Of a stretch of DNA of 64,000 nucleotides, positions 1 to 64,000 are shown piece by piece. Under the pieces are notes generated by a model. It was not told where the DNA came from, ran no database searches, and worked only from the letters and a program-made list of their open reading frames with translations. Origin of the DNA: Clostridiaceae bacterium. GTDB lineage: Bacteria > Bacillota > Clostridia > Oscillospirales > Acutalibacteraceae. The position numbers and the translations under genes were made by a program. How positions within the stretch are numbered: the stretch's first letter is position 1; each line of letters starts with the position of its first letter. The stretch lies in NCBI GenBank assembly GCA_016293225.1, contig JAEDEQ010000002.1:766-64765 (forward strand). Reading direction: 5' to 3'.

Positions 1-81
1 ATCTGTCAACCGTGCGCGGAAATATTATTGAAAAAACCGCGAAAAAACGTCTTCTTTCACTGAAAAACCCAAAAATAATGC

Positions 82-110
82 TTGACAAACAGCCGGAAGT
101 TTAGTATAAT
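82..110 (+). promoter_or_regulatory. sigma-A type promoter for the ylxM-ffh-rpsP operon
   Basis: TTGACA at 82-87 and TATAAT at 105-110, separated by an exact 17-nt spacer, about 50 nt upstream of the ylxM start. Confidence 0.7.
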
Positions 111-162
111 AGCAAAGCTGTAAAGGAGAATGTCTTTACACTCTCGGCGGGAGGGAAGTTTA

Positions 163-525
163 ATGGCAAAAAATCTTGACGTTACGCTGCTTTTTGACAT
201 CTACGGCGAAATGCTGACCGAAAAGCAACGGGACTTTATTGTTTATTATTATGAAGACGACCTTTCGCTTTCCGAAATTGCCCAGAACGAGGGAATCACG
301 CGCCAGGGCGTCAGGGACGCAATTAAAAGGGCGGAAACGCAGCTTTTCCTTTTTGAGGAAAAGCTCGGCCTTAAAAGGCGCTTTGACGAGCTTAAAAGCG
401 GCCTTGACGAGATAAACCGCATGACCGAAATAATCAATGAGGTCAACATGAAAACAATTCTTTCCCGTGAGATTAACGACGCAACAACGCGCATCGGCGT
501 TATTGTCAAAATGATTTCCGAATAA
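163..525 (+). CDS. ylxM: YlxM/UPF0122 helix-turn-helix protein (SRP operon)
   Basis: LFDIYGEMLTEKQRDFIVYYYEDDLSLSEIAQNEGITRQGVRDAIKRAE matches the YlxM family, and the gene lies directly upstream of ffh. ATG 163 follows a GGGAGGGAAG RBS. The ORF-track start at 130 has its RBS too close. Confidence 0.85.
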   Translation: MAKNLDVTLLFDIYGEMLTEKQRDFIVYYYEDDLSLSEIAQNEGITRQGVRDAIKRAETQLFLFEEKLGLKRRFDELKSGLDEINRMTEIINEVNMKTILSREINDATTRIGVIVKMISE

Positions 526-544
526 TAGTAAAAGGACTGATACA

Positions 545-1921
545 ATGGCATTTGAAGGCCTTTCCGAACGACTTGAAGCCGCGTTCAAGCGGCTTAAAAG
601 CAAGGGCTCGCTCACCGAAAGCGACGTTAAAGACGCCATGAGGGAAGTCCGCCTTGCTTTGCTTGAGGCGGACGTTAACTATAAAGTTGCAAGAGATTTT
701 ACAAAGACCGTTACCGAACGCGCTATCGGCGCAAAGGTTATGGAAAGTCTCACGCCCTCGCAGATGGTCATTAAGATTGTCAACGAAGAGCTGACGAACC
801 TTATGGGCGGAACAAAGGCACGCCTCAATACCGCGAACCATCCGCCGACAATCGTAATGATGTGCGGTCTTCAGGGCTCCGGTAAAACAACTCACAGCGC
901 AAAGCTTGCGCTCATGCTCAAAAACCAGGGTCACAGACCGCTGCTTGTTGCCTGCGACGTTTACCGCCCGGCGGCAATCAAACAGCTTCAGGTTGTCGGC
1001 GAAAAGGCCGGCGTTCCCGTTTTTGAAATGGGGCAGGGCAATCCTGTTGAAATTGCGAAAAATGCCGTTGCGCTTGCAAAGGATCACGGCTATGATTATG
1101 TTTTCCTTGACACGGCAGGCCGCCTGCACGTTGACGAGGAGCTTATGAACGAGCTTAAAAACATTAAAAGTGAGGTTAAGCCCCATGAAATTCTTCTGGT
1201 TGTCGATTCAATGACAGGTCAGGACGCCGTGAATGTTGCAACGTCCTTTAATGAGGCGCTCGGCATCGACGGTCTTATCCTTACAAAGCTTGACGGCGAT
1301 ACAAGGGGCGGTGCGGCGCTCTCCGCAAGGGCGGTAACCGGCAAGCCGATTAAATTTGTCGGTACGGGCGAAAAGCTCGGCGACCTTGACGTTTTCCATC
1401 CGGACAGAATGGCTTCAAGAATTCTCGGTATGGGCGATATGCTTTCGCTTATTGAAAAAGCCGAACAGGAGCTTGACGAAAAAAAGGCAAGGGAGCTTGA
1501 ACAGAAGCTTCGCAAGAACAAATTTGACCTTAACGATCTTCTTGATCAGCTTCAGCAGATGAGGAAGATGGGCTCAATCAAGGATCTTCTCAAAATGATA
1601 CCCGGCGTGGGAAGAAAAATTGATGACGTTGAAGTTGACGAGCGTCAGTTTGACCGTATGCAGGCAATTATCCTTTCAATGACTCCGGGCGAAAGGACAA
1701 AGCCCGATATTATCAATCCCTCAAGAAAGCGCAGGATAGCGGCCGGCTGCGGAATGCAGGTTGAGGACGTTAACCGTCTGCTTTCCCAATACCGCCAGAT
1801 GCAGAAAATGTTCAAGCAGTTCAACGGCAAAACAAGCAAAAAGATGCGCCGCAGAATGATGAACATGCCCGGCATGAACGGCTACGGCGGTCCCGGAGGT
1901 CCGGCCGGCTTCCCGATGTAA
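545..1921 (+). CDS. ffh: signal recognition particle protein Ffh
   Basis: Contains the [10 protein letters not shown]-loop, DTAGR, TKLDGD and a Met-rich M domain ([13 protein letters not shown]). Confidence 0.97.
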
Positions 1922-2019
1922 GGGCAAAGCATATTTTCAGTAAACAACACGCCTTAAAAACCAAATATAATGCGTGTTCAATAAATTATTATTTTATATA
2001 TTTTTTGGAGGTAACAAAA

Positions 2020-2265
2020 ATGGCAGTTAAAATCAGACTTCGCCGCATGGGTGCAAAGAAGGCGCCTTTCTACCGTGTTGTTGTTGCGGATTCAAGATAT
2101 CCCCGCGACGGACGTTTCATTGAGGAAATCGGTTATTACAACCCCATGAAGGAGCCGGCAGACATTAAGATTGACGGCGAAAAAGCACAGAAGTGGATTG
2201 CTAACGGCGCTCAGCCCACCGATACCGTTAAGGCTCTTCTTAAAAAGTGCGACATCATTAAATAA
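2020..2265 (+). CDS. rpsP: 30S ribosomal protein S16
   Basis: [26 protein letters not shown] matches S16. A GGAGG RBS at 2007-2011 precedes ATG 2020. Confidence 0.95.
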
Positions 2266-2282
2266 GTTTGGAGGTACTCGCC

Positions 2283-2516
2283 TTGAAAGAGTTACTCATT
2301 ACAATCGCGGCCGGCCTTGTTGACGAGCCGGAAAAGGTAACTGTTGATGTTGACGATATCAACGATGAAGGCGTCATTGTTTATCACCTTCATGTTGCTG
2401 CCGACGATATGGGCAGAGTTATCGGAAAGCAGGGCAGAATCGCAAAGGCTATCCGGACTGTTATGCGTGCAACCGCCAACAGGAATAATCAGAAGATCAT
2501 GGTTGAAATTGATTGA
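2283..2516 (+). CDS. KH-domain RNA-binding protein (YlqC family)
   Basis: Contains the MGRVIGKQGRIAKAIRTV KH motif and holds the conserved position after rpsP. A TTG start at 2283 after GGAGG is likely; the ORF-track start is 2268. Confidence 0.85.
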   Translation: MKELLITIAAGLVDEPEKVTVDVDDINDEGVIVYHLHVAADDMGRVIGKQGRIAKAIRTVMRATANRNNQKIMVEID

Positions 2517-2524
2517 CGGAATAC

Positions 2525-2561
2525 GGGAAATTGCGTTTTGCAGTTTCCCTTTTCTCTTTTT
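2525..2561 (+). terminator. intrinsic terminator after the rpsP-KH genes
   Basis: GGGAAATTGC (2525-2534) pairs with GCAGTTTCCC (2540-2549) with one G-U pair, and is followed by TTTTCTCTTTTT. Confidence 0.7.
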
Positions 2562-2577
2562 CGACAAATTGTTGCTA

Positions 2578-2607
2578 TTGACATATCTTTATGATGAGTG
2601 TTAAAAT
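2578..2607 (+). promoter_or_regulatory. candidate sigma-A promoter for the phosphoglucomutase gene
   Basis: TTGACA at 2578-2583 and an extended -10 (TGtTAAAAT) ending at 2607, with an 18-nt spacer. Confidence 0.5.
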
Positions 2608-2639
2608 AATCGTTGAAGAAAACTGGTGGAGGTTTTTTT

Positions 2640-4355
2640 ATGAATGACATAAATGCTCTGTATTCACTTTGGTGCGAAAAGGCTGCCATAGATCCCGATC
2701 TTAAAAAAGAGCTTTCCTCAATAGACGGAAAAGCAGAGGAGATTAATGACAGATTTTACAGAAACCTTGAGTTCGGCACCGCCGGACTTCGCGGTATCAT
2801 CGGCGCCGGAACGAACAGAATGAATGTTTATACCGTTAATCAGGCAACGCAGGGTCTGGCTTCATATCTTCTCAGTGAATATGATTCGCCGTCGGTTGCC
2901 ATTGCGTATGATTCGAGAATCAAGTCAACCGATTTTGCAAAGAGCGCCGCAGGCGTGCTTGCCGGCAACGGAATCAAGGTTTATATCTATCCCGAGCTTG
3001 TGCCTACCCCGATGCTTTCCTTCGCTGTCAGGGAGCTTAAATGCAAGGGAGGAATAATCATCACCGCAAGCCATAACCCCGCAGAATACAACGGCTATAA
3101 GTGCTATGACCCCGAGGGCTATCAGATGACGGACGAGGCGGCTGCCAGAACCTACGATTTCATTCAGAAAACGGATATGTTCTCCGGCGTTAAGTCAATG
3201 GATTTTGACAAAGCGGTTGAAAGCGGCCTTGTTGAATATATCGGCGACGACATTGTTCAGAAGTTTTATGACTGCGTTGAAAAATGCTGCCTTTCAAAGG
3301 ACATTACGGCAAGAACGGATCTTCGCGTAATTTATACGCCGCTCAACGGAACCGGAAACAAGCATGTGCGTGCAATGCTCAAGCGTATCGGAATCAGAAA
3401 TGTCAGCGTTGTTAAAGAGCAGGAAAACCCGGACGGAAACTTCCCGACCTGCCCTTATCCCAATCCCGAGATCAAGCAGGTTTTTGAATGTGCCGTCAAA
3501 ATGACCGAGCAGGAAAAGGCCGATTTGCTGCTTGCGACCGATCCCGACTGCGACAGAGTCGGAATTGCCGTGCTTGACAACGGCGAGTACAAGCTCATGA
3601 CAGGCAATGAAGTGGGCGTACTCCTTGCCGAATATCTCCTTTCAAGGAGGATGGAACTTGGAACACTGCCGAAAAACGCAGTTGTTGTCAAGTCCTTTGT
3701 AACTACGGATCTTGTTGACGTTGTTTGCAAAAAGTACGGCGCTTCGGTCAAAAAGCTGCTCACCGGCTTCAAGTATATCGGCGAATACATCACTGAGCTT
3801 GAAGCAAAGGGCGAAGCCGACCGCTTTATTGTCGGAATGGAGGAAAGCTACGGCTATCTTTCCGGCATTCACGCAAGGGATAAGGACGCGGTTGTTGCTT
3901 CAACTCTTATCTGCGAAATGGCTGCTTACTACAAGGAAAAGGGCATAAGCCTTTATGAAAAGATGCAGGAAATCTACTCGGAGCACGGCTATTATCTCAA
4001 TCGTGTTGAAAGCTTTGAATTCAAGGGCAAAACGGGTATGGAAAAAATGGCGCAGATTATGGAAAGGCTCAGGAACAACAGACCTTCCTCTGTTGCCGGC
4101 TATGAAGTTCTTGAGGTTTCGGACTATAAAAAGAGCGAAACGCTCTGCTGCAAAACCGGTTCTGTTACAAGGATTGACCTGCCGAAGTCAAATGTACTTT
4201 CCTTTGCGCTTGAAAAGGCCAACGGAGTTATTATCCGTCCGAGCGGAACCGAACCGAAAATCAAGGCCTATTTCACTGCAAGAGGAAAGATAATGGACGA
4301 AGCGGAAAAAATCTTTGCTTCGCTTTCCGAGGACATGAAGCAGTATCTGAAATAA
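2640..4355 (+). CDS. pgcA: phosphoglucomutase / alpha-D-phosphohexomutase (PgcA type)
   Basis: Contains the TASHNPAEYNGYK phosphoserine loop, the DPDCDR metal site and GEESYG-like MEESYGY. ATG 2640 follows GGTGGAGG. Confidence 0.9.
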   Translation: MNDINALYSLWCEKAAIDPDLKKELSSIDGKAEEINDRFYRNLEFGTAGLRGIIGAGTNRMNVYTVNQATQGLASYLLSEYDSPSVAIAYDSRIKSTDFAKSAAGVLAGNGIKVYIYPELVPTPMLSFAVRELKCKGGIIITASHNPAEYNGYKCYDPEGYQMTDEAAARTYDFIQKTDMFSGVKSMDFDKAVESGLVEYIGDDIVQKFYDCVEKCCLSKDITARTDLRVIYTPLNGTGNKHVRAMLKRIGIRNVSVVKEQENPDGNFPTCPYPNPEIKQVFECAVKMTEQEKADLLLATDPDCDRVGIAVLDNGEYKLMTGNEVGVLLAEYLLSRRMELGTLPKNAVVVKSFVTTDLVDVVCKKYGASVKKLLTGFKYIGEYITELEAKGEADRFIVGMEESYGYLSGIHARDKDAVVASTLICEMAAYYKEKGISLYEKMQEIYSEHGYYLNRVESFEFKGKTGMEKMAQIMERLRNNRPSSVAGYEVLEVSDYKKSETLCCKTGSVTRIDLPKSNVLSFALEKANGVIIRPSGTEPKIKAYFTARGKIMDEAEKIFASLSEDMKQYLK

Positions 4356-4378
4356 AAACAAAAGGAAGGTAAGCAATA

Positions 4379-4618
4379 ATGTTTCCGAAAAAAATGGTTA
4401 AAGTAATCTGTCTTGTTCTTGCGGCGCTTATGATTCTCAGCGGAGTTGCCGTCCTTATTCAGGTCTTTGCCGCCGATGCTGCGGCAATCAGCGCAACCGC
4501 TACTCCCAAGACAGGTGAAAATGATATGGACACAATCGTTCCCATAGCCCTGATTGCTGCGGCGGTGCTGGCGATTGCCGCGTGTCTTATTCTGCCGAAG
4601 ATAAAAAAGAAGAAGTAA
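4379..4618 (+). CDS. 79-aa protein made of a signal peptide plus an LPXTG-like cell-wall sorting signal
   Basis: N-terminal signal sequence (MFPKKMVKVICLVLAALMILSGVAVLIQVFA/AD), TPKTG at aa 42-46, then a hydrophobic helix and a KIKKKK tail. RBS AAGGAAGG is upstream. Confidence 0.65.
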   Translation: MFPKKMVKVICLVLAALMILSGVAVLIQVFAADAAAISATATPKTGENDMDTIVPIALIAAAVLAIAACLILPKIKKKK

Positions 4619-4640
4619 CAGTCAACACAAATTATATAAC

Positions 4641-4687
4641 TGCCGACCTTTTGTTAAAAATCGCCAAAAGGCCGGCAAAATTTTTTT
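4641..4687 (+). terminator. intrinsic terminator
   Basis: TGCCGACCTTTTG pairs with CAAAAGGCCGGCA (one mismatch) and is followed by AAAATTTTTTT. Confidence 0.75.
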
Positions 4688-4785
4688 CGTGTAATTTAAT
4701 TGTTTTTCCTTGTAAATGCTTTTGGCTGATGTTAGAATTATAATCAGTATCAAGCGGCTCAGGCCGCTTTTTTTGGAGGATTAGC

Positions 4786-6714
4786 ATGAAAAAATTAATT
4801 TCGGCGCTTCTTTGCTTCGTTTTGCTGCTTTCTTCGGTCTGCGTGGCGTCGGCAGGCTTTGACAAAAGCGAGTACAACGGCTATCCGGTCATTGTTGTTG
4901 CGGGCTATAGCTCTTCCGCTCAGTACCGTATTGATGAAAACGGAAACAAGGTTCATGTCTGGGGCATTGACATGAACGAGATCATTGCGGCCGTTTTCAA
5001 AAATATTGTTAAGATTGGCATTGACATAGGAGCTCTTGCCACCGGCAACGGCAAGGCTCTCGGCGAAACTGTGGGCAAGGAGTTTGTAAAGCTGTATTAC
5101 GACATGGCGTGCAATCCTGACGGCTCAAGCGTCTATCCGCTTCAGAGATACTGCGTTACCGCCGAGGAAAGCAACAGGGCCGCAATGCTCAAAAAATATG
5201 ACGGAGATCTTATCTATCAGCACGAAACCGAGATTATGGGCGAATATGCTCAGTATATCGGCGATGAAAACATCTATAACTTTAACTGCGATTTCAGAAT
5301 GGGCGCTGTGTTCTGTGCAAAGCAGCTTGATGAATTCATTCAGTCGGTCAAAGAGTATTCCGGAAAGGATAAGGTCAACATTTTTGCCGTTTCCCACGGA
5401 GGTCAGGTCACCGGTACATATCTCACTCTCTACGGCGAAAAGGGAGACGTCAACAATGCCGTAATGACCGTTCCGGCACTCGGAGGAGCAGGTATTGCGT
5501 ACAATCTTCTTGCAGATAATATTGAATTTGATGAAGAATGTCTCATGCGCTTTGTTGAGCACGGAATGATGTTTGAGACCGACTTCAACTGGCTTCTCCG
5601 TGCAAATGAGCTCGGCTTTCTTGATGAGGTTCTCAACACACTTGCTCCCTATGCGCGGCAGATCCTCGGCTATTGGGGCAGTATCTGGGATTTTTGCCCT
5701 ACTGAGTTTTACGAGGAAATGAAAGCGAAGAACCTTGACCCCGTAGCAAGCGCCGAGCTTATCAAAAAAAGCGACTATATGCACTATGAGGTGATGCCGG
5801 ACTTTGCAAACGGCTTCAGGCGTGCTCAGGCTGCCGGTACCGATGTTTATATCGTTGCAGGCTATGACAACAGGATTGTTACAGGCCTCAACCAGAGCTC
5901 GGACGGAATAATCACCGTCAATTCTTCAACCGGAGCAACGGCGGCGCCTTTGGGCAAGCGCTTTTCGGACGGTTATATCCAGAAAGTTGACACGGGCTTT
6001 TATCAGGTTTCGCCGTCAATGACGGTTGACGCCTCAACATCGTATCTTCCGAATCATACATGGTTTGTTGAAAACTTTTTCCACGGTATGATTTATAAAG
6101 ATCCGTATACAGCAGAGCTTCTTAAAACGCTGCTGCTTACCGAAAAAATCAAGGACGTTCATTCGTCGGCGGATTATCCGCAGTTCCATGCAACAACAAA
6201 CAAGTCCCATTCGGTTCACGCAATGTTCAACAACAGCACCGAGGGCTATGTTTGCTCAAAGGATACCGCGGTAATCATTACAAACCTTTCGGAAAAATAC
6301 AAGATGAAGCTTGCTTCCGTTTCGGCGCGCGGAGTTGACCTCGGTTTTTCGGACTCGGTCTTTACAAAAGTGCTCAAGCCCGGAGAGAGCGTTGAGATTA
6401 AGTTCACGGGGAAAATTCCGGAGCTTTCGCTCGCAAATTTCGATCTTGTTGTTGACTATACGCTTATAGGCAGTGCAACGCCGCTTGGCGAAAGACTCTT
6501 CAACTTTACCATAATGAACGGCGAAAAAGTGAAATATGACGCGGAAAATCCTTATGTTTCCGCAAACCTTGTCAGCGATTTTAATAAACTCCTTGACAAA
6601 AACAGTGATAATATTCTTACCAAAACAGGCAGCAAAACTTTTTTTGAAATGCTCTATAATATCATCCGGCCGTTCGTAAAATTCCTTGTTGAATTTATCG
6701 GAAAGATGAAATAA
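4786..6714 (+). CDS. secreted alpha/beta-hydrolase (lipase/esterase-like)
   Basis: Signal peptide MKKLISALLCFVLLLSSVCVASA and a nucleophile elbow FAVSHGGQ (AxSxG, as in Bacillus-type lipases). The large C-terminal region was not recognised. Confidence 0.6.
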   Translation: MKKLISALLCFVLLLSSVCVASAGFDKSEYNGYPVIVVAGYSSSAQYRIDENGNKVHVWGIDMNEIIAAVFKNIVKIGIDIGALATGNGKALGETVGKEFVKLYYDMACNPDGSSVYPLQRYCVTAEESNRAAMLKKYDGDLIYQHETEIMGEYAQYIGDENIYNFNCDFRMGAVFCAKQLDEFIQSVKEYSGKDKVNIFAVSHGGQVTGTYLTLYGEKGDVNNAVMTVPALGGAGIAYNLLADNIEFDEECLMRFVEHGMMFETDFNWLLRANELGFLDEVLNTLAPYARQILGYWGSIWDFCPTEFYEEMKAKNLDPVASAELIKKSDYMHYEVMPDFANGFRRAQAAGTDVYIVAGYDNRIVTGLNQSSDGIITVNSSTGATAAPLGKRFSDGYIQKVDTGFYQVSPSMTVDASTSYLPNHTWFVENFFHGMIYKDPYTAELLKTLLLTEKIKDVHSSADYPQFHATTNKSHSVHAMFNNSTEGYVCSKDTAVIITNLSEKYKMKLASVSARGVDLGFSDSVFTKVLKPGESVEIKFTGKIPELSLANFDLVVDYTLIGSATPLGERLFNFTIMNGEKVKYDAENPYVSANLVSDFNKLLDKNSDNILTKTGSKTFFEMLYNIIRPFVKFLVEFIGKMK

Positions 6715-6888
6715 CTGCTAAATAAACTGTTAAATAAATTAATATTTTTTTTACAGTTTTTGTAGAATTCTCCTGTGAGATGTGTTATATTTTAGTTAAT
6801 AAGGCAGGCTGCCGCAATAATTTCCGTTCGGTATTATTGCGGCTGCCCGGAACAGTCTTATGAAAAAATGAATGGAGGCGTTTTACCT

Positions 6889-8046
6889 ATGATTATCGGA
6901 ATCCCAAAAGAAATTATGCATGAAGAAGACCGTGTTGCGGCAACTCCGGACACCGTCAAAGCGTACGTAGCTCTCGGCGCTGATGTTCTTGTTGAAAAAA
7001 ATGCCGGCGTCGGCGCACATTTCACCGATGAACAATATGCTGCAGCAGGTGCAAAAATAATTCCCGACGTTGCAGAGCTTTATGACCGGGCTGAAGTTAT
7101 TCTCAAGGTAAAAGAGCCTCTGTTTAACGATGCAAAGGGCAAGCATGAAGTTGACATGATGCACGCAGGTCAATATCTTATCACGTTCATTCATCCTGCC
7201 TCACCCGTCAATCATCAGATGGTCAAAAATCTTGCGGCAAAGGGCGTTATTTCGATAACTCTTGACGGTATTCCCCGTATTTCAAGGGCGCAGTCAATGG
7301 ACGCACTCACCTCGATGAGTACCTGCGCGGGCTATAAGGGTATGATTATGGCTGCGGACAGACTTCCGTGGTTCATTCCGATGACCGCATGTGCAGTCGG
7401 AGTTATCAAGCCGGCAAAGATCCTTGTTCTCGGCGCGGGCGTTGCCGGAATGCAGGCTCTTGCAACCGGAAAACGTCTCGGCGGCGTTATCCATGCCGCT
7501 GATATCAGACCTATGGGTCAGGAAAACGCTCTTTCGCTCGGTGCAAAGATAATTGACCTCGGAATTGACCCGGCTCTTGCGGTCGGCGAGGGCGGCTATG
7601 CGCTTCGCCTTCCCGATGATGTTCTTGAGGGCGAAAGAGAAACCCTTGCAAAGGTACTTCCGGAAATGGACATCGTTTTCTGCTCGGCTCTTATTCCCGG
7701 AAAGCTTGCTCCTATCCTCATCACCGAGGAAATGGTCAAGAGCATGAAGCCCGGTTCGGTTATCGTTGATATCTCAATCGACCAGGGCGGCAACTGCGAA
7801 ATTACTCCCAAGGGCGATATAGAAGTCAAGCACGGCGTTACCATTATCGGAACGAAGAATATTCCCGGCATACTTCCCACAAGCTCAACCTGGATGTTTG
7901 CAAACAATATGCTTGAGCTTGTGAAGTTCATGACAAAGGACGGCAAGATCGTTCTTGATATGGATGATGTAATAATCAAATCTGCACTCACAACGATCGA
8001 CGGAAAAATTGTTCACGCCGGTGCGCTTGAGGCTATGGGTCTTTAA
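6889..8046 (+). CDS. pntAA: NAD(P) transhydrogenase subunit alpha part 1 (dI, NAD(H)-binding)
   Basis: Alanine dehydrogenase/PNT fold with Rossmann motif VLGAGVAGMQA. Followed by pntAB and pntB. Confidence 0.9.
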   Translation: MIIGIPKEIMHEEDRVAATPDTVKAYVALGADVLVEKNAGVGAHFTDEQYAAAGAKIIPDVAELYDRAEVILKVKEPLFNDAKGKHEVDMMHAGQYLITFIHPASPVNHQMVKNLAAKGVISITLDGIPRISRAQSMDALTSMSTCAGYKGMIMAADRLPWFIPMTACAVGVIKPAKILVLGAGVAGMQALATGKRLGGVIHAADIRPMGQENALSLGAKIIDLGIDPALAVGEGGYALRLPDDVLEGERETLAKVLPEMDIVFCSALIPGKLAPILITEEMVKSMKPGSVIVDISIDQGGNCEITPKGDIEVKHGVTIIGTKNIPGILPTSSTWMFANNMLELVKFMTKDGKIVLDMDDVIIKSALTTIDGKIVHAGALEAMGL

Positions 8047-8067
8047 TCTGACCTTTCCACGCAAAGC

Positions 8068-8101
8068 AGCGCGGCTTCGCTTTTCTGAAGCCGCGCTTTT
8101 T
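8068..8101 (+). terminator. terminator-like hairpin inside the pnt operon (between pntAA and pntAB)
   Basis: Perfect 11-bp stem AGCGCGGCTTC (8068-8078) / GAAGCCGCGCT (8087-8097), an 8-nt loop, then a run of five T (8097-8101, its first T is also the last base of the 3' stem arm). Confidence 0.6.
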
Positions 8102-8130
8102 CAAATCAGAACAGGGGGAGTTTGATAATT

Positions 8131-8439
8131 ATGACCATGAAAATTATTCTTGTTGCCGTCTTTTTGGTATCAATGCTTGTCGGCTACAAGCTTATCAACA
8201 ATGTGCCGAGTCTGCTCCACACGCCGCTTATGTCAGGCATGAATGCGCTTTCGGGCGTTACGGTTCTCGGCGCAATTTCATCAACCGTTATTGCTGTCAG
8301 AGCCGATGAACCCGTTATCGGATATATTTTCGGTTCGCTTGCTCTTATTCTTGCAATGGTAAATGTTGTCGGCGGCTTCGGTGTTACCGGACGTATGCTC
8401 AAAATGTTCAAGTCAAAGGAAAAGGGAGGTAAAAAGTGA
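8131..8439 (+). CDS. pntAB: NAD(P) transhydrogenase subunit alpha part 2 (membrane, dII helices)
   Basis: Roughly 100-aa polytopic protein containing LHTPLMSGMNALSG. ATG 8131 follows GGGGGAG. Confidence 0.88.
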   Translation: MTMKIILVAVFLVSMLVGYKLINNVPSLLHTPLMSGMNALSGVTVLGAISSTVIAVRADEPVIGYIFGSLALILAMVNVVGGFGVTGRMLKMFKSKEKGGKK

Positions 8440-10433
8440 TGCCGGATCTTTTCTATTACATTGCAAGCGCCGTCCTTGTTTTCGGCGTTCTTGTCGGAAT
8501 CTACCTCATGAGCAAGGTTGAAAAGGCGCATATCGGAAACAGTCTTTCCGCCGTTTCAATGGCTCTTGCAATCGCGCTGACAATGGTAAAATACGAGGTT
8601 TTCGGAACGGACGTCAGGACGGCGCTCATTGTTATAATTGTTTCAATGCTCCTCGGCGCTGCAATCGGCGCATGGATAACAAAGAAAGTCAAAATGATCC
8701 AGATGCCGCAGATGGTGGCGCTGCTTAACGGCTTCGGAGGCGGCGCGTCGGCGCTTGTGGGCGGCTTGACCCTCTTTACCGATAAGCAGGCGGATTCGTT
8801 CAGCGTTTTCACCGCCATGCTTGCCCTTGTTGTCGGCGTTGTAACCCTTGTAGGCTCGCTTGTTGCCGCGGCAAAGCTTCAGGGAATAATGAAGTCAAAG
8901 CCCGTTGTCCTTCCGGGACACAGCGTAATGACGGCCGTGTCGCTTGTCGGCTCGCTTGCCGTCTGCGTTGTTTCAATTTTTGTCCCTGCGCTGATACCTC
9001 TTGCAATAGCGGCGTTTGTGCTTTCCTTTGCGTTCGGTCTGTTTTTCTCAATCAGGGTCGGCGGAGCGGATATGCCCATTACAATTTCGCTTCTCAACTC
9101 CTTTTCCGGCGTTGCGGGGGCAATAGCAGGTCTTGCAATCAAGGACATTCTTCTTGTTGCCGTGGGCGGTATTGTCGGCGCGTCGGGTCTTATCCTCACT
9201 CAGATCATGTGCCGGGCAATGAACCGCAGCCTGTTTGACATTCTGCTCGGCAAAACTTCTTCGCACGGGAAAAAAGTTGAAAAAACTGAAAAGCCTGTTG
9301 CCGTTGAAGAAAACGAGCCCGAAAGCAAAGCAGAGCCGGTCAAAGAAGAACCGGTTCCCGAAATTAAAAAGCCCGGTGATCCTCTTTCCTCCGTGCTGAA
9401 AACCGCAAAAGACGTAATTATCGTACCCGGCTACGGAATGGCGCTCGCTCAGGCTCAGGCGCTTGTAAAGCAGCTTGAGGATAAGCTTGAAAAGAACGGC
9501 GCAAACGTCCGCTATGCGATTCACCCGGTGGCAGGCCGTATGCCCGGCCACATGAACGTTCTGCTTGCGGAGGTTGACGTTCCCTATGAAAAGCTTTACG
9601 AGATGAAAGACATCAACGATGATTTCAAGAACACGGACGTTGCAATAGTCATAGGTGCAAACGACGTTATGAACCCTGCGGCAAAGGAGACGGAGAACAC
9701 ACCGATTTCCGGAATGCCGATACTGAATGTTGCGGATGCAAAGAATATCATCATCTGCAACTACGACCTCAAGCCCGGTTATGCAGGCGTTGAAAATCCG
9801 CTTTACTCAAAAAAGGACGGCGTAACCCTGCTTTTGGGCGATGCGAAAGAAAGTCTCATGAAGCTTATTGCCTCCATGGATTCAACCGAACAGGCTGAAA
9901 CGGCAGAGGAGGACAAAAAGGAAAGCAAGCAGTCTACCGAAGCAGTGCTGAAAACCGCAAAAGACGTAATTATCGTACCCGGCTACGGCATGGCGCTCGC
10001 TCAGGCTCAGGCGCTTGTAAAGCAGCTTGAGGATAAGCTTGAAAAGAACGGCGCAAACGTCCGCTATGCGATTCACCCGGTGGCAGGCCGTATGCCCGGC
10101 CACATGAACGTTCTGCTTGCGGAGGTTGACGTTCCCTATGAAAAGCTTTACGAGATGAAAGACATCAACGATGATTTCAAGAACACGGACGTTGCAATAG
10201 TCATAGGTGCAAACGACGTTATGAACCCTGCGGCAAAGGAGACGGAGAACACACCGATTTCCGGAATGCCGATACTGAATGTTGCGGATGCAAAGAATAT
10301 CATCATCTGCAACTATGACCTCAAGCCCGGCTATGCAGGCGTTGAAAATCCGCTTTACTCAAAAAAGGACGGCGTAACCTTACTTTTGGGCGATGCAAAA
10401 GAAAGCCTCATGAAGCTGCTCGCACTTCTGTAA
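8436..10433 (+). CDS. pntB: NAD(P) transhydrogenase subunit beta with a duplicated C-terminal dIII domain
   Basis: Polytopic dII region (aa 1-275) followed by two copies of the dIII domain (IVPGYGMALAQAQ...HPVAGRMPGHMNVLLAE...GANDV). The protein is 665 aa; my recollection is that typical PntB proteins are 450-480 aa. The start is GTG 8436 or ATG 8439, overlapping the pntAB stop. Confidence 0.9.
   Translation: MMPDLFYYIASAVLVFGVLVGIYLMSKVEKAHIGNSLSAVSMALAIALTMVKYEVFGTDVRTALIVIIVSMLLGAAIGAWITKKVKMIQMPQMVALLNGFGGGASALVGGLTLFTDKQADSFSVFTAMLALVVGVVTLVGSLVAAAKLQGIMKSKPVVLPGHSVMTAVSLVGSLAVCVVSIFVPALIPLAIAAFVLSFAFGLFFSIRVGGADMPITISLLNSFSGVAGAIAGLAIKDILLVAVGGIVGASGLILTQIMCRAMNRSLFDILLGKTSSHGKKVEKTEKPVAVEENEPESKAEPVKEEPVPEIKKPGDPLSSVLKTAKDVIIVPGYGMALAQAQALVKQLEDKLEKNGANVRYAIHPVAGRMPGHMNVLLAEVDVPYEKLYEMKDINDDFKNTDVAIVIGANDVMNPAAKETENTPISGMPILNVADAKNIIICNYDLKPGYAGVENPLYSKKDGVTLLLGDAKESLMKLIASMDSTEQAETAEEDKKESKQSTEAVLKTAKDVIIVPGYGMALAQAQALVKQLEDKLEKNGANVRYAIHPVAGRMPGHMNVLLAEVDVPYEKLYEMKDINDDFKNTDVAIVIGANDVMNPAAKETENTPISGMPILNVADAKNIIICNYDLKPGYAGVENPLYSKKDGVTLLLGDAKESLMKLLALL
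9393..9865 (+). repeat. tandem duplication copy 1 (pntB dIII domain, aa 320-477)
   Basis: This 473-nt segment matches 9945-10417 at 466 of 473 positions. The offset is exactly 552 nt (184 codons, in frame). Confidence 0.97.
9945..10417 (+). repeat. tandem duplication copy 2 (pntB dIII domain, aa 504-661)
   Basis: See copy 1. The differences (copy-1 coordinates) are at 9437 and 9764 and five more between 9779 and 9855. All are synonymous. Confidence 0.97.
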
Positions 10434-10448
10434 TTGATTTTTACAAAA

Positions 10449-10478
10449 ATACCGATCCGACCGGGTCGGTATTTTTTT
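10449..10478 (+). terminator. intrinsic terminator after pntB
   Basis: ATACCGA...TCGGTAT stem with an inner CC/GG extension, followed by TTTTTTT. Confidence 0.75.
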
Positions 10479-10511
10479 GTCACGAACGAAGATTATTTAA
10501 TATCCGTTAGC

Positions 10512-10540
10512 TTGATTTTTTTGACTCAAATGTGTATAAT
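10512..10540 (+). promoter_or_regulatory. candidate sigma-A promoter for the M42 peptidase genes
   Basis: TTGATT at 10512-10517, a 17-nt spacer, and an extended -10 TGTGTATAAT ending at 10540. Confidence 0.55.
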
Positions 10541-10578
10541 AAAATGATAAATATATGCTCATTCAAGAGGTGTGATAT

Positions 10579-11604
10579 ATGGACGCAAAGGAACTTTGCT
10601 TTGAGCTTGCCGCCGCTGACGGAACTTCCGGCGATGAAGCGGCAGCCTGCGCTGTCTGCGAAAAGTATCTTTCAAAATTCATGACCGTTAAAACGGATAT
10701 AACAGGCTCGCTTGTGGGCACGCTCGGAAACGGAAATTTTAAAATTCTGCTTGACGCTCATATTGACCGGATAGGGCTTGTTGTCAGGGAGATTGACGAA
10801 CAGGGCTTTCTGCTTGTTTCCGCTGTCGGCGGAATTGACGCGCGCGTGCTTGTCGGCGCCGAAGTTACCGTTATGGGCAAAGAACCGTTGCGCGGCGTAA
10901 TCTGTTCAACTCCGCCTCATTTGCTCACAAGTGAGGACAAGGAAAAGGGAGTTGAGGTCAAAAATCTTGCCGTTGATATAGGCTTTTCAAAAGAAAAAGC
11001 GGAAAAGGAAGTCTCTGTGGGTGACCGTATTCTTGTTTCGTCAAAACCACTTTCGCTTCTTGACGGAAAAATCTCCTGCGCTGCGCTTGACAACAGGAGC
11101 GGTGCGGCCGCGCTTGTTCTTGCGGCGCAAAAGGTTTCGGGCAGGCTCAAAAACTGCTCGCTTGCCTTGCAGTTCTCCGCGCAGGAGGAGGTTGGCGGAA
11201 GCGGTGCAAAAACCGCCGCCTATACAGCCGACAGCGATGCTGCAATAGTTGTGGACGTCGGCTTCGGCGCTGACGCCTATTGTGATAAGACGGAAACCAA
11301 CACTCTTTCAAAAGGTCCGTCAATCGGAATTTCTCCGACTCTTGACAGAGCGCTCGGAAAAGAACTCACCTGCATTGCAAAGGATAACGGTATTCCTTTC
11401 CAGCATGACGTGATGAGCGGCAGAACGGGTACTAATGCCGATCAGATTAACATTTCGCGCGGCGGAGTTAAAACGGCTCTGCTTTCAATACCTCTTCGCC
11501 ATATGCATACTCAGGTGGAGGTTATTGACGCAAGGGACGTTGAATATACCGCAGAGCTGATTGCGGCATACATTCTCAAAAAGGAGGCTGAGCTTGATGC
11601 TTGA
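10579..11604 (+). CDS. M42 family metallopeptidase (FrvX/CelM-like aminopeptidase)
   Basis: N-terminus resembles the M42 family (DGTSGDE; LDAHIDRIGLVV; ALDNRSG; QEEVGGSGA). Confidence 0.85.
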   Translation: MDAKELCFELAAADGTSGDEAAACAVCEKYLSKFMTVKTDITGSLVGTLGNGNFKILLDAHIDRIGLVVREIDEQGFLLVSAVGGIDARVLVGAEVTVMGKEPLRGVICSTPPHLLTSEDKEKGVEVKNLAVDIGFSKEKAEKEVSVGDRILVSSKPLSLLDGKISCAALDNRSGAAALVLAAQKVSGRLKNCSLALQFSAQEEVGGSGAKTAAYTADSDAAIVVDVGFGADAYCDKTETNTLSKGPSIGISPTLDRALGKELTCIAKDNGIPFQHDVMSGRTGTNADQINISRGGVKTALLSIPLRHMHTQVEVIDARDVEYTAELIAAYILKKEAELDA

Positions 11605-12616
11605 AACGCTTAAAACACTGTGCGAAATGAACGGCACCTCCGGCCGTGAGGAAAAAATCCGCGATTATATTTTAAAGCGTATCGAGGGTAAGTGCGAAAC
11701 CAAGGATGACCCTCTCGGGAATGTTATTGCCTTCAAAAAAGGTAAAATGCGTGCAAAAAACAAGGTCATGCTTTCCGCCCATATGGACGAAGTGGGCTTT
11801 ATTGTAACTTATATTACCGACGAGGGATACCTCCGTTTTGACACGGTCGGCGGCATTGACGAAAAGGTTATTGCCGGACGCGCCGTAACTGTCGGCGACA
11901 AGGAAATTCCGGGCGTCATCGGCGTCAAAGCGATTCATCTTACGGAAAAAGCGGACAGCGGAAAGGTTCCCGCAGTTTCAAAAATGTATATTGACATCGG
12001 CGCAAAAGACAAGGCGCAGGCCGAGGAATATGTTTCGGTAGGTGACAGCGCATATTTTATCTCTGACTTTGAGCGCTTCGGTGAAAGCAAGATAAAATCA
12101 AAGGCTCTTGACGATCGCTTCGGCTGCGCCGTTATGCTTGACATTATTGACAAAGAAACGGAGTATGACGCATACTTCTGTTTCCTTGTTCAGGAGGAGG
12201 TGGGTCTGCGCGGCGCGTCTGCGGCGGCATATACGGTTGCCCCCGATTACGCAATAGTCCTTGAAGCAACAACCGCTTCTGATGTTGCCGGAGTCAGGAA
12301 GGAAGACTCCGTCTGCCGCCTTTCAAAGGGAGCGGTAGTGTCCTTTATGGACAGGTCAACGGTTTATAACCGCGCACTTTTCAGGCGTGCATTTGAGCTT
12401 GCGAAGGAAAAAGACATTCCCTGCCAGACAAAAACAACGGTTGCAGGCGGAAACGACGCCGGCGCAATCCACAAAAGCGGCGCAGGAGTATATACGCTCA
12501 CCGTTTCGCTTCCGTGCAGATATATCCATTCCGCAACAAGCGTTGCCGATATAAACGATATGGAAAGCTGCAAAAAAATGGCGTACACTCTGCTTTCGGA
12601 GTTTGCCAATGCTTAA
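11597..12616 (+). CDS. M42 family metallopeptidase, second paralog
   Basis: Contains MNGTSGREEK, SAHMDEVGFIV, ALDDRFGC and QEEVGLRGA. ATG 11597 overlaps the upstream stop by 8 nt. Confidence 0.85.
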   Translation: MLETLKTLCEMNGTSGREEKIRDYILKRIEGKCETKDDPLGNVIAFKKGKMRAKNKVMLSAHMDEVGFIVTYITDEGYLRFDTVGGIDEKVIAGRAVTVGDKEIPGVIGVKAIHLTEKADSGKVPAVSKMYIDIGAKDKAQAEEYVSVGDSAYFISDFERFGESKIKSKALDDRFGCAVMLDIIDKETEYDAYFCFLVQEEVGLRGASAAAYTVAPDYAIVLEATTASDVAGVRKEDSVCRLSKGAVVSFMDRSTVYNRALFRRAFELAKEKDIPCQTKTTVAGGNDAGAIHKSGAGVYTLTVSLPCRYIHSATSVADINDMESCKKMAYTLLSEFANA

Positions 12617-13373
12617 AGCCGCGGCAAACAGCGATTTTGAAAGGCTTTGCGCGCTTTGCAAAAACAGCGTTTTCGGCACATACATCATCTGCCGCGCAAA
12701 GGCATACGGCTTTGAGAGAAGCTTTGCCGAAATATATCTTTGCGAAAATGATAACGGCGAGCTTACCGGCGCGGTATCTGTGCTCGATAATAATGCCGTT
12801 GTTGTTGCGAATGAACACTGCAATTTTGAAGAGCTTGCGTTTTTTGTCTCCTCTTTCGGCTTTTCTTCTGTTCTGACCGATGAGGTAACGGCGGAAAAAT
12901 GCGGCTTTCACGGCGCCGTGATAAAAACCGTGCTTTCCTTTGACACGGACGGAAAGGATTTTCAAACCGATTCTGCGGCGGACATGAAAAAAGTTTACGA
13001 GCTTTTTTGCTCATGCTTTCCCCAAAGCTTTTCTCGCGATAAAAACTCATATCTTTCATGGCTTTCCGATTTTACGTTCAGAAAAAACCGCGGTCTTTCG
13101 CGGCTGAAAGCCGTTCATAGCGGCGAAGCGGTCTGCGCGGCGGCGGTAACGAGCGCCGAATGCTGCGACGGCGCCGTAATTTCAGCTGTTGCCTGCGGCC
13201 CGGAATACCGCAAAAGGGGATACGGAAAAGCAGTTACTCTGTCGCTTGCCAACGAATTGAAAAGGGAAAATAAAACGGTATATGTAATTTCGCAGGATGA
13301 AAGCACAACGCGTTTTTATATGAAGCTCGGCTTCAGGAGCTGCGGCAGTGCCGCATACATAGAAAGGCTGTAG
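12609..13373 (+). CDS. GNAT family N-acetyltransferase (C-terminal GNAT domain)
   Basis: RKRGYGKAV acetyl-CoA loop and FYMKLGF tail. The start overlaps the upstream gene by 8 nt. Confidence 0.65.
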   Translation: MLKAAANSDFERLCALCKNSVFGTYIICRAKAYGFERSFAEIYLCENDNGELTGAVSVLDNNAVVVANEHCNFEELAFFVSSFGFSSVLTDEVTAEKCGFHGAVIKTVLSFDTDGKDFQTDSAADMKKVYELFCSCFPQSFSRDKNSYLSWLSDFTFRKNRGLSRLKAVHSGEAVCAAAVTSAECCDGAVISAVACGPEYRKRGYGKAVTLSLANELKRENKTVYVISQDESTTRFYMKLGFRSCGSAAYIERL

Positions 13374-13379
13374 AATAAA

Positions 13380-14627
13380 ATGTTTGATTTTGATAAAAAG
13401 ATATATAAATACTCCGCCGAAGCGCTTGAGGCTGTAAAGGGCGAGTTTGAAGCGATTGACAGAATTACCGAATTCAATCAGCAGAAAATGCTTGAAGCGT
13501 TTATAGATAACAACGTCAGCGAGTCAATGTTCAGCGGAACAACGGGCTACGGCTATTCCGACAGAGGACGGGAAACGATTGACAGGGTTTTTGCTCAGGC
13601 AGTAGGCGCCGAGGATTCACTCGTCCGCCACAACTTCACCTGCGGAACGCATACCCTTGCCGTTGCGCTTTTCGGCGTGCTTCGTCCGGGTGACACAATG
13701 CTCTGTGTAACAGGCACTCCGTATGACACCATTCACCCGGTTATCGGCTTGAACGGAAAGGACGGCTCGGGCTCGCTTGCCGATTTCGGAATTAAGTATA
13801 AACAGGTTGAGCTTAAAGCAGACGGAAGTCTCGATTTTGAAGCCATTGAAAACGCAGTTGATGAAAGCATAGCCATGGTGTATATCCAGCGGTCAAGAGG
13901 ATACAGTCTCAGACCGTCGCTTTCGGTTGATGAAATAGGCAGAATTGCCGAAATTGCAAAGAGAAAAAGCAAGGCCGTTGTCATGGTCGATAACTGCTAC
14001 GGCGAGTGGGTTGAGGAAAAGGAGCCGACTCAGGCCGGCGCTGACCTTATTGCAGGTTCGCTGATAAAAAATCCCGGCGGCGGAATTGCAAGAACGGGCG
14101 GCTACATTGCAGGCCGTCACGATCTGATTGAAAAATGCGCTTGTCGATTGATTACCCCGGGAATAGGCCGCGAGGTGGGAGCAACGCTCGGAATGAACCG
14201 CGAGCTGTTTTTAGGCGTATACAGCGCTCCTCATGTTGTCGGCGAAGCGCTTAAAAGTATGGCGTTTGCCGCGGCGCTTTTCAAAAGGCTCGGCTTTGAT
14301 TCAACTCCCGCTTCGGGAGAAAAAAGGCACGATATTATTCAGGCAATTAAACTTCACAATGAAAAGAACCTTATTGCTTTTTGCCGCGGTATTCAGAAAT
14401 GCTCTCCGGTTGACGCCTTTGCCGCTCCCGAGCCGTGGGATATGCCCGGCTATGACAGCAAGGTTATCATGGCGGCAGGCGCGTTCACTCTCGGCTCCTC
14501 CATTGAGCTTTCGGCCGACGCGCCGTTGAGGGAGCCGTTTGCCGTCTGGATGCAGGGCGGACTCAATTTCCACAGCGCAAAGCTTGCAATAATGAGCGCA
14601 GCGGACGAGGTTTTGAAAGTTCAGTAA
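13380..14627 (+). CDS. ynbB: YnbB / aluminium-resistance family PLP-dependent protein (Cys/Met metabolism-like)
   Basis: GTTGYGYSDRGRETIDRVFA and SLIKNPGGGIA are typical of the YnbB family. Confidence 0.8.
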   Translation: MFDFDKKIYKYSAEALEAVKGEFEAIDRITEFNQQKMLEAFIDNNVSESMFSGTTGYGYSDRGRETIDRVFAQAVGAEDSLVRHNFTCGTHTLAVALFGVLRPGDTMLCVTGTPYDTIHPVIGLNGKDGSGSLADFGIKYKQVELKADGSLDFEAIENAVDESIAMVYIQRSRGYSLRPSLSVDEIGRIAEIAKRKSKAVVMVDNCYGEWVEEKEPTQAGADLIAGSLIKNPGGGIARTGGYIAGRHDLIEKCACRLITPGIGREVGATLGMNRELFLGVYSAPHVVGEALKSMAFAAALFKRLGFDSTPASGEKRHDIIQAIKLHNEKNLIAFCRGIQKCSPVDAFAAPEPWDMPGYDSKVIMAAGAFTLGSSIELSADAPLREPFAVWMQGGLNFHSAKLAIMSAADEVLKVQ

Positions 14628-14649
14628 TTTTGCGAAAGGAAAACGGTTA

Positions 14650-15342
14650 ATGAACAGCTTCAAGGGCTTTGACAGAGATACTTTTCTCATGCTTGCCGAA
14701 AACAAATTCAACGACAGCAAGCCGTATTATGAGTCGGTCAAGGAACAGCTCAAGCAAAAGGCGATTGTTCCTATGCGCGAAATATGCGCCGACCTTTCCG
14801 ACCTGCTTTTTGAGATTGACAACCATATGAATCTCATTCCCGTAAAAATGGTTTCAAGAATACGCCGCGACACACGCCGTGCAAAAAATATGAACATGTA
14901 CCGCGATAACATCTGGTGTATGTTTATGCGCAATAAATACGAATGGACTCATCAGCCGTGTATGTGGTTTGAAATTATGCCCGGCTGTTACTCGATAGGA
15001 GTCGGAATGTTCAGAACCGATTCCGCTTTCCTTGAGTGTTACCGCGAGGTGTTCAGGGAAAACAGCGGTGAATTCAGAGCCGCGCTTGAAGGCGTTCTTT
15101 CGGCAGGAGCCGAAAGGGACCTTGAACGCTACGCCAAGGACAAACCGGGAAAGGTTCCGGACGACCTTGCGGATTATTACAACGCAAAGAACCTTTATTT
15201 TATCAAAAGCAGTTTTGATATGGAGCCGCTGTTTGACGGCAGCGTTCTTGAAGAACTGCAAAACACTCTTTCGGCCTATGCTCCGATGTATAACTTCTTT
15301 TTGAAAGCTACGGAAAAATCTATTACCGAGAAAGGAAGATAA
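14650..15342 (+). CDS. DUF2461 (TIGR02453) family protein
   Basis: FLMLAENKFNDSKPYYE...RIRRDTRRAKNMNMYRD matches my memory of the family consensus. Confidence 0.65.
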   Translation: MNSFKGFDRDTFLMLAENKFNDSKPYYESVKEQLKQKAIVPMREICADLSDLLFEIDNHMNLIPVKMVSRIRRDTRRAKNMNMYRDNIWCMFMRNKYEWTHQPCMWFEIMPGCYSIGVGMFRTDSAFLECYREVFRENSGEFRAALEGVLSAGAERDLERYAKDKPGKVPDDLADYYNAKNLYFIKSSFDMEPLFDGSVLEELQNTLSAYAPMYNFFLKATEKSITEKGR

Positions 15343-15346
15343 CCCG

Positions 15347-16864
15347 ATGTCAAGATATGACCTTTACAAAAAACTCAAAAGCGGAACGGATATCAGAGGT
15401 GTTGCCGTTGAAACCGAAGGCTCTCCGGTTCAGCTTGATGATTTGGCAGTTTATGACCTGACCTGCGGCTTTTGCGAATGGCTTTTGCAAAACGGCGCTT
15501 CGCTTTCGGGCAGGATTGCGGTCGGCCACGATTCGCGCATTTCTGCCGAAAGGATAAAAAAGCAGGTTATCAGCGCCCTTTGCACTTACGGCTTTTATGT
15601 TTACGACTGCGGACTTTCTTCAACTCCGGCAATGTTCATGACAACGGTTGAGCTTAACTGCCTTGCCGCCGTTCAGATTACCGCAAGCCACCACCCGTTT
15701 GACAGAAACGGACTGAAATTTTTCACAAAGCACGGCGGTCTGGACAGCGGTGACCTTGACGCCGTTATTGAAAACACCCGCACCTTTGTCCTGCCGAAAA
15801 AGCATCGCTTTTCAATCGAAAAGATTGATTTCATGTCCGTTTACGCCAAAAGACTGCGCAACATGATTTGCAGCGAGGTTAACGCAAGCGAATATGACCG
15901 GCCGCTGCTCGGATATAAGATTATTGTTGACGCCGGCAACGGAGTCGGCGGCTTTTACGCCACCGAGGTTCTTGCAAAGCTCGGCGCGGATATCAGCGGC
16001 AGCCAGTTCCTTGAGCCGGACGGAATGTTCCCGAACCATGCGCCGAACCCCGAAAACAAAGAGGCAATGAAGTCCATCAGCGACGCCGTTATCAGAAACC
16101 ACGCCGATCTCGGAGTCATTTTTGATACCGATGTTGACAGAGCAAGCTGTGTTGACGAAAACGGAACGGAAATCAATCGTAACCGCCTTGTGGCGCTTGC
16201 TTCAATTATTGCGCTTGAGGGCAACGAGGGCGGAACCATTGTTACCGACAGCGTTACCTCGACCGGTCTTACCGATTTCATCAACAATTTCCTCGGCGGC
16301 GTTCATTACCGCTATAAGCGCGGATACCGCAATGTTATCAACGAACAGCTTCGGCTCGAGAGCGAGGGAGTCAACTGTCCGCTCGCCATTGAAACCTCGG
16401 GTCACGCCGCTTTCAGGGAGAATTACTATCTTGATGACGGCGCATATCTTATCACAAAAATTGTTATCAAAATGGCTCAGATGGGTAAAAAGGGCATGAA
16501 GCTTGAATCCCTGATTGCAGACCTCAAAGACCCTGAAGAAGCGTGCGAGCTGCGCCTTAAAATCAAAAAAGATGATTTCAGAGCCTACGGAAACGGCGTT
16601 ATTGCCGCGCTTGAAAAGTATGCGGCAGGAAGAAAGGGCTGGAAAACAGCCGACGACAACCGCGAGGGTATTCGCGTTTATCTTGATAAGGACCACGGCA
16701 ACGGCTGGTTCCTGCTGAGGCTCAGTGTCCATGATCCGATTATGCCGCTCAATATTGAAAGCGACTCGGCAGGCGGAACGAAAAAAATTGCCGGGGAACT
16801 CTATTCTTTCCTTAAAAATCTTGACGGTCTTGAAACGGACGTTGTGCGAAACTATATCGGCTGA
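15347..16864 (+). CDS. phosphomannomutase/phosphoglucomutase family protein
   Basis: ITASHHPFDRNGLKF phosphoserine loop, FDTDVDR metal site and ETSGH. Confidence 0.88.
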   Translation: MSRYDLYKKLKSGTDIRGVAVETEGSPVQLDDLAVYDLTCGFCEWLLQNGASLSGRIAVGHDSRISAERIKKQVISALCTYGFYVYDCGLSSTPAMFMTTVELNCLAAVQITASHHPFDRNGLKFFTKHGGLDSGDLDAVIENTRTFVLPKKHRFSIEKIDFMSVYAKRLRNMICSEVNASEYDRPLLGYKIIVDAGNGVGGFYATEVLAKLGADISGSQFLEPDGMFPNHAPNPENKEAMKSISDAVIRNHADLGVIFDTDVDRASCVDENGTEINRNRLVALASIIALEGNEGGTIVTDSVTSTGLTDFINNFLGGVHYRYKRGYRNVINEQLRLESEGVNCPLAIETSGHAAFRENYYLDDGAYLITKIVIKMAQMGKKGMKLESLIADLKDPEEACELRLKIKKDDFRAYGNGVIAALEKYAAGRKGWKTADDNREGIRVYLDKDHGNGWFLLRLSVHDPIMPLNIESDSAGGTKKIAGELYSFLKNLDGLETDVVRNYIG

Positions 16865-16905
16865 AAACAGGAAAACAAAGCTTTGAAAAAGGAGTGAGGA
16901 AGCGA

Positions 16906-18225
16906 ATGAAAAGGTTCACAACGGCTGTTATACTGCTGATGCTCTTTGCGGCCGGTCTGATTTTGCTTTTTAGCCTTAAATCAAAGCCTATAGATTCGCT
17001 TCTTCACGCTCCCGTGCGCGATGAACAGAGCGCTCAGATCTGGCAGGTCTTTGAAAAGGCTGCGGGCAGGAATTATACGCTCAAAACCCCGACGGACGGC
17101 GATCACCGCTCGGCTCTCATTCATGTTGACCTTGACGGCGACAGTAAAGAGGAAATCCTTGCTTTCTATTCAAAAGAGGGCGCGAGCGAAACCGTTTTTC
17201 TTCAGATTTTCGGTGCCGCGGATAACGGCTGGGCTGCCCTTGCCGGAGCGGAAAGCGGCTTTAACGAGGTCAAGCAGGTTGAATTTGCCGACATTAACGG
17301 CGACGGAATGCTTGAAATAATCATCGGCTGGGGACTTCAGAGCAGCAAGCTCATTCAGCAGCTGAACATCTATACCGTTGATATTGAAAAAGCCGAGATT
17401 AAGAGCATTTTTCTGACAAAGTATTCCGTGTTCGGAGTTTTTGATATGAATGCGGACGGAAAAAGCGAGCTTGCCGTAATTTACGGCGACAAATCGGCCG
17501 CTTCCGCGCTTTCGGTTCTGAAAGTCTTTTCCTGTACTTCGGGAAAAGTCAGTCAGGCTGTTTCGCTCGATGTTGATCCTGTAATTTCAACCGTTTCTAA
17601 GATATCGTTTGATTATTTACGCAGAACGAACGAAAGCCGTGTGTATATTGACGGTTTTACCGCGGACGGACAGATGACGACTGATATGATGTGCTTTGAC
17701 ATTGAAAAGAGCGGGCTTGAACGTGTTTTTATTGACGGAAAAACAGTTTCCGGCATTTCAAAACGCAGCTCGAATGTTGAATGTAAGGACATTAACGGCG
17801 ACGGTGTGATTGAAATTCCTACTCAGCAAAAGCTTGAGCATAAGGAGCTTTCCTCAAGCATAATCGAATGGAAAGCCGTCCTTGGCGATAAGCTTTCAAA
17901 GGCTGCTTCCTATTTTGACAACCGCGAAAACGGCTATTATTTTGAAATACCGAAGCAGCTTGAAAAGAATACGATACCCGTTCTGCTTTCGGACGGCGAA
18001 ACAATGCGGCTGTACCTTATTGATGAGGACGCGGACGGCTCGCTGCAGAATGTTCCGCTTTTTGAAATAAGGCTCGAATCCGAAGAAATGCATAGCGTGC
18101 TTTCCGGTCGGTTCAGACCGCTCGGAAGCTATAAAGGAAAAAAGTATTATTACAGAATTTTTGAAGCCGGCGACAAGCTCGGCATTACAAAAAAAGATAT
18201 ATCATCGGGAATTATATATAATTGA
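16906..18225 (+). CDS. membrane-anchored extracytoplasmic protein with FG-GAP/VCBS-like repeats
   Basis: N-terminal TM helix and four DxDGDG-type motifs (DLDGDSKEEI, DINGDGMLEI, DMNADGKSEL, DINGDGVIEI). Confidence 0.6.
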   Translation: MKRFTTAVILLMLFAAGLILLFSLKSKPIDSLLHAPVRDEQSAQIWQVFEKAAGRNYTLKTPTDGDHRSALIHVDLDGDSKEEILAFYSKEGASETVFLQIFGAADNGWAALAGAESGFNEVKQVEFADINGDGMLEIIIGWGLQSSKLIQQLNIYTVDIEKAEIKSIFLTKYSVFGVFDMNADGKSELAVIYGDKSAASALSVLKVFSCTSGKVSQAVSLDVDPVISTVSKISFDYLRRTNESRVYIDGFTADGQMTTDMMCFDIEKSGLERVFIDGKTVSGISKRSSNVECKDINGDGVIEIPTQQKLEHKELSSSIIEWKAVLGDKLSKAASYFDNRENGYYFEIPKQLEKNTIPVLLSDGETMRLYLIDEDADGSLQNVPLFEIRLESEEMHSVLSGRFRPLGSYKGKKYYYRIFEAGDKLGITKKDISSGIIYN

Positions 18226-18235
18226 GGTGAGAGGA

Positions 18236-18937
18236 TTGAAAAAAGTTCTTGTTGCCGAAGACGAAGGCTCAATCAGAGAGTTTATTACACTGAACCTTGC
18301 CAAGGCGGGCTACAATGTTTCCGAGGCGAAAAACGGCGCCGAAGCGATGGAGCTTTTTGACAGGGAAAAAGATTCGTTCGACATTGTACTGCTTGATGTT
18401 ATGATGCCGTTTGCAAGCGGTATCGACGTCTGCCGTCACATCCGCGAAAAATCGCAGAATATCGGCGTAATCTTCCTGAGTGCAAAAGCGCAGGAGCAGG
18501 ACAAGGTCTACGGACTTTATTGCGGCGCGGACGATTACATAACAAAGCCGTTTTCGGTAACGGAGCTTCTTGCGCGTATCGACTCTGTTTACCGCAGGGT
18601 TCGGCTGAGCAAAGAGCTGCTTTCTGCTTACAGCGATGAGATTACCTGCGGAAGCTTTGTTCTGAGCACAAAAAAGCGGGCTGTTTTTTGCGGCAAGCAG
18701 CGCATTGATCTTTCACAGATAGAGTTTCAAATTCTTGAATACTTTTTTTCGTGCCCCGGAAAAACCGTCAGCCGCGAGGAGCTTCTGACTCAGGTCTGGG
18801 GAGAAAGCTATTACGGAGACGATAAGGTTGTTGACGTCAATATCAGACGCCTGCGCCTGAAGATTGAAAAAGACCCGTCCTGTCCCGAGCACTTAATCAC
18901 GGTCTGGGGCAAGGGCTATAAATGGGTAGCGGATTAA
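18236..18937 (+). CDS. OmpR-family response regulator
   Basis: Receiver domain (KVLVAEDE...LLDVMMP) plus a winged-helix C-terminus (RRLRLKIE...TVWGKGYKW). TTG 18236 follows GGTGAGAGGA. The longer ORF-track start overlaps the upstream gene. Confidence 0.9.
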   Translation: MKKVLVAEDEGSIREFITLNLAKAGYNVSEAKNGAEAMELFDREKDSFDIVLLDVMMPFASGIDVCRHIREKSQNIGVIFLSAKAQEQDKVYGLYCGADDYITKPFSVTELLARIDSVYRRVRLSKELLSAYSDEITCGSFVLSTKKRAVFCGKQRIDLSQIEFQILEYFFSCPGKTVSREELLTQVWGESYYGDDKVVDVNIRRLRLKIEKDPSCPEHLITVWGKGYKWVAD

Positions 18938-18959
18938 AAAACGGCAGAATATAAGGACG

Positions 18960-20387
18960 GTGAGTGCTATCAAAAGAACAATTAAAGCGCGGTGGCTTCG
19001 CAACATCTTCATCGTCACCGTTGTAATACTCGTCGTCATTTCCGGAATACTTGCCTATTCCGTATATCAGAGATACAACCACGCGGCTCAGATGACGCTG
19101 AAATCGTGCGACACCGACGTTGCCGATACATATTTCAGCTACTATTATCCGCTCGATTCAAAAACCTTTTCCGAGGCCGCTGCAAACTTTGTTGAAAACT
19201 ATGAATACCGTGATAAAATTGAAATATGGGTAATTGACAAAAGCGGAAATCCGTTGGTTTCCTCCGGCGGCTATGAAATCGGCGAATACACCGAAATGCC
19301 GGATTATTACGAAGCGCTGAATTCCGAAAATAAAACGGCTGTTAAAAGATGCCGCACCTTCTGGGGCGAGCCCGTTATGGCAATGAGCTACATTCTCAGA
19401 GACTCATCGGGCGAAAACTGCGGCGCCGTGCGCTATCTTGTTTCGCTCCGTGACGTAAATCTTCAGTATTATCTGATAATCGGCACGATAATTGCAGGCG
19501 TTTTTCTGATTGCGATGCTGATGTTCAATTCCGGATATTACTTTGTTTCTTCAATAGTGAACCCCGTCAAGGTGGTCAATCAGACCGCGAAAAGAATTGC
19601 CAAGGGCGATTTTTCCGCGCGTATTTCGATTCCGCATACCGATGACGAAATCGGGGAGCTGTGTGATACCATCAACGACATGGCCCGCCAGCTCGGTCAG
19701 ATGGATGAGATGAAAAACAGCTTCATTTCAACCGTGTCTCATGAAATCCGGACGCCGCTGACCGCAATCAAGGGCTGGAGCGAAACCCTCTCGTCTTCCG
19801 CCGAAAAGAGCGAGGACGAGGTTTTGAAAAGGGGACTGAAAATCATTACGTCCGAAACGGGCAGGCTTTCCTCAATGGTTGAGGAGCTGCTTGATTTTTC
19901 AAGGATGCAGAGCGGAAAGCTTAAAATGAAAAACGGCGTTGTTGACATAATTGCGGAGGTTCAGCAGGCATACCTGATGTATCGTCCGAAAGCTGAAAAA
20001 GAGGGCAAGACGCTCCGGCTTGTTCTGCCGAAGAACGAGGAAAGCTTTGTTGACGGCGACAGCGACAGAATCTGTCAGGTGTTCATTAACATTCTTGATA
20101 ATGCAGTAAAATATACCGAAACAAACGGAAAAATCATAATTAAGGTTGAAAACCTGAAAAAATATGTTAAAATATCTTTCAGTGACAACGGCTGCGGAAT
20201 TTCAAAATCCGATCTTCAGCACGTTAAAGAAAAATTTTATAAAGCCAACAACGAAAAGCACGGAACCGGTATAGGTCTTGCCGTTGTTGATGAGATAATT
20301 AAGCTTCATAACGGCTTGTTCAGGATAGACAGCACCGAGAATAAGGGTACAACGGTTGAGGTCATGTTCCCGTTGCATACGGCCTGA
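18960..20387 (+). CDS. sensor histidine kinase (2 TM, HAMP, HisKA, HATPase_c)
   Basis: H-box FISTVSHEIRTPLT, N-box ILDNAVKYT and G-boxes DNGCGI / GTGIGLAV. Confidence 0.92.
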   Translation: MSAIKRTIKARWLRNIFIVTVVILVVISGILAYSVYQRYNHAAQMTLKSCDTDVADTYFSYYYPLDSKTFSEAAANFVENYEYRDKIEIWVIDKSGNPLVSSGGYEIGEYTEMPDYYEALNSENKTAVKRCRTFWGEPVMAMSYILRDSSGENCGAVRYLVSLRDVNLQYYLIIGTIIAGVFLIAMLMFNSGYYFVSSIVNPVKVVNQTAKRIAKGDFSARISIPHTDDEIGELCDTINDMARQLGQMDEMKNSFISTVSHEIRTPLTAIKGWSETLSSSAEKSEDEVLKRGLKIITSETGRLSSMVEELLDFSRMQSGKLKMKNGVVDIIAEVQQAYLMYRPKAEKEGKTLRLVLPKNEESFVDGDSDRICQVFINILDNAVKYTETNGKIIIKVENLKKYVKISFSDNGCGISKSDLQHVKEKFYKANNEKHGTGIGLAVVDEIIKLHNGLFRIDSTENKGTTVEVMFPLHTA

Positions 20388-20431
20388 AAACAGCCAAACC
20401 GGCTTTGCCGGTTATAAAAGGAGGACTGAAA

Positions 20432-21415
20432 TTGAGCAAAAACAGCAGTGTTATTCATAAAACATCGGTCGGCGGTCAGGCGCTCATTGAGGGCATAATG
20501 ATGCAGGGACCCAAGGGCGCGGCAATGTCCGTCCGTCTCCCGGACGGAACCATTGACACGGAAGAAAAAGAGTTCAGGCATATCAGAGACAAGGTGAAGT
20601 TCCTCGGCTTTCCGGTCATACGCGGCTGCGTGAACTTTGTTGAGTCGATGATTTTCGGCTATAAATGCCTGATGGAGTCGGCGGAAAAAAGCGGCTTTGA
20701 GGAAATTGAAAACAGCGAGGAAAACCAGTCGAAGCTTGATAAATGGCTTTCCGAGCACCTGAGCAAAAAGGTCATGAGCGTAATAACGGGCGTTGCGTCC
20801 GTCCTCGGGGTTCTGCTTGCCTTTGCTTTGTTTTTCTTCCTGCCGTCAAAAATCACCGATTTCTTCAACAACCTTGCGTCCGGTGCGCTTACTAATTTCC
20901 GCGCGCTCATCGAAGGCATTATGAGAATGATAATTTTCATTGCGTATATTGCTTTGGTCTCGCTCATGAAGGATATAAAAAGGACTTTTATGTATCACGG
21001 CGCGGAGCACAAAACAATTTTTTGCTATGAGCACGGACTTGAGCTGACCGTTGAAAACGTCCGGAAGCAAAGCCGCTTTCATCCCCGCTGCGGAACAAGC
21101 TTCATGTTTGTAATGATAATCATAAGCGTTATAATTTCTTCAATTATTTCCGTTGCATTTCCGTATCTGAGGAATAATATTGCCGTGTGGATGATTATCA
21201 AGCTGCTCATTCTGCCGCTTGTAATGGGCTTCGGATATGAGTTTATAAAGTATGCCGGCAGACACGATAATCTTTTGGTCAAGATTCTTTCCGCACCGGG
21301 TCTCTGGATGCAGAGGCTCACCACAAAGGAGCCGGACGATTCAATGATCGAGGTCGGTATTGCGGCGTTCAAAGCCGTTATTACCGACAACCCGGAGGAC
21401 GACGCAATAAGATGA
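20432..21415 (+). CDS. DUF1385 membrane protein (PrmC-associated)
   Basis: VGGQALIEGIMMQGP and YHGAEHKTI motifs. TTG 20432 follows AAAGGAGGA. Confidence 0.85.
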   Translation: MSKNSSVIHKTSVGGQALIEGIMMQGPKGAAMSVRLPDGTIDTEEKEFRHIRDKVKFLGFPVIRGCVNFVESMIFGYKCLMESAEKSGFEEIENSEENQSKLDKWLSEHLSKKVMSVITGVASVLGVLLAFALFFFLPSKITDFFNNLASGALTNFRALIEGIMRMIIFIAYIALVSLMKDIKRTFMYHGAEHKTIFCYEHGLELTVENVRKQSRFHPRCGTSFMFVMIIISVIISSIISVAFPYLRNNIAVWMIIKLLILPLVMGFGYEFIKYAGRHDNLLVKILSAPGLWMQRLTTKEPDDSMIEVGIAAFKAVITDNPEDDAIR

Positions 21416-22263
21416 CGGTCTTTGAACTTTATAAATTCTGCGAAAGCGAGCTTGAAAAGAACAAAAAGGCTGACGCCGGAACAGAAGCAAGGCTGATTCT
21501 GCAAAAGGTTTTCGGGTTTGACAGAACACAGCTTCTTTTGAGCAAGGATAACCTTGCAGATGCAAAAGCTGTTGCCGAAGCTCAAAGGATACTTGAACAG
21601 CGGGAAAAGAATATTCCGCTTCAGTATATTCTCGGTGAATGGGATTTTTACGGACAAACCTTTAAAGTGGGCGAGGGTGTTCTTATTCCGCGCCCGGAAA
21701 CGGAGGAGCTTTGCACTGCCGTTATTGAAAGGCTGAAAAAAATGCAGGCGCCGACCGTATTCGATCTCTGCGCCGGCAGCGGCTGTATCGGTATAACGCT
21801 CAAAAAGCAGGTTATGCAGGCGAATGTGTATCTTGTTGAATACTTTGATGAAGCGCTCGGGTTTTTAAACAAAAACCGAATGGCGCTTTCGGTTGCAAGG
21901 TCTGTTCCGGCAATTAAAGGTGACGTTCTTGAGGGATATGAAAAATTCGGCTTTCTGCCGCGCCCCGATGTGATTGTATCAAATCCGCCGTACATTAAAA
22001 AAAGCGAGCTTTCCTCCCTTCAAAGCGAGGTTCGGTGCGAACCGTCAACAGCTCTGGACGGCGGTGAGGACGGACTTGTGTTTTACCGTGCCTTTGCCGA
22101 AAAATGGCTGCCGTTCATCAATGAAAAAGGCTTCATCGCAGTTGAATGCGGCGAGACTCAGGCGGAAAAAATTGCTTCGCTTTTTTCAAAGCACAGCAGC
22201 GAAATTACTGTACTAAAAGACTTCAACGGCATTGACCGCTTTGTTATTGCCGGGAAAGGGTAA
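21412..22263 (+). CDS. prmC: release factor glutamine N5-methyltransferase
   Basis: VSNPPYI motif and SAM motif DLCAGSGCIG. There is a 4-nt overlap with the upstream gene. Confidence 0.92.
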   Translation: MTVFELYKFCESELEKNKKADAGTEARLILQKVFGFDRTQLLLSKDNLADAKAVAEAQRILEQREKNIPLQYILGEWDFYGQTFKVGEGVLIPRPETEELCTAVIERLKKMQAPTVFDLCAGSGCIGITLKKQVMQANVYLVEYFDEALGFLNKNRMALSVARSVPAIKGDVLEGYEKFGFLPRPDVIVSNPPYIKKSELSSLQSEVRCEPSTALDGGEDGLVFYRAFAEKWLPFINEKGFIAVECGETQAEKIASLFSKHSSEITVLKDFNGIDRFVIAGKG

Positions 22264-22265
22264 TT

Positions 22266-22952
22266 ATGATCTACGACCTGTTCAGAGAGGGCTTCACAAT
22301 TCAGGTGGTTCTCAATTTGTTTGCAAGAGTTTTTGTAATGTTCTGCATTTTGCCGGTGCATGAGTTTGCCCATGCGCTCCTTTCAACAAAGCTCGGCGAT
22401 CAGACCGCGCGCCTTTCGGGCAGACTGACGCTCAATCCCCTTGCACATCTTGACTTTTTCGGCGCGCTTTTGATGATTATTGCCGGCTTCGGTTATGCAA
22501 AGCCCGTTCCGGTCAATATGAACAATTTTCCTCCGAAGAGAAGAAAATCATATATGGCGCTTACAGCCCTTGCCGGACCGCTTTCCAACCTGATAATGGC
22601 GTTTGTTTTTTCAATTTTCTATTGCGCCGTGTTCAGGTTCGGTTCGCCGACAGAGGGCAGCATGGCGGAAGCCGTTCTGCTTTTCTTCCTCTATGTTGCT
22701 CAGATAAACGTATCGCTTGCCGTGTTCAACCTCATTCCCGTTCCGCCGCTTGACGGCTCCAGGATACTAACGGCTGTTCTTCCGGACAGGTATTACTATA
22801 CGCTCATGAAATATGAACGCTATATTGTATATGCGGTGCTGGCGCTGGTGCTTTTCGGCGCTCTCGATACGCCCATATCGCTTGCCACAACATACACAAT
22901 GCAGTTGTTTATAAAGCTTGCGGGTCTTATTTTCGGCCTGCATGTGGATTGA
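22266..22952 (+). CDS. site-2 protease (M50) family membrane metalloprotease
   Basis: HEFAHAL zinc motif and NLIPVPPLDGSRIL. Confidence 0.85.
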   Translation: MIYDLFREGFTIQVVLNLFARVFVMFCILPVHEFAHALLSTKLGDQTARLSGRLTLNPLAHLDFFGALLMIIAGFGYAKPVPVNMNNFPPKRRKSYMALTALAGPLSNLIMAFVFSIFYCAVFRFGSPTEGSMAEAVLLFFLYVAQINVSLAVFNLIPVPPLDGSRILTAVLPDRYYYTLMKYERYIVYAVLALVLFGALDTPISLATTYTMQLFIKLAGLIFGLHVD

Positions 22953-22955
22953 AAA

Positions 22956-23696
22956 ATGGAAAAGATTAATTATAAGCTTGAGGTGTTTGAAGGTCCGCTT
23001 GACCTTTTGCTTCACCTCATCAGCAAGCACAAACTGAATATTAACGACATTCCGATTTTTGAACTTGTGGAGCAGTATGTCGACTATGTCCGGCAGATGG
23101 AGGAAAGCGACATGGACGTTGCAAGCGAGTTCATTGAGATGGCTGCGCGCCTTGTGTATATCAAGACGGTTTCCCTGCTTCCCGTTCACGAGGAGGCCGA
23201 GCAGTTAAAAATGGAGCTTACGGGAGAGCTTATTGAATACCGCGACTGCAAGCTGATGGCCGAAAAGCTTTCAAAGCAGGCAGACGGAGTTGATTATTTC
23301 TTCCGTGAACCGCAGCAGCTTCCGAGGAACATGACCTACAGCCGCGTCCATGACCCGCGCGATATCCTTGCGGCATATCTCAGTGCAATAGGCAAGGAAA
23401 AGCGGAAACTTCCGCCGCCTATTGAGGCTTTCAGCTCCATTGTTTCACATAAGATTGTGTCCGTCAATTCACGGATAGTTTTCATCTACCGCAGGCTTCT
23501 CAAAAGCGCAAGGCAGAAGTTCTCCTCTTTCTTTGAGCACAGCGCTTCCCGTTCGGAAATGGTTGCAACTTTCCTTGCAATACTGGAGCTTGTTAAAAAC
23601 GGAAGAGTCCGCCTCAACGATGAAAACACAGTTGTAACTCTTAATAGGAAAGGAAAAGCTGACAATGAACATGAAAGCTTTGCAGAACACCCTTGA
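22956..23696 (+). CDS. scpA: segregation and condensation protein A
   Basis: FEGPLDLLLHLISKHKLNINDIPI matches ScpA. Confidence 0.93.
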   Translation: MEKINYKLEVFEGPLDLLLHLISKHKLNINDIPIFELVEQYVDYVRQMEESDMDVASEFIEMAARLVYIKTVSLLPVHEEAEQLKMELTGELIEYRDCKLMAEKLSKQADGVDYFFREPQQLPRNMTYSRVHDPRDILAAYLSAIGKEKRKLPPPIEAFSSIVSHKIVSVNSRIVFIYRRLLKSARQKFSSFFEHSASRSEMVATFLAILELVKNGRVRLNDENTVVTLNRKGKADNEHESFAEHP

Positions 23697-24264
23697 AGCG
23701 GTTCTTTTTGCCGTCGGCGAGCCTGTTGAGCTTGAAAGGCTCTCGCAGGCGCTTGAGGTTGACGAGCTGCTTCTGAGTCAGGTGCTTGAAAATCTGCGCG
23801 CCTCATATGATGAGCGTGACGGCGGACTTTGCATACTGAAGCTTGACGATAAATATCAGATCTGTTCAAAAAAGGAATATGCCGATGAGATCAGGAAAGT
23901 GCTTGAAATCAAGCGCAACGCGCCGCTTTCCCAGGCTGCGTTTGAGGTGCTTGCCATCATTGCGTATAATCAGCCGGTCACAAAAGCCTTTGCCGAGCAA
24001 ATAAGGGGCGTTGACTGCTCGGCGGTCATTTCAACCCTTTGTCAGCGCGGCCTTATTGAAGAAAAGGGCAGGCTTGATCTTCCCGGCAGGCCGCTGATTT
24101 ACGGAACAACGCCGAACTTTTTGCGCTGCTTTTGCCTGTCTTCTCTTGACGAGCTTCCGCCTGTGCCGGAAAATCCGGACAACAAAGCGGAAAAAGACGG
24201 AAAAACTCAAGAAAATTTACAATCTGAGCAGACTGATTTTACCGAAACTGTTGACGAAAATTGA
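23665..24264 (+). CDS. scpB: segregation and condensation protein B
   Basis: LEAVLFAVGEPV, IIAYNQPVT, RGVD and GRPLIYGTT match ScpB. Confidence 0.93.
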   Translation: MNMKALQNTLEAVLFAVGEPVELERLSQALEVDELLLSQVLENLRASYDERDGGLCILKLDDKYQICSKKEYADEIRKVLEIKRNAPLSQAAFEVLAIIAYNQPVTKAFAEQIRGVDCSAVISTLCQRGLIEEKGRLDLPGRPLIYGTTPNFLRCFCLSSLDELPPVPENPDNKAEKDGKTQENLQSEQTDFTETVDEN

Positions 24265-24321
24265 TTTTTAGGGTAACATATAGTATAGTGTAAAGAACGG
24301 TATACGAAAGGGGGCGGTGCT

Positions 24322-25026
24322 TTGACAGGATTTCAGATTTTCCTTTGTATCCTCGGCGGAATAATTGCATTCTTTGTTCTTGTGCTTTCCGTTCCGGTTC
24401 ATGTTTCGCTGCATTACGGCGATAAAATTTACCTCACCGTCCGTTATCTGTTCATTAAGCTCAACCTTCTTCCTTTGGGCGAAAAGAAAGAAAAAAAGCC
24501 CAAGAAAGAAAAGCCTAAAAAAGAAAAGCCCGAAGAGGAAAAAACGGAAGAACCGCAGGGGAAAAAGCCTAACCCTATCCTTGAAATGGTCAAAGCCAAC
24601 GGCTATGACGGAATGATGGAGGTGCTTTCAAACCTCGGTCACGTTCTTGCCCTTTACGGCGGAAAGCTCTTTAAAAGCGTTGTTTTTGAAGATATCGAAA
24701 TATACATATCCGTAGGCACGGGAGACAGCGCAAAAACCGCCGTTAAATACGGCGAAACCTGCCAGAAGGTATATCCGCTTCTGGGCTTCCTGTGTTCAAA
24801 CAATATCGTTAAAAAATATGACGCCTCGGTTGAACCGGATTTTCTTGCAAACAACAGCGAGGGTGAATTCCACTTTGAGCTTTATCTTGTTGTGCGCAAA
24901 ATAATCAACGCCACGCTCGGCATGGTGTTCAGGCTTGTTTTCAAGGTTGCCTTGAAGTTCCTCAAAAACGGCAGGCAAAAGAAAGAATCTGTTCCTCAGC
25001 AAAAAGCGGAAACAAAGAAAGGATGA
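24322..25026 (+). CDS. ytfI: DUF2953 sporulation-associated protein (YtfI-like)
   Basis: N-terminal TM helix, a K/E-rich linker, and the position immediately upstream of ytfJ. TTG start. Confidence 0.6.
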   Translation: MTGFQIFLCILGGIIAFFVLVLSVPVHVSLHYGDKIYLTVRYLFIKLNLLPLGEKKEKKPKKEKPKKEKPEEEKTEEPQGKKPNPILEMVKANGYDGMMEVLSNLGHVLALYGGKLFKSVVFEDIEIYISVGTGDSAKTAVKYGETCQKVYPLLGFLCSNNIVKKYDASVEPDFLANNSEGEFHFELYLVVRKIINATLGMVFRLVFKVALKFLKNGRQKKESVPQQKAETKKG

Positions 25027-25032
25027 TATACA

Positions 25033-25446
25033 ATGTCAGAAAAATCAGCAGGTGCAATACTCAGCTCAACGATTGAAAAAATCCGCAATCTCGTCGATAC
25101 AAGCACAATCATCGGCGAACCGATTTATGCCGAAGGCGGAGTGACCATCATTCCCGTTTCAAAGGTTACATACGGCTTTGCTTCGGGCGGCGCAGACTTC
25201 CCGTCAAAGAACAATAAGGAGCTTTTCGGCGGCGGCGGCGGAGCCGGCGTAACCATTACTCCGGTTGCTTTCCTCGTTGTCAGCGACGGCGAAGTTACTC
25301 TCAAGCACATCACTGCATATGACAACGCTGCGGAAAGAGTTGTTAACCTTGTTCCCGAAATGTTTGACAAGGTAACAGGCCTTGTCAATAAAGCCAAGAA
25401 GGACTCGGCAAAGCAAGCGGCTGACGACTCAGCACTCAGCGAATAA
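25033..25446 (+). CDS. ytfJ: GerW/YtfJ family sporulation protein
   Basis: IIGEPI..GVTIIPVSKVTYGFASGG...GGGGGAGVTITPVAFLVV matches the family. Confidence 0.88.
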   Translation: MSEKSAGAILSSTIEKIRNLVDTSTIIGEPIYAEGGVTIIPVSKVTYGFASGGADFPSKNNKELFGGGGGAGVTITPVAFLVVSDGEVTLKHITAYDNAAERVVNLVPEMFDKVTGLVNKAKKDSAKQAADDSALSE

Positions 25447-25522
25447 GATACAATCGAATAATTTTTCAACAACCGCCTGCATATCATAAAAATGGCAGGT
25501 GGTTGCTTTGTTGATTAAAAAA

Positions 25523-26644
25523 ATGATTTGTTATTTTGCTGTGCTGCTTTCTGTTTCGCTTTGTTTTTTCTTTTGTGCAGGCGCTGTTGAAATAAGCGCC
25601 CAAAGCGCCGTTGTTCTGGACGCACGGACAAACGAAATTATCTATCAGAAGGACGCCTTTGAAAAGCGCTCAATGGCAAGCACAACAAAGATTATGACGG
25701 CCTTTCTTGCAATCGAATCCGGAAGACTTTGCGATACGGTGAACATCACAAGTGAAATGGCCGGTGTCGAGGGTACCTCCCTCGGTCTTCACGCCGGAGA
25801 CAAAATTACGCTTTGCGACCTTGTTTACGGCATGATGCTTGAATCCGGCAATGACGCGGCAAACGCCGCGGCCCTGCATCTTTCGGGAAGCTTTTCCTCC
25901 TTTGCTGCGCTGATGAACGAAAGGGCGCGGCAGATAGGAATGAAAAGCACAAATTTTGTAACTCCGTCCGGTCTTGACGATGAAGAACACTATTCAACCG
26001 CGTATGACATGGCGCTTCTGGCCTCATATTGCGTCAAAAATTCCGTGTTCAGAAGCGTCTGTTCGGCAAAAAAATATACTGCACGGCTGCTTGAGCCGCA
26101 GACAAAACTGTATTTTTCAAATCACAACAGGCTCCTTTCAAGCGTGGACGGCGTGTTCGGCGTAAAAACGGGTTTTACAAAAAAGAGCGGTCGGTGCCTT
26201 GTCAGCGCAATTGAAAAGGACGGCGCCGTTCTTGTTGCCGTAACGCTCAACGCGCCGAACGACTGGAGCGACCATAAAAAGCTTTATGACTATGCGCTTT
26301 CAAAGCTTGATTCTGTAACCGTCACACCGCAGTATCCGGCAACGCTTCATACAATAGGCGGCGTTAAAAGCTCGGTAAAAATCAACGCCTCGTGCAGTGA
26401 ATTTAGCATTGCGTTCTACGGGAAAAACGGTCTGACTCAAAAAGCATATTTGCCGCGATTTGTTTACGCTCCCGTCAGCAAGGGTGACTTGCTCGGAAAA
26501 ATTGAGTTTTTCTGCGGGGAAAGTCTTGTTAAAACCGTTGAACTGCTTGCCGGCGAAAGCGTTACCGGGGTGCAGGAAACTTATGTACCCAAGCTGAGCT
26601 TAAAAGAGAGAATTATCAATAAATTGAAAAGTTTGTTTGAATAA
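25523..26644 (+). CDS. D-alanyl-D-alanine carboxypeptidase (peptidase S11)
   Basis: SxxK (ASTTK), SxN (SGND) and KTG (KTGFT) motifs plus a signal peptide. The alternative GTG start at 25499 lies inside the upstream hairpin. Confidence 0.9.
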   Translation: MICYFAVLLSVSLCFFFCAGAVEISAQSAVVLDARTNEIIYQKDAFEKRSMASTTKIMTAFLAIESGRLCDTVNITSEMAGVEGTSLGLHAGDKITLCDLVYGMMLESGNDAANAAALHLSGSFSSFAALMNERARQIGMKSTNFVTPSGLDDEEHYSTAYDMALLASYCVKNSVFRSVCSAKKYTARLLEPQTKLYFSNHNRLLSSVDGVFGVKTGFTKKSGRCLVSAIEKDGAVLVAVTLNAPNDWSDHKKLYDYALSKLDSVTVTPQYPATLHTIGGVKSSVKINASCSEFSIAFYGKNGLTQKAYLPRFVYAPVSKGDLLGKIEFFCGESLVKTVELLAGESVTGVQETYVPKLSLKERIINKLKSLFE

Positions 26645-26657
26645 GGAAGTGTTGTTT

Positions 26658-27401
26658 TTGGCTGACAACAAAATAAGGCTTCAGAAATTTCTTTCCGAAT
26701 GCGGCGTGGCCTCAAGGCGAAAGAGCGAAGAATTGATTGAATCGGGCGCCGTTAAAGTCAACGGAAAAACCGCTTCAATAGGCGATAAGGTTGACCCGAA
26801 ACGCGACGCCGTTACCGTTCACGGAAAAAAGGTTGTTAAGCAAAAGAATAATGTCTATATCATGCTCAACAAGCCGCGCGGCTTTATCACAACCATGAGC
26901 GATGAAATGGACAGAAAATGCGTTGCAATGCTTGTTAAGGACGCTCCGGCAAGGGTCTATCCCGTCGGAAGACTTGACAGAGAGTCCGAGGGAATGCTGA
27001 TTTTTACAAATGACGGAGAATTTGCGAACGCTCTGACCCATCCCTCAAAGCACGTTGCAAAGACCTACCGGGTAACGGTGCGTCCTCCGGTGAGCGAAGA
27101 ACAGCTGACTAAGATTGCAACCGGAATTGTGATTGACGACAGAAAAACGGCTCCTGCCGAGGTCAGAGTGGTGCTTCAGGAGGAAAACCGTGTTGTGCTT
27201 GAAATCGTCCTTTATGAGGGACGCAACCGTCAGATAAGAAAAATGTGCGAGGAAATAGGGCTTGAGGTTGCACGTCTTCGCAGAACGGCCGTCGGCTCAG
27301 TAAAGCTCGGTATGCTCAAACAGGGCGCATGGAGAGAGCTTACTGCGGAGGAAGTGCGCAAGCTCATGCTTGCCGCCGGTATGGAGGTTAAAAAGAGATG
27401 A
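26658..27401 (+). CDS. rluB: pseudouridine synthase, RsuA/RluB family, with an S4 domain
   Basis: IRLQKFLSECGVASRR (S4 domain) and GRLDRESEGMLIFTNDG. Several TTG/GTG starts between 26637 and 26658 are possible. Confidence 0.88.
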   Translation: MADNKIRLQKFLSECGVASRRKSEELIESGAVKVNGKTASIGDKVDPKRDAVTVHGKKVVKQKNNVYIMLNKPRGFITTMSDEMDRKCVAMLVKDAPARVYPVGRLDRESEGMLIFTNDGEFANALTHPSKHVAKTYRVTVRPPVSEEQLTKIATGIVIDDRKTAPAEVRVVLQEENRVVLEIVLYEGRNRQIRKMCEEIGLEVARLRRTAVGSVKLGMLKQGAWRELTAEEVRKLMLAAGMEVKKR

Positions 27402-27739
27402 TTTTTTTTAATCCTACTGAAGTTCTCACCGCTGAATGCACAGCCATATTCGAGGCTTTCTGCGGAACGGACAAGCTTGGCGAATGCCGCCTGCTTGTTG
27501 ACGGAAATACCGGAGACGTGTTTTTTCTTGCCTATGACATTGAGTCTCCGGAAATCGGGGAAGGTCTTTTAAAAAGTGCATACAACTATGCGGCAAACCG
27601 CGGCGCTTACATCGGAACTCTTTCGGCAAAAGACAGCGGAAAAGCGCATACATATCTGAACTTTGAATGTAAAAACGGCGTGTATGCAAACGACATACCC
27701 ACGCTGCTTGCAGGACATTGCAGCTGTAACGATATTTGA
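27398..27739 (+). CDS. hypothetical 113-aa protein
   Basis: ATGA overlap with the rluB stop. No family recognised. The C-terminus reads GHCSCNDI. Confidence 0.5.
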   Translation: MIFFNPTEVLTAECTAIFEAFCGTDKLGECRLLVDGNTGDVFFLAYDIESPEIGEGLLKSAYNYAANRGAYIGTLSAKDSGKAHTYLNFECKNGVYANDIPTLLAGHCSCNDI

Positions 27740-27764
27740 CAAAATTGGTAAAACGATATATAAT
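27736..27764 (+). promoter_or_regulatory. sigma-A type promoter for yicC-remA-gmk-rpoZ
   Basis: TTGACA at 27736-27741, a 17-nt spacer and TATAAT at 27759-27764. Confidence 0.7.
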
Positions 27765-27814
27765 AAAAGGAATCGAAGCAAAGCCTTCGGATTGACGAAG
27801 AAAGGCATGAGAAT

Positions 27815-28693
27815 ATGATTAAAAGTATGACCGGTTTCGGCCGGGCGCAGATGCTTGTTGACGATATGAATATCTCGGTTGAGCTCAAAAGCGTTAACCA
27901 CAGATATTTTGAATTTAATTCCAAAGTACCGAGAACCTACGGCTTTCTTGAGGAAAAGCTTAAAAGCCACGTTCAGGCGGCAGTTTCAAGGGGTAAGATT
28001 GATTGCTTGGTTACCGTTGAGGAGCTTGGCGAGGATAACTGCACCGTCAGCGTGAACCACTCGCTTGCCGCAGGTTATATCAACGCTCTGAAAGAGCTTT
28101 CGGAAAAATACGGCATTGCAAACGATATTACTGTAACATCACTTGCAAAATATTACGATATCTTTACCGTACATAAGGACGAGGCGGACGAGGAACGCGT
28201 CTGGACTGCGGTCAGAGCCGTTCTCGATAATGCTCTTGCTTCCTTTATTGCAATGCGCGAAAGGGAGGGCGAAAAGCTCAGGAACGATATCCTTTCACGC
28301 TGCGATACGATCATTGAAAACGTCGGCTTCATTGAGGAGCGCTCTCCTCAGACGGTTGCCGAATATAACGCAAAGCTTCTTGAAAGAATGAAGACCGTGC
28401 TTGAGGACGTTCATGTTGACGAGCAAAGGCTCCTTACTGAAGCTGCAATTTTTGCCGATAAGGTTGCCGTTGCGGAGGAGACCGTCAGGCTGCGCAGCCA
28501 CATTGAGCAGATGCGTGAATTCATGAACGGCGACGCCGCAATCGGAAGAAAAGCGGATTTCCTCATTCAGGAATTCAACCGCGAAGCGAACACAATCGGC
28601 TCAAAGGCGCAGGACGTTGCCATTGCAAAAAAAGTTATTGATATCAAGGCAGAAGTAGAAAAAATCAGAGAACAGATTCAGAACATCGAATAA
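27815..28693 (+). CDS. yicC: YicC family stress-induced protein
   Basis: [12 protein letters not shown]-terminus and the C-terminal motif [13 protein letters not shown]. Confidence 0.92.
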
Positions 28694-28754
28694 CTTTATT
28701 ACCGCCGGGAGGACTTTTTGTTTGCTATGCGGTAGAGTAAAAAGGGGAATTTTA

Positions 28755-29027
28755 ATGAAGCTTGTTAACATCGGATTCGGAAATATGATCAACGCTGCAA
28801 GGCTCATTGCCGTTGTCAGTCCGGACTCCGCGCCGATAAAAAGAATTGTTCAGGAGAGCAAGGAGCGCGGAACGCTCATTGACGCCACTCAGGGACGGAG
28901 AACAAGGGCCGTTATAATAATGGACAGCGACCATGTTGTTCTTTCATATCTTCAGTCCGAAACAGTTGCAAACCGCTTGAACGGTGAGCCGGACGAGTCT
29001 TTTGCGGAGGAAACATACGATGAATAA
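28755..29027 (+). CDS. remA: RemA/DUF370 biofilm regulator family protein
   Basis: [32 protein letters not shown]...GRRTRAVII matches RemA. Confidence 0.9.
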
Positions 29028-29586
29028 CGGACTTCTTGTTGTTCTTTCCGGACCGTCCGGCAGCGGAAAGGATACGGTTCTCAAGGGTGTGCTTGAAAAA
29101 ATGGACGGAGACGCTTTCCTTTCCGTTTCAATGACCACGCGCGCAATGCGCCGGGGCGAAAGGGAGGGCGTTGATTACTTCTTTGTTTCCGAGGAACAGT
29201 TTCAGAAGAACATTGAAAACGATCTGATGCTTGAATATGCAAAATACGGTTCAAACTATTACGGAACGCCGATAGGCCCGGTTAAAGACGTTTTGAAGTC
29301 CGGAAAAACCGTGTTTCTCAATATTGAGGTGCAGGGCGGCGCAAACATTCGCCGTCTGATGCCCGAAGCGGTTCAGATCTTTATTGCACCGCCTTCAAGG
29401 GACGAGCTTGAAAGAAGACTGCGCAAAAGGGGAACCGAAAGCGAAGAATGCATCTGCGAACGGCTGCGCATTGCCGAGGAGGAAATGAAACGCGCGGACG
29501 AGTATGACTTTGTTGTTGTTAACGATGTTCTTGAAGACGCTGTTGAAGAGGTTCTTTCAATTGTAAAAAGCGCTATGAAGCAATAA
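29020..29586 (+). CDS. gmk: guanylate kinase
   Basis: [10 protein letters not shown]-loop and YGTP. ATG 29020 overlaps the remA stop. Confidence 0.93.
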
Positions 29587-29629
29587 ATATTCATATTATA
29601 ATATATTTTAGATTTGTGAGGTAATAAAA

Positions 29630-29839
29630 ATGCTTAATCCCGATCTCAGAATACTTCTTAAAGACCATATCAGCCGTTATTCGCTTGTTACTGCCGTTGC
29701 AAAGCGCGCAAGAACCATTACCGAAGACCCCGTTCTCAGCGAAAAATGCGGAACGGAAAAGCCCGTTTCATATGCTCTCGATGAGTTCCTTAGCGGAAAA
29801 TTTGAAATCAGGGAACCGGACGAGATCAAAAATATATAA
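29630..29839 (+). CDS. rpoZ: DNA-directed RNA polymerase subunit omega
   Basis: RYSLVTAVAKRAR motif, and the position after gmk. Confidence 0.88.
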   Translation: MLNPDLRILLKDHISRYSLVTAVAKRARTITEDPVLSEKCGTEKPVSYALDEFLSGKFEIREPDEIKNI

Positions 29840-29864
29840 TTGAATTTCAAGGAAGTGAAATGAT

Positions 29865-32324
29865 ATGGAGCAGACTTTGGCCGCGGTTGCAGTTGAAAAT
29901 GTTTCATATCATTTTGATATTTTATACGGCTATATCGTGCCCGAAAGGCTGCTTGCTTCTGTTAAAGTCGGCTCACGCGTCATTGTGAACTTCGGCAAGG
30001 GCAGGGATAATAAGCGGCAGGGAGTTGTTTTCGGCTTTCAGAACCCGGAAAAAGGGAAAAAATATAAAGAAATTATTGAGGCTCTTGACGAGGTTCCGGT
30101 GCTTACCGAAGAGATGGTGGAGATTGCCGGATTTCTTAAGGAAAGGACCTTCTGCACCTATTTTGAGGCAGTAAAAGCCCAGCTTCCGGCAGGCTTCAAT
30201 TATAAAATCAATTATTCATATGTTGCTCTGAGTGGAAAAGACGAAGCCGTTCGGCTTACCGAGCGCGAACAACAGGTTTACGACTATATGCTTTCAAAGG
30301 TGAGCTTCCTGACGAAGAAAGCAATTTTTTCCGCCTGTAAGCTTCCGCGCGGCAGTGATGTGCTTGAAAGGCTGACGGAAAAAGGCCTTGTTCAAAAGAA
30401 TGTTGAAACGCGCAAGCAGGTTGGCGAGCTTTTTGCAAAAACGGCCGTGCTGAATGTTACCGGTATTGAACTTGAAAATGCATTCGAAAAGCTGACTTTG
30501 AAGCAGGCGGAGGTTCTGCGTGTGCTTGCGGACGCAGGCAGCGCAAAAGTTAAGGAGCTTTGCGAAATCACGGGCGTTTCCGCAGCGGTTGTCCGGGCGC
30601 TGAAAAACAAGGGCCTTGTAAGCATTGCCGATGTTGACGTTTACCGTATCCCGAAATCCGGCTTTTCCTGCGATGAAAGCAGCTCAAAAATCAGCCTTAC
30701 GCCCATGCAGGAAAAAGCCTATTGCGGACTTTTGAACAAATATCGCGGCGGCGGGGGCGTCTCGTTGCTTTACGGCATAACGGGCAGCGGAAAAACCTCG
30801 GTTTTTCTGAAGCTTATTGACGATGTTCTTAAAGACGGCAGGAACGTAATTGTTATGGTGCCTGAAATCTCCCTCACTCCGCAGATGGTCTCCCTTTTCA
30901 GGGGAAGATATAAAAACGAGGTTGCCGTTTTCCATTCCGCGCTCTCAATGGGTGAGCGCAAGGACGAATACCGCAGAGTCAGAAACGGCGGCGTAAGGAT
31001 TGTTGTCGGAACACGCTCGGCCGTGTTTGCTCCTCTCCAAAACATCGGCCTTATCGTCATTGACGAGGAGCAGGAGCACACCTATAAATCCGAAGCCTCG
31101 CCGCGCTATCATGCGCGAGACGTTGCACGCTTCAGGGCAAAAAAACACTCCGCGCTGCTTTTGCTCTCTTCGGCTACTCCCGGTATAGAAAGCTATTCGC
31201 TTGCCAAAAAAGGCATATATTCGCTTGAAAAGCTTACCGAGCGCTACGGCGAGGCCGTGCTGCCCGAGGTTACGGTTATAGACATGAAAGCCGAAAAAAG
31301 CCGGGGCAACAAATACCTTATCAGCACTGAGCTTCAAAACCGCCTGAAAAGCAACCTTGAGGCAAAAAAGCAGTCGATTCTGCTCATGAACCGCAGGGGA
31401 TACAACACCTTTGTTGCCTGCGACAGCTGCGGCAGCGTTGTTACCTGTCCGTATTGCAGCATTTCAATGACCTTCCACCTTTCAAATAAAAAGCTTATGT
31501 GTCACTATTGCGGTTATACGACCGATTTCAAAACAAAATGCGATGTCTGCGGCAAGGAAAATGTCCGCTATTCCGGATACGGAACACAGAGGATTGAAGA
31601 AGAGCTTCATAATCTTCTTCCCGAAGCGCGTATTCTCCGCATGGACACCGATTCCAACTCCGGAAGATATGCTTTTGAAAAAAACATCACCGCTTTCGGA
31701 AAAAACGAGTATGATATAATGCTCGGCACTCAGATGGTTGCAAAGGGTCTTGATTTTGAAAACGTTACTCTTGTGGGCGTTATAAATGCCGATCAGCAGC
31801 TTAATAATGACGATTTCAGAAGTGAGGAACTGACGTTTGACCTGCTGACTCAGGTTGTCGGCCGCTGCGGCAGAGGCAAAAGCAAAGGCACTGCCGTTAT
31901 TCAGACAATGACTCCGGAAAACAACATTATTGCCCTTGCAAAAAGGCAGGACTACGAGGAGTTTTATAAAAACGAGATTGCAATAAGACGCATGATGACC
32001 TATCCGCCGTTTTGCGATATCTGCGCTGTTTACGCTGTCAGCGAGGACGAACTGAAAGCTCTTTCGGCCGCAAGGGTTTTTCTTGATGAATTTAAAAAAC
32101 GAACAGAAAATGCCGAAAATGTGCCGAAGGTTATCGTTCTTCCCGTTATGCCGCCGAGAATTGCAAAGGTCAACAACAAATTCAGATACAGAATCATCAT
32201 AAAATGTAAAAATACAGCCGCGTTCAGGCGCATCATTTCAGACCTGCTTGTTGAATTCGGCGCAAGCAGGACTTTCGGCGACGTAACAGTGTTTGCCGAT
32301 ATTAACCCGTTATCTTTGGTTTGA
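29865..32324 (+). CDS. priA: primosomal protein N' (replication restart helicase)
   Basis: GITGSGKT, VIDEEQE, and the Cys-rich zinc module CDSCG..CPYC..CHYCG..CDVCG. Confidence 0.95.
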   Translation: MEQTLAAVAVENVSYHFDILYGYIVPERLLASVKVGSRVIVNFGKGRDNKRQGVVFGFQNPEKGKKYKEIIEALDEVPVLTEEMVEIAGFLKERTFCTYFEAVKAQLPAGFNYKINYSYVALSGKDEAVRLTEREQQVYDYMLSKVSFLTKKAIFSACKLPRGSDVLERLTEKGLVQKNVETRKQVGELFAKTAVLNVTGIELENAFEKLTLKQAEVLRVLADAGSAKVKELCEITGVSAAVVRALKNKGLVSIADVDVYRIPKSGFSCDESSSKISLTPMQEKAYCGLLNKYRGGGGVSLLYGITGSGKTSVFLKLIDDVLKDGRNVIVMVPEISLTPQMVSLFRGRYKNEVAVFHSALSMGERKDEYRRVRNGGVRIVVGTRSAVFAPLQNIGLIVIDEEQEHTYKSEASPRYHARDVARFRAKKHSALLLLSSATPGIESYSLAKKGIYSLEKLTERYGEAVLPEVTVIDMKAEKSRGNKYLISTELQNRLKSNLEAKKQSILLMNRRGYNTFVACDSCGSVVTCPYCSISMTFHLSNKKLMCHYCGYTTDFKTKCDVCGKENVRYSGYGTQRIEEELHNLLPEARILRMDTDSNSGRYAFEKNITAFGKNEYDIMLGTQMVAKGLDFENVTLVGVINADQQLNNDDFRSEELTFDLLTQVVGRCGRGKSKGTAVIQTMTPENNIIALAKRQDYEEFYKNEIAIRRMMTYPPFCDICAVYAVSEDELKALSAARVFLDEFKKRTENAENVPKVIVLPVMPPRIAKVNNKFRYRIIIKCKNTAAFRRIISDLLVEFGASRTFGDVTVFADINPLSLV

Positions 32325-32343
32325 GTATAAAAGGAGAATAGCT

Positions 32344-32829
32344 ATGGCAATCAGAAATATAGTAACAATCGATGACCCCGTGCTCAGGAAAAAGAGCCGT
32401 CCGGTCGTAAATTTTGACGAAAAGCTCTGGACACTTCTTGACGATATGAAAGAAACGCTGAAAAAGGCGGACGGAGCGGGGCTTGCCGCCGTTCAGGTGG
32501 GCATACTGCGCCGCGCTGTTATTGTTGACGTCGGCGACGGAAAGCCGCTTGAGCTGATTAATCCAGAAATTGTTGAAACAAGCGGCGAGCAGGAGGGGCA
32601 GGAGGGCTGCCTTTCCTTGCCCGGAGAATGGGGAGTTGTCCGCCGCCCGGAATTTGTCAGGGTGCGCGCACAGAACCGCAAGGGTCAGTGGTGCATGTAT
32701 AAAGGCGAAGGTCTCAAGGCGCGCTGCTTCTGCCATGAAATTGACCACCTTGACGGCATTGTTTTTACCGACAGGGCAAAGCGTATGCTGACCGACGAGG
32801 AACTCAGACGTCTTAACAAAGAAGAATAA
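32344..32829 (+). CDS. def: peptide deformylase
   Basis: GLAAVQVG, EGCLS and HEIDH motifs. Confidence 0.95.
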   Translation: MAIRNIVTIDDPVLRKKSRPVVNFDEKLWTLLDDMKETLKKADGAGLAAVQVGILRRAVIVDVGDGKPLELINPEIVETSGEQEGQEGCLSLPGEWGVVRRPEFVRVRAQNRKGQWCMYKGEGLKARCFCHEIDHLDGIVFTDRAKRMLTDEELRRLNKEE

Positions 32830-32846
32830 CAGCGAGGTTGGAATAT

Positions 32847-33776
32847 ATGAAAATTGCATTTATGGGCACGCCCGATTTTTCCGTTGAATGTCTCAAAGCT
32901 CTTGCAGCTTCAAAGCATGAGATAGTCGGCGTATTCTGCCAGCCGGACAAGCCCGTCGGCAGAAAGCAGGAGCTGAAAATGCCCGATGTCAAAATTGAGG
33001 CTCTGAAGCACAACCTTCCCGTGTTCCAGCCGAAAACGCTTAAAAACGGCGCAGGAGTTGAAATTCTTAAAGAGATTAACCCGGAGCTTGTGGTTGTTGT
33101 TGCTTACGGAAAACTTCTTCCGCCGGACTTTCTTGCATATCCAAAGTACGGCTGCATCAACATTCATGCGTCACTTTTGCCGAAATACCGCGGCGCTTCG
33201 CCGATTCACCACTGCGTCCTTAACGGCGAGACTGAAACCGGCGTAACCTCAATGCAGATGGACGCGGGTCTTGATACCGGCGATATGCTGCTTACGGAAA
33301 AAATACCCATAGGTATAAATGATACAACGCTTGAAATGTTTGAAAGGCTTTCGCTTCTCGGTGCCGATGTGCTGATGAAAACGATTGCTCTGCTTGAAAA
33401 GGGCGAGCTGCGTCCGGTTAAGCAGGACGATTCAAAGGCAACCTATGCCGGTCTTCTTTCAAAGGAGGAGGGTCTTGTTGACTGGAGCAAAAGCGCATTG
33501 GAAATTCACAATAAAATCCGCGGACTTTATTCCTGGCCGGGTGCATTCACAAAGCTTGACGGAAAAACGCTGAAGCTTCACAAAGCGGGTCTCAGCGAAA
33601 AAAAAGGTAATAATATTCCCGGTTGTGTTGTTTCGGCAAACGGTGAATTTGTTGTTTGCTGCGGAGATAACAACTGCATTGAACTGAAAGAAGTTCAGCT
33701 TGAGGGCAAAAAGCGCATGGACGCTGCTTCGTTCCTCAACGGTTACAGGCTTTCAGCCGGAACAGTGCTCGGATAA
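32847..33776 (+). CDS. fmt: methionyl-tRNA formyltransferase
   Basis: MKIAFMGTPDFS and HASLLPKYRGASPI. Confidence 0.95.
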   Translation: MKIAFMGTPDFSVECLKALAASKHEIVGVFCQPDKPVGRKQELKMPDVKIEALKHNLPVFQPKTLKNGAGVEILKEINPELVVVVAYGKLLPPDFLAYPKYGCINIHASLLPKYRGASPIHHCVLNGETETGVTSMQMDAGLDTGDMLLTEKIPIGINDTTLEMFERLSLLGADVLMKTIALLEKGELRPVKQDDSKATYAGLLSKEEGLVDWSKSALEIHNKIRGLYSWPGAFTKLDGKTLKLHKAGLSEKKGNNIPGCVVSANGEFVVCCGDNNCIELKEVQLEGKKRMDAASFLNGYRLSAGTVLG

Positions 33777-33807
33777 TTCAATCTTTCTTTTATGAAAGGA
33801 GCTTATT

Positions 33808-34491
33808 ATGATCTGGTACGACTATTACTATTTTATACTTGTTATACCTGCGGTTCTTCTTTCCCTGATTGCGCAGGCAGCCGTCAAAGGCACATACAGG
33901 TCAATGTCCCGTGTGCAGAACCGTTCGGGTCTTACCGGTGCCGCAGCGGCGGCAAGGGTGCTTTCCTATTACGGCATCACAAACGTTCGCATTGAGCCTA
34001 TTAACGGCAATCTTACGGATCATTACGACCCGAGGGATAATGTTATCCGCCTTTCCTCAAAGGTTTTTTCGGATAACTCCATCGCTTCGGTCGGAATTGC
34101 CTGCCATGAGGCGGGTCACGCGGCCCAGCATGCTCAGGGTTATGCGCCGATAAAGGTGCGCAATGCAATTTTGCCTGTTGCAAACATCGGCTCTTCCGCC
34201 GGAATTTTGCTTGCCGTTCTCGGCTATATTCTCGGCTTCGGAATTCTGACAAAGGTCGGTATAATTCTGTTCGCCGCCGTTGTTGTTTTCCAGCTTGTTA
34301 CTCTCCCGATTGAGTTCAACGCAAGCGCAAGAGCGATGAAAGTCATTGATGAAACCGGAATGCTCTCATCTGACGAACAGCGCGGCGCAAGAAAAGTTCT
34401 TACCGCCGCTGCAATGACCTATGTCGCCGCGCTTCTTGTTTCAATAATGTCGCTGCTGCGCCTGATTTTAAGATACAACTCAAGAGACTGA
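33808..34491 (+). CDS. YugP-like membrane zinc metallopeptidase
   Basis: HEAGHAAQH zinc motif and flanking TM helices. Confidence 0.8.
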   Translation: MIWYDYYYFILVIPAVLLSLIAQAAVKGTYRSMSRVQNRSGLTGAAAAARVLSYYGITNVRIEPINGNLTDHYDPRDNVIRLSSKVFSDNSIASVGIACHEAGHAAQHAQGYAPIKVRNAILPVANIGSSAGILLAVLGYILGFGILTKVGIILFAAVVVFQLVTLPIEFNASARAMKVIDETGMLSSDEQRGARKVLTAAAMTYVAALLVSIMSLLRLILRYNSRD

Positions 34492-34502
34492 ACGGAGAAA
34501 AA

Positions 34503-35822
34503 ATGAAACCGACCGCAAGACAGACCGCATATAATGTTCTTTTGAAAATTTTTAAAGATAACGCATATTCAAACCTTGCCCTTGACGCCGCGCTGAAAGA
34601 GTCGCGGCTTGATTTGCGTAACAAAGCCTTTGCTTCGGCCTTGGTATACGGTGTTTGCGAGCGACTTTTTACGCTTGACTATGTGCTTTCCGCTCATCTT
34701 TCAAAGCCGATAAGCAAATTGAAAATTCAGATTCTGACAATACTGCGGCTCGGTACCTTTCAGCTTTTGTTCATGAACTCCGTGCCCTCCTCGGCCGCCG
34801 TGAATGAAAGCGTCAGGCTTGCAAAGCTCAACGGCTGTTCCTATGCTTCGGGTCTTGTCAATGCCGTTTTGCGAAACGTTGACCGCAATGGGCTTGTTTT
34901 ACCGGATAAAAAGGACAAACTGCATTTTCTGAGCGTTAAGTATTCGTGTCCGCAGTGGCTTGTTGAAAAGTGGCTCTCTGAATACGGCGAGGAAAGAACC
35001 GAAAATATACTTGCTTGTTCACTGAAAGCAAACAAGCTTTCAGTCCGCGTTAACCGGCTGAAAATTTCAACAGATGAACTTTGCGACCGCTTTGCTTCAA
35101 AAGGCATAGAATGCGAACGCGGCCTTGACGAAAACTCACTTGTTATAGGTTCGCTTTCATCTTCGGTTGAAGAGCTTGATGAATTCAAAGAGGGGCTCTT
35201 TCACGTTCAGGGGCTTCCCTCGCAGCTTTGCGCAAAGGCACTCGGCGCAAAAGAGGGGGAAACTGTTTTTGACCTGTGCGCAGCGCCGGGCGGAAAAACT
35301 TTCACAATAGCGGAAATAATGAACAACAAAGGAAAAATCAAGGCGTTCGACCTTTATGAAAGCCGCGTTTCCCTGATTGAAAAGGGCGCTTCAAGGCTCG
35401 GACTCAACATTGTTGAAGCCTCTGCTTTCGACGCTTCGGTTTTCAACGCTTCTTTGAAAGAGAGCGCCGACTGCGTCCTTTGCGACGTTCCGTGTTCCGG
35501 GCTCGGCATAATTTCAAAAAAGCCCGAAATTAAGCTTAAAAAGCCTCAGGAGCTTTTGTCTCTTCCTGACATACAGTATAAAATCCTGCAAAACGGTTCG
35601 CGATATGTTAAAAAAGGCGGACGGCTTGTTTATTCAACCTGCACTTTGAGCAAGGCGGAAAATGAAGCGGTTTGTCAGCGCTTTATAAAAGAAAACCCGG
35701 ATTTCAGACCGGAAAAGCCGTTTCCAAAAATCAGCGACGAATGCTTTGTGACCGTTTTTCCGGATGAAAACAACAGCGACGGATTTTTCATCGCGCTTTT
35801 TATAAAAGAGGGGGAAAAGTAA
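34503..35822 (+). CDS. rsmB: 16S rRNA (cytosine967-C5)-methyltransferase
   Basis: NusB-like N-terminus, DLCAAPGGKT, DVPCSGLG and YSTCT. Confidence 0.92.
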   Translation: MKPTARQTAYNVLLKIFKDNAYSNLALDAALKESRLDLRNKAFASALVYGVCERLFTLDYVLSAHLSKPISKLKIQILTILRLGTFQLLFMNSVPSSAAVNESVRLAKLNGCSYASGLVNAVLRNVDRNGLVLPDKKDKLHFLSVKYSCPQWLVEKWLSEYGEERTENILACSLKANKLSVRVNRLKISTDELCDRFASKGIECERGLDENSLVIGSLSSSVEELDEFKEGLFHVQGLPSQLCAKALGAKEGETVFDLCAAPGGKTFTIAEIMNNKGKIKAFDLYESRVSLIEKGASRLGLNIVEASAFDASVFNASLKESADCVLCDVPCSGLGIISKKPEIKLKKPQELLSLPDIQYKILQNGSRYVKKGGRLVYSTCTLSKAENEAVCQRFIKENPDFRPEKPFPKISDECFVTVFPDENNSDGFFIALFIKEGEK

Positions 35823-36845
35823 TTGAAGGATATACGTTCAATGAGCCTTGCGGAGCTTAAAGAGGAATTTGCGTCAGCGGGTGAAAAATCATACACAGCC
35901 TCTCAGGTCTATTCGTGGCTTCATAAGCACCAGGTCTCCTCCTTTGATGAAATGACAAACATAAAAAAAGAACTGAGGGAAAATTTAAAAAAAATATATT
36001 ACATTTCTGATTGTACTATTGAAAAAAAATTGGTTTCAGTGTATGATGAAACAGTTAAGTATCTTTTCAAGCTTAATGACGGCGAACTTATTGAGTCCGT
36101 TGTTATGAAGTATAAATACGGCAGAACAATCTGCGTTTCAAGTCAGGTCGGCTGCAAAATGGGCTGTTCGTTCTGCGCCTCCGGCATTGCCGGCTTTGTC
36201 CGCAATCTTCTTCCGGGCGAGATTCTTTCTCAGGTATACACTGCGCAGAAGGATCTCGGCATTAAAATATCACACATAGTCATGATGGGCGTCGGAGAAC
36301 CGCTCGATAATTTCGATAACGTCATGCGCTTTCTTGAGCTCATTTCCGATGAGAACGGTCAGAATATCGGCATGAGGAACATTTCGCTTTCAACCTGCGG
36401 CGTTGTCAGCGGTATCTATAAGCTTATGGAAAAAAAGCTGCAGCTGACCCTTTCCGTTTCGCTCCACGCTCCGAGCGATGAAATACGAAACAGGACGATG
36501 CCGGTAAACAGCCGCTGGAACATTGAAACGCTGCTCAAAGCATGCCGCGATTATACTGCCGCAACCAACAGGCGCATATCCTTTGAATATGCCATGATAA
36601 GCTCGGTCAATGACAGCGATGACTGCGCACGTCTGCTTGCAAAAAGGCTCAAGGGAATGCTTTGCCATGTGAATCTTATACCGGTCAATTCCGTTAAGGA
36701 ACGCGATTACAGAAAAAGCAGCGGCGAACGGATTGCCGCGTTCATAAAAATTCTTGAAAAAAGCGGCATAAACGTAACGGTAAGGCGTACTCTCGGCAGC
36801 GACATCAACGCTTCCTGCGGTCAGCTTCGCAGGGGTGAAAAATAA
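35823..36845 (+). CDS. rlmN: 23S rRNA/tRNA (adenine-C2)-methyltransferase, radical SAM
   Basis: CKMGCSFCASG CxxxCxxC motif and GVGEPLDN. The start is TTG 35823 or ATG 35841. Confidence 0.93.
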   Translation: MKDIRSMSLAELKEEFASAGEKSYTASQVYSWLHKHQVSSFDEMTNIKKELRENLKKIYYISDCTIEKKLVSVYDETVKYLFKLNDGELIESVVMKYKYGRTICVSSQVGCKMGCSFCASGIAGFVRNLLPGEILSQVYTAQKDLGIKISHIVMMGVGEPLDNFDNVMRFLELISDENGQNIGMRNISLSTCGVVSGIYKLMEKKLQLTLSVSLHAPSDEIRNRTMPVNSRWNIETLLKACRDYTAATNRRISFEYAMISSVNDSDDCARLLAKRLKGMLCHVNLIPVNSVKERDYRKSSGERIAAFIKILEKSGINVTVRRTLGSDINASCGQLRRGEK

Positions 36846-36913
36846 AGTGCTTCGATTGATTGGTATAGATTTATCGGTCAAAAAATTACGAAAAAGTTTT
36901 CGGAGGTGAGAGC

Positions 36914-37642
36914 ATGAAGGTCATTGGTAATTCCGATATCGGAAAAGTCAGGGAAGCGAACGAAGATGCGTTTCGTTTCGGAAAATATGACGACGGTTCG
37001 GTCTGGGCGGTTGTTTGCGACGGCATGGGCGGAGCTTCCGGCGGAAGACTTGCAAGCTCAATTGCCGCTGATATGGTCAGCAGGAAGATTGAAAAGAGCT
37101 ATAACAGGTCAATGACCGGGGTTTCGGTGGAAAATATGCTCCTGTCAGCGATAACAACGGCAAATGTTACCGTTTTTGACCGAAGCTCGGTAGACAGCCG
37201 TCTTAAAGGTATGGGTACAACGATTGTTGCCTGCGTTGTGAAAGGCTCCGCCGCCTGCATAGCACACGTAGGAGACAGCAGAGCTTACATAATATCCGAA
37301 AACTCAATCCGTCAGATCACCAAGGATCACTCCCTTGTTCAGGAAATGCTTGACAAGGGCCAGATCACCAAAGAACAGTTTGACAACCATCCTATTAAAA
37401 ACATAATTACCAGAGCGCTCGGCGTTGATGAGGAGATTGAAATTGATTTCGACTATATCGACGTCAGCGAAAACGACGTGATAATTCTCTGCTCCGACGG
37501 TCTCAGCGGTTTTGTCAGACCGGAACGGATACTTGAAATATATAATAACAACGAATTTGAGGTGCTGTGCGACGAGCTTATCGCCGCAGCCAACGAAAAC
37601 GGCGGCCGCGACAACATCACGGTTGTTGCCGTCAAATGCTAA
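36914..37642 (+). CDS. stp: PP2C-family Ser/Thr phosphatase
   Basis: NEDAF, VCDGMGG, LCSDGL and DNITVV motifs. Confidence 0.93.
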   Translation: MKVIGNSDIGKVREANEDAFRFGKYDDGSVWAVVCDGMGGASGGRLASSIAADMVSRKIEKSYNRSMTGVSVENMLLSAITTANVTVFDRSSVDSRLKGMGTTIVACVVKGSAACIAHVGDSRAYIISENSIRQITKDHSLVQEMLDKGQITKEQFDNHPIKNIITRALGVDEEIEIDFDYIDVSENDVIILCSDGLSGFVRPERILEIYNNNEFEVLCDELIAAANENGGRDNITVVAVKC

Positions 37643-37657
37643 GGGAGTGTCAGATTT

Positions 37658-39553
37658 ATGGAAAACTATGTCGGAAAAAGGCTTGACGGGCGCTATGAGA
37701 TTATCGAGATAATCGGCGTCGGCGGAATGGCCGTTGTATATAAAGCGTTTGATAATATTGATAACAGAATTGTTGCGGTTAAGGTTCTCAAGGACGAATT
37801 TTTGCAGAATGAGGAATTCAGGCGCAGATTCAAAAACGAGTCCAAGGCTATCGCCGTCCTTTCCCATCCGAACATTGTAAAAATCTATGACGTCAGCTAC
37901 GGTGATAATCTTCAGTATATCGTCATGGAATATGTTGACGGTATCACTCTCAAAGAATATATTGAGCAGCAGGGCAGACTTGATATCCGTGAAGCCATTT
38001 ACTTTGTGACTCAGATTCTGAGAGCGCTTCAGCACGCGCATGATAAAGGCATTGTTCACCGCGACATCAAGCCGCAGAACATTATGCTGCTTTCCGACGG
38101 AACAATCAAGGTTACGGATTTCGGCATTGCTCGCTTCAGCCGCAGCGAAACAAGAACAATGACTGACGGAGCAATCGGCTCCGTGCATTACATCAGTCCC
38201 GAGCAGGCAAAGGGCAGCGTTACGGACGCAAAGACCGACCTTTACTCTGTCGGTGTTGTCCTTTATGAAATGCTGACCGGCAAGGTTCCTTTCCAGTCGG
38301 ACAACGCGGTGTCGGTTGCTTTGATGCAGCTTCAGAACGACCCCGTCAGACCGCGCGAGCTGAATCCCGATATTCCTGTCGGTCTTGAGCAGATAATTAT
38401 CCGCGCCATGCAGAAGAGTCCGAACGACCGTTATCAGTCGGCATCGGAAATGCTGATGGATATTGCCGAATTCAAAAAGAACCCGAATGTTAAGTTTGAC
38501 TATTCATACTTTGTTGACAAGCAGCCGACAAAGTACGTTCCGCTCAGCAGCATTGAAAGCGCCGCGAAGAACTCCGATAAGTCTCAGGAGGACGCGTATG
38601 ACGAGGACGACGAGGACGACAGCAAATCTAAGAAAAAGACCATCGGCGTTCTTGCCGGTGTGCTTGGTGCGCTTATTCTTTTTGCGGTAATCATCGCCGC
38701 GATAGTTTTGCCTGACAAAAATAAGGTCAGCGTGCCTGATTTTGTCGGTCTGAATTTTACAAACGACGTTATGAACGCCGAGGAATACGCGGGAAAATTT
38801 GTTTTCAACTGCATTGAGCAGGCGTCAAACGATAAAGCAAACGGAACAATTCTTGATCAGCTTCCGAAAAAAGGGAAGAAAGTTACCCTCGGCTCGGAAA
38901 TCACGCTTTATGTTGCAAAATCCGCAAACAAGGTTAAAATACCGGACGTATACGGCTATGAATACAGCACCGCGCAGTCAAGGCTAAAGGAAATGAACTT
39001 TGACACAAAGATAGTCAAGGAAAAAAGCTCAACCAAGGACGCAGGTACGGTTATAAGAACCTCGCCGGCACGCGATACCGAGGTCGATGAGGGTACGCTT
39101 GTTATAATCTATGTTGCAACAACCGAGGACGCGGAGCCTGTTGACGTTCCGAATCTTAACGGGCTGACGGTTGAACAGGCACGGACGGAGCTTGAAAAAG
39201 CAGGTCTTACTCTTGACGCTGCGCGCACGGAATACCGCAGCAATTCAGCCGAAAGGGGAACCATTATCGGTTATGAGCACGTTGGTGAGCAGGTGCCTCC
39301 GGGAACAGCTATCGCCGTCTATGTCAGCACCGGTCAGCTTCCGACCCAGAGCACAACCGAGTCAACTACCGAGCAGACAACTGCTGAAAAAACTACAACG
39401 GAAAGAACAACAAGCGCGCCTAAGCGCTCAACAACACTTCCGCCGGAAACCGAAAGCACAACCGAACCCACAAAAGCTCCGACCGAGCCGACGGAAAAAC
39501 CGGCAACAACTCCTTCGTTAACCGAAAGCAGCGATCCCGTTATAGAGGAATAA
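37658..39553 (+). CDS. prkC: Ser/Thr protein kinase with three PASTA domains
   Basis: HRDIKPQN, DFGIA and SPEQ motifs, a TM helix, three PASTA-like repeats, and a T/E/P-rich tail. Confidence 0.93.
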   Translation: MENYVGKRLDGRYEIIEIIGVGGMAVVYKAFDNIDNRIVAVKVLKDEFLQNEEFRRRFKNESKAIAVLSHPNIVKIYDVSYGDNLQYIVMEYVDGITLKEYIEQQGRLDIREAIYFVTQILRALQHAHDKGIVHRDIKPQNIMLLSDGTIKVTDFGIARFSRSETRTMTDGAIGSVHYISPEQAKGSVTDAKTDLYSVGVVLYEMLTGKVPFQSDNAVSVALMQLQNDPVRPRELNPDIPVGLEQIIIRAMQKSPNDRYQSASEMLMDIAEFKKNPNVKFDYSYFVDKQPTKYVPLSSIESAAKNSDKSQEDAYDEDDEDDSKSKKKTIGVLAGVLGALILFAVIIAAIVLPDKNKVSVPDFVGLNFTNDVMNAEEYAGKFVFNCIEQASNDKANGTILDQLPKKGKKVTLGSEITLYVAKSANKVKIPDVYGYEYSTAQSRLKEMNFDTKIVKEKSSTKDAGTVIRTSPARDTEVDEGTLVIIYVATTEDAEPVDVPNLNGLTVEQARTELEKAGLTLDAARTEYRSNSAERGTIIGYEHVGEQVPPGTAIAVYVSTGQLPTQSTTESTTEQTTAEKTTTERTTSAPKRSTTLPPETESTTEPTKAPTEPTEKPATTPSLTESSDPVIEE

Positions 39554-39554
39554 C

Positions 39555-40460
39555 ATGGGTAATATGAAAGAATCAGAGAAAAAAAGCGGTATCATACTTA
39601 AAGGTATCGGCGGTTTCTATTATGTGGAAACCGCCGACGGCGTTTTTGAATGTAAAGCCAAGGGAAAATTCCGTAAGGACAGGATAACTCCGCTTGCCGG
39701 TGACAGGGTTGTTATTGAAGTCAATCAGAATGCAGAAAACACAATTTGCTCCATTGAAGAACGTAAAAATTTTCTCAGGCGGCCGCCTGTTGCAAATATT
39801 GACAAGCTTCTGATTGTTGTTTCAATGCGCGACCCTGAGCCGAATACTCTTGTCATTGATAAAATGACGGCTCTTGCGCAAAAGAACAAGATTGAGCCTG
39901 TCCTTGTTTTTTCAAAAACCGACCTTGCCTCTGCGGAAAAAATGCTTGAGATATACAAAACAACAGGCTACAGCGTTTACACCGTATCGCCCGAGGATCA
40001 CTCGGATATTGAAGCTATTAAAGCTGAGCTTTCCGGAAAGCTGACTGCCTTTACAGGGAATTCCGGCGCAGGAAAATCAACGCTTATTAATATGCTTTGC
40101 CCGTCCCTTTCGCTTGATACCGGCGAGATCAGCCTGAAGCTCGGACGCGGCAGACACACTACCCGTCAGGCGGAAATTTTTCATATTGGAGACGGACTTA
40201 TCATTGACACGGCGGGCTTTTCCTCTGTAGACCTTGTTTCCGCCGATCCCATTTTGAAAAACGAGCTTGCTGCCTGCTTTCCGGAATTCAGTAAATATAT
40301 CGGCATGTGCAAATTCACCTCCTGCGCCCATATAGGCGAAAAGGGATGCAAAATTTGCGAGATGACCCAAAAAGGCGTAATCAGCAAAAGCAGACACGAC
40401 AATTACGTTTTATTGTATAACGAGGCAAAAAACATTAAAGAATGGGCGCTTTCACAATAA
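39555..40460 (+). CDS. rsgA: ribosome small-subunit-dependent GTPase A
   Basis: GNSGAGKSTLIN, DTAGF and the zinc knuckle CKFTSCAHIGEKGCKIC. Confidence 0.93.
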   Translation: MGNMKESEKKSGIILKGIGGFYYVETADGVFECKAKGKFRKDRITPLAGDRVVIEVNQNAENTICSIEERKNFLRRPPVANIDKLLIVVSMRDPEPNTLVIDKMTALAQKNKIEPVLVFSKTDLASAEKMLEIYKTTGYSVYTVSPEDHSDIEAIKAELSGKLTAFTGNSGAGKSTLINMLCPSLSLDTGEISLKLGRGRHTTRQAEIFHIGDGLIIDTAGFSSVDLVSADPILKNELAACFPEFSKYIGMCKFTSCAHIGEKGCKICEMTQKGVISKSRHDNYVLLYNEAKNIKEWALSQ

Positions 40461-40536
40461 AATCGTTTCCCCGTATAATATTATTGAGCCTGAGCAAAAG
40501 AATGCCCGGCAAATAATATTGCAAAGGATTGATGGT

Positions 40537-40686
40537 ATGCGCGACTCAAGGAACGCCAACAGGGGACTTGTTTTTGCCGCTTTCGGCGCCGGACTTCTTC
40601 TTGCCTTGTGCTTTCCAACAAAGATCATGCTGTTTATTCTTGCAATAATGCTTGTAATTCTCGGCGTGATTTCGTGCTCAAGATAG
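40537..40686 (+). CDS. 49-aa two-helix membrane peptide (hypothetical; below the ORF-track cutoff)
   Basis: My own translation is MRDSRNANRGLVFAAFGAGLLLALCFPTKIMLFILAIMLVILGVISCSR. An AAGGA RBS sits 8 nt upstream of the ATG. Confidence 0.4.
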   Translation: MRDSRNANRGLVFAAFGAGLLLALCFPTKIMLFILAIMLVILGVISCSR

Positions 40687-40713
40687 CTCATATTTTTTCG
40701 GGAGGTCTTGCAG

Positions 40714-40800
40714 ATGAAAGTTGTTGTTATCAAAAGTCCGAAAGCCTTGCGTGGCATTTTAAAGCTGATTTTCAAGATTAAGGATACCGACGCTTCCTGA
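40714..40800 (+). CDS. spoVM: stage V sporulation protein M (28 aa; below the ORF-track cutoff)
   Basis: MKVVVIKSPKALRGILKLIFKIKDTDAS resembles B. subtilis SpoVM (MKFYTIKLPKFLGGIVRAMLGSFRKD). GGAGG lies 8 nt before the ATG. In B. subtilis spoVM also lies shortly downstream of prkC-rsgA. A terminator follows. Confidence 0.7.
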   Translation: MKVVVIKSPKALRGILKLIFKIKDTDAS

Positions 40801-40828
40801 GGCTCAAACGAGCCTCTTGATTTTTTTT
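40799..40828 (+). terminator. intrinsic terminator after spoVM
   Basis: GAGGCTC (40799-40805) pairs with GAGCCTC (40810-40816), followed by TTGATTTTTTTT. Confidence 0.6.
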
Positions 40829-40934
40829 GAAAAATGTGTAAAATATATCTGTTGTACTATATATTGTTCCGTTAACTAAGTTAAACGGCGGATTTTGTGT
40901 TTTCCGCTCGGATAAGAAAGGATTTGGATTAATA

Positions 40935-42920
40935 ATGGCGAAAAAAGGCGGCTACAGCGATCAGGACATTGAAGTCCTTGAGGGCGCCGATAAAGTTCGA
41001 AAGCGCCCTGCCGTAATATTCGGTTCAAACGGAATTGAGGGCTGCGAGCATTCAATGTTTGAAATTCTGTCAAACTCAATAGATGAGGCAAGGGAAGGCT
41101 ACGGTAACAGAATAATAATAACAAGATATCTTGACGGTTCGGTTGAGGTTCAGGACTTCGGCCGCGGAATACCCGTCGGCTTCAATGAAAAATACGGCAA
41201 ATATAACTGGGAGCTTGTTTTCTGCGAGATGTACGCCGGCGGAAAGTATAAAACAAATTCCGGCGGAAGCTATGAATACTCCCTCGGACTCAACGGACTC
41301 GGTCTTTGCGCAACCCAGTATGCCAGCGAATATATGGACGCGGAAATAAAGCGCGACGGACAGAAGTACACGCTCCACTTTGAAAAGGGCGAAAACATCG
41401 GAGGTCTGAGCAGCGAGCCTTATTCAAAAAAAGATACCGGAAGCCGCATAAGGTGGAAGCCGGATCTTGAGGTTTTTACCGATATCGACATTCCTCTTGA
41501 ATATTATCAGGAGGTCATCAAACGTCAGGCAATAGTCAACAGCCGCGTCCGTTTTGAGCTGAAAAACCAGATTAAGGGCGGCTTTGAAACCTTTGAATAT
41601 TACTATGAAAACGGAATTGCCGACTATGTGCGCGAATTTGCGGGCGAGGACGCAATTTCCTCTGTCCAGTTCTGGACTGCGGACAGATCCGGCCGCGACA
41701 GAGCCGATCTTCCCGAATATAAGGTCAAGCTGAATGTTGCTCTTACGTTCTGCAACAAAAGGCAGATGATTGAATACTACCACAATTCAAGCTGGCTTGA
41801 GTTCGGCGGTTCGCCGGAAAAGGCCGTAACAAGCGCCTTTGTTTCGCAGATTGACGCTTATCTCAAGCAGAACGGAAAATACAGCAAGTCTGACTCAAAA
41901 ATAAAGTTCCAGGACGTTGCGGACTGCCTTATTCTTGTTTCTTCGTCCTTTTCAACCGAAACCTCCTATCTCAATCAGACGAAAAAGGCAATAACCAATA
42001 AGTTTATTCAGGAGGCAATGACGGAATTTCTGCGCCATCAGCTTGAAGTGTATTTCCTTGAGAACAAAATGGAAGCGGAAAAGATTTGCGACCAGATTCT
42101 TGTAAATATGCGCAGCCGTGTCAAGGCCGAGGCAACAAGGGTCAGCATTAAAAAAACGCTTTCCGCCTCAAACGACCTTACCAACCGCGTGCAGAAGTTT
42201 GTTGACTGCCGAAGCCGTGATGTCAACGTCCGCGAGCTTTTCATTGTGGAGGGCGATTCGGCTCTCGGCGCGTGTAAGCAGGCGCGCGACTCGGAGTTTC
42301 AGGCCTTGATTCCCGTCAGGGGAAAAATTCTTAATTGCCTTAAATCCGAGTATGACAAAATTTTCAAGAGCGAAATTATCGTTGACCTTATCCGCGTGCT
42401 CGGCTGCGGAGTTGAAGTTAAGACGAAGCACATTCCCGATAAAAACATGGTCACCTTTAACATGGACAACCTGCGCTGGAGCAAAATCATCATCTGCACC
42501 GACGCCGATGTTGACGGCTATCAGATCAGAACGCTTATTCTGACAATGCTTTATCGCCTTGCTCCGTCGCTTATCAGCGCCGGAAAGGTGTTCATCGCCG
42601 AGTCTCCTCTTTATGAAATTACAAGCGGAGATCAGACCTGGTTTGCTTACACCGAAAAGGAAAAGACCGACGCCATTAATGAGATAGGAAACAAAAAATA
42701 TACCATTCAGCGCTCAAAAGGTCTCGGTGAAAACGACGCGGAAATGATGAACCTTACAACCATGAACCCGGCAACGCGGCGCCTTATTAAGATCGAGCCT
42801 TCCGAAGCTGAAGCAACGGCGGAAAAATTCGATCTTCTGCTTGGCGATAATCTTGCCGGCAGAAAAGATTACATTGCAAATTTCGGTCATTTATACATTG
42901 ATATGACCGACGTCAGCTGA
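40935..42920 (+). CDS. parE: type IIA topoisomerase subunit B (ParE/GyrB family; topo IV-like)
   Basis: GHKL ATPase N-terminus, the EGDSA and PVRGKILN Toprim motifs, and DADVDG. It is not adjacent to dnaA/dnaN, so I read it as the second type IIA enzyme. Confidence 0.85.
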   Translation: MAKKGGYSDQDIEVLEGADKVRKRPAVIFGSNGIEGCEHSMFEILSNSIDEAREGYGNRIIITRYLDGSVEVQDFGRGIPVGFNEKYGKYNWELVFCEMYAGGKYKTNSGGSYEYSLGLNGLGLCATQYASEYMDAEIKRDGQKYTLHFEKGENIGGLSSEPYSKKDTGSRIRWKPDLEVFTDIDIPLEYYQEVIKRQAIVNSRVRFELKNQIKGGFETFEYYYENGIADYVREFAGEDAISSVQFWTADRSGRDRADLPEYKVKLNVALTFCNKRQMIEYYHNSSWLEFGGSPEKAVTSAFVSQIDAYLKQNGKYSKSDSKIKFQDVADCLILVSSSFSTETSYLNQTKKAITNKFIQEAMTEFLRHQLEVYFLENKMEAEKICDQILVNMRSRVKAEATRVSIKKTLSASNDLTNRVQKFVDCRSRDVNVRELFIVEGDSALGACKQARDSEFQALIPVRGKILNCLKSEYDKIFKSEIIVDLIRVLGCGVEVKTKHIPDKNMVTFNMDNLRWSKIIICTDADVDGYQIRTLILTMLYRLAPSLISAGKVFIAESPLYEITSGDQTWFAYTEKEKTDAINEIGNKKYTIQRSKGLGENDAEMMNLTTMNPATRRLIKIEPSEAEATAEKFDLLLGDNLAGRKDYIANFGHLYIDMTDVS

Positions 42921-42931
42921 GGAGAAAACAA

Positions 42932-45199
42932 ATGGCAAAGAAGAAAAAAACACACGAAAAAACAAACGATATCACAGAACTGCTTGAACACGCACACATC
43001 TCCTCGGCAGGCGATATTGTTGAGCAGCCGATTGTTGACGCGCTTGAGATAAATTATATGCCATACGCCATGAGCGTAATTTTGTCAAGAGCCATTCCGG
43101 AGATAGACGGACTCAAGCCCTCGCACAGGAAGCTTCTTTATACAATGTATAAAATGAATCTCCTCTCCTCCGGAAGAACAAAGTCTGCCAATATAGTCGG
43201 TCAGACAATGCGCCTCAATCCCCACGGAGACGCTTCAATTTATGAAACAATGGTTCGCCTTGCCCGCGGAAATGAAACGCTTTTGTGTCCGTTTGTGGAT
43301 TCAAAGGGAAACTTCGGCAAGGCATATTCGCGCGATATGCACTACGCCGCCGCAAGATACACCGAGGCGAAGCTTGAACCCGTCTGCAACGAGCTTTTCC
43401 GCGATATTGACAAGAACACGGTTGACTTTGTTGATAACTATGACAGCACAACAAAGGAGCCTGTTCTGCTTCCCGTCACGTTTCCGTCGATACTTGCCAA
43501 TGTCAGCCTTGGAATCGCCGTCGGTATGGCAAGCTCAATCTGCTCGTTTAACCTCAAGGAGCTTTGCGAAACAACTATTGAACTTATCAAAAATCAGGAT
43601 CACAACATCAGTGACACGCTCATTGCGCCGGATTTTGTCGGCGGAGGAACAATTATCTATGATAAAAAGGCGATTGAGGACGTCTATAACACCGGTCGCG
43701 GCTCAATAAAAGTCCGCGCAAAGTATAAATACGACAAGGACTGTAATTGCATAGATATATATCAGATACCGCCTACTACAACAGCTGAGGCGATAATCGA
43801 TAAAATTATCGAACGCATCAAGAGCGGAGCTTTCAAGGAAATCAGCGATATCCGCGATGAAACGGACAGGCAGGGTCTTAAAATTACCATTGACCTCAAA
43901 AGGGGAGTCGATCCGGAAAAGCTTATGCAGAAGCTTTACAAATCCACGCCCCTTGAGGATTCGTTTTCCTGCAATTTCAATGTCCTCATCAACGGTTATC
44001 CCAAGGTTCTTTCGGTCAGAGAAATTCTTATTGAATGGATACGCTTCAGAGGAAAGTGCGTTTTCAGGCGTATCAGCTTTGACCTTGAAAAAGCAAAGGA
44101 CAGGCTGCATTTGCTCAAGGGTCTTGAAAAGATTCTGCTTGACATTGACAAGGCTATTGCGGTTATCAGAAACACTGAGGAGGAAAGTGAGGTTGTTCCG
44201 AATCTCATGATAGAGTTCGGAATTGACAAAACGCAGGCGGAGTACGTTGCGGAAATCAAGCTGCGCCACCTCAACCGTGAATATATTCTGAAGCGGCTGA
44301 AAGATATTGATAACCTTACCGCCGCCATCGCCGATATGGAGGATACGCTCTCAAGCAAGGCAAAGATAAGAAAGGTCATCATTAAAGAGCTTGAGGAGGT
44401 TATCAAAAAGTATTCTATCGAAAGGCGCAGCGATATTCTCTATGCTTCCGAGCTTGAGGAAACCGAGCCTGAGCAGGAGATTCCGGATTACCCGGTTACG
44501 GTTTTCTTCACACGCGACGGATATTTCAAAAAGATAACGCCTCAGTCGCTTAGAATGAGCGGCGAGCAAAAGCTCAAGGAGGGCGATGAAATTATTCTGA
44601 GAACCGAAACAACGAATGCAAAGGAGATACTTTTCTTCACAGATAAGCATCAGGTTTACAAGGCAAAAATGAATGATTTCTCAGACACAAAGGCAAGCGT
44701 TCTCGGCGATTACATTCCTTCAAAGCTTTCAATGGACGAGGGCGAAAACGCCGTTTTTGCGGCTGTTCTGAATAACGGCTATAACGGGTATATGCTTTTT
44801 GTTTTTGAAAACGGAAAAGCGGCAAAGGTCAATCTTTCCTCATACGCAACAAAGGCCAACCGCAAAAAGCTTATAAAGGCCTATTGCGATAAATCGCCGC
44901 TTGTGCAGATTCTGATGCTTGATGAGGACAAGGACCTTGTTATTGAAACAACGGCAGGCAGATATCTGCTTTTCAATACTGCTCTTATTTCACCAAAGGC
45001 GATGAAGGATACGCAGGGAGTTGCCTGCATGACGCTCAAAAAGAGCAACAGGATTTCCCTTGTCCGCGATTACAAGGAGGGTGAATTTGTAAAGCCATAC
45101 CGCTATAAATCGAAAAATCTGCCCTCAACCGGCGCACTGCTCAGCACCGAGGACGCAGCGCTGAAAAACAATTTTCAGTTTGAGGGCTTCGGAGAATGA
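42932..45199 (+). CDS. parC: type IIA topoisomerase subunit A (ParC/GyrA family; topo IV-like)
   Basis: Catalytic region AAARYTEAKL and GLKPSHRK. At 755 aa it is short, and I could not find a GyrA-box (QRRGGKG) in the C-terminal domain. Confidence 0.85.
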   Translation: MAKKKKTHEKTNDITELLEHAHISSAGDIVEQPIVDALEINYMPYAMSVILSRAIPEIDGLKPSHRKLLYTMYKMNLLSSGRTKSANIVGQTMRLNPHGDASIYETMVRLARGNETLLCPFVDSKGNFGKAYSRDMHYAAARYTEAKLEPVCNELFRDIDKNTVDFVDNYDSTTKEPVLLPVTFPSILANVSLGIAVGMASSICSFNLKELCETTIELIKNQDHNISDTLIAPDFVGGGTIIYDKKAIEDVYNTGRGSIKVRAKYKYDKDCNCIDIYQIPPTTTAEAIIDKIIERIKSGAFKEISDIRDETDRQGLKITIDLKRGVDPEKLMQKLYKSTPLEDSFSCNFNVLINGYPKVLSVREILIEWIRFRGKCVFRRISFDLEKAKDRLHLLKGLEKILLDIDKAIAVIRNTEEESEVVPNLMIEFGIDKTQAEYVAEIKLRHLNREYILKRLKDIDNLTAAIADMEDTLSSKAKIRKVIIKELEEVIKKYSIERRSDILYASELEETEPEQEIPDYPVTVFFTRDGYFKKITPQSLRMSGEQKLKEGDEIILRTETTNAKEILFFTDKHQVYKAKMNDFSDTKASVLGDYIPSKLSMDEGENAVFAAVLNNGYNGYMLFVFENGKAAKVNLSSYATKANRKKLIKAYCDKSPLVQILMLDEDKDLVIETTAGRYLLFNTALISPKAMKDTQGVACMTLKKSNRISLVRDYKEGEFVKPYRYKSKNLPSTGALLSTEDAALKNNFQFEGFGE

Positions 45200-45207
45200 A
45201 AAAACGG

Positions 45208-45252
45208 GCTGCCGCATTCTGACGCTTATCAAAAAGCGCTGAATGCGACAGC
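45208..45252 (-). terminator. stem-loop between convergent parC and rnhA (terminator mainly for rnhA)
   Basis: GCTGCCGCATTC pairs with GAATGCGACAGC (one mismatch) with an inner 5-bp helix. On the minus strand it is followed by a T-run (complement of GAAAAAACGG at 45198-45207). Confidence 0.6.
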
Positions 45253-45265
45253 TTCATAATTAATG

Positions 45266-45703
45266 CTATTGAAATTTTTGGCTTTGAGCCACAGCGAGTT
45301 TGTCGCAGCGTTCGTTTTCGGGGTGACCTGCGTGACCCTTTATCCATTTAACGGTGACAACGTGGTTGTCAATAAGTGAAAGCAGCTCGTCCCACAGCTC
45401 GGGATTGAGCGCGGGCTTTTTGTCCTTTTTGCGCCAGTTGTTTGCCTTCCAGCTTCTTGCCCAGCCGAGATTGATTCCGTCGGACACATATTTTGAGTCG
45501 GTGATAACCGTAACAATGCATTTTTCCCTTAGGGCTTTCAGTCCCTCAATAACGGCCGTCAGTTCCATACGGTTGTTTGTTGTCTGCCTTTCTCCGCCGG
45601 AAAGCTCCTTTTGTCTGCCCTTATAATCAAGTATTGTTCCCCAGCCGCCGGGACCCGGATTTCCGGAGCAGGCGCCGTCCGTGTAAATAATAACTTCTTT
45701 CAT
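45266..45703 (-). CDS. rnhA: ribonuclease HI
   Basis: [28 protein letters not shown] and [12 protein letters not shown] cover the DEDD catalytic residues. Confidence 0.93.
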
Positions 45704-45735
45704 GGTTTACCTCTTAATCAGTGATTGCTTAATAG

Positions 45736-45764
45736 ATAGTACCACAACTGAGTTCTTTTATCAA
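45736..45764 (-). promoter_or_regulatory. candidate sigma-A promoter for rnhA
   Basis: The minus strand reads TTGATA, a 17-nt spacer, then TACTAT preceded by TGg (extended -10). Confidence 0.55.
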
Positions 45765-45867
45765 GGGGTGTCTATTCGGCTTTATATCAGTCAATAATCA
45801 TTTTGCGCTTTGAAGCGTTGCCGCTGCGATTATTTGATAAACATTGTGTTAACATGCCGTGCTTTCC

Positions 45868-45896
45868 TTGACACCTAAGTAAAAAAATAGTAAAAT
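45868..45896 (+). promoter_or_regulatory. sigma-A type promoter for rnj
   Basis: TTGACA at 45868-45873, a 17-nt spacer and TAAAAT at 45891-45896. Confidence 0.65.
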
Positions 45897-45973
45897 ATTC
45901 TGTAAATATCAATAAGCATTAAAATTGTCATATTCTATGTTTTACATAACAAAATTATATTTTAAAGGAGTGT

Positions 45974-47758
45974 ATGTTCAGACATATGAGTGAAAAAAAC
46001 ACCTCAGCCGTTAAGACGGCAATACCTGCAAGCAGAACAAAAAAGAATCAAAAGTTTTACTATAAAAAGAAAAAGACGCAGAAAAAAAAGACCGAAACGG
46101 CAAAGCCTATCAAAATCTCTTTCCTCGGCGGCATCAACGAAGTCGGCAAAAATATGACCGTTTTTGAATATGACGGCGATATGCTTATCGTTGACTGCGG
46201 TCTTGCTTTTCCCGATGAGAATATGCTCGGAATTGACCTTGTTATTCCGGATTTCACCTATATTACCTCCAATGCCGATAAAGTAAAAGGCATTGTTATA
46301 ACTCACGGACATGAGGATCATATCGGCGCTCTTGCGTATCTTCTTAAAAACTGCAATGTTCCGGTCTACAGCACAAGGCTCACCAACGGCCTCATTGAAG
46401 GCAAGCTGCGTGAACACGGACTGCTTGAAAAAGCAAAGCTCAATGTTGCCGCTCCGGGGGACTGCATAAGCCTCGGAAAATTCGATGTTGAGTTTATCCA
46501 TGTTAACCATTCAATTCCCGACGCTGTCGGCTTTGCAATCAAGTGCGCCGGCGGAACTGTTGTTCACACCGGAGATTTTAAAATTGACAGCACGCCCGTT
46601 GACGGCGGCATGATTGACCTTGCACGCTTCGGTCAGCTTGGAAACGAGGGTGTGCTTTGTATGCTCTCTGACTCAACAAACGCCGAACGCCCGGGCTTTA
46701 CCCAAAGTGAACACAAGGTTGGAGAGTCGTTTGAAATGCTTTTCAGAAAAGCCGGAGACAGACGGATAATCGTTGCCACCTTTGCCTCGAATATCCACCG
46801 TGTTCAGCAAATAATCGACGTTGCGGAAAGTCTCGGCAGAAAGGTTGCACTTTCCGGCCGCAGCCTTGAGAATGTTGTTGCAGTAAGCCGCGAGCTCGGC
46901 TACCTTCGTGTGCCGGACGGTGTGCTTATTGACCTTGACCTTATCAATAAGTACAGCGCAAACGAGCTTGTGCTTATAACAACGGGCAGTCAGGGCGAGC
47001 CGATGTCCGCGCTGACAAGAATGGCTTTTTCCGACCACAGGAAGGTTGCCATAGGTCCGAACGATTACGTCATCATTTCCGCAACCCCCATTCCCGGCAA
47101 CGAAAAGACCGTCAGCCGTGTTATAAACGAGCTGATGAAGCTCGGCGCGGAAGTTGTTTACGAAAAGATGTATGACGTTCACGTTTCCGGCCATGCCTGC
47201 AGCGAGGAACTCAAGCTCATGCTCGGAATTGTTAAACCGAAGTTCTTTATTCCCGTTCACGGCGAGCAGAAGCACCTGCAAAAGCACGCAAATCTTGCGG
47301 TTTCAATGGGCATGGACAGGAAGAACATTGTCATTGTTGAAAACGGCGCAAGCTTTGAAATATCGAATAACGGCATTAAAAAAGTTGCCAATGTCCCTGC
47401 CGGTCAGGTCTTTGTTGACGGACTCGGCGTCGGCGATGTCGGAAGCATCGTTATCCGCGACAGAAAGCATCTTGCCGAGGACGGCATAATAATTGTTGTT
47501 GCCGCAATCGACAGCGTAAGCCATATGCTCATTTCCGGTCCGGACATTGTTTCAAGAGGCTTTGTTTTTGTTCGTGAAGCGGAGGAACTGATGGAGGAGG
47601 CGCGCACAACCGCGTTCAACACCATCAACCGCTGCTTTGACCGCAACATTCGTGAATGGGGAACCATCAAAAGCAGGATACGCGACGATGTTTCCAAACT
47701 TATGTATGAGCGCACAAAGCGCAGTCCCATGATTTTGCCCATTCTTATGGAGATCTGA
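45974..47758 (+). CDS. rnj: ribonuclease J
   Basis: Metallo-beta-lactamase HGHEDHIG, beta-CASP and a C-terminal domain. It carries a Lys-rich N-terminal extension of about 45 aa. An alternative ATG is at 45986. Confidence 0.93.
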   Translation: MFRHMSEKNTSAVKTAIPASRTKKNQKFYYKKKKTQKKKTETAKPIKISFLGGINEVGKNMTVFEYDGDMLIVDCGLAFPDENMLGIDLVIPDFTYITSNADKVKGIVITHGHEDHIGALAYLLKNCNVPVYSTRLTNGLIEGKLREHGLLEKAKLNVAAPGDCISLGKFDVEFIHVNHSIPDAVGFAIKCAGGTVVHTGDFKIDSTPVDGGMIDLARFGQLGNEGVLCMLSDSTNAERPGFTQSEHKVGESFEMLFRKAGDRRIIVATFASNIHRVQQIIDVAESLGRKVALSGRSLENVVAVSRELGYLRVPDGVLIDLDLINKYSANELVLITTGSQGEPMSALTRMAFSDHRKVAIGPNDYVIISATPIPGNEKTVSRVINELMKLGAEVVYEKMYDVHVSGHACSEELKLMLGIVKPKFFIPVHGEQKHLQKHANLAVSMGMDRKNIVIVENGASFEISNNGIKKVANVPAGQVFVDGLGVGDVGSIVIRDRKHLAEDGIIIVVAAIDSVSHMLISGPDIVSRGFVFVREAEELMEEARTTAFNTINRCFDRNIREWGTIKSRIRDDVSKLMYERTKRSPMILPILMEI

Positions 47759-47760
47759 AA

Positions 47761-49737
47761 ATGAAAAAGCTATGGAGAAATTTTGACACTTCGATCGTTT
47801 CGTTCCCGGTGGCAAGCTTCTGCGTTATTGCAACATTCTTTCTTAACGTGCCGCTTGCTTTGATCGAATGCGCTCTTTTTGTCATTTTGTTCATTGTTAA
47901 ATGGCAGTACCAAAAGCGAGTGAAGCAAAAGCTGCTCTATCAGGTCAACGCGGTTGCCGACGAGCTTGATTTTGAACGCGGCGAAGCTTTTAAAAAGCTG
48001 AGTGTTGCCTGTGCCGTGATTGAAAAGGACGGTCTGATTGTCTGGATTAACGACAGCTTTAAAAACACATTTTCCATCACTGAAAAAACTCCTGTCTGCA
48101 ATATCAGAGCGGTTCTTAACCGCGAGGGCTCACTCGAACGTCTCATTGACGGCAGGGGCTTCAAAATTAAAGTAAATTCTCAGTATTTTGCCGTCTATTC
48201 AAGCGAAATGAAGGTTGACGACGAGGACTTATATCTTCTTTATTTCTTTGATGAAACCAAGCTTCGCATAACGGAAAAAGAGTATTATGACTCGCGTCCT
48301 TCGCTCATGCTCAGCGTTATTGATAACTCAAATGAAATATATCAGACATTTAAAGAGAGTGAAGCCGCCGCAATCTTCAGCCGCATTGAGCAGGAGATTG
48401 AAAACTGGGTAACCTCCTACGGCGGACTATGCAGGAAGTATTCCACAACAAGAATGCTGTTTTTTGTTGAAGAACGCTCGCTGCAAAAAATGATAGCAGA
48501 TAAATTTTCAATTCTTGAAACTGTCCGTCAGATGAGCTATGACGGAAAAAACTGCGGCGTAACACTTTCGATAGGCGTCGGAAAAGAGGCGTCGCTCAAT
48601 GCTTCAAACGAGTCTGCAAAGCAGGCGCTGGACATGGCGCAGAGCCGCGGCGGCGATCAGGTTGCAATCCGCCACGACGCGCAGTATAAATTCTTCGGCG
48701 GTGTTTCCGCGGGCGTTGAAAAACGCAACAAAGTTAAAACCAGACTGATTTCAAGGTCTATTGCCACGATTGTCAATGACAGCGACAATATACTCATCAT
48801 GGGACACCGATTTTCGGATTTTGACGCTTTCGGAGCGGCGGTCGGCATGTATGCCGTTGCCGACCATTTTTCAAAAAAAGCGAACATTGTTATCGACACG
48901 GAAACAACTCTTGCCCTGCCGTTAGTCAAAGCGTTCAGGGAGCATTTTCCGCCAGATGTGCTTGTCCGTCCGGAAAAAGCGCGTTCCATGCTCGGGGAAA
49001 ACACACTTCTTGTTGTTGTTGACACGCATAAAAAAGACTTCTGCGAGGCACCGGAGCTTGTTGACTCAGCAAAAAAAATCATGGTTATTGACCACCACAG
49101 AAAATCTGTCGGATTTATTGAAAACACCGTGATGTTCTATCATGTTCCCACAGCGTCCTCAGCGTGCGAGATGGTTTCCGAGCTGTGCGAATATGTTGAC
49201 ACGGCGCCGTTTATTGATAAATTTACGGCCGAAGCGCTCCTTGCCGGCATATCTCTCGACACAAGGAACTTCATTATCCGGACAGGCGTCAGGACTTTTG
49301 AGGCCGCCGCATATCTCAGAGCGAGGCTGGCAAGTCCGTTGGAGGTCAAAAAGCTCTTTGCAAACGATATGGATGTTTTCCATCTGCGCAACAGCATAAT
49401 TGACAATTCGCATATTTATGAGCGCGGCTTTGCAATCTCATTTGCCGACTTTAAAAGCAGGAATATCCGCCTTATTACTTCGCAGGCGGCTGATGAAATG
49501 CTCAATGTTGAGGGCGTAAGAGCTTCTTTTGTGCTTTTTGAAACACCGGGCATAATCAATATCTCCGCAAGGTCTTACGGAGAGGTTAATGTTCAGCTTA
49601 TCATGGAAACGCTCGGCGGCGGCGGTCACCAGACTATGGCGGCTTGCCAGCTTCCGAAGCTTTCAATCGAACAGGCAACCGTGAAGCTGAAAAATGCTAT
49701 TGATAAATATATTACTGATACAACGGAGGTTAAATAA
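47761..49737 (+). CDS. gdpP: GdpP-like DHH/DHHA1 phosphodiesterase (c-di-AMP phosphodiesterase family)
   Basis: Two N-terminal TM helices, a PAS-like and degenerate GGDEF region, DHH motifs ([19 protein letters not shown]) and GGGH. It lies upstream of rplI-dnaB, as yybT does in B. subtilis. Confidence 0.88.
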
Positions 49738-50177
49738 TGAAAGTAATTTTAAAGCAGGACGTTAAAGGACTCGGAAAAAAGGGCGAACTTGTCAACGCGT
49801 CTGACGGTTATGCGAGGAATTTCCTTTTTCCGAAAGGACTTGCTGCCGAAGCAAACGCTCAGGCAATGTCTGAGTTTAAGAATAAGCAGCAGGCCGAAAA
49901 ATACAGAATAGAAACCGAGACGGCGGCCGCAAAGGCTGCTGCCGAAAGAATTTCCGGAAAGACCGTTCACATCACGGCAAAAGCCGGTCAGAACGGAAAG
50001 CTTTTCGGCTCTGTTACATCAAAGGAAATTGCCGAAAAGATCAGAGCCGAATTCGGCATTGAAACCGATAAGAGAAAAATTATTGTTGACGACATCAAGC
50101 AGTTCGGAACCTATGAGTTTGAAATCAAGCTCTATCAGGGTATTTCCGCAAAACTCTATGTAATGGTTGGTGAATAA
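49737..50177 (+). CDS. rplI: 50S ribosomal protein L9
   Basis: [36 protein letters not shown] matches L9. Confidence 0.96.
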
Positions 50178-50179
50178 GC

Positions 50180-51568
50180 ATGCCTTCCCCCGGAAACATT
50201 ATCAGTCTTGATGACGTCAATATCCCTTTCAGTCTTGAAGCGGAGCAGGCGGTGCTCGGCAGCATTCTCAGCGAACCGGAGTGTCTTTCGCAGGTCATGG
50301 TCATTGTCAAGCCGGAATACTTCTATATGCCGGCGCACAGGTCAATCTTCATCATTATGCAGGAGATTGACGCCTCGGGCGGAAAAATCGACCCTCTGAT
50401 AGTTCTTGAAAAGCTCAAGGCAGACAAGGTGTTTGATGACGCAAGCGGAAAGAACTATCTCTATCAGCTTGCCCAGTCCGTTCCCTCAACCGAAAACGTT
50501 GAAAGCTACTGCAAAATTATCAAAGAGAAGTTTTACATACGCTCACTCATCAACGTTTCCAAGGAAATTATTGAGGAGGCTTCCTCAACCGAAAACTCCG
50601 CAGACTTGCTTCTTGACTCTGCCGAACAGAAGATTTACGATATCCGTCAGGGCAAAATCACAAGAGGGCCGACAAAGATAGGCGATATAATCGTTAACGA
50701 GGTTTACACAAAGCTTCAGCAGCTCAGCTCTGCGGACAGGGATAAGTATAAAGGCTACACAACGGGCTTTTCCGATCTTGACAAGGCGATAACCGGTCTT
50801 AACCGTTCGGATCTTATCATCATCGGCGCACGCCCTGCAATGGGTAAAACAAGCCTTGCGCTGAACATTGCGCGCAATACCGCCATGGTCGGAAAAAAGA
50901 AGGTTCTGTTCTTTTCCCTCGAGATGACAAAGGAGCAGCTTGCGCAGCGCGTGCTTGCAACCGAAGCAAGAGTTGAAAGCACAAAGATGAGAACCGGCAA
51001 CATTAACGGAGAGGAGTGGGGCAGACTTGCCACTGCCGCCGCAATGCTCAGCAACTGTGAGCTTTATTTTGACGATACCTCCAACATGACCGTTCCGGAA
51101 ATGAAATCACGAATCCGACGTCTGCGAGACGTTGACGCCGTTTTTGTGGACTATCTTCAGCTTATGAAAAGCGGAACAAGGGTTGAAAGCCGCGTTCAGG
51201 AGGTCTCCGAAATAACCCGTAACCTCAAGCTGATGGCAAAGGATCTGAATATTCCCGTTGTTGTTCTCGCTCAGCTTGCAAGAGCAACCGAGGCGAGGGG
51301 AAAATCTCACCGTCCTCAGCTTTCAGACCTTCGTGAATCGGGTTCCATTGAGCAGGACGCCGACATTGTTATAATGCTTTATCGTGATGAATATTACTCC
51401 GATAATAACGACTCTGACACTTCCTCGCAGGAGGAGGTCAAGGCGGTCAACGAGGCCGAATTTATAATTTCCAAAAACAGGCACGGCCCGACCAATACGG
51501 TAAAAGTTGCATGGAACGGGGATTACACACTGTTTACAAATCTGGAGACTCTCAGAAATGATATGTAA
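50180..51568 (+). CDS. dnaB: replicative DNA helicase
   Basis: PFSLEAEQAVLGSIL N-terminus, Walker A GARPAMGKTS, and SLEM. Confidence 0.95.
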   Translation: MPSPGNIISLDDVNIPFSLEAEQAVLGSILSEPECLSQVMVIVKPEYFYMPAHRSIFIIMQEIDASGGKIDPLIVLEKLKADKVFDDASGKNYLYQLAQSVPSTENVESYCKIIKEKFYIRSLINVSKEIIEEASSTENSADLLLDSAEQKIYDIRQGKITRGPTKIGDIIVNEVYTKLQQLSSADRDKYKGYTTGFSDLDKAITGLNRSDLIIIGARPAMGKTSLALNIARNTAMVGKKKVLFFSLEMTKEQLAQRVLATEARVESTKMRTGNINGEEWGRLATAAAMLSNCELYFDDTSNMTVPEMKSRIRRLRDVDAVFVDYLQLMKSGTRVESRVQEVSEITRNLKLMAKDLNIPVVVLAQLARATEARGKSHRPQLSDLRESGSIEQDADIVIMLYRDEYYSDNNDSDTSSQEEVKAVNEAEFIISKNRHGPTNTVKVAWNGDYTLFTNLETLRNDM

Positions 51569-52877
51569 GGTCCGAAAAACAATAGAGCGCTTTGCAATGC
51601 TTGAAAACGCAAAAAGCGTTGCCGTCGGTCTTTCCGGCGGTGCGGATTCCGTCTGCCTTTTTGATATACTTTTGAAGCTCAGAAGTGAATTCGGCTATAA
51701 GCTTGTCTGCGTTCATGTCAATCATAATCTCAGAGGCGATGAGTCCTTAAGGGATCAGCGCTTTGTTCAGGATCTTTGCGCAAAAAACGGTGTTGAGCTT
51801 AAAATTGTTTCAGCCGATATTGCAAAGCTTGCAAAAGAGCGGCATATAGGAATTGAGGAGTGCGGAAGGGCAGTCCGCTATGAGGCGTTTGAAAGCGCCG
51901 GCTGCGACAGGATTGCAGTGGCTCACAGCCTTTCCGACTGCATTGAAACCTCGCTTTTCAATCTTGCGCGCGGCAGCTCGCTTACAGGCGTTTGCCGTAT
52001 ACCGCCCGTGCGGGGCAAAATTATCCGGCCGCTCATTGACTGCACAGCTCAGGAGATACGGGATTACTGCAGGGAAAATTTGCTCCCCTTTGTTGTTGAC
52101 AGCACCAATCTTGAAGATGATTATACAAGAAACTTCATACGCCTGAATATTATTCCGAAGTTTAAACAGATAAACTCAGATTTTGAAAAAAGCTTCTGCC
52201 GTTTTTATGAAACAGCGGCGCGCGATGAAGCATATCTTGAAAAGCTTGCGCATAAAGCGCTTGAATCGGCAAAACGCAGCGACGGCTATCTGCGCTTTGT
52301 TCTGCTCTCGCAGGACGACGCGGTGCTTTACAGATGTCTGCGGCTGATTCTTGAAAGCAAGATGAAAAAGCAGGTTGAAAAAAAGCACGTTGACCTTGCT
52401 GTCGATACGGTTAAAAATACAGGCACGCTTCAGCTTGGAAAAGACTTGTATATTTGCGCCGGGTGTGATATAATACTGTTTCATTCAGCACAAAGCAGGG
52501 AGGAAGCGTGGCGCGCTTATGAAACGGACGGCAGGTTTGTTTCGCCTTTTAAAACATATGAACTGACTGTTATTCCGTTTGATAAATCCCGTTTGACGGG
52601 TGAAAATAATATTTGTGACGCCGCGTGTCTTTCGGACAGAACGGTCATGCGAAGCAGAATGCCGGGTGACAGGATAACGCTGTTTCCCCGCAATGTTACA
52701 AAATCGCTGAAAAAGCTTTATAATGAAGCGAAGATTCCGCAAAAGGAGCGCGGCAGACTTGCTGTTCTTGAATCCGGCGGAAAGCTTATCTGGGCTGAAA
52801 ATTTCGGTGTGAATGCGCCGTACAGGGTCAGCCGGGACACAAAAATGATAGCAATAATAAAGATCAAGGAAGGGTAA
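51558..52877 (+). CDS. tilS: tRNA(Ile)-lysidine synthetase
   Basis: PP-loop VGLSGGADS. ATG 51558 overlaps the end of dnaB by 11 nt. Confidence 0.9.
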   Translation: MICKVRKTIERFAMLENAKSVAVGLSGGADSVCLFDILLKLRSEFGYKLVCVHVNHNLRGDESLRDQRFVQDLCAKNGVELKIVSADIAKLAKERHIGIEECGRAVRYEAFESAGCDRIAVAHSLSDCIETSLFNLARGSSLTGVCRIPPVRGKIIRPLIDCTAQEIRDYCRENLLPFVVDSTNLEDDYTRNFIRLNIIPKFKQINSDFEKSFCRFYETAARDEAYLEKLAHKALESAKRSDGYLRFVLLSQDDAVLYRCLRLILESKMKKQVEKKHVDLAVDTVKNTGTLQLGKDLYICAGCDIILFHSAQSREEAWRAYETDGRFVSPFKTYELTVIPFDKSRLTGENNICDAACLSDRTVMRSRMPGDRITLFPRNVTKSLKKLYNEAKIPQKERGRLAVLESGGKLIWAENFGVNAPYRVSRDTKMIAIIKIKEG

Positions 52878-52882
52878 ACGCT

Positions 52883-53467
52883 ATGCTTAACGACATTAAG
52901 GAAATTTATTTTTCCAAGGAACAGCTCAAGGAGATTACCGACAGAATCGGCGCGCAGATAAGCCGCGATTTTGAGGGCAAGGATCTTATCCTTATCAGCG
53001 TTCTCAAGGGCTCGGTTATTTTTATGGCTGATCTTATGAGAAGCATTACAATTCCGTGCAGGATTGACTTCATTACCGCCCAAAGCTACGGACAGAGCAT
53101 GACTTCAAGCGGAAATGTCAGCATAACAAAGGATATTTCGGACAACATTGAGGGCTGCGACATTCTTCTTGTTGAGGATATCTTTGACAGCGGAAACACT
53201 TTGCAGCGGCTTTCCGACTATCTTGCCACCAAAAACCCCTCAAGCATTACCCTCTGTACTCTTCTTGATAAGCCGAAAAGGCGCGACCCGAACGTTAAGT
53301 TAGTACCGAAATATATCGGCGCGGAGGTTGAAGATCAGTTTGTTGTCGGTTACGGCCTTGATTATAATCAAAAGTACCGCAATCTGCCCTTCATCGGAAT
53401 CCTTAAGCCTGAAATTTATAATGCTAAGCAGCATCTCTTTAATCAAGAGACAAAGGAGCGTGTTTAA
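52883..53467 (+). CDS. hpt: hypoxanthine phosphoribosyltransferase
   Basis: PRPP loop [13 protein letters not shown] and the FVVGYGLDY tail. Confidence 0.94.
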
Positions 53468-55368
53468 TGAACACCGGAAACAGGAAATGGGGCAATCTGC
53501 TGTATTTATTGCTCCCGATATCTATGATAATCTTCATTGCAATCTTTCTGAATTCTCAGAATACGACCAAAATGAAGTATTACGAAGTTGTTGACCTTTT
53601 TAACAGCCACAAGGTCACTGAATATTCAGTCAATCTCAGCAGCGGCGCTTTGACATATAAAGTTGCAGGCGACGATACGGAAAAGAAATATACCTTGCCC
53701 AGTGTGGAGCTTTTTGTAAAGGATATCCATGAGGGCGTAATGGAGTATAACGCAAATAATCCCGATAAAGCCATTAAGTATGACTATAAAGCCGGTTCAA
53801 ATTCGTCGTGGTGGGCAAGTATGCTGCCGATGCTTCTGACAGGTGTTCTCCTTGCCGGCGTTATGATTTATTTTTATAAGAAAATGGGTCAGACGATCGT
53901 CAGCGAGAACAACCGCACGCTCAGCTTCGGCAAGGCGCGCGTCACGCTCGGAAAGGACGCAAAGGTTAAAACAACCTTTGAAGATGTTGCCGGCGCAGAC
54001 GAGGAAAAGGAGGAACTCAGCGAGATTGTTGAATTCCTCAGAAATCCCGCGCGCTTCAATGAGCTTGGAGCAAGGATACCGAAAGGCGTTCTGCTTGTGG
54101 GCCCTCCGGGAACGGGTAAAACGCTCCTTGCAAGAGCCGTTGCCGGTGAAGCAGGCGTTCCCTTCTTTTCAATTTCCGGTTCGGATTTTGTTGAAATGTA
54201 TGTAGGCGTCGGTGCGTCACGCGTCCGCGACCTTTTTGCTCAGGCAAAGAAGAATTCGCCCGCAATCCTTTTCATAGATGAAATTGACGCAGTCGGCCGT
54301 CACCGCGGCGCAGGCATGGGCGGCGGTCATGATGAGCGCGAACAGACGCTTAACCAGCTGCTTGTTGAAATGGACGGTTTCGGCGCCAACGAGGGCGTGA
54401 TTATCATCGCCGCAACAAACCGTCCGGATATACTTGATCCGGCGCTTCTCAGACCGGGACGTTTTGACCGCCAGATTACCGTCGGCTATCCCGATGTCAA
54501 GGGAAGAGAGGCCATTCTTAAAGTTCACTCAAGAACAAAGCCCCTTGCGCCCGATGTCAGACTTGAGGTTATTGCCCAATCAACAGTCGGTTTCACAGGT
54601 GCGGATCTTGAAAATCTTCTCAATGAAGCGGCTCTTCTTGCCGCAAGGAGAAAGAAAAAGGCCATCACAATGGCTGAAATTGAAGAGGCCACCATCAAGG
54701 TTGTTGTCGGCACCGAGAAAAAGTCGCGCAAAATCAGCGAGAAAGAAAAAAGGCTCACCGCGTATCATGAGTCCGGTCACGCGATTGCTACCTATAATCT
54801 TCCGAATCAGGATCCCGTTCATCAGGTTTCAATCATTCCGCGCGGCATGGCAGGCGGCTTTACAATGTCGCTTCCCAAAGAGGAACGCTCGTATAAGGCG
54901 CGCGGAGATATGCTTGACGATATCGTTGTTCTGCTCGGTGGCCGTGTTGCCGAAGCACTTATTCTCGGCGATATTTCAACAGGCGCTTCAAACGATATTG
55001 AGCGTGCGACCGAACTTGCAAGAGATATGGTAACACGCTACGGAATGAGTGACCTTGTCGGCCCCGTTTCATACAGCTCCGGAAATCATGAGATTTTCCT
55101 CGGCAGGGATTACAACAATACGCGCAATTATTCCGAGACCGTTGCCTCCGAGATCGACTCGGAAATCAACCGCATTGTCAAGGAATCGTATTCAAGGTGC
55201 GAAGCAATCCTCAAAGCTCATACCGATAAGCTCCATGAGCTTGCAAAGTACCTCATGAAGCACGAGAAGATTGACGCTGAAGACTTTGAAAAGCTTATGA
55301 AAGGTACTCTTGAAGAGGAAAGCGGCGCTGTTTCAGAGCCTGCTTTGCCGCAGGAGCCTCAGCAGTAA
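53467..55368 (+). CDS. ftsH: ATP-dependent zinc metalloprotease FtsH
   Basis: [13 protein letters not shown], the SRH region and HESGHA. Confidence 0.97.
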
Positions 55369-55374
55369 CAGTAT

Positions 55375-55407
55375 AAAACCGTTTTGCTTTTGCAGGACGG
55401 TTTTTTT
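55375..55407 (+). terminator. probable intrinsic terminator after ftsH
   Basis: AAAACCGT...ACGGTTTT with an inner TGC/GCA helix, followed by TTTTTTT. The stem is rather weak. Confidence 0.5.
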
Positions 55408-55418
55408 CCTGTTTTTTC

Positions 55419-55447
55419 TTGCCCTTGCGTGTATTTTGTGTTATAAT
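55419..55447 (+). promoter_or_regulatory. candidate sigma-A promoter with an extended -10
   Basis: TTGCCC at 55419-55424, a 17-nt spacer, and TGtTATAAT ending at 55447. Confidence 0.55.
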
Positions 55448-55503
55448 AACCATATGTTCAAATTTGTTATGACAGCGTCCCAATATGCTGCTGTGTAATT
55501 TAA

Positions 55504-55670
55504 GATGGTTTAGAGCGGAGGAATAGCGTGAAAAATCACGCTATTCACAAAATTATATGTCCCTCAAAATTTGTGCAAAGCACAAATTTTGAGATGGACT
55601 AAATTACCATCACGCCTTGTCCGGCTACAACAGGGGTTAACGTGATTTTTAATAAACTATTTGTAGCCGG
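55504..55670 (+). promoter_or_regulatory. candidate structured 5' leader / cis-regulatory RNA (three hairpins plus an enclosing helix)
   Basis: Hairpin 1 is a perfect 11-bp stem at 55521-55546. Hairpin 2 is a perfect 14-bp stem at 55563-55593. Hairpin 3 is a 10-bp stem (55621-55630 with 55661-55670) spanning the start region of the downstream gene. Positions 55504-55513 can pair with 55599-55611. Confidence 0.4.
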
Positions 55671-56544
55671 AAAGGCTATGGTAATTTTTATGATAGAATA
55701 CATCAAAATTGCGGTCATTTCACTCATCAGCGGATTTCTTGCTCCGCTCCCGTTTTCTTATGCTGCGTCATATTCCTTTCTCAGCTATATTCTTGACTTC
55801 AATAAAAATTCGCAGTTATCGGTATTCTATTACTCAATAATCTCCGTTGTGTTCTCTCTTGTGATTTTTATTTCGCTGCGCAAAATCTATTTTAAGGGCT
55901 TCAAGGCTTTGTTCAGCACAAAAAAGTCAACCATGCCGAACAGGAGCGGATACCGTAAGTTCATGCTTAATCTCCTCATCTCGCTCATTCCGGCCGCGGT
56001 CATGTTCGTGCCGTACAAAAAGGATAAGTTCCTGCTTGATTATTTCAGCGAGCAGATCAGCGCCGATCATCTTCTTGTTACCGCGGTTTGCTGCGCGGTC
56101 AGCGGTCTTTTTCTTCTGATCGGAAGCTGGTATGTCAAGCAGAAATATGCGCAGACAAAGAGATCGTCAGATTGGAAATCTATCGTCAGGTTCAGTGTTT
56201 ATCAGACTGCGTCATACTTTTTTCCCGGAATTTCAAGCGTTTCAATGGGCGCAACAAGCTTTCTGATTTCCGACATTGATAACAGAGTGATAGTCCGCGA
56301 GATCCTGACTTACATAGCTCCGTCAATACTTATTACCAATGTTTTCAGACTTGTCCGTTCGGCTCTGACCGGAATTGTGCTGAATCCTGTTGTAATTCTT
56401 CTGTGCGTTGCTTTTTCGGCTGTCGGAAGCGCAGTGATGATTCACCTTATTGCAAAAATCGACTTCAGGAAAACCTGTGTGTATTTCAGCGTTTTCTCAA
56501 TTCTTTTTGCGGCTGTCAGCGTTGCCGTGCTTTTTGTCCTTTGA
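55642..56544 (+). CDS. polytopic membrane protein, divergent UppP/BacA (undecaprenyl-diphosphatase)-like
   Basis: About 8 predicted TM helices. SGFLAPLPFSYAASYS loosely resembles the UppP EGLTEFLPxSSxGH motif, and FPGISSVSMGATSF resembles PGxSRSGxT. The start is ambiguous (GTG 55642, ATG 55678 or ATG 55690). Confidence 0.55.
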   Translation: MIFNKLFVAGKAMVIFMIEYIKIAVISLISGFLAPLPFSYAASYSFLSYILDFNKNSQLSVFYYSIISVVFSLVIFISLRKIYFKGFKALFSTKKSTMPNRSGYRKFMLNLLISLIPAAVMFVPYKKDKFLLDYFSEQISADHLLVTAVCCAVSGLFLLIGSWYVKQKYAQTKRSSDWKSIVRFSVYQTASYFFPGISSVSMGATSFLISDIDNRVIVREILTYIAPSILITNVFRLVRSALTGIVLNPVVILLCVAFSAVGSAVMIHLIAKIDFRKTCVYFSVFSILFAAVSVAVLFVL

Positions 56545-56655
56545 ATGATTAAACTTACGCCGCCGCAAAAGCAAAAACGGCGGCAGTGTTATCAATATGA
56601 CCGCTTATTATACTTCCGCTTTCAAGCGGTTACAACTTTTTTGTGAGGCGTATAA

Positions 56656-59331
56656 ATGGCAAATTCAAAAACCACCAAAACTAAAAAAACTTCCGCAGCA
56701 AAAAAGAAGAATCCACGCAAGAAAAAGAACTCAAAAAAGCGGAACCTCAGCTTTTATGAAAGCCACCGTTCTGCAATAATGTTTGTTTATCTTATCGTTT
56801 CGCTGCTTCTTATGACTGTTGCGTTTATTCCCGGCCGCAATGTATGGGCTTCTATAAGAGGCTTTTTCTTCGGCTTTTTCGGGCTCGGATTTTATCTGTT
56901 TGACATTTTTCTTCTTGTCATCGGAGTTCGTGTTGCGCTCAATTCGCTCAGACGTTCATGTATATTGACCACCGTCTGCGCTTTTCTGGCGTCCGGAATG
57001 TTCAGTGCCGTTGTTCATCTGACCGTAAACTCAATCTCTGCCGGAGGAAAGGAAGAATTTATCAGTCAGCTTGTCAAAGCTTATGAGCTGGGCATGGGCT
57101 TTAACGAGGGCTTTGTTGTTACCGGAGGTGTTCTCGGCGCTGTTTTCGGCGGCGGAATGCTGCACCTTCTCGGTAAGGCTGCCGCCTTTGTTTTTTCAGT
57201 ATTGCTGCTTGCCGTTTTCCTTTTCTTCTTTCTCAACATCAGCTTTTCCTCTTTAAGCGACTGTGTTTCAAACGCAATCAACGGCTCAAAGGAAAAGCTT
57301 GACGAAAGCAATGAGCTGAGGAAAGCAAGGCGGCTTGAAAGGCAGGAGCTGCGCGAGCAGGAAAGGCTTGAGGCCGAAGCGCAGCTTGAAAAAGAAAGAC
57401 TTGCCGAAAACGACGCTTTTGATTTTTCAAAAACACAGATAGAGCTTGACGACAATATGTCCGTCAGACGTAAAAAGCGTTCTGCGCGTCCGTATAATCC
57501 GCAGGAAAGGCTTTTTACTTTCTCCGAGGACGATGCCGCCGCAATGAAAAAAGAAAAAGCCGAGCGCGAGGAGCTTGTTGATACCGAAGACATTGAACCG
57601 ATATCGGAAAAGAATCCCGATATCAATGAGGCTATTGAAGCGGCGGCAGGACTGAAAGCAGAGGAAAACGAGCTTCCGGACGGTTATGAAGAGGTTGTTG
57701 ACGCGGACGAAGCCGACCTTGACGCCGAGGCGCAGAGCATTGTCAATGCCGCCATTACCAAAGCGGATAAAAACGCAAGGAAAAACATTGAAGAGGTTAA
57801 GAACTATACAGACGAAAGCAGACCTAAGAAGGAATACTGCCTGCCGCCTATCGACTGCCTGAAGGAGCCGGATTTCAGCAGAGCCGGGGACTATGCGGCC
57901 GAAATGAAAACAACAGCCAAAAAGCTTGTTGATACGCTCAAAAGCTTTGGGGTAGAAACCAATCTTATCGGCGTCAGCCGCGGCCCGTCGGTAACAAGAT
58001 ATGAGCTTCAGCCCGCTCCGGGCGTGAAGATCAACCGAATCACCAATCTTGCCGATGACATTGCGCTGAATCTTGCTTCCGCCGGCGTAAGAATTGAAGC
58101 CCCGATTCCGAACAAATCAGCCGTAGGTATTGAAATTCCGAATCAGCACAAGTCAATGGTTACACTGCGCGAGATCATCTCCTCGGCAGAGTTCCAAAAC
58201 GCAAAAAGCAAGCTGAATGTTGCTCTCGGAAAGGACATCACCGGCAACGCAACCTGCACCGACATTGCAAAAATGCCGCATCTTCTGATTGCAGGAACAA
58301 CAGGCTCCGGAAAATCTGTCTGCCTCAACTGCATGATAGTAAGCATTCTCTATGAAGCCAAGCCGTCCGAGGTCAAGCTTCTCATGATTGACCCGAAGCA
58401 GGTTGAATTTTCAATCTACAACGGAATACCGCACCTGCTGGTTCCGGTTATTTCCGATGTCAGGAAAGCCGCCGGTTCGCTCGCGTGGGCAGTCAGCGAG
58501 ATGGAAAACCGCTACAAAGCCTTTTCAGCCTGCGGCGTCCGTGATATAAAGGGCTTCAACAAATATGTTCTTGATCACCCCGAACAGCAGTTTATGCCGC
58601 AAATTGTAATTTTCATTGATGAGCTCAACGACCTTATGATGGTTTCGCCAAAAGAGGTTGAAGATTCAATCTGCCGCCTTGCGCAAAAGGCGCGTGCCGC
58701 CGGTATGCACCTTGTTGTTGCAACCCAGCGCCCGTCTGTCGATGTTATCACGGGTATTATCAAGGCGAACATTCCCAGCAGACTTTCGCTTTTTGTATCC
58801 TCTCAGGTCGATTCAAGAACAATCCTTGACACCGTCGGCGCAGAAAAGCTTTTGGGTAACGGCGATATGCTCTTTAATCCCGTCGGAATGTCTAAGCCCG
58901 TTCGAATCCAGGGCGCTTTCCTTTCCGATGAGGAGATTGAAAATGTTGTCTCGTTCATCAAGGAACAGGAAGAAGTTGAATATGACAGCGAAGTTATGGA
59001 CGAAATTGCGCGCAACGCCGCTGCGGACAACAAGAAAAAGTCTGCGCAGGCGTCTGCAGGCGATGAAGTCGGCGATGCAGACGGAATGGTGGCTGCCGCC
59101 ATTGATGTTGTTGTTGAGTGCCAGGCAGCTTCAACAACTCTGCTTCAGCGCAAGCTCCGTCTCGGATACGCAAGAGCGGCCCGTATTATGGACGAGCTTG
59201 AGCAGCGCGGTGTTGTCGGCCCCTCGGAGGGCAGCAAACCCCGTAAGGTGCTTATGACTCAGCTTCAGCTTGCGGAAATTAAGGCTTCAAGAGATATCGG
59301 ACAGGATGACTACGATGTTTTGTCCGATTAG
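56656..59331 (+). CDS. ftsK: DNA translocase FtsK/SpoIIIE
   Basis: N-terminal TM helices, a long charged linker, Walker A GTTGSGKS, and a C-terminal gamma winged helix ([21 protein letters not shown]). Confidence 0.95.
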
Positions 59332-59340
59332 TGAGGAACA

Positions 59341-61212
59341 ATGAACAGATTTTTACCTATAAACTATGACGATATGAAGAAGCGCGGATGGGATGAGGTT
59401 GATTTCGTCTATGTTTGCGGCGACGCTTATGTTGACCATCCCAGCTTTGGCGCGTCAATTATTACAAGAGTTCTTGAATCGCACGGATTCAGAATCGGCT
59501 TCCTTGCTCAGCCCGATTGGCAGAGCAAGGAGGCTTTTATGCGCTTTTCAAGGCCGAAATACGGCTTTCTTGTTTCCTCCGGAAACATTGATTCAATGGT
59601 TGCACATTACACCGTTGCCAAGAAAAGGCGCAGCACGGACGCTTATTCGCCCGGAGGAAAAGCCGGACTTCGGCCGGACAGAGCCGTTATTGTCTACTGC
59701 AACAGAATAAGAGAGGCCTATGGCGATATACCGATAATTATCGGCGGTCTTGAGGCCTCGCTTCGCCGCTTTGCTCATTATGACTACTGGGATAACAAAA
59801 TAAGGCGGTCAATTCTTTTTGATTCTCAGGCGAACCTTCTCATATACGGCATGGGTGAAAATCAGATTACGGAAATTGCCGAAAGGCTGAGGAACGGCGA
59901 GCCGGTTTCTTCAATCCGCGATGTGCGCGGAACGTGCTATGCCTGCGATACAACCGAAACACCGCTTTACGGAGCAGAATGTCCCTCGTTTGAAAATGTT
60001 TGCGTAAGCAAGAGGGAATACGCCGTTGCCTGCCGCATTCAGCAGGACGAACAGGATCATATCAGAGGAAAGCTAATAAAGCAAAAGCACGGCAAAAGAA
60101 TGCTTGTTCAGAATCCGCCGATGCCGCCGCTGACAACAGAGGAGCTTGACCGTGTTTACGCCCTGCCGTATGTCAGAACCTATCACCCGAGCTATGAAAA
60201 GGACGGCGGCGTTCCGGGGATTGAAGAAGTCCGCTTTTCAATCGCACATAACAGGGGCTGCTTCGGAGCGTGCAATTTTTGCTCCATTGCTTTTCATCAG
60301 GGGCGTTTTGTAACGTGCAGAAGCCATGAATCCGTGATTGACGAGGCAAAAAAGCTGACCGAGCTTCCCGACTTCAAGGGCTATATTCACGACATCGGAG
60401 GGCCGACCGCAAACTTCCGCCTTCCCTCGTGCGAAAAGCAGCTGAAAGCAGGTCTTTGCAAAGGAAAAAAATGTCTTGCACCGAAGCCGTGTCCGGCCCT
60501 TGTTGCCGATCACAGCGACTATCTTTCCCTTTTGCGGAAGGTCAGAAAGCTTCCGAAGGTCAAGAAGGTTTTTATCCGCTCGGGCATCAGATATGACTAT
60601 ATGCTGAAAGATGAGAGCGATGAATTTTTCAGGGAGCTTGTGCGTTATCATGTCAGCGGACAGCTTAAAGTTGCCCCCGAGCACTGCTCAGCCGCGGTTC
60701 TTGATAAAATGGGAAAGCCGCATATCGAAGCGTATATCGAGTTTTCAAAGAAATATTTCGAGCTTTCAGAAAGCAATAACAAGAAGCAGTACCTTGTACC
60801 GTATCTTATGTCGTCGCACCCGGGTTCAACGCTTGACGACGCGATTGAGCTTGCTTTGTTTTTGAAAAAACGCTCAATCCGTCCGGAGCAGGTTCAGGAT
60901 TTTTATCCCACTCCGGGAACAATTTCAACCTGTATGTTCTATACGGGGCTTGATCCCTACACAATGAAAGAGGTCTATGTTGCAAAACTGCCTCAGGAAA
61001 AGGAGATGCAGCGCGCTCTGCTTCAGTATTACGACCCGTCAAAGCGGGAAATAATTGAAAAGGCACTGAAAAAGGCCGGCAGGCTTGACCTTATCGGAAA
61101 CGGCGAAAAGTGCCTGATTAAACCGTTTTCCGGCGGACGTTACAGCTCAAATCAAACTTCTCACAAGCAAAATTACGGAGGATACAATGGCAAAAACAGG
61201 AAGAAGAGGTAA
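59341..61212 (+). CDS. ygiQ: YgiQ family radical SAM protein (UPF0313)
   Basis: N-terminus [34 protein letters not shown] and radical SAM cluster motif CFGACNFC. Confidence 0.9.
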
Positions 61213-62089
61213 GCGGAAATCTTTTTTTGCGTCGCTTGCTTTTATAGTTGCGATAATTGCGGTAATACTCGGCAGGTTCAACAAAAGCTTTGATTCTGTA
61301 AACAACGCCGCAGTAAACACAAGCAATGTGCCCGGCGTACATTTTATTGATGTCGGTCAGGGCTCGAGCGTCCTTTTGCAATCGGGAAAAACAGGCGTTC
61401 TCATTGACGCCGGCGAAAAGGAATACGGAGAAACGGTTGTGCGCTATCTTAAATCCTGCGGCATTGAAAAGCTTGAGTATGTTATTGCAACGCATCCGCA
61501 CACCGACCATATCGGCGGTCTTGCGGCGGTTCTGAAAAGCTTTGAAGTCGGCAGTATAATTATGCCGAAGCTGACCGCCGCAAACACTCCGACAACAAAA
61601 ACCTATCAGAATCTTCTTGAAACGGTTGCTTCAAAGAATATCAGGGCGCTTGCCGCAAAGCCCGGAAACAAATATTCTGCTGGAAAAATCAGCTTTGAAA
61701 TTCTCGGCCCGACAGTGCAGACGAATGATCTTAATAATATGTCCGTCATCTGCAAGGCCGATGTTAATTCAACCTCTTTCCTTTTGCTCGGCGATGCCGA
61801 AAAGCCGGAAATAAAAAGCATCATGACGCGTTCGCCCGATCTTGGCTGCGATGTTATTCTCATGGGTCACCACGGCAGCAGGTCTTCTCTTGATAACGAT
61901 TTGCTTTCCGCGGCTTCGCCGAATCTTGCCGTCATCTCCTGCGGACAGGGCAATTCCTACGGTCATCCGCACGAAGAGGTTATAAAATATCTTCAAAAGA
62001 ACAATGTTGAGTATTACCGCACGGATAAGTCGGGAAACATTGCAGTGCTTTGTCCTGACGGCGGCTACAGCGTCAAAACGCAGAATTAA
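61187..62089 (+). CDS. ComEC-related metallo-beta-lactamase fold hydrolase (membrane-anchored)
   Basis: N-terminal TM helix, [15 protein letters not shown] and GHHGS. GGAGGA RBS. There is a 26-nt overlap with ygiQ. Confidence 0.85.
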
Positions 62090-62100
62090 CGGAGGTAAGC

Positions 62101-62322
62101 ATGGAATATCTGAGCGTTGACAGAATTGAAAACGGTAAAGCCGTCTGCGAAAGGGAAGATATGTCGGTTGTTGAGCTTGCTTTTTCCTCCCTGCCGCAAG
62201 GCACAAAAGAGGGGAGTGTGCTGAAAGTTGAAAACGGTATATATTCCCTTGACGAAAGCGAAGAAAAGCGGCGCAGAAAGCGCATAATTGAGCTTCAGAA
62301 TATGCTATTTTCCGATGATTGA
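62101..62322 (+). CDS. DUF3006 family protein
   Basis: A 73-aa protein (SVDRIENGKAVCEREDMSVVEL) of a type typically paired with ComEC-like MBL genes. Confidence 0.7.
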   Translation: MEYLSVDRIENGKAVCEREDMSVVELAFSSLPQGTKEGSVLKVENGIYSLDESEEKRRRKRIIELQNMLFSDD

Positions 62323-62337
62323 TTGTGAGGTTTAACT

Positions 62338-63714
62338 ATGGAATACAGAATTGAGCATGACTCAATGGGAGAGATTAAAGTTCCGGCGGACAAGCTTTGG
62401 GGCGCCCAGACCGAGCGCAGCTTTGAAAATTTTCGCATCGGTACGGGTATTGAAACCATGCCGCGCGAAATTACTCATGCGTTCGGAATATTGAAAAAAG
62501 CCGCCGCGCTTGCAAATGCCTCGCTTTGTCCCGATAAGATGACGGACGAAAAGCTTGAAGCCGTTTGCAAGGCCTGCGACGAAGTTATTTCCGGCAGTCT
62601 CAACGAGCACTTTCCGCTTGTTGTCTGGCAGACCGGCTCCGGCACTCAGTCAAACATGAACGCAAACGAGGTTATTGCAAACAGGGCAAACAGCATTGCC
62701 GGAAAAAAACTCTGCCATCCGAACGACGATATAAACATGAGCCAATCCTCAAACGACACCTTTCCGACAGCGATGAATATTTCCGCTGTTCTTGCGGTTG
62801 AAGAAAAGCTCATTCCCGCTCTTGAAGCTCTTGTTTCAACTTTCAAAAAGCTTGAAATTGAAAACGAGGGCGTTGTAAAATCCGGCCGCACCCATTTGCA
62901 GGACGCTGTTCCGATTTCTTTTTCGCAGGAAATATCGGGCTGGCGCGCAAGCTTGGAAAAAGACGCCGAGCTTTTGAGACAGGCTACTTCTTCGCTCTAT
63001 CCGCTCGCTTTGGGCGGCACGGCTGTCGGCACGGGGCTCAACGCTCCGAAAGGCTTTGACACTCTTGTTGCCGAAAACGTTGCAAAGCTCACGGGGAAGC
63101 CCTTTGTCAGCGCGGAAAACAAGTTTCACGCGCTTTCCTCAAAAGGCGAGTTTGTTTTTGCTCACGGCGCCGTTAAGGCAACTGCCTGCGACATGATGAA
63201 GATTGCAAACGATGTCCGCTGGCTGGCCTCCGGTCCGCGCTGCGGTCTCGGCGAAATCAGTATACCGGCAAACGAACCCGGCTCGTCAATTATGCCGGGC
63301 AAGGTCAATCCTACACAGTGCGAGGCAGTAACAATGGTTGCCGTTCAGGTTATGGGTAACGACGCTGCCATAACCGTTGCCGCGTCGCAGGGCAATTTTG
63401 AGCTGAATGTTTTCATGCCTGTTGCAGCCTATAATTTTTTGCAGTCGGTACGGCTGCTTGCGGACGCAATAGTTTCCTTTAACAAAAACTGTGCCTGCGG
63501 GATTAAGGCTGAGCGAGAAAAAATGCATTCAAATCTTCATAATTCGCTTATGCTCGTAACGGCGCTCAACCCGTATATCGGATATGAAAACGCTGCAAAA
63601 ACCGCTAAAAAAGCCTATAATGAAAATATCTCGCTAAAAGAAGCCTGCGTAAGTCTCGGCTTCCTCAGCGAGGAAAAATTCGATGAAGTTTTTCACCCGG
63701 AACAGATGGTATAA
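62338..63714 (+). CDS. fumC: class II fumarate hydratase
   Basis: GSSIMPGKVNP signature and the N-terminus EHDSMGEIKVPADKLWGAQT. Confidence 0.96.
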   Translation: MEYRIEHDSMGEIKVPADKLWGAQTERSFENFRIGTGIETMPREITHAFGILKKAAALANASLCPDKMTDEKLEAVCKACDEVISGSLNEHFPLVVWQTGSGTQSNMNANEVIANRANSIAGKKLCHPNDDINMSQSSNDTFPTAMNISAVLAVEEKLIPALEALVSTFKKLEIENEGVVKSGRTHLQDAVPISFSQEISGWRASLEKDAELLRQATSSLYPLALGGTAVGTGLNAPKGFDTLVAENVAKLTGKPFVSAENKFHALSSKGEFVFAHGAVKATACDMMKIANDVRWLASGPRCGLGEISIPANEPGSSIMPGKVNPTQCEAVTMVAVQVMGNDAAITVAASQGNFELNVFMPVAAYNFLQSVRLLADAIVSFNKNCACGIKAEREKMHSNLHNSLMLVTALNPYIGYENAAKTAKKAYNENISLKEACVSLGFLSEEKFDEVFHPEQMV

Positions 63715-63715
63715 T

Positions 63716-63753
63716 AAAAACAGCGGCGTTCCCGGTGAACAAAGCCGCTGTTT
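63716..63753. terminator. bidirectional terminator shared by fumC (+) and tRNA-Leu (-)
   Basis: CAGCGGC pairs with GCCGCTG (with an inner GTTC/GAAC helix), flanked by AAAAA on the left and TTT on the right. Confidence 0.65.
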
Positions 63754-63754
63754 C

Positions 63755-63838
63755 TGGTGCGGGTAACAGGGGTCGAACCTGCACGCCGAGGGCACAAGAT
63801 CCTAAATCTTGCGTGTCTGCCAATTCCACCATACCCGC
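63755..63838 (-). tRNA. tRNA-Leu (anticodon UAG), CCA encoded
   Basis: The reverse complement folds as a cloverleaf: acceptor GCGGGTA/TACCCGC, anticodon arm CAAGA-TTTAGGA-TCTTG, a long variable arm, a T-loop TTCGACC, and a 3' ACCA. Confidence 0.9.
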
Positions 63839-63851
63839 ATATATTACCGTG

Positions 63852-63880
63852 ATTATACAATAATTTGCCCCTCTTGTCAA
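63852..63880 (-). promoter_or_regulatory. consensus sigma-A promoter driving tRNA-Leu
   Basis: The minus strand reads TTGACA, a 17-nt spacer, then TATAAT, ending about 14 nt upstream of the mature tRNA 5' end. Confidence 0.7.
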
Positions 63881-63951
63881 GAAACGGCCGTTTTGGCCTG
63901 TAGGAATTCATTTTTTCCGCGGCGCTGCATAGTAATTTACGGGTGATGACT

Positions 63952-64000
63952 ATGAAAAAGCATTTTTATAAGATAATCAGCGCAAAGCAGTTCATTTTTA
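63952..64000 (+). CDS. 5' end of an unidentified ORF running off the window
   Basis: ATG at 63952 is followed by 16 open codons (MKKHFYKIISAKQFIF). The RBS is weak and too little sequence is present to identify it. Confidence 0.25.
   Translation, partial: MKKHFYKIISAKQFIF

Follow-up and report, generated by a model that had tools for sequence, protein, structure and literature searches.

A tandem duplication of the domain that binds NADP(H) in a clostridial transhydrogenase beta subunit and its multi-domain relatives in anaerobic bacteria

The beta subunit (PntB) of a membrane nicotinamide-nucleotide transhydrogenase from a Clostridiaceae bacterium carries two complete copies of its NADP(H)-binding domain, dIII, within one open reading frame. 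The gene lies in a stretch of 64,000 nucleotides, the whole of which is called here the window. We regard it as nearly certain that this two-copy architecture is real and selected. It also extends well beyond the window: PntB proteins with two to at least five dIII copies occur among anaerobes of several phyla, including Bacillota, Bacteroidota and Spirochaetota, and represent a widespread, selected and apparently undescribed design that departs from the accepted picture of one dIII per subunit. The explanation that we favour as rather probable, taken as a whole, is a real, inherited multi-dIII architecture in which the additional domains would act by a carrier or tether mechanism.

Organization of the operon and duplication of dIII

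PntB is encoded by the last gene of a three-gene operon, pntAA-pntAB-pntB. The features of this region are as follows.

6868..8046, + strand: pntAA, soluble NAD(H)-binding dI subunit (alpha1); Pfam AlaDh_PNT_N and AlaDh_PNT_C
8122..8439, + strand: pntAB, small membrane subunit alpha2; Pfam PNTB_4TM (2.1e-27) and PDB 4O9P_C (T. thermophilus alpha2, 1.1e-16)
8422..8441, + strand: ribosome-binding site of pntB, AAGGGAGG (8422-8429), and ATG (8439-8441), read from the sequence
8439..10433, + strand: pntB, beta subunit of 664 aa in the order dII-linker-dIII-1-linker-dIII-2; single ORF, Pfam PNTB
8439..9260, + strand: dII membrane domain of PntB, aa 1-274; PDB 4O9P_D (1.2e-36) and E. coli 9L76_C (2.5e-36)
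9261..9377, + strand: disordered acidic linker from dII to dIII-1, aa 275-313, SHGKKVEKTEKPVAVEENEPESKAEPVKEEPVPEIKKPG; AlphaFold2 pLDDT <50
9393..9866, + strand: dIII copy 1, 158 aa, aa 319-476 (664-aa numbering); phmmer domain call, 2BRU_C (1.4e-53)
9867..9944, + strand: inter-dIII linker, 26 aa, IASMDSTEQAETAEEDKKESKQSTEA; unique sequence, core pLDDT <50
9945..10418, + strand: dIII copy 2, 158 aa, identical in protein sequence to copy 1; repeat comparison and domain call
10419..10433, + strand: C-terminal tail LALL and stop codon of PntB
10457..10479, + strand: terminator-like hairpin CCGACCGGGTCGG followed by a T-run

The likely start of pntAA is ATG 6889, giving 385 aa in agreement with public records; a gene of this length is also called in two closely related assemblies (L001 and L082, see below). 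The match of pntAA is confined to positions 1-368 of 510 of the NCBIfam PntA model, which indicates that the membrane part is absent. The likely start of pntAB is ATG 8131 (102 aa). The pntB frame is free of stops over 8436..10433 and comes to 665 aa if counted from GTG 8436. Its start is likely ATG 8439 (664 aa) instead, because the public record, the AAGGGAGG ribosome-binding site and the TGATG overlap all fit this position. An identical 664-aa sequence is present in a public protein collection. The overlap of the pntB ATG with the TGA stop of pntAB points to translational coupling, and the terminator-like hairpin marks the end of the operon.

Segments 9393-9865 and 9945-10417, the same pair that is returned by a repeat search, are equal at 466 of 473 positions and offset by 552 nt (184 codons). 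Their longest exact block is 326 nt from 9438, and identity falls at once to background outside the repeated block. The seven mismatched positions (9437 A/C, 9764 C/T, 9779 T/C, 9828 C/T, 9830 G/A, 9845 G/A and 9854 T/C) change six codons, each silently (GGA/GGC, TAC/TAT, GGT/GGC, CTG/TTA, GCG/GCA and AGT/AGC), and an eighth synonymous difference lies one base past the segments (CTT at Leu477, CTG at Leu661). With synonymous differences only, both dIII domains have one protein sequence, residues 320-477 being exactly residues 504-661 in the 665-aa numbering. Pfam PNTB (PF02233; 793.5 bits against a cut-off of 31.7, best stretch residues 8-479) and NCBIfam PRK09444 each match PntB in two stretches; the NCBIfam equivalog score, 573 bits, is under the curated cut-off of 689. 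The repeat alignment, the Pfam and phmmer domains and the matches to dIII structures thus bear out the original prediction that the entire dIII is duplicated in tandem and in frame. Its figures for copy length, matches, silent codon changes and exact block were all reproduced, and the pntB ORF runs uninterrupted through both copies.

In the AlphaFold2 prediction of the window PntB, dII is entirely helical (pLDDT ~90) and both dIII domains fold, while pLDDT is below 50 at residues 275-313 and 483-497; the prediction gives no confident inter-domain arrangement (pTM 0.49). The 114 inter-copy linkers collected from the family have a median length of 27 aa and a mean net charge of -2.8, and are rich in A/E/S/T/D/P/K/G. 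This composition, together with the predicted disorder, agrees with the earlier description of copies joined by charged, flexible linkers. The linker from dII to dIII-1 had been described as unusually long (about 45 aa) and acidic. It is indeed long and acidic, but its disordered stretch is 39 aa (275-313). The median length of this first linker is 38 aa in single-dIII relatives and 45 aa in multi-dIII proteins; a long first linker is therefore clade-wide and not peculiar to the dIII duplication.

Distribution of multi-dIII PntB proteins

We propose a multi-dIII grouping defined by at least two complete dIII after a single dII in one ORF, with low-complexity linkers of 17-48 aa. Purifying selection on every copy, intact nucleotide-site residues and a three-subunit operon also belong to the definition. 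The window PntB fits this grouping, with two copies that differ only synonymously, a 26-aa linker, an intact nucleotide site and a three-subunit operon. In the best 120 database homologues, the dIII count is two in three proteins, three in 77, four in 40 and at least five in one. Likewise, 76 of the best 80 GTDB species loci carry 2-4 dIII copies in one ORF. The domain count in homologues suggested in the original prediction therefore shows multiple dIII to be common in relatives. In a library clustered at 50% identity, 21 representatives have at least two dIII, with copy-to-copy identities from 37% to 99%. A search with dII-only protein returned only single-dIII proteins and missed known multi-dIII matches; it is unusable for prevalence.

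Several of these loci come from isolates: Hoylesella marshii DSM 16973, Porphyromonas circumdentaria ATCC 51356, Dysgonomonas hofstadii DSM 104969 and three Parabacteroides strains. H. marshii has two copies and P. circumdentaria four. Four dIII copies are encoded on a 3.70-Mb contig of Alkalicella caledoniensis, and a closed genome is among the best GTDB multi-dIII species loci. The alpha subunit is split at all 71 multi-dIII loci with enough flanking sequence, as well as in the distant cases P0285, P0288, P0282 and P0279 (75/75), each of them a three-subunit enzyme whose dI is soluble and untethered. For the carrier model discussed below, this link is weak evidence, because single-dIII relatives in the clade are split too (5/5) and the loci are phylogenetically related.

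Multi-dIII proteins are always annotated as plain 'subunit beta' in databases. In a review from 2017, the architecture of three domains is termed 'universally conserved' (PMC5742237), and no description of a tandem-dIII PntB was found in open-access papers and bioRxiv preprints, an absence that is not proof. The original prediction, unaware of any described PntB with two linked dIII, had also reckoned with the case that such proteins were already a common described architecture. They are common in databases, but the full-text literature yielded no description of them.

Copy number within the species and origin of the duplication

Assemblies of the species of the window contain pntB in two lengths, with a single dIII (480 aa) or with two (664 aa). 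The two-copy gene is also found in L082, from the same species and the same pig-gut project, and in two sister species, L002 and L003. Other samples contribute at least 24 contigs that carry it, from P0140, a sister lineage 94% identical to the window. L001, a strain at 98.4% identity, has a single dIII copy in a MEGAHIT k127 assembly, and in the 90% cluster to which the window PntB belongs, 480 aa is the length of nine out of 15 listed members. These shorter versions mean either that one copy is enough for viability or that the repeat was collapsed by short-read assemblers. L001, which could be a real single-copy allele or a collapsed repeat, has a mix of copy-1 and copy-2 states at the diagnostic sites.

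The single-copy assemblies raise the question of whether the duplication could itself be an assembly product, one dIII having been expanded to two or two strains stitched together by a metagenome assembler. The window contig is a MAG contig, and the 326-nt exact block exceeds usual k-mers. However, the 78-nt linker between the copies is unique, has no counterpart in the single-copy allele and is not derivable from a single-copy gene, and its homologues occur in related species (P0029, P0116, P0008 and P0007). The two-copy form recurs in independent assemblies and in sister species, and the isolate genomes, whose copies are 74-82% identical in DNA, cannot be artefactual. Moreover, short-read assemblers tend to collapse or break such repeats rather than expand them, and the L073 contig and partial proteins end within the repeat, consistent with breakage. 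Assembly expansion was rejected because the linker is unique, the copies differ only synonymously, and independent assemblies and sister species show the same form; we consider an artefact extremely improbable. In many short-read MAGs, in-frame repeats of such similarity have probably been collapsed or broken, so that dIII copy number, and hence protein length, is likely under-reported in databases.

A real duplication might still be very recent and selectively neutral, in frame by chance and not yet decayed, as the 98.5% identity of the copies with their 326-nt exact core and the possible single-copy allele in the same species could suggest. Against this stand the two-copy genes with homologous linkers in species at 84-87% protein identity, and copy-specific bases, at sites 44 and 461, that are common to the window and the 94%-identical lineage. 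Over 158 codons, the window copies differ by eight synonymous and no non-synonymous changes (dS 0.079); the neutral chance that seven changed codons are all silent is about 3e-5, a rough value that takes ~22% of sites as synonymous. In the family, dS between copies reaches 1-2 with dN/dS ~0.07. A recent neutral event is accordingly judged very unlikely, if slightly less so than an artefact.

Selection and concerted evolution of the copies

The dN/dS comparison in related genomes that had been suggested gave a median of 0.071 for within-gene copy pairs (137 pairs with dS >0.1). Together with the exclusively synonymous differences in the window, this upholds the earlier claim of purifying selection on both copies. 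By E. coli numbering, residues G314, Y315, G316, H345, R350, H354, D392, Y431 and D450 are conserved in almost every aligned copy, and nucleotide-site residues are retained even in copy pairs that are 54-66% identical. The exceptions are H345N in the first copy of P0282, D450N in the first copy of P0279, and the second copies of P0285 and of P0288, which are degenerate (R350H, Y431V/W). In 24 of 31 arrays with three or more copies, it is the last one that diverges most.

The genes of the window, L002 and L003 are ~17% apart between species, with 0.4-3.6% between their own copies. Such concerted evolution among related species indicates an old duplication homogenised by gene conversion. In the lineage of the window, the copies are kept near-identical by gene conversion or unequal recombination of this older duplication. 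The original prediction had left the choice between a very recent duplication and ongoing gene conversion; the three sister species and the shared copy-specific bases speak for gene conversion but not for a very recent origin.

Motifs and channel residues

The dII motifs GGADMP, LLNSFSG and AMNRS align to E. coli, and Asp213, Asn222 and Arg265 (E. coli numbering) are present. Both dIII copies of the window have the GYG fingerprint, H345, R350, D392 and Y431. The KRS motif of the NADP(H) site (K424-R425-S426) lies in loop E, a loop said to make the site specific to NADP(H) rather than NAD(H) (PMC9529548). It is replaced, in a gapless alignment, by N-Y-D in both copies (9759-9767 and 10311-10319). 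The N-x-D pattern is clade-wide, and N-Y-D was discarded as a marker of multi-dIII proteins since single-dIII relatives have it too. One protein of the KRS type, P0287, is 255 aa long and, lying on a 958-nt contig, gives no information on this point.

Asn97 of PntB (8727-8729) occupies the position of E. coli His91 and is Asn in 90 of 91 fetched loci; Ser41 of PntAB (8251-8253) occupies that of the T. thermophilus channel residue His42 and is Ser in 83 of 85. The window enzyme therefore has no protonatable channel histidine at either known site (beta His91, alpha2 His42). Open-access papers and bioRxiv preprints yielded no characterised member of the N-x-D clade and no description of a clade without channel histidines or of Na+ coupling.

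Possible role of the tandem dIII domains

Current transhydrogenase models have one dIII per protomer, two per dimer, flipping in anti-phase between dI and dII. As the original prediction noted, a second covalently linked dIII may alter the dI:dIII stoichiometry or the alternating-site mechanism. Nucleotide exchange takes place only in the face-down, attached state and hydride transfer only in the face-up, detached state (PMC13635403), and binding of one dIII to the dI dimer is tight (Kd <60 nM), that of a second weak (PMC5742237). The dIII domain is the enzyme's mobile element, which has to dock face-down on dII for NADP(H) exchange in step with ion translocation and then to detach and turn its face up towards dI before hydride is transferred. 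The dI dimer of three-subunit enzymes is held non-covalently and has to remain bound to a dIII. Because an untethered dI needs this hold, tandem dIII could act like tandem carrier domains: one copy would bind the dI dimer, or react with it, while a second sits on dII, hydride transfer and nucleotide exchange proceeding in parallel. The outcome would be that dI is kept at the membrane, strict anti-phase alternation of the two protomers is relaxed and throughput goes up. By analogy with other carrier systems, we put forward tandem dIII as tethered carriers as a tentative proposal, somewhat short of an even chance.

Against this carrier model, extra dIII would queue with no gain if docking on dII is the slow step. 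Isolated dIII holds NADP(H) very tightly, and surplus copies might simply stay occluded.

The extra dIII could also be selected and yet stand outside the coupled cycle, as tightly binding NADP(H) reservoirs or buffers, as regulatory dI decoys, or as scaffolds, each bringing in a dI dimer of its own for 'cyclic' hydride exchange without coupling. Conservation of the nucleotide-binding residues makes nucleotide binding by the domains probable, dIII is occluded when detached (PMC13635403), and the divergence of the last copy in most longer arrays, like the degenerate second copies of P0285 and P0288, hints at unequal roles. However, the window copies are identical in protein sequence, so that no functional difference is encoded except position; purifying selection is strong on all surfaces of all copies, and a buffer with one to four sites on each enzyme would be negligible in amount. 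We consider a role outside the cycle unlikely. Equally doubtful is a more radical form of the carrier proposal, a distinct 'swinging-arm' multi-carrier subfamily in which several dIII would alternate at one dII channel, free dI would be captured and the strict anti-phase cycle would be abolished. Such a subfamily may differ in nucleotide handling and/or coupling ion, e.g. Na+, a possibility raised by N-x-D in place of KRS and by the lack of the known channel histidines.

Whether they act as tethered carriers or otherwise, naturally occurring enzymes whose dimers have 4 to 10 dIII, under purifying selection throughout, offer a ready test of whether alternation is obligatory. They also bear on what limits turnover, dIII travel and flipping or docking on dII, and on how three-subunit enzymes retain a soluble dI dimer. 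Experiments are feasible, since the genes occur in cultured isolates (H. marshii, P. circumdentaria, D. hofstadii and A. caledoniensis).

Comparison with known systems

The PntAA/PntAB/PntB enzymes of Thermus thermophilus and Rhodospirillum rubrum share with the window the three-gene organization, a soluble dI, an alpha2 and a beta composed of dII and dIII. Their parts are homologous to those of the window (alpha2 1.1e-16, dII 1.2e-36, dIII ~1e-47 to 1e-52), and T. thermophilus beta likewise carries Asn where E. coli has His91. However, their beta subunit has one dIII instead of two, and the window differs from them by NYD for KRS and Ser for alpha2 His42. The dII-dIII linker of the window is ~39 aa, against the 14-19 aa given for 'all TH homologs' (PMC5742237).

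E. coli PntAB is also homologous in dII and dIII (dIII 1.4e-53), with G314, Y315, G316, H345, R350, H354, D392, Y431, D213, N222 and R265 in common. In E. coli, a fused alpha tethers dI to the membrane, there is one dIII, and KRS and His91 are present; the window enzyme differs in each of these. As the clade lacks KRS and both channel histidines, details of the E. coli and T. thermophilus mechanisms may not transfer to it, and these absences in a large clade of anaerobes are worth biochemical attention.

Tandem carriers are familiar from other enzymes, with one to three lipoyl domains in the E2 chains of 2-oxo-acid dehydrogenases and tandem ACPs in PUFA synthases. The likeness to multi-dIII PntB, a functional analogy only, lies in near-identical mobile domains arranged head to tail, in flexible Ala/Pro/charged linkers of ~20-30 aa, and in copies that differ in number between species and evolve in concert. 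The folds are unrelated, and dIII instead carries a non-covalent dinucleotide and gates an ion channel.

Organization of the pnt operon

The operon in the window encodes a Thermus/Rhodospirillum-type transhydrogenase with three subunits, since pntAA, pntAB and pntB are separate genes in one compact operon of which pntB is the last:

6868-8046, + strand: pntAA, soluble dI domain
8122-8439, + strand: pntAB, small alpha2 membrane subunit
8439-10433, + strand: pntB, beta subunit
10457-10479, + strand: hairpin and T-run, operon end

The pntAB stop is overlapped by the pntB ATG (TGATG), upstream of which lies the ribosome-binding site AAGGGAGG. Judged by homology, the pntB product is clearly a PntB. 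Solved homologues exist for alpha2 (T. thermophilus 4O9P_C, 1.1e-16), dII (4O9P_D, 1.2e-36) and dIII (E. coli 2BRU_C, 1.4e-53). The genes flanking the operon (4786-6714 and 10579-12616) are the same in L001, a locus of the window's species. The upstream one encodes a protein of 642 aa whose N-terminus resembles a signal peptide and for which an NCBIfam search gave no match; two adjacent M42-family aminopeptidase genes with overlapping ORFs lie downstream.

The tandem dIII domain of PntB

The in-frame tandem repeat of dIII described in the original prediction is borne out as written. Direct repeats at 9393-9865 and 9945-10417, offset by 552 nt, are identical at 466/473 positions, and a single ORF (8436/8439-10433) spans both. 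The seven mismatches fall in six codons and are all synonymous; residues 320-477 are identical to residues 504-661 (665-aa numbering from GTG 8436). The identical central core, 326 nt long, starts at 9438. Beyond the edges of the block, identity between the copies drops at once to background; one base further lies an eighth silent change (Leu CTT vs CTG). Over 158 codons the copies thus show 8 synonymous and 0 non-synonymous changes (dS 0.079, Nei-Gojobori). The Pfam PNTB and NCBIfam PRK09444 models each match two stretches of the protein.

In an AlphaFold2 model (input alignment of 114 sequences), dII is helical and modelled with confidence, and both dIII domains are folded; pLDDT is below 50 at residues 275-313 and 483-497, and the overall pTM is 0.49. 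The modelled protein resembles beads on a string, without a fixed arrangement of its domains.

Copy number in assemblies

Expansion of a single-copy gene by the assembler, a concern of the original prediction, is ruled out by the 78-nt linker between the copies. This linker is unique sequence that has homologues between the dIII domains of related species, and an assembler could not derive it from a gene with one copy. A public protein collection contains the exact 664-aa protein. Within the same pig-gut project, a further sample gave an assembled two-copy gene that is 97.6% identical (L082), and in the P0140 lineage (94% identical) at least 24 contigs, assembled from different samples, carry one.

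The cluster of the window protein also includes 480-aa single-copy versions and partial proteins stopping at contig ends. One single-copy contig, that of L001, matches the window at 98.4% identity. Different assemblies of the pig-gut project show, for one species, both 480 aa with one dIII (L001 3001-4443) and 664 aa with two (L082 1501-3495). Several contigs or proteins, L073 among them, stop inside the repeat. Differences of three vs four copies likewise occur in Porphyromonas uenonis, P. endodontalis and the protein pair P0107/P0055. The differing counts come either from true variation in copy number or from collapse of the repeat during short-read assembly; short-read assemblers are expected to collapse or break at the repeat because its exact core is 326 nt.

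A family of multi-dIII proteins

PntB with tandem dIII is a family rather than a one-off. All of the best 120 full-protein matches contain from two to at least five dIII: 2 proteins have two copies (3 counting that of the window), 77 have three, 40 have four, and one protein truncated at its N-terminus has at least five. When each GTDB species was represented by a single genome, 2-4 copies, always in one ORF, occurred in 76 of the 80 best loci (2 copies in 45, 3 in 24, 4 in 7). In a 50%-identity representative library, at least two dIII are found in 21 of the 757 proteins matching dIII at E < 1e-30, the copies within a protein being 37%-99% identical. All multi-dIII proteins are annotated plainly as 'subunit beta'.

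Cultured carriers include Hoylesella marshii DSM 16973, Porphyromonas circumdentaria ATCC 51356, Dysgonomonas hofstadii DSM 104969 and three Parabacteroides strains. MAG carriers are labelled Treponema, Riflebacteria, Desulfovibrio, Desulfitobacterium, Limnochordia and many Clostridia. In Alkalicella caledoniensis the gene lies on a contig of 3.70 Mb and contains four copies. As the original prediction had supposed, no description of a tandem dIII was found in full-text literature comprising open-access papers and bioRxiv preprints. Such a PntB would surprise specialists and is directly testable in cultured organisms.

Selection and concerted evolution of the copies

Purifying selection on the copies, also predicted, agrees with the silent changes in the window and with a median dN/dS of 0.071 (interquartile range 0.05-0.10) over 137 within-gene pairs with dS > 0.1. 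The two H. marshii copies share 79% DNA identity (dS 1.8, dN/dS 0.037), and the four of P. circumdentaria 74-82%. All copies that were aligned, even Limnochordia-like pairs 54-66% identical, retain the nucleotide-site residues G314, Y315, G316, H345, R350, H354, D392, Y431 and D450 (E. coli numbering), apart from two single substitutions, H345N (first copy of P0282) and D450N (first copy of P0279), and apart from two degenerate second copies. Those are the only copies that look degenerate, and they belong to two distant two-dIII proteins: P0285 (L093 2554-4548; R350H, Y431V) and P0288 (L094 4001-5980; Y431W, G433E).

Between the window and the sister-species loci L002 and L003, dIII differs by about 17%, vs 0.4-3.6% between copies of the same gene, where the leftover differences lie at the repeat edges. 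At repeat positions 44 and 461, the bases specific to each copy are common to the window and the P0140 lineage. Similarly, copies 1 and 2 of the homologue P0116 resemble copies 1 (98%) and 3 (99%) of P0008. These sequence patterns indicate concerted evolution in the window's group, with a duplication predating the three species and a repeat core undergoing homogenisation. Of the two options in the original prediction, a very recent duplication or ongoing gene conversion, the second is supported, acting on an older duplication.

In arrays of at least three dIII, the most divergent copy is the last (C-terminal) in 24/31, the first in 7/31 and a middle one in 0/31. The dII-proximal copies of 3-4-copy loci (e.g. 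L015, L022, L025, L058) are often 95-99% identical. Four Limnochordia/Bacillota MAG loci (L063, L067, L069, L077) have two anciently diverged paralogues, 54-66% identical within a protein, that match by position across species (copy 1 N-[YF]-D-T-K-P, copy 2 N-L-D-R-[SA]-P). Their dN/dS of 0.24-0.48 suggests subfunctionalisation rather than homogenisation.

Possible role of tandem dIII domains

According to published structures and models, dIII must be docked face-down on dII to exchange NADP(H), and must be detached and face-up on dI to transfer hydride; the dI dimer engages just one dIII at once, and two dIII may thus be forced into anti-phase movement (PMC13635403; PMC5742237). The alpha subunit is split in 71/71 multi-dIII loci with a readable upstream region and also in four distant cases, including one of KRS type (see below). 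The inter-copy linkers (median 27 aa, rich in Ala/Glu/Ser/Thr/Asp/Pro/Lys/Gly, net charge negative) are like those of swinging-arm carrier domains. From these docking rules, the split alpha and the linkers we tentatively propose, at slightly less than even confidence, that the dIII domains of a tandem array serve as tethered carriers, with one copy retaining or using the dI dimer while another sits on dII. Such an arrangement would stabilise the complex and allow the two half-reactions to run in parallel. However, single-dIII relatives in the clade likewise have a split alpha, and extra copies would be of no help if dII docking were the slow step.

Comparison with known transhydrogenases

The protein lacks three features usually regarded as defining for PntB: a single dIII in each beta subunit, the KRS motif and a channel histidine. 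Loss of the latter two is clade-wide and independent of dIII copy number. KRS (K424-R425-S426 of the E. coli NADP(H) site) lies in loop E, said to make the site specific for NADP(H) rather than NAD(H) (PMC9529548). Both window copies have N-Y-D there instead (9759-9767 and 10311-10319; aa 441-443 and 625-627), and nucleotide affinity or specificity may differ. N-x-D is general in the clade, single-dIII relatives included, and about as common as KRS (71 vs 89 motif occurrences in the best 150 library representatives). P0285 is KRS-type, and dIII was thus duplicated outside the N-x-D clade too.

T. thermophilus alpha2 His42 corresponds to Ser41 in the window PntAB (8251-8253), and E. coli beta His91 to Asn97 in PntB (8727-8729). 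Among fetched loci, Ser occupies the alpha2 position in 83/85 and Asn the beta position in 90/91. The absence of both channel histidines raises the question of the clade's mode of coupling or its coupling ion; no paper on this was found among open-access papers and bioRxiv preprints. The window PntB further departs from published transhydrogenases in the linker before dIII, about 39 aa here against the 14-19 aa that a 2017 review (PMC5742237) gives for all homologues, and in its two dIII domains.
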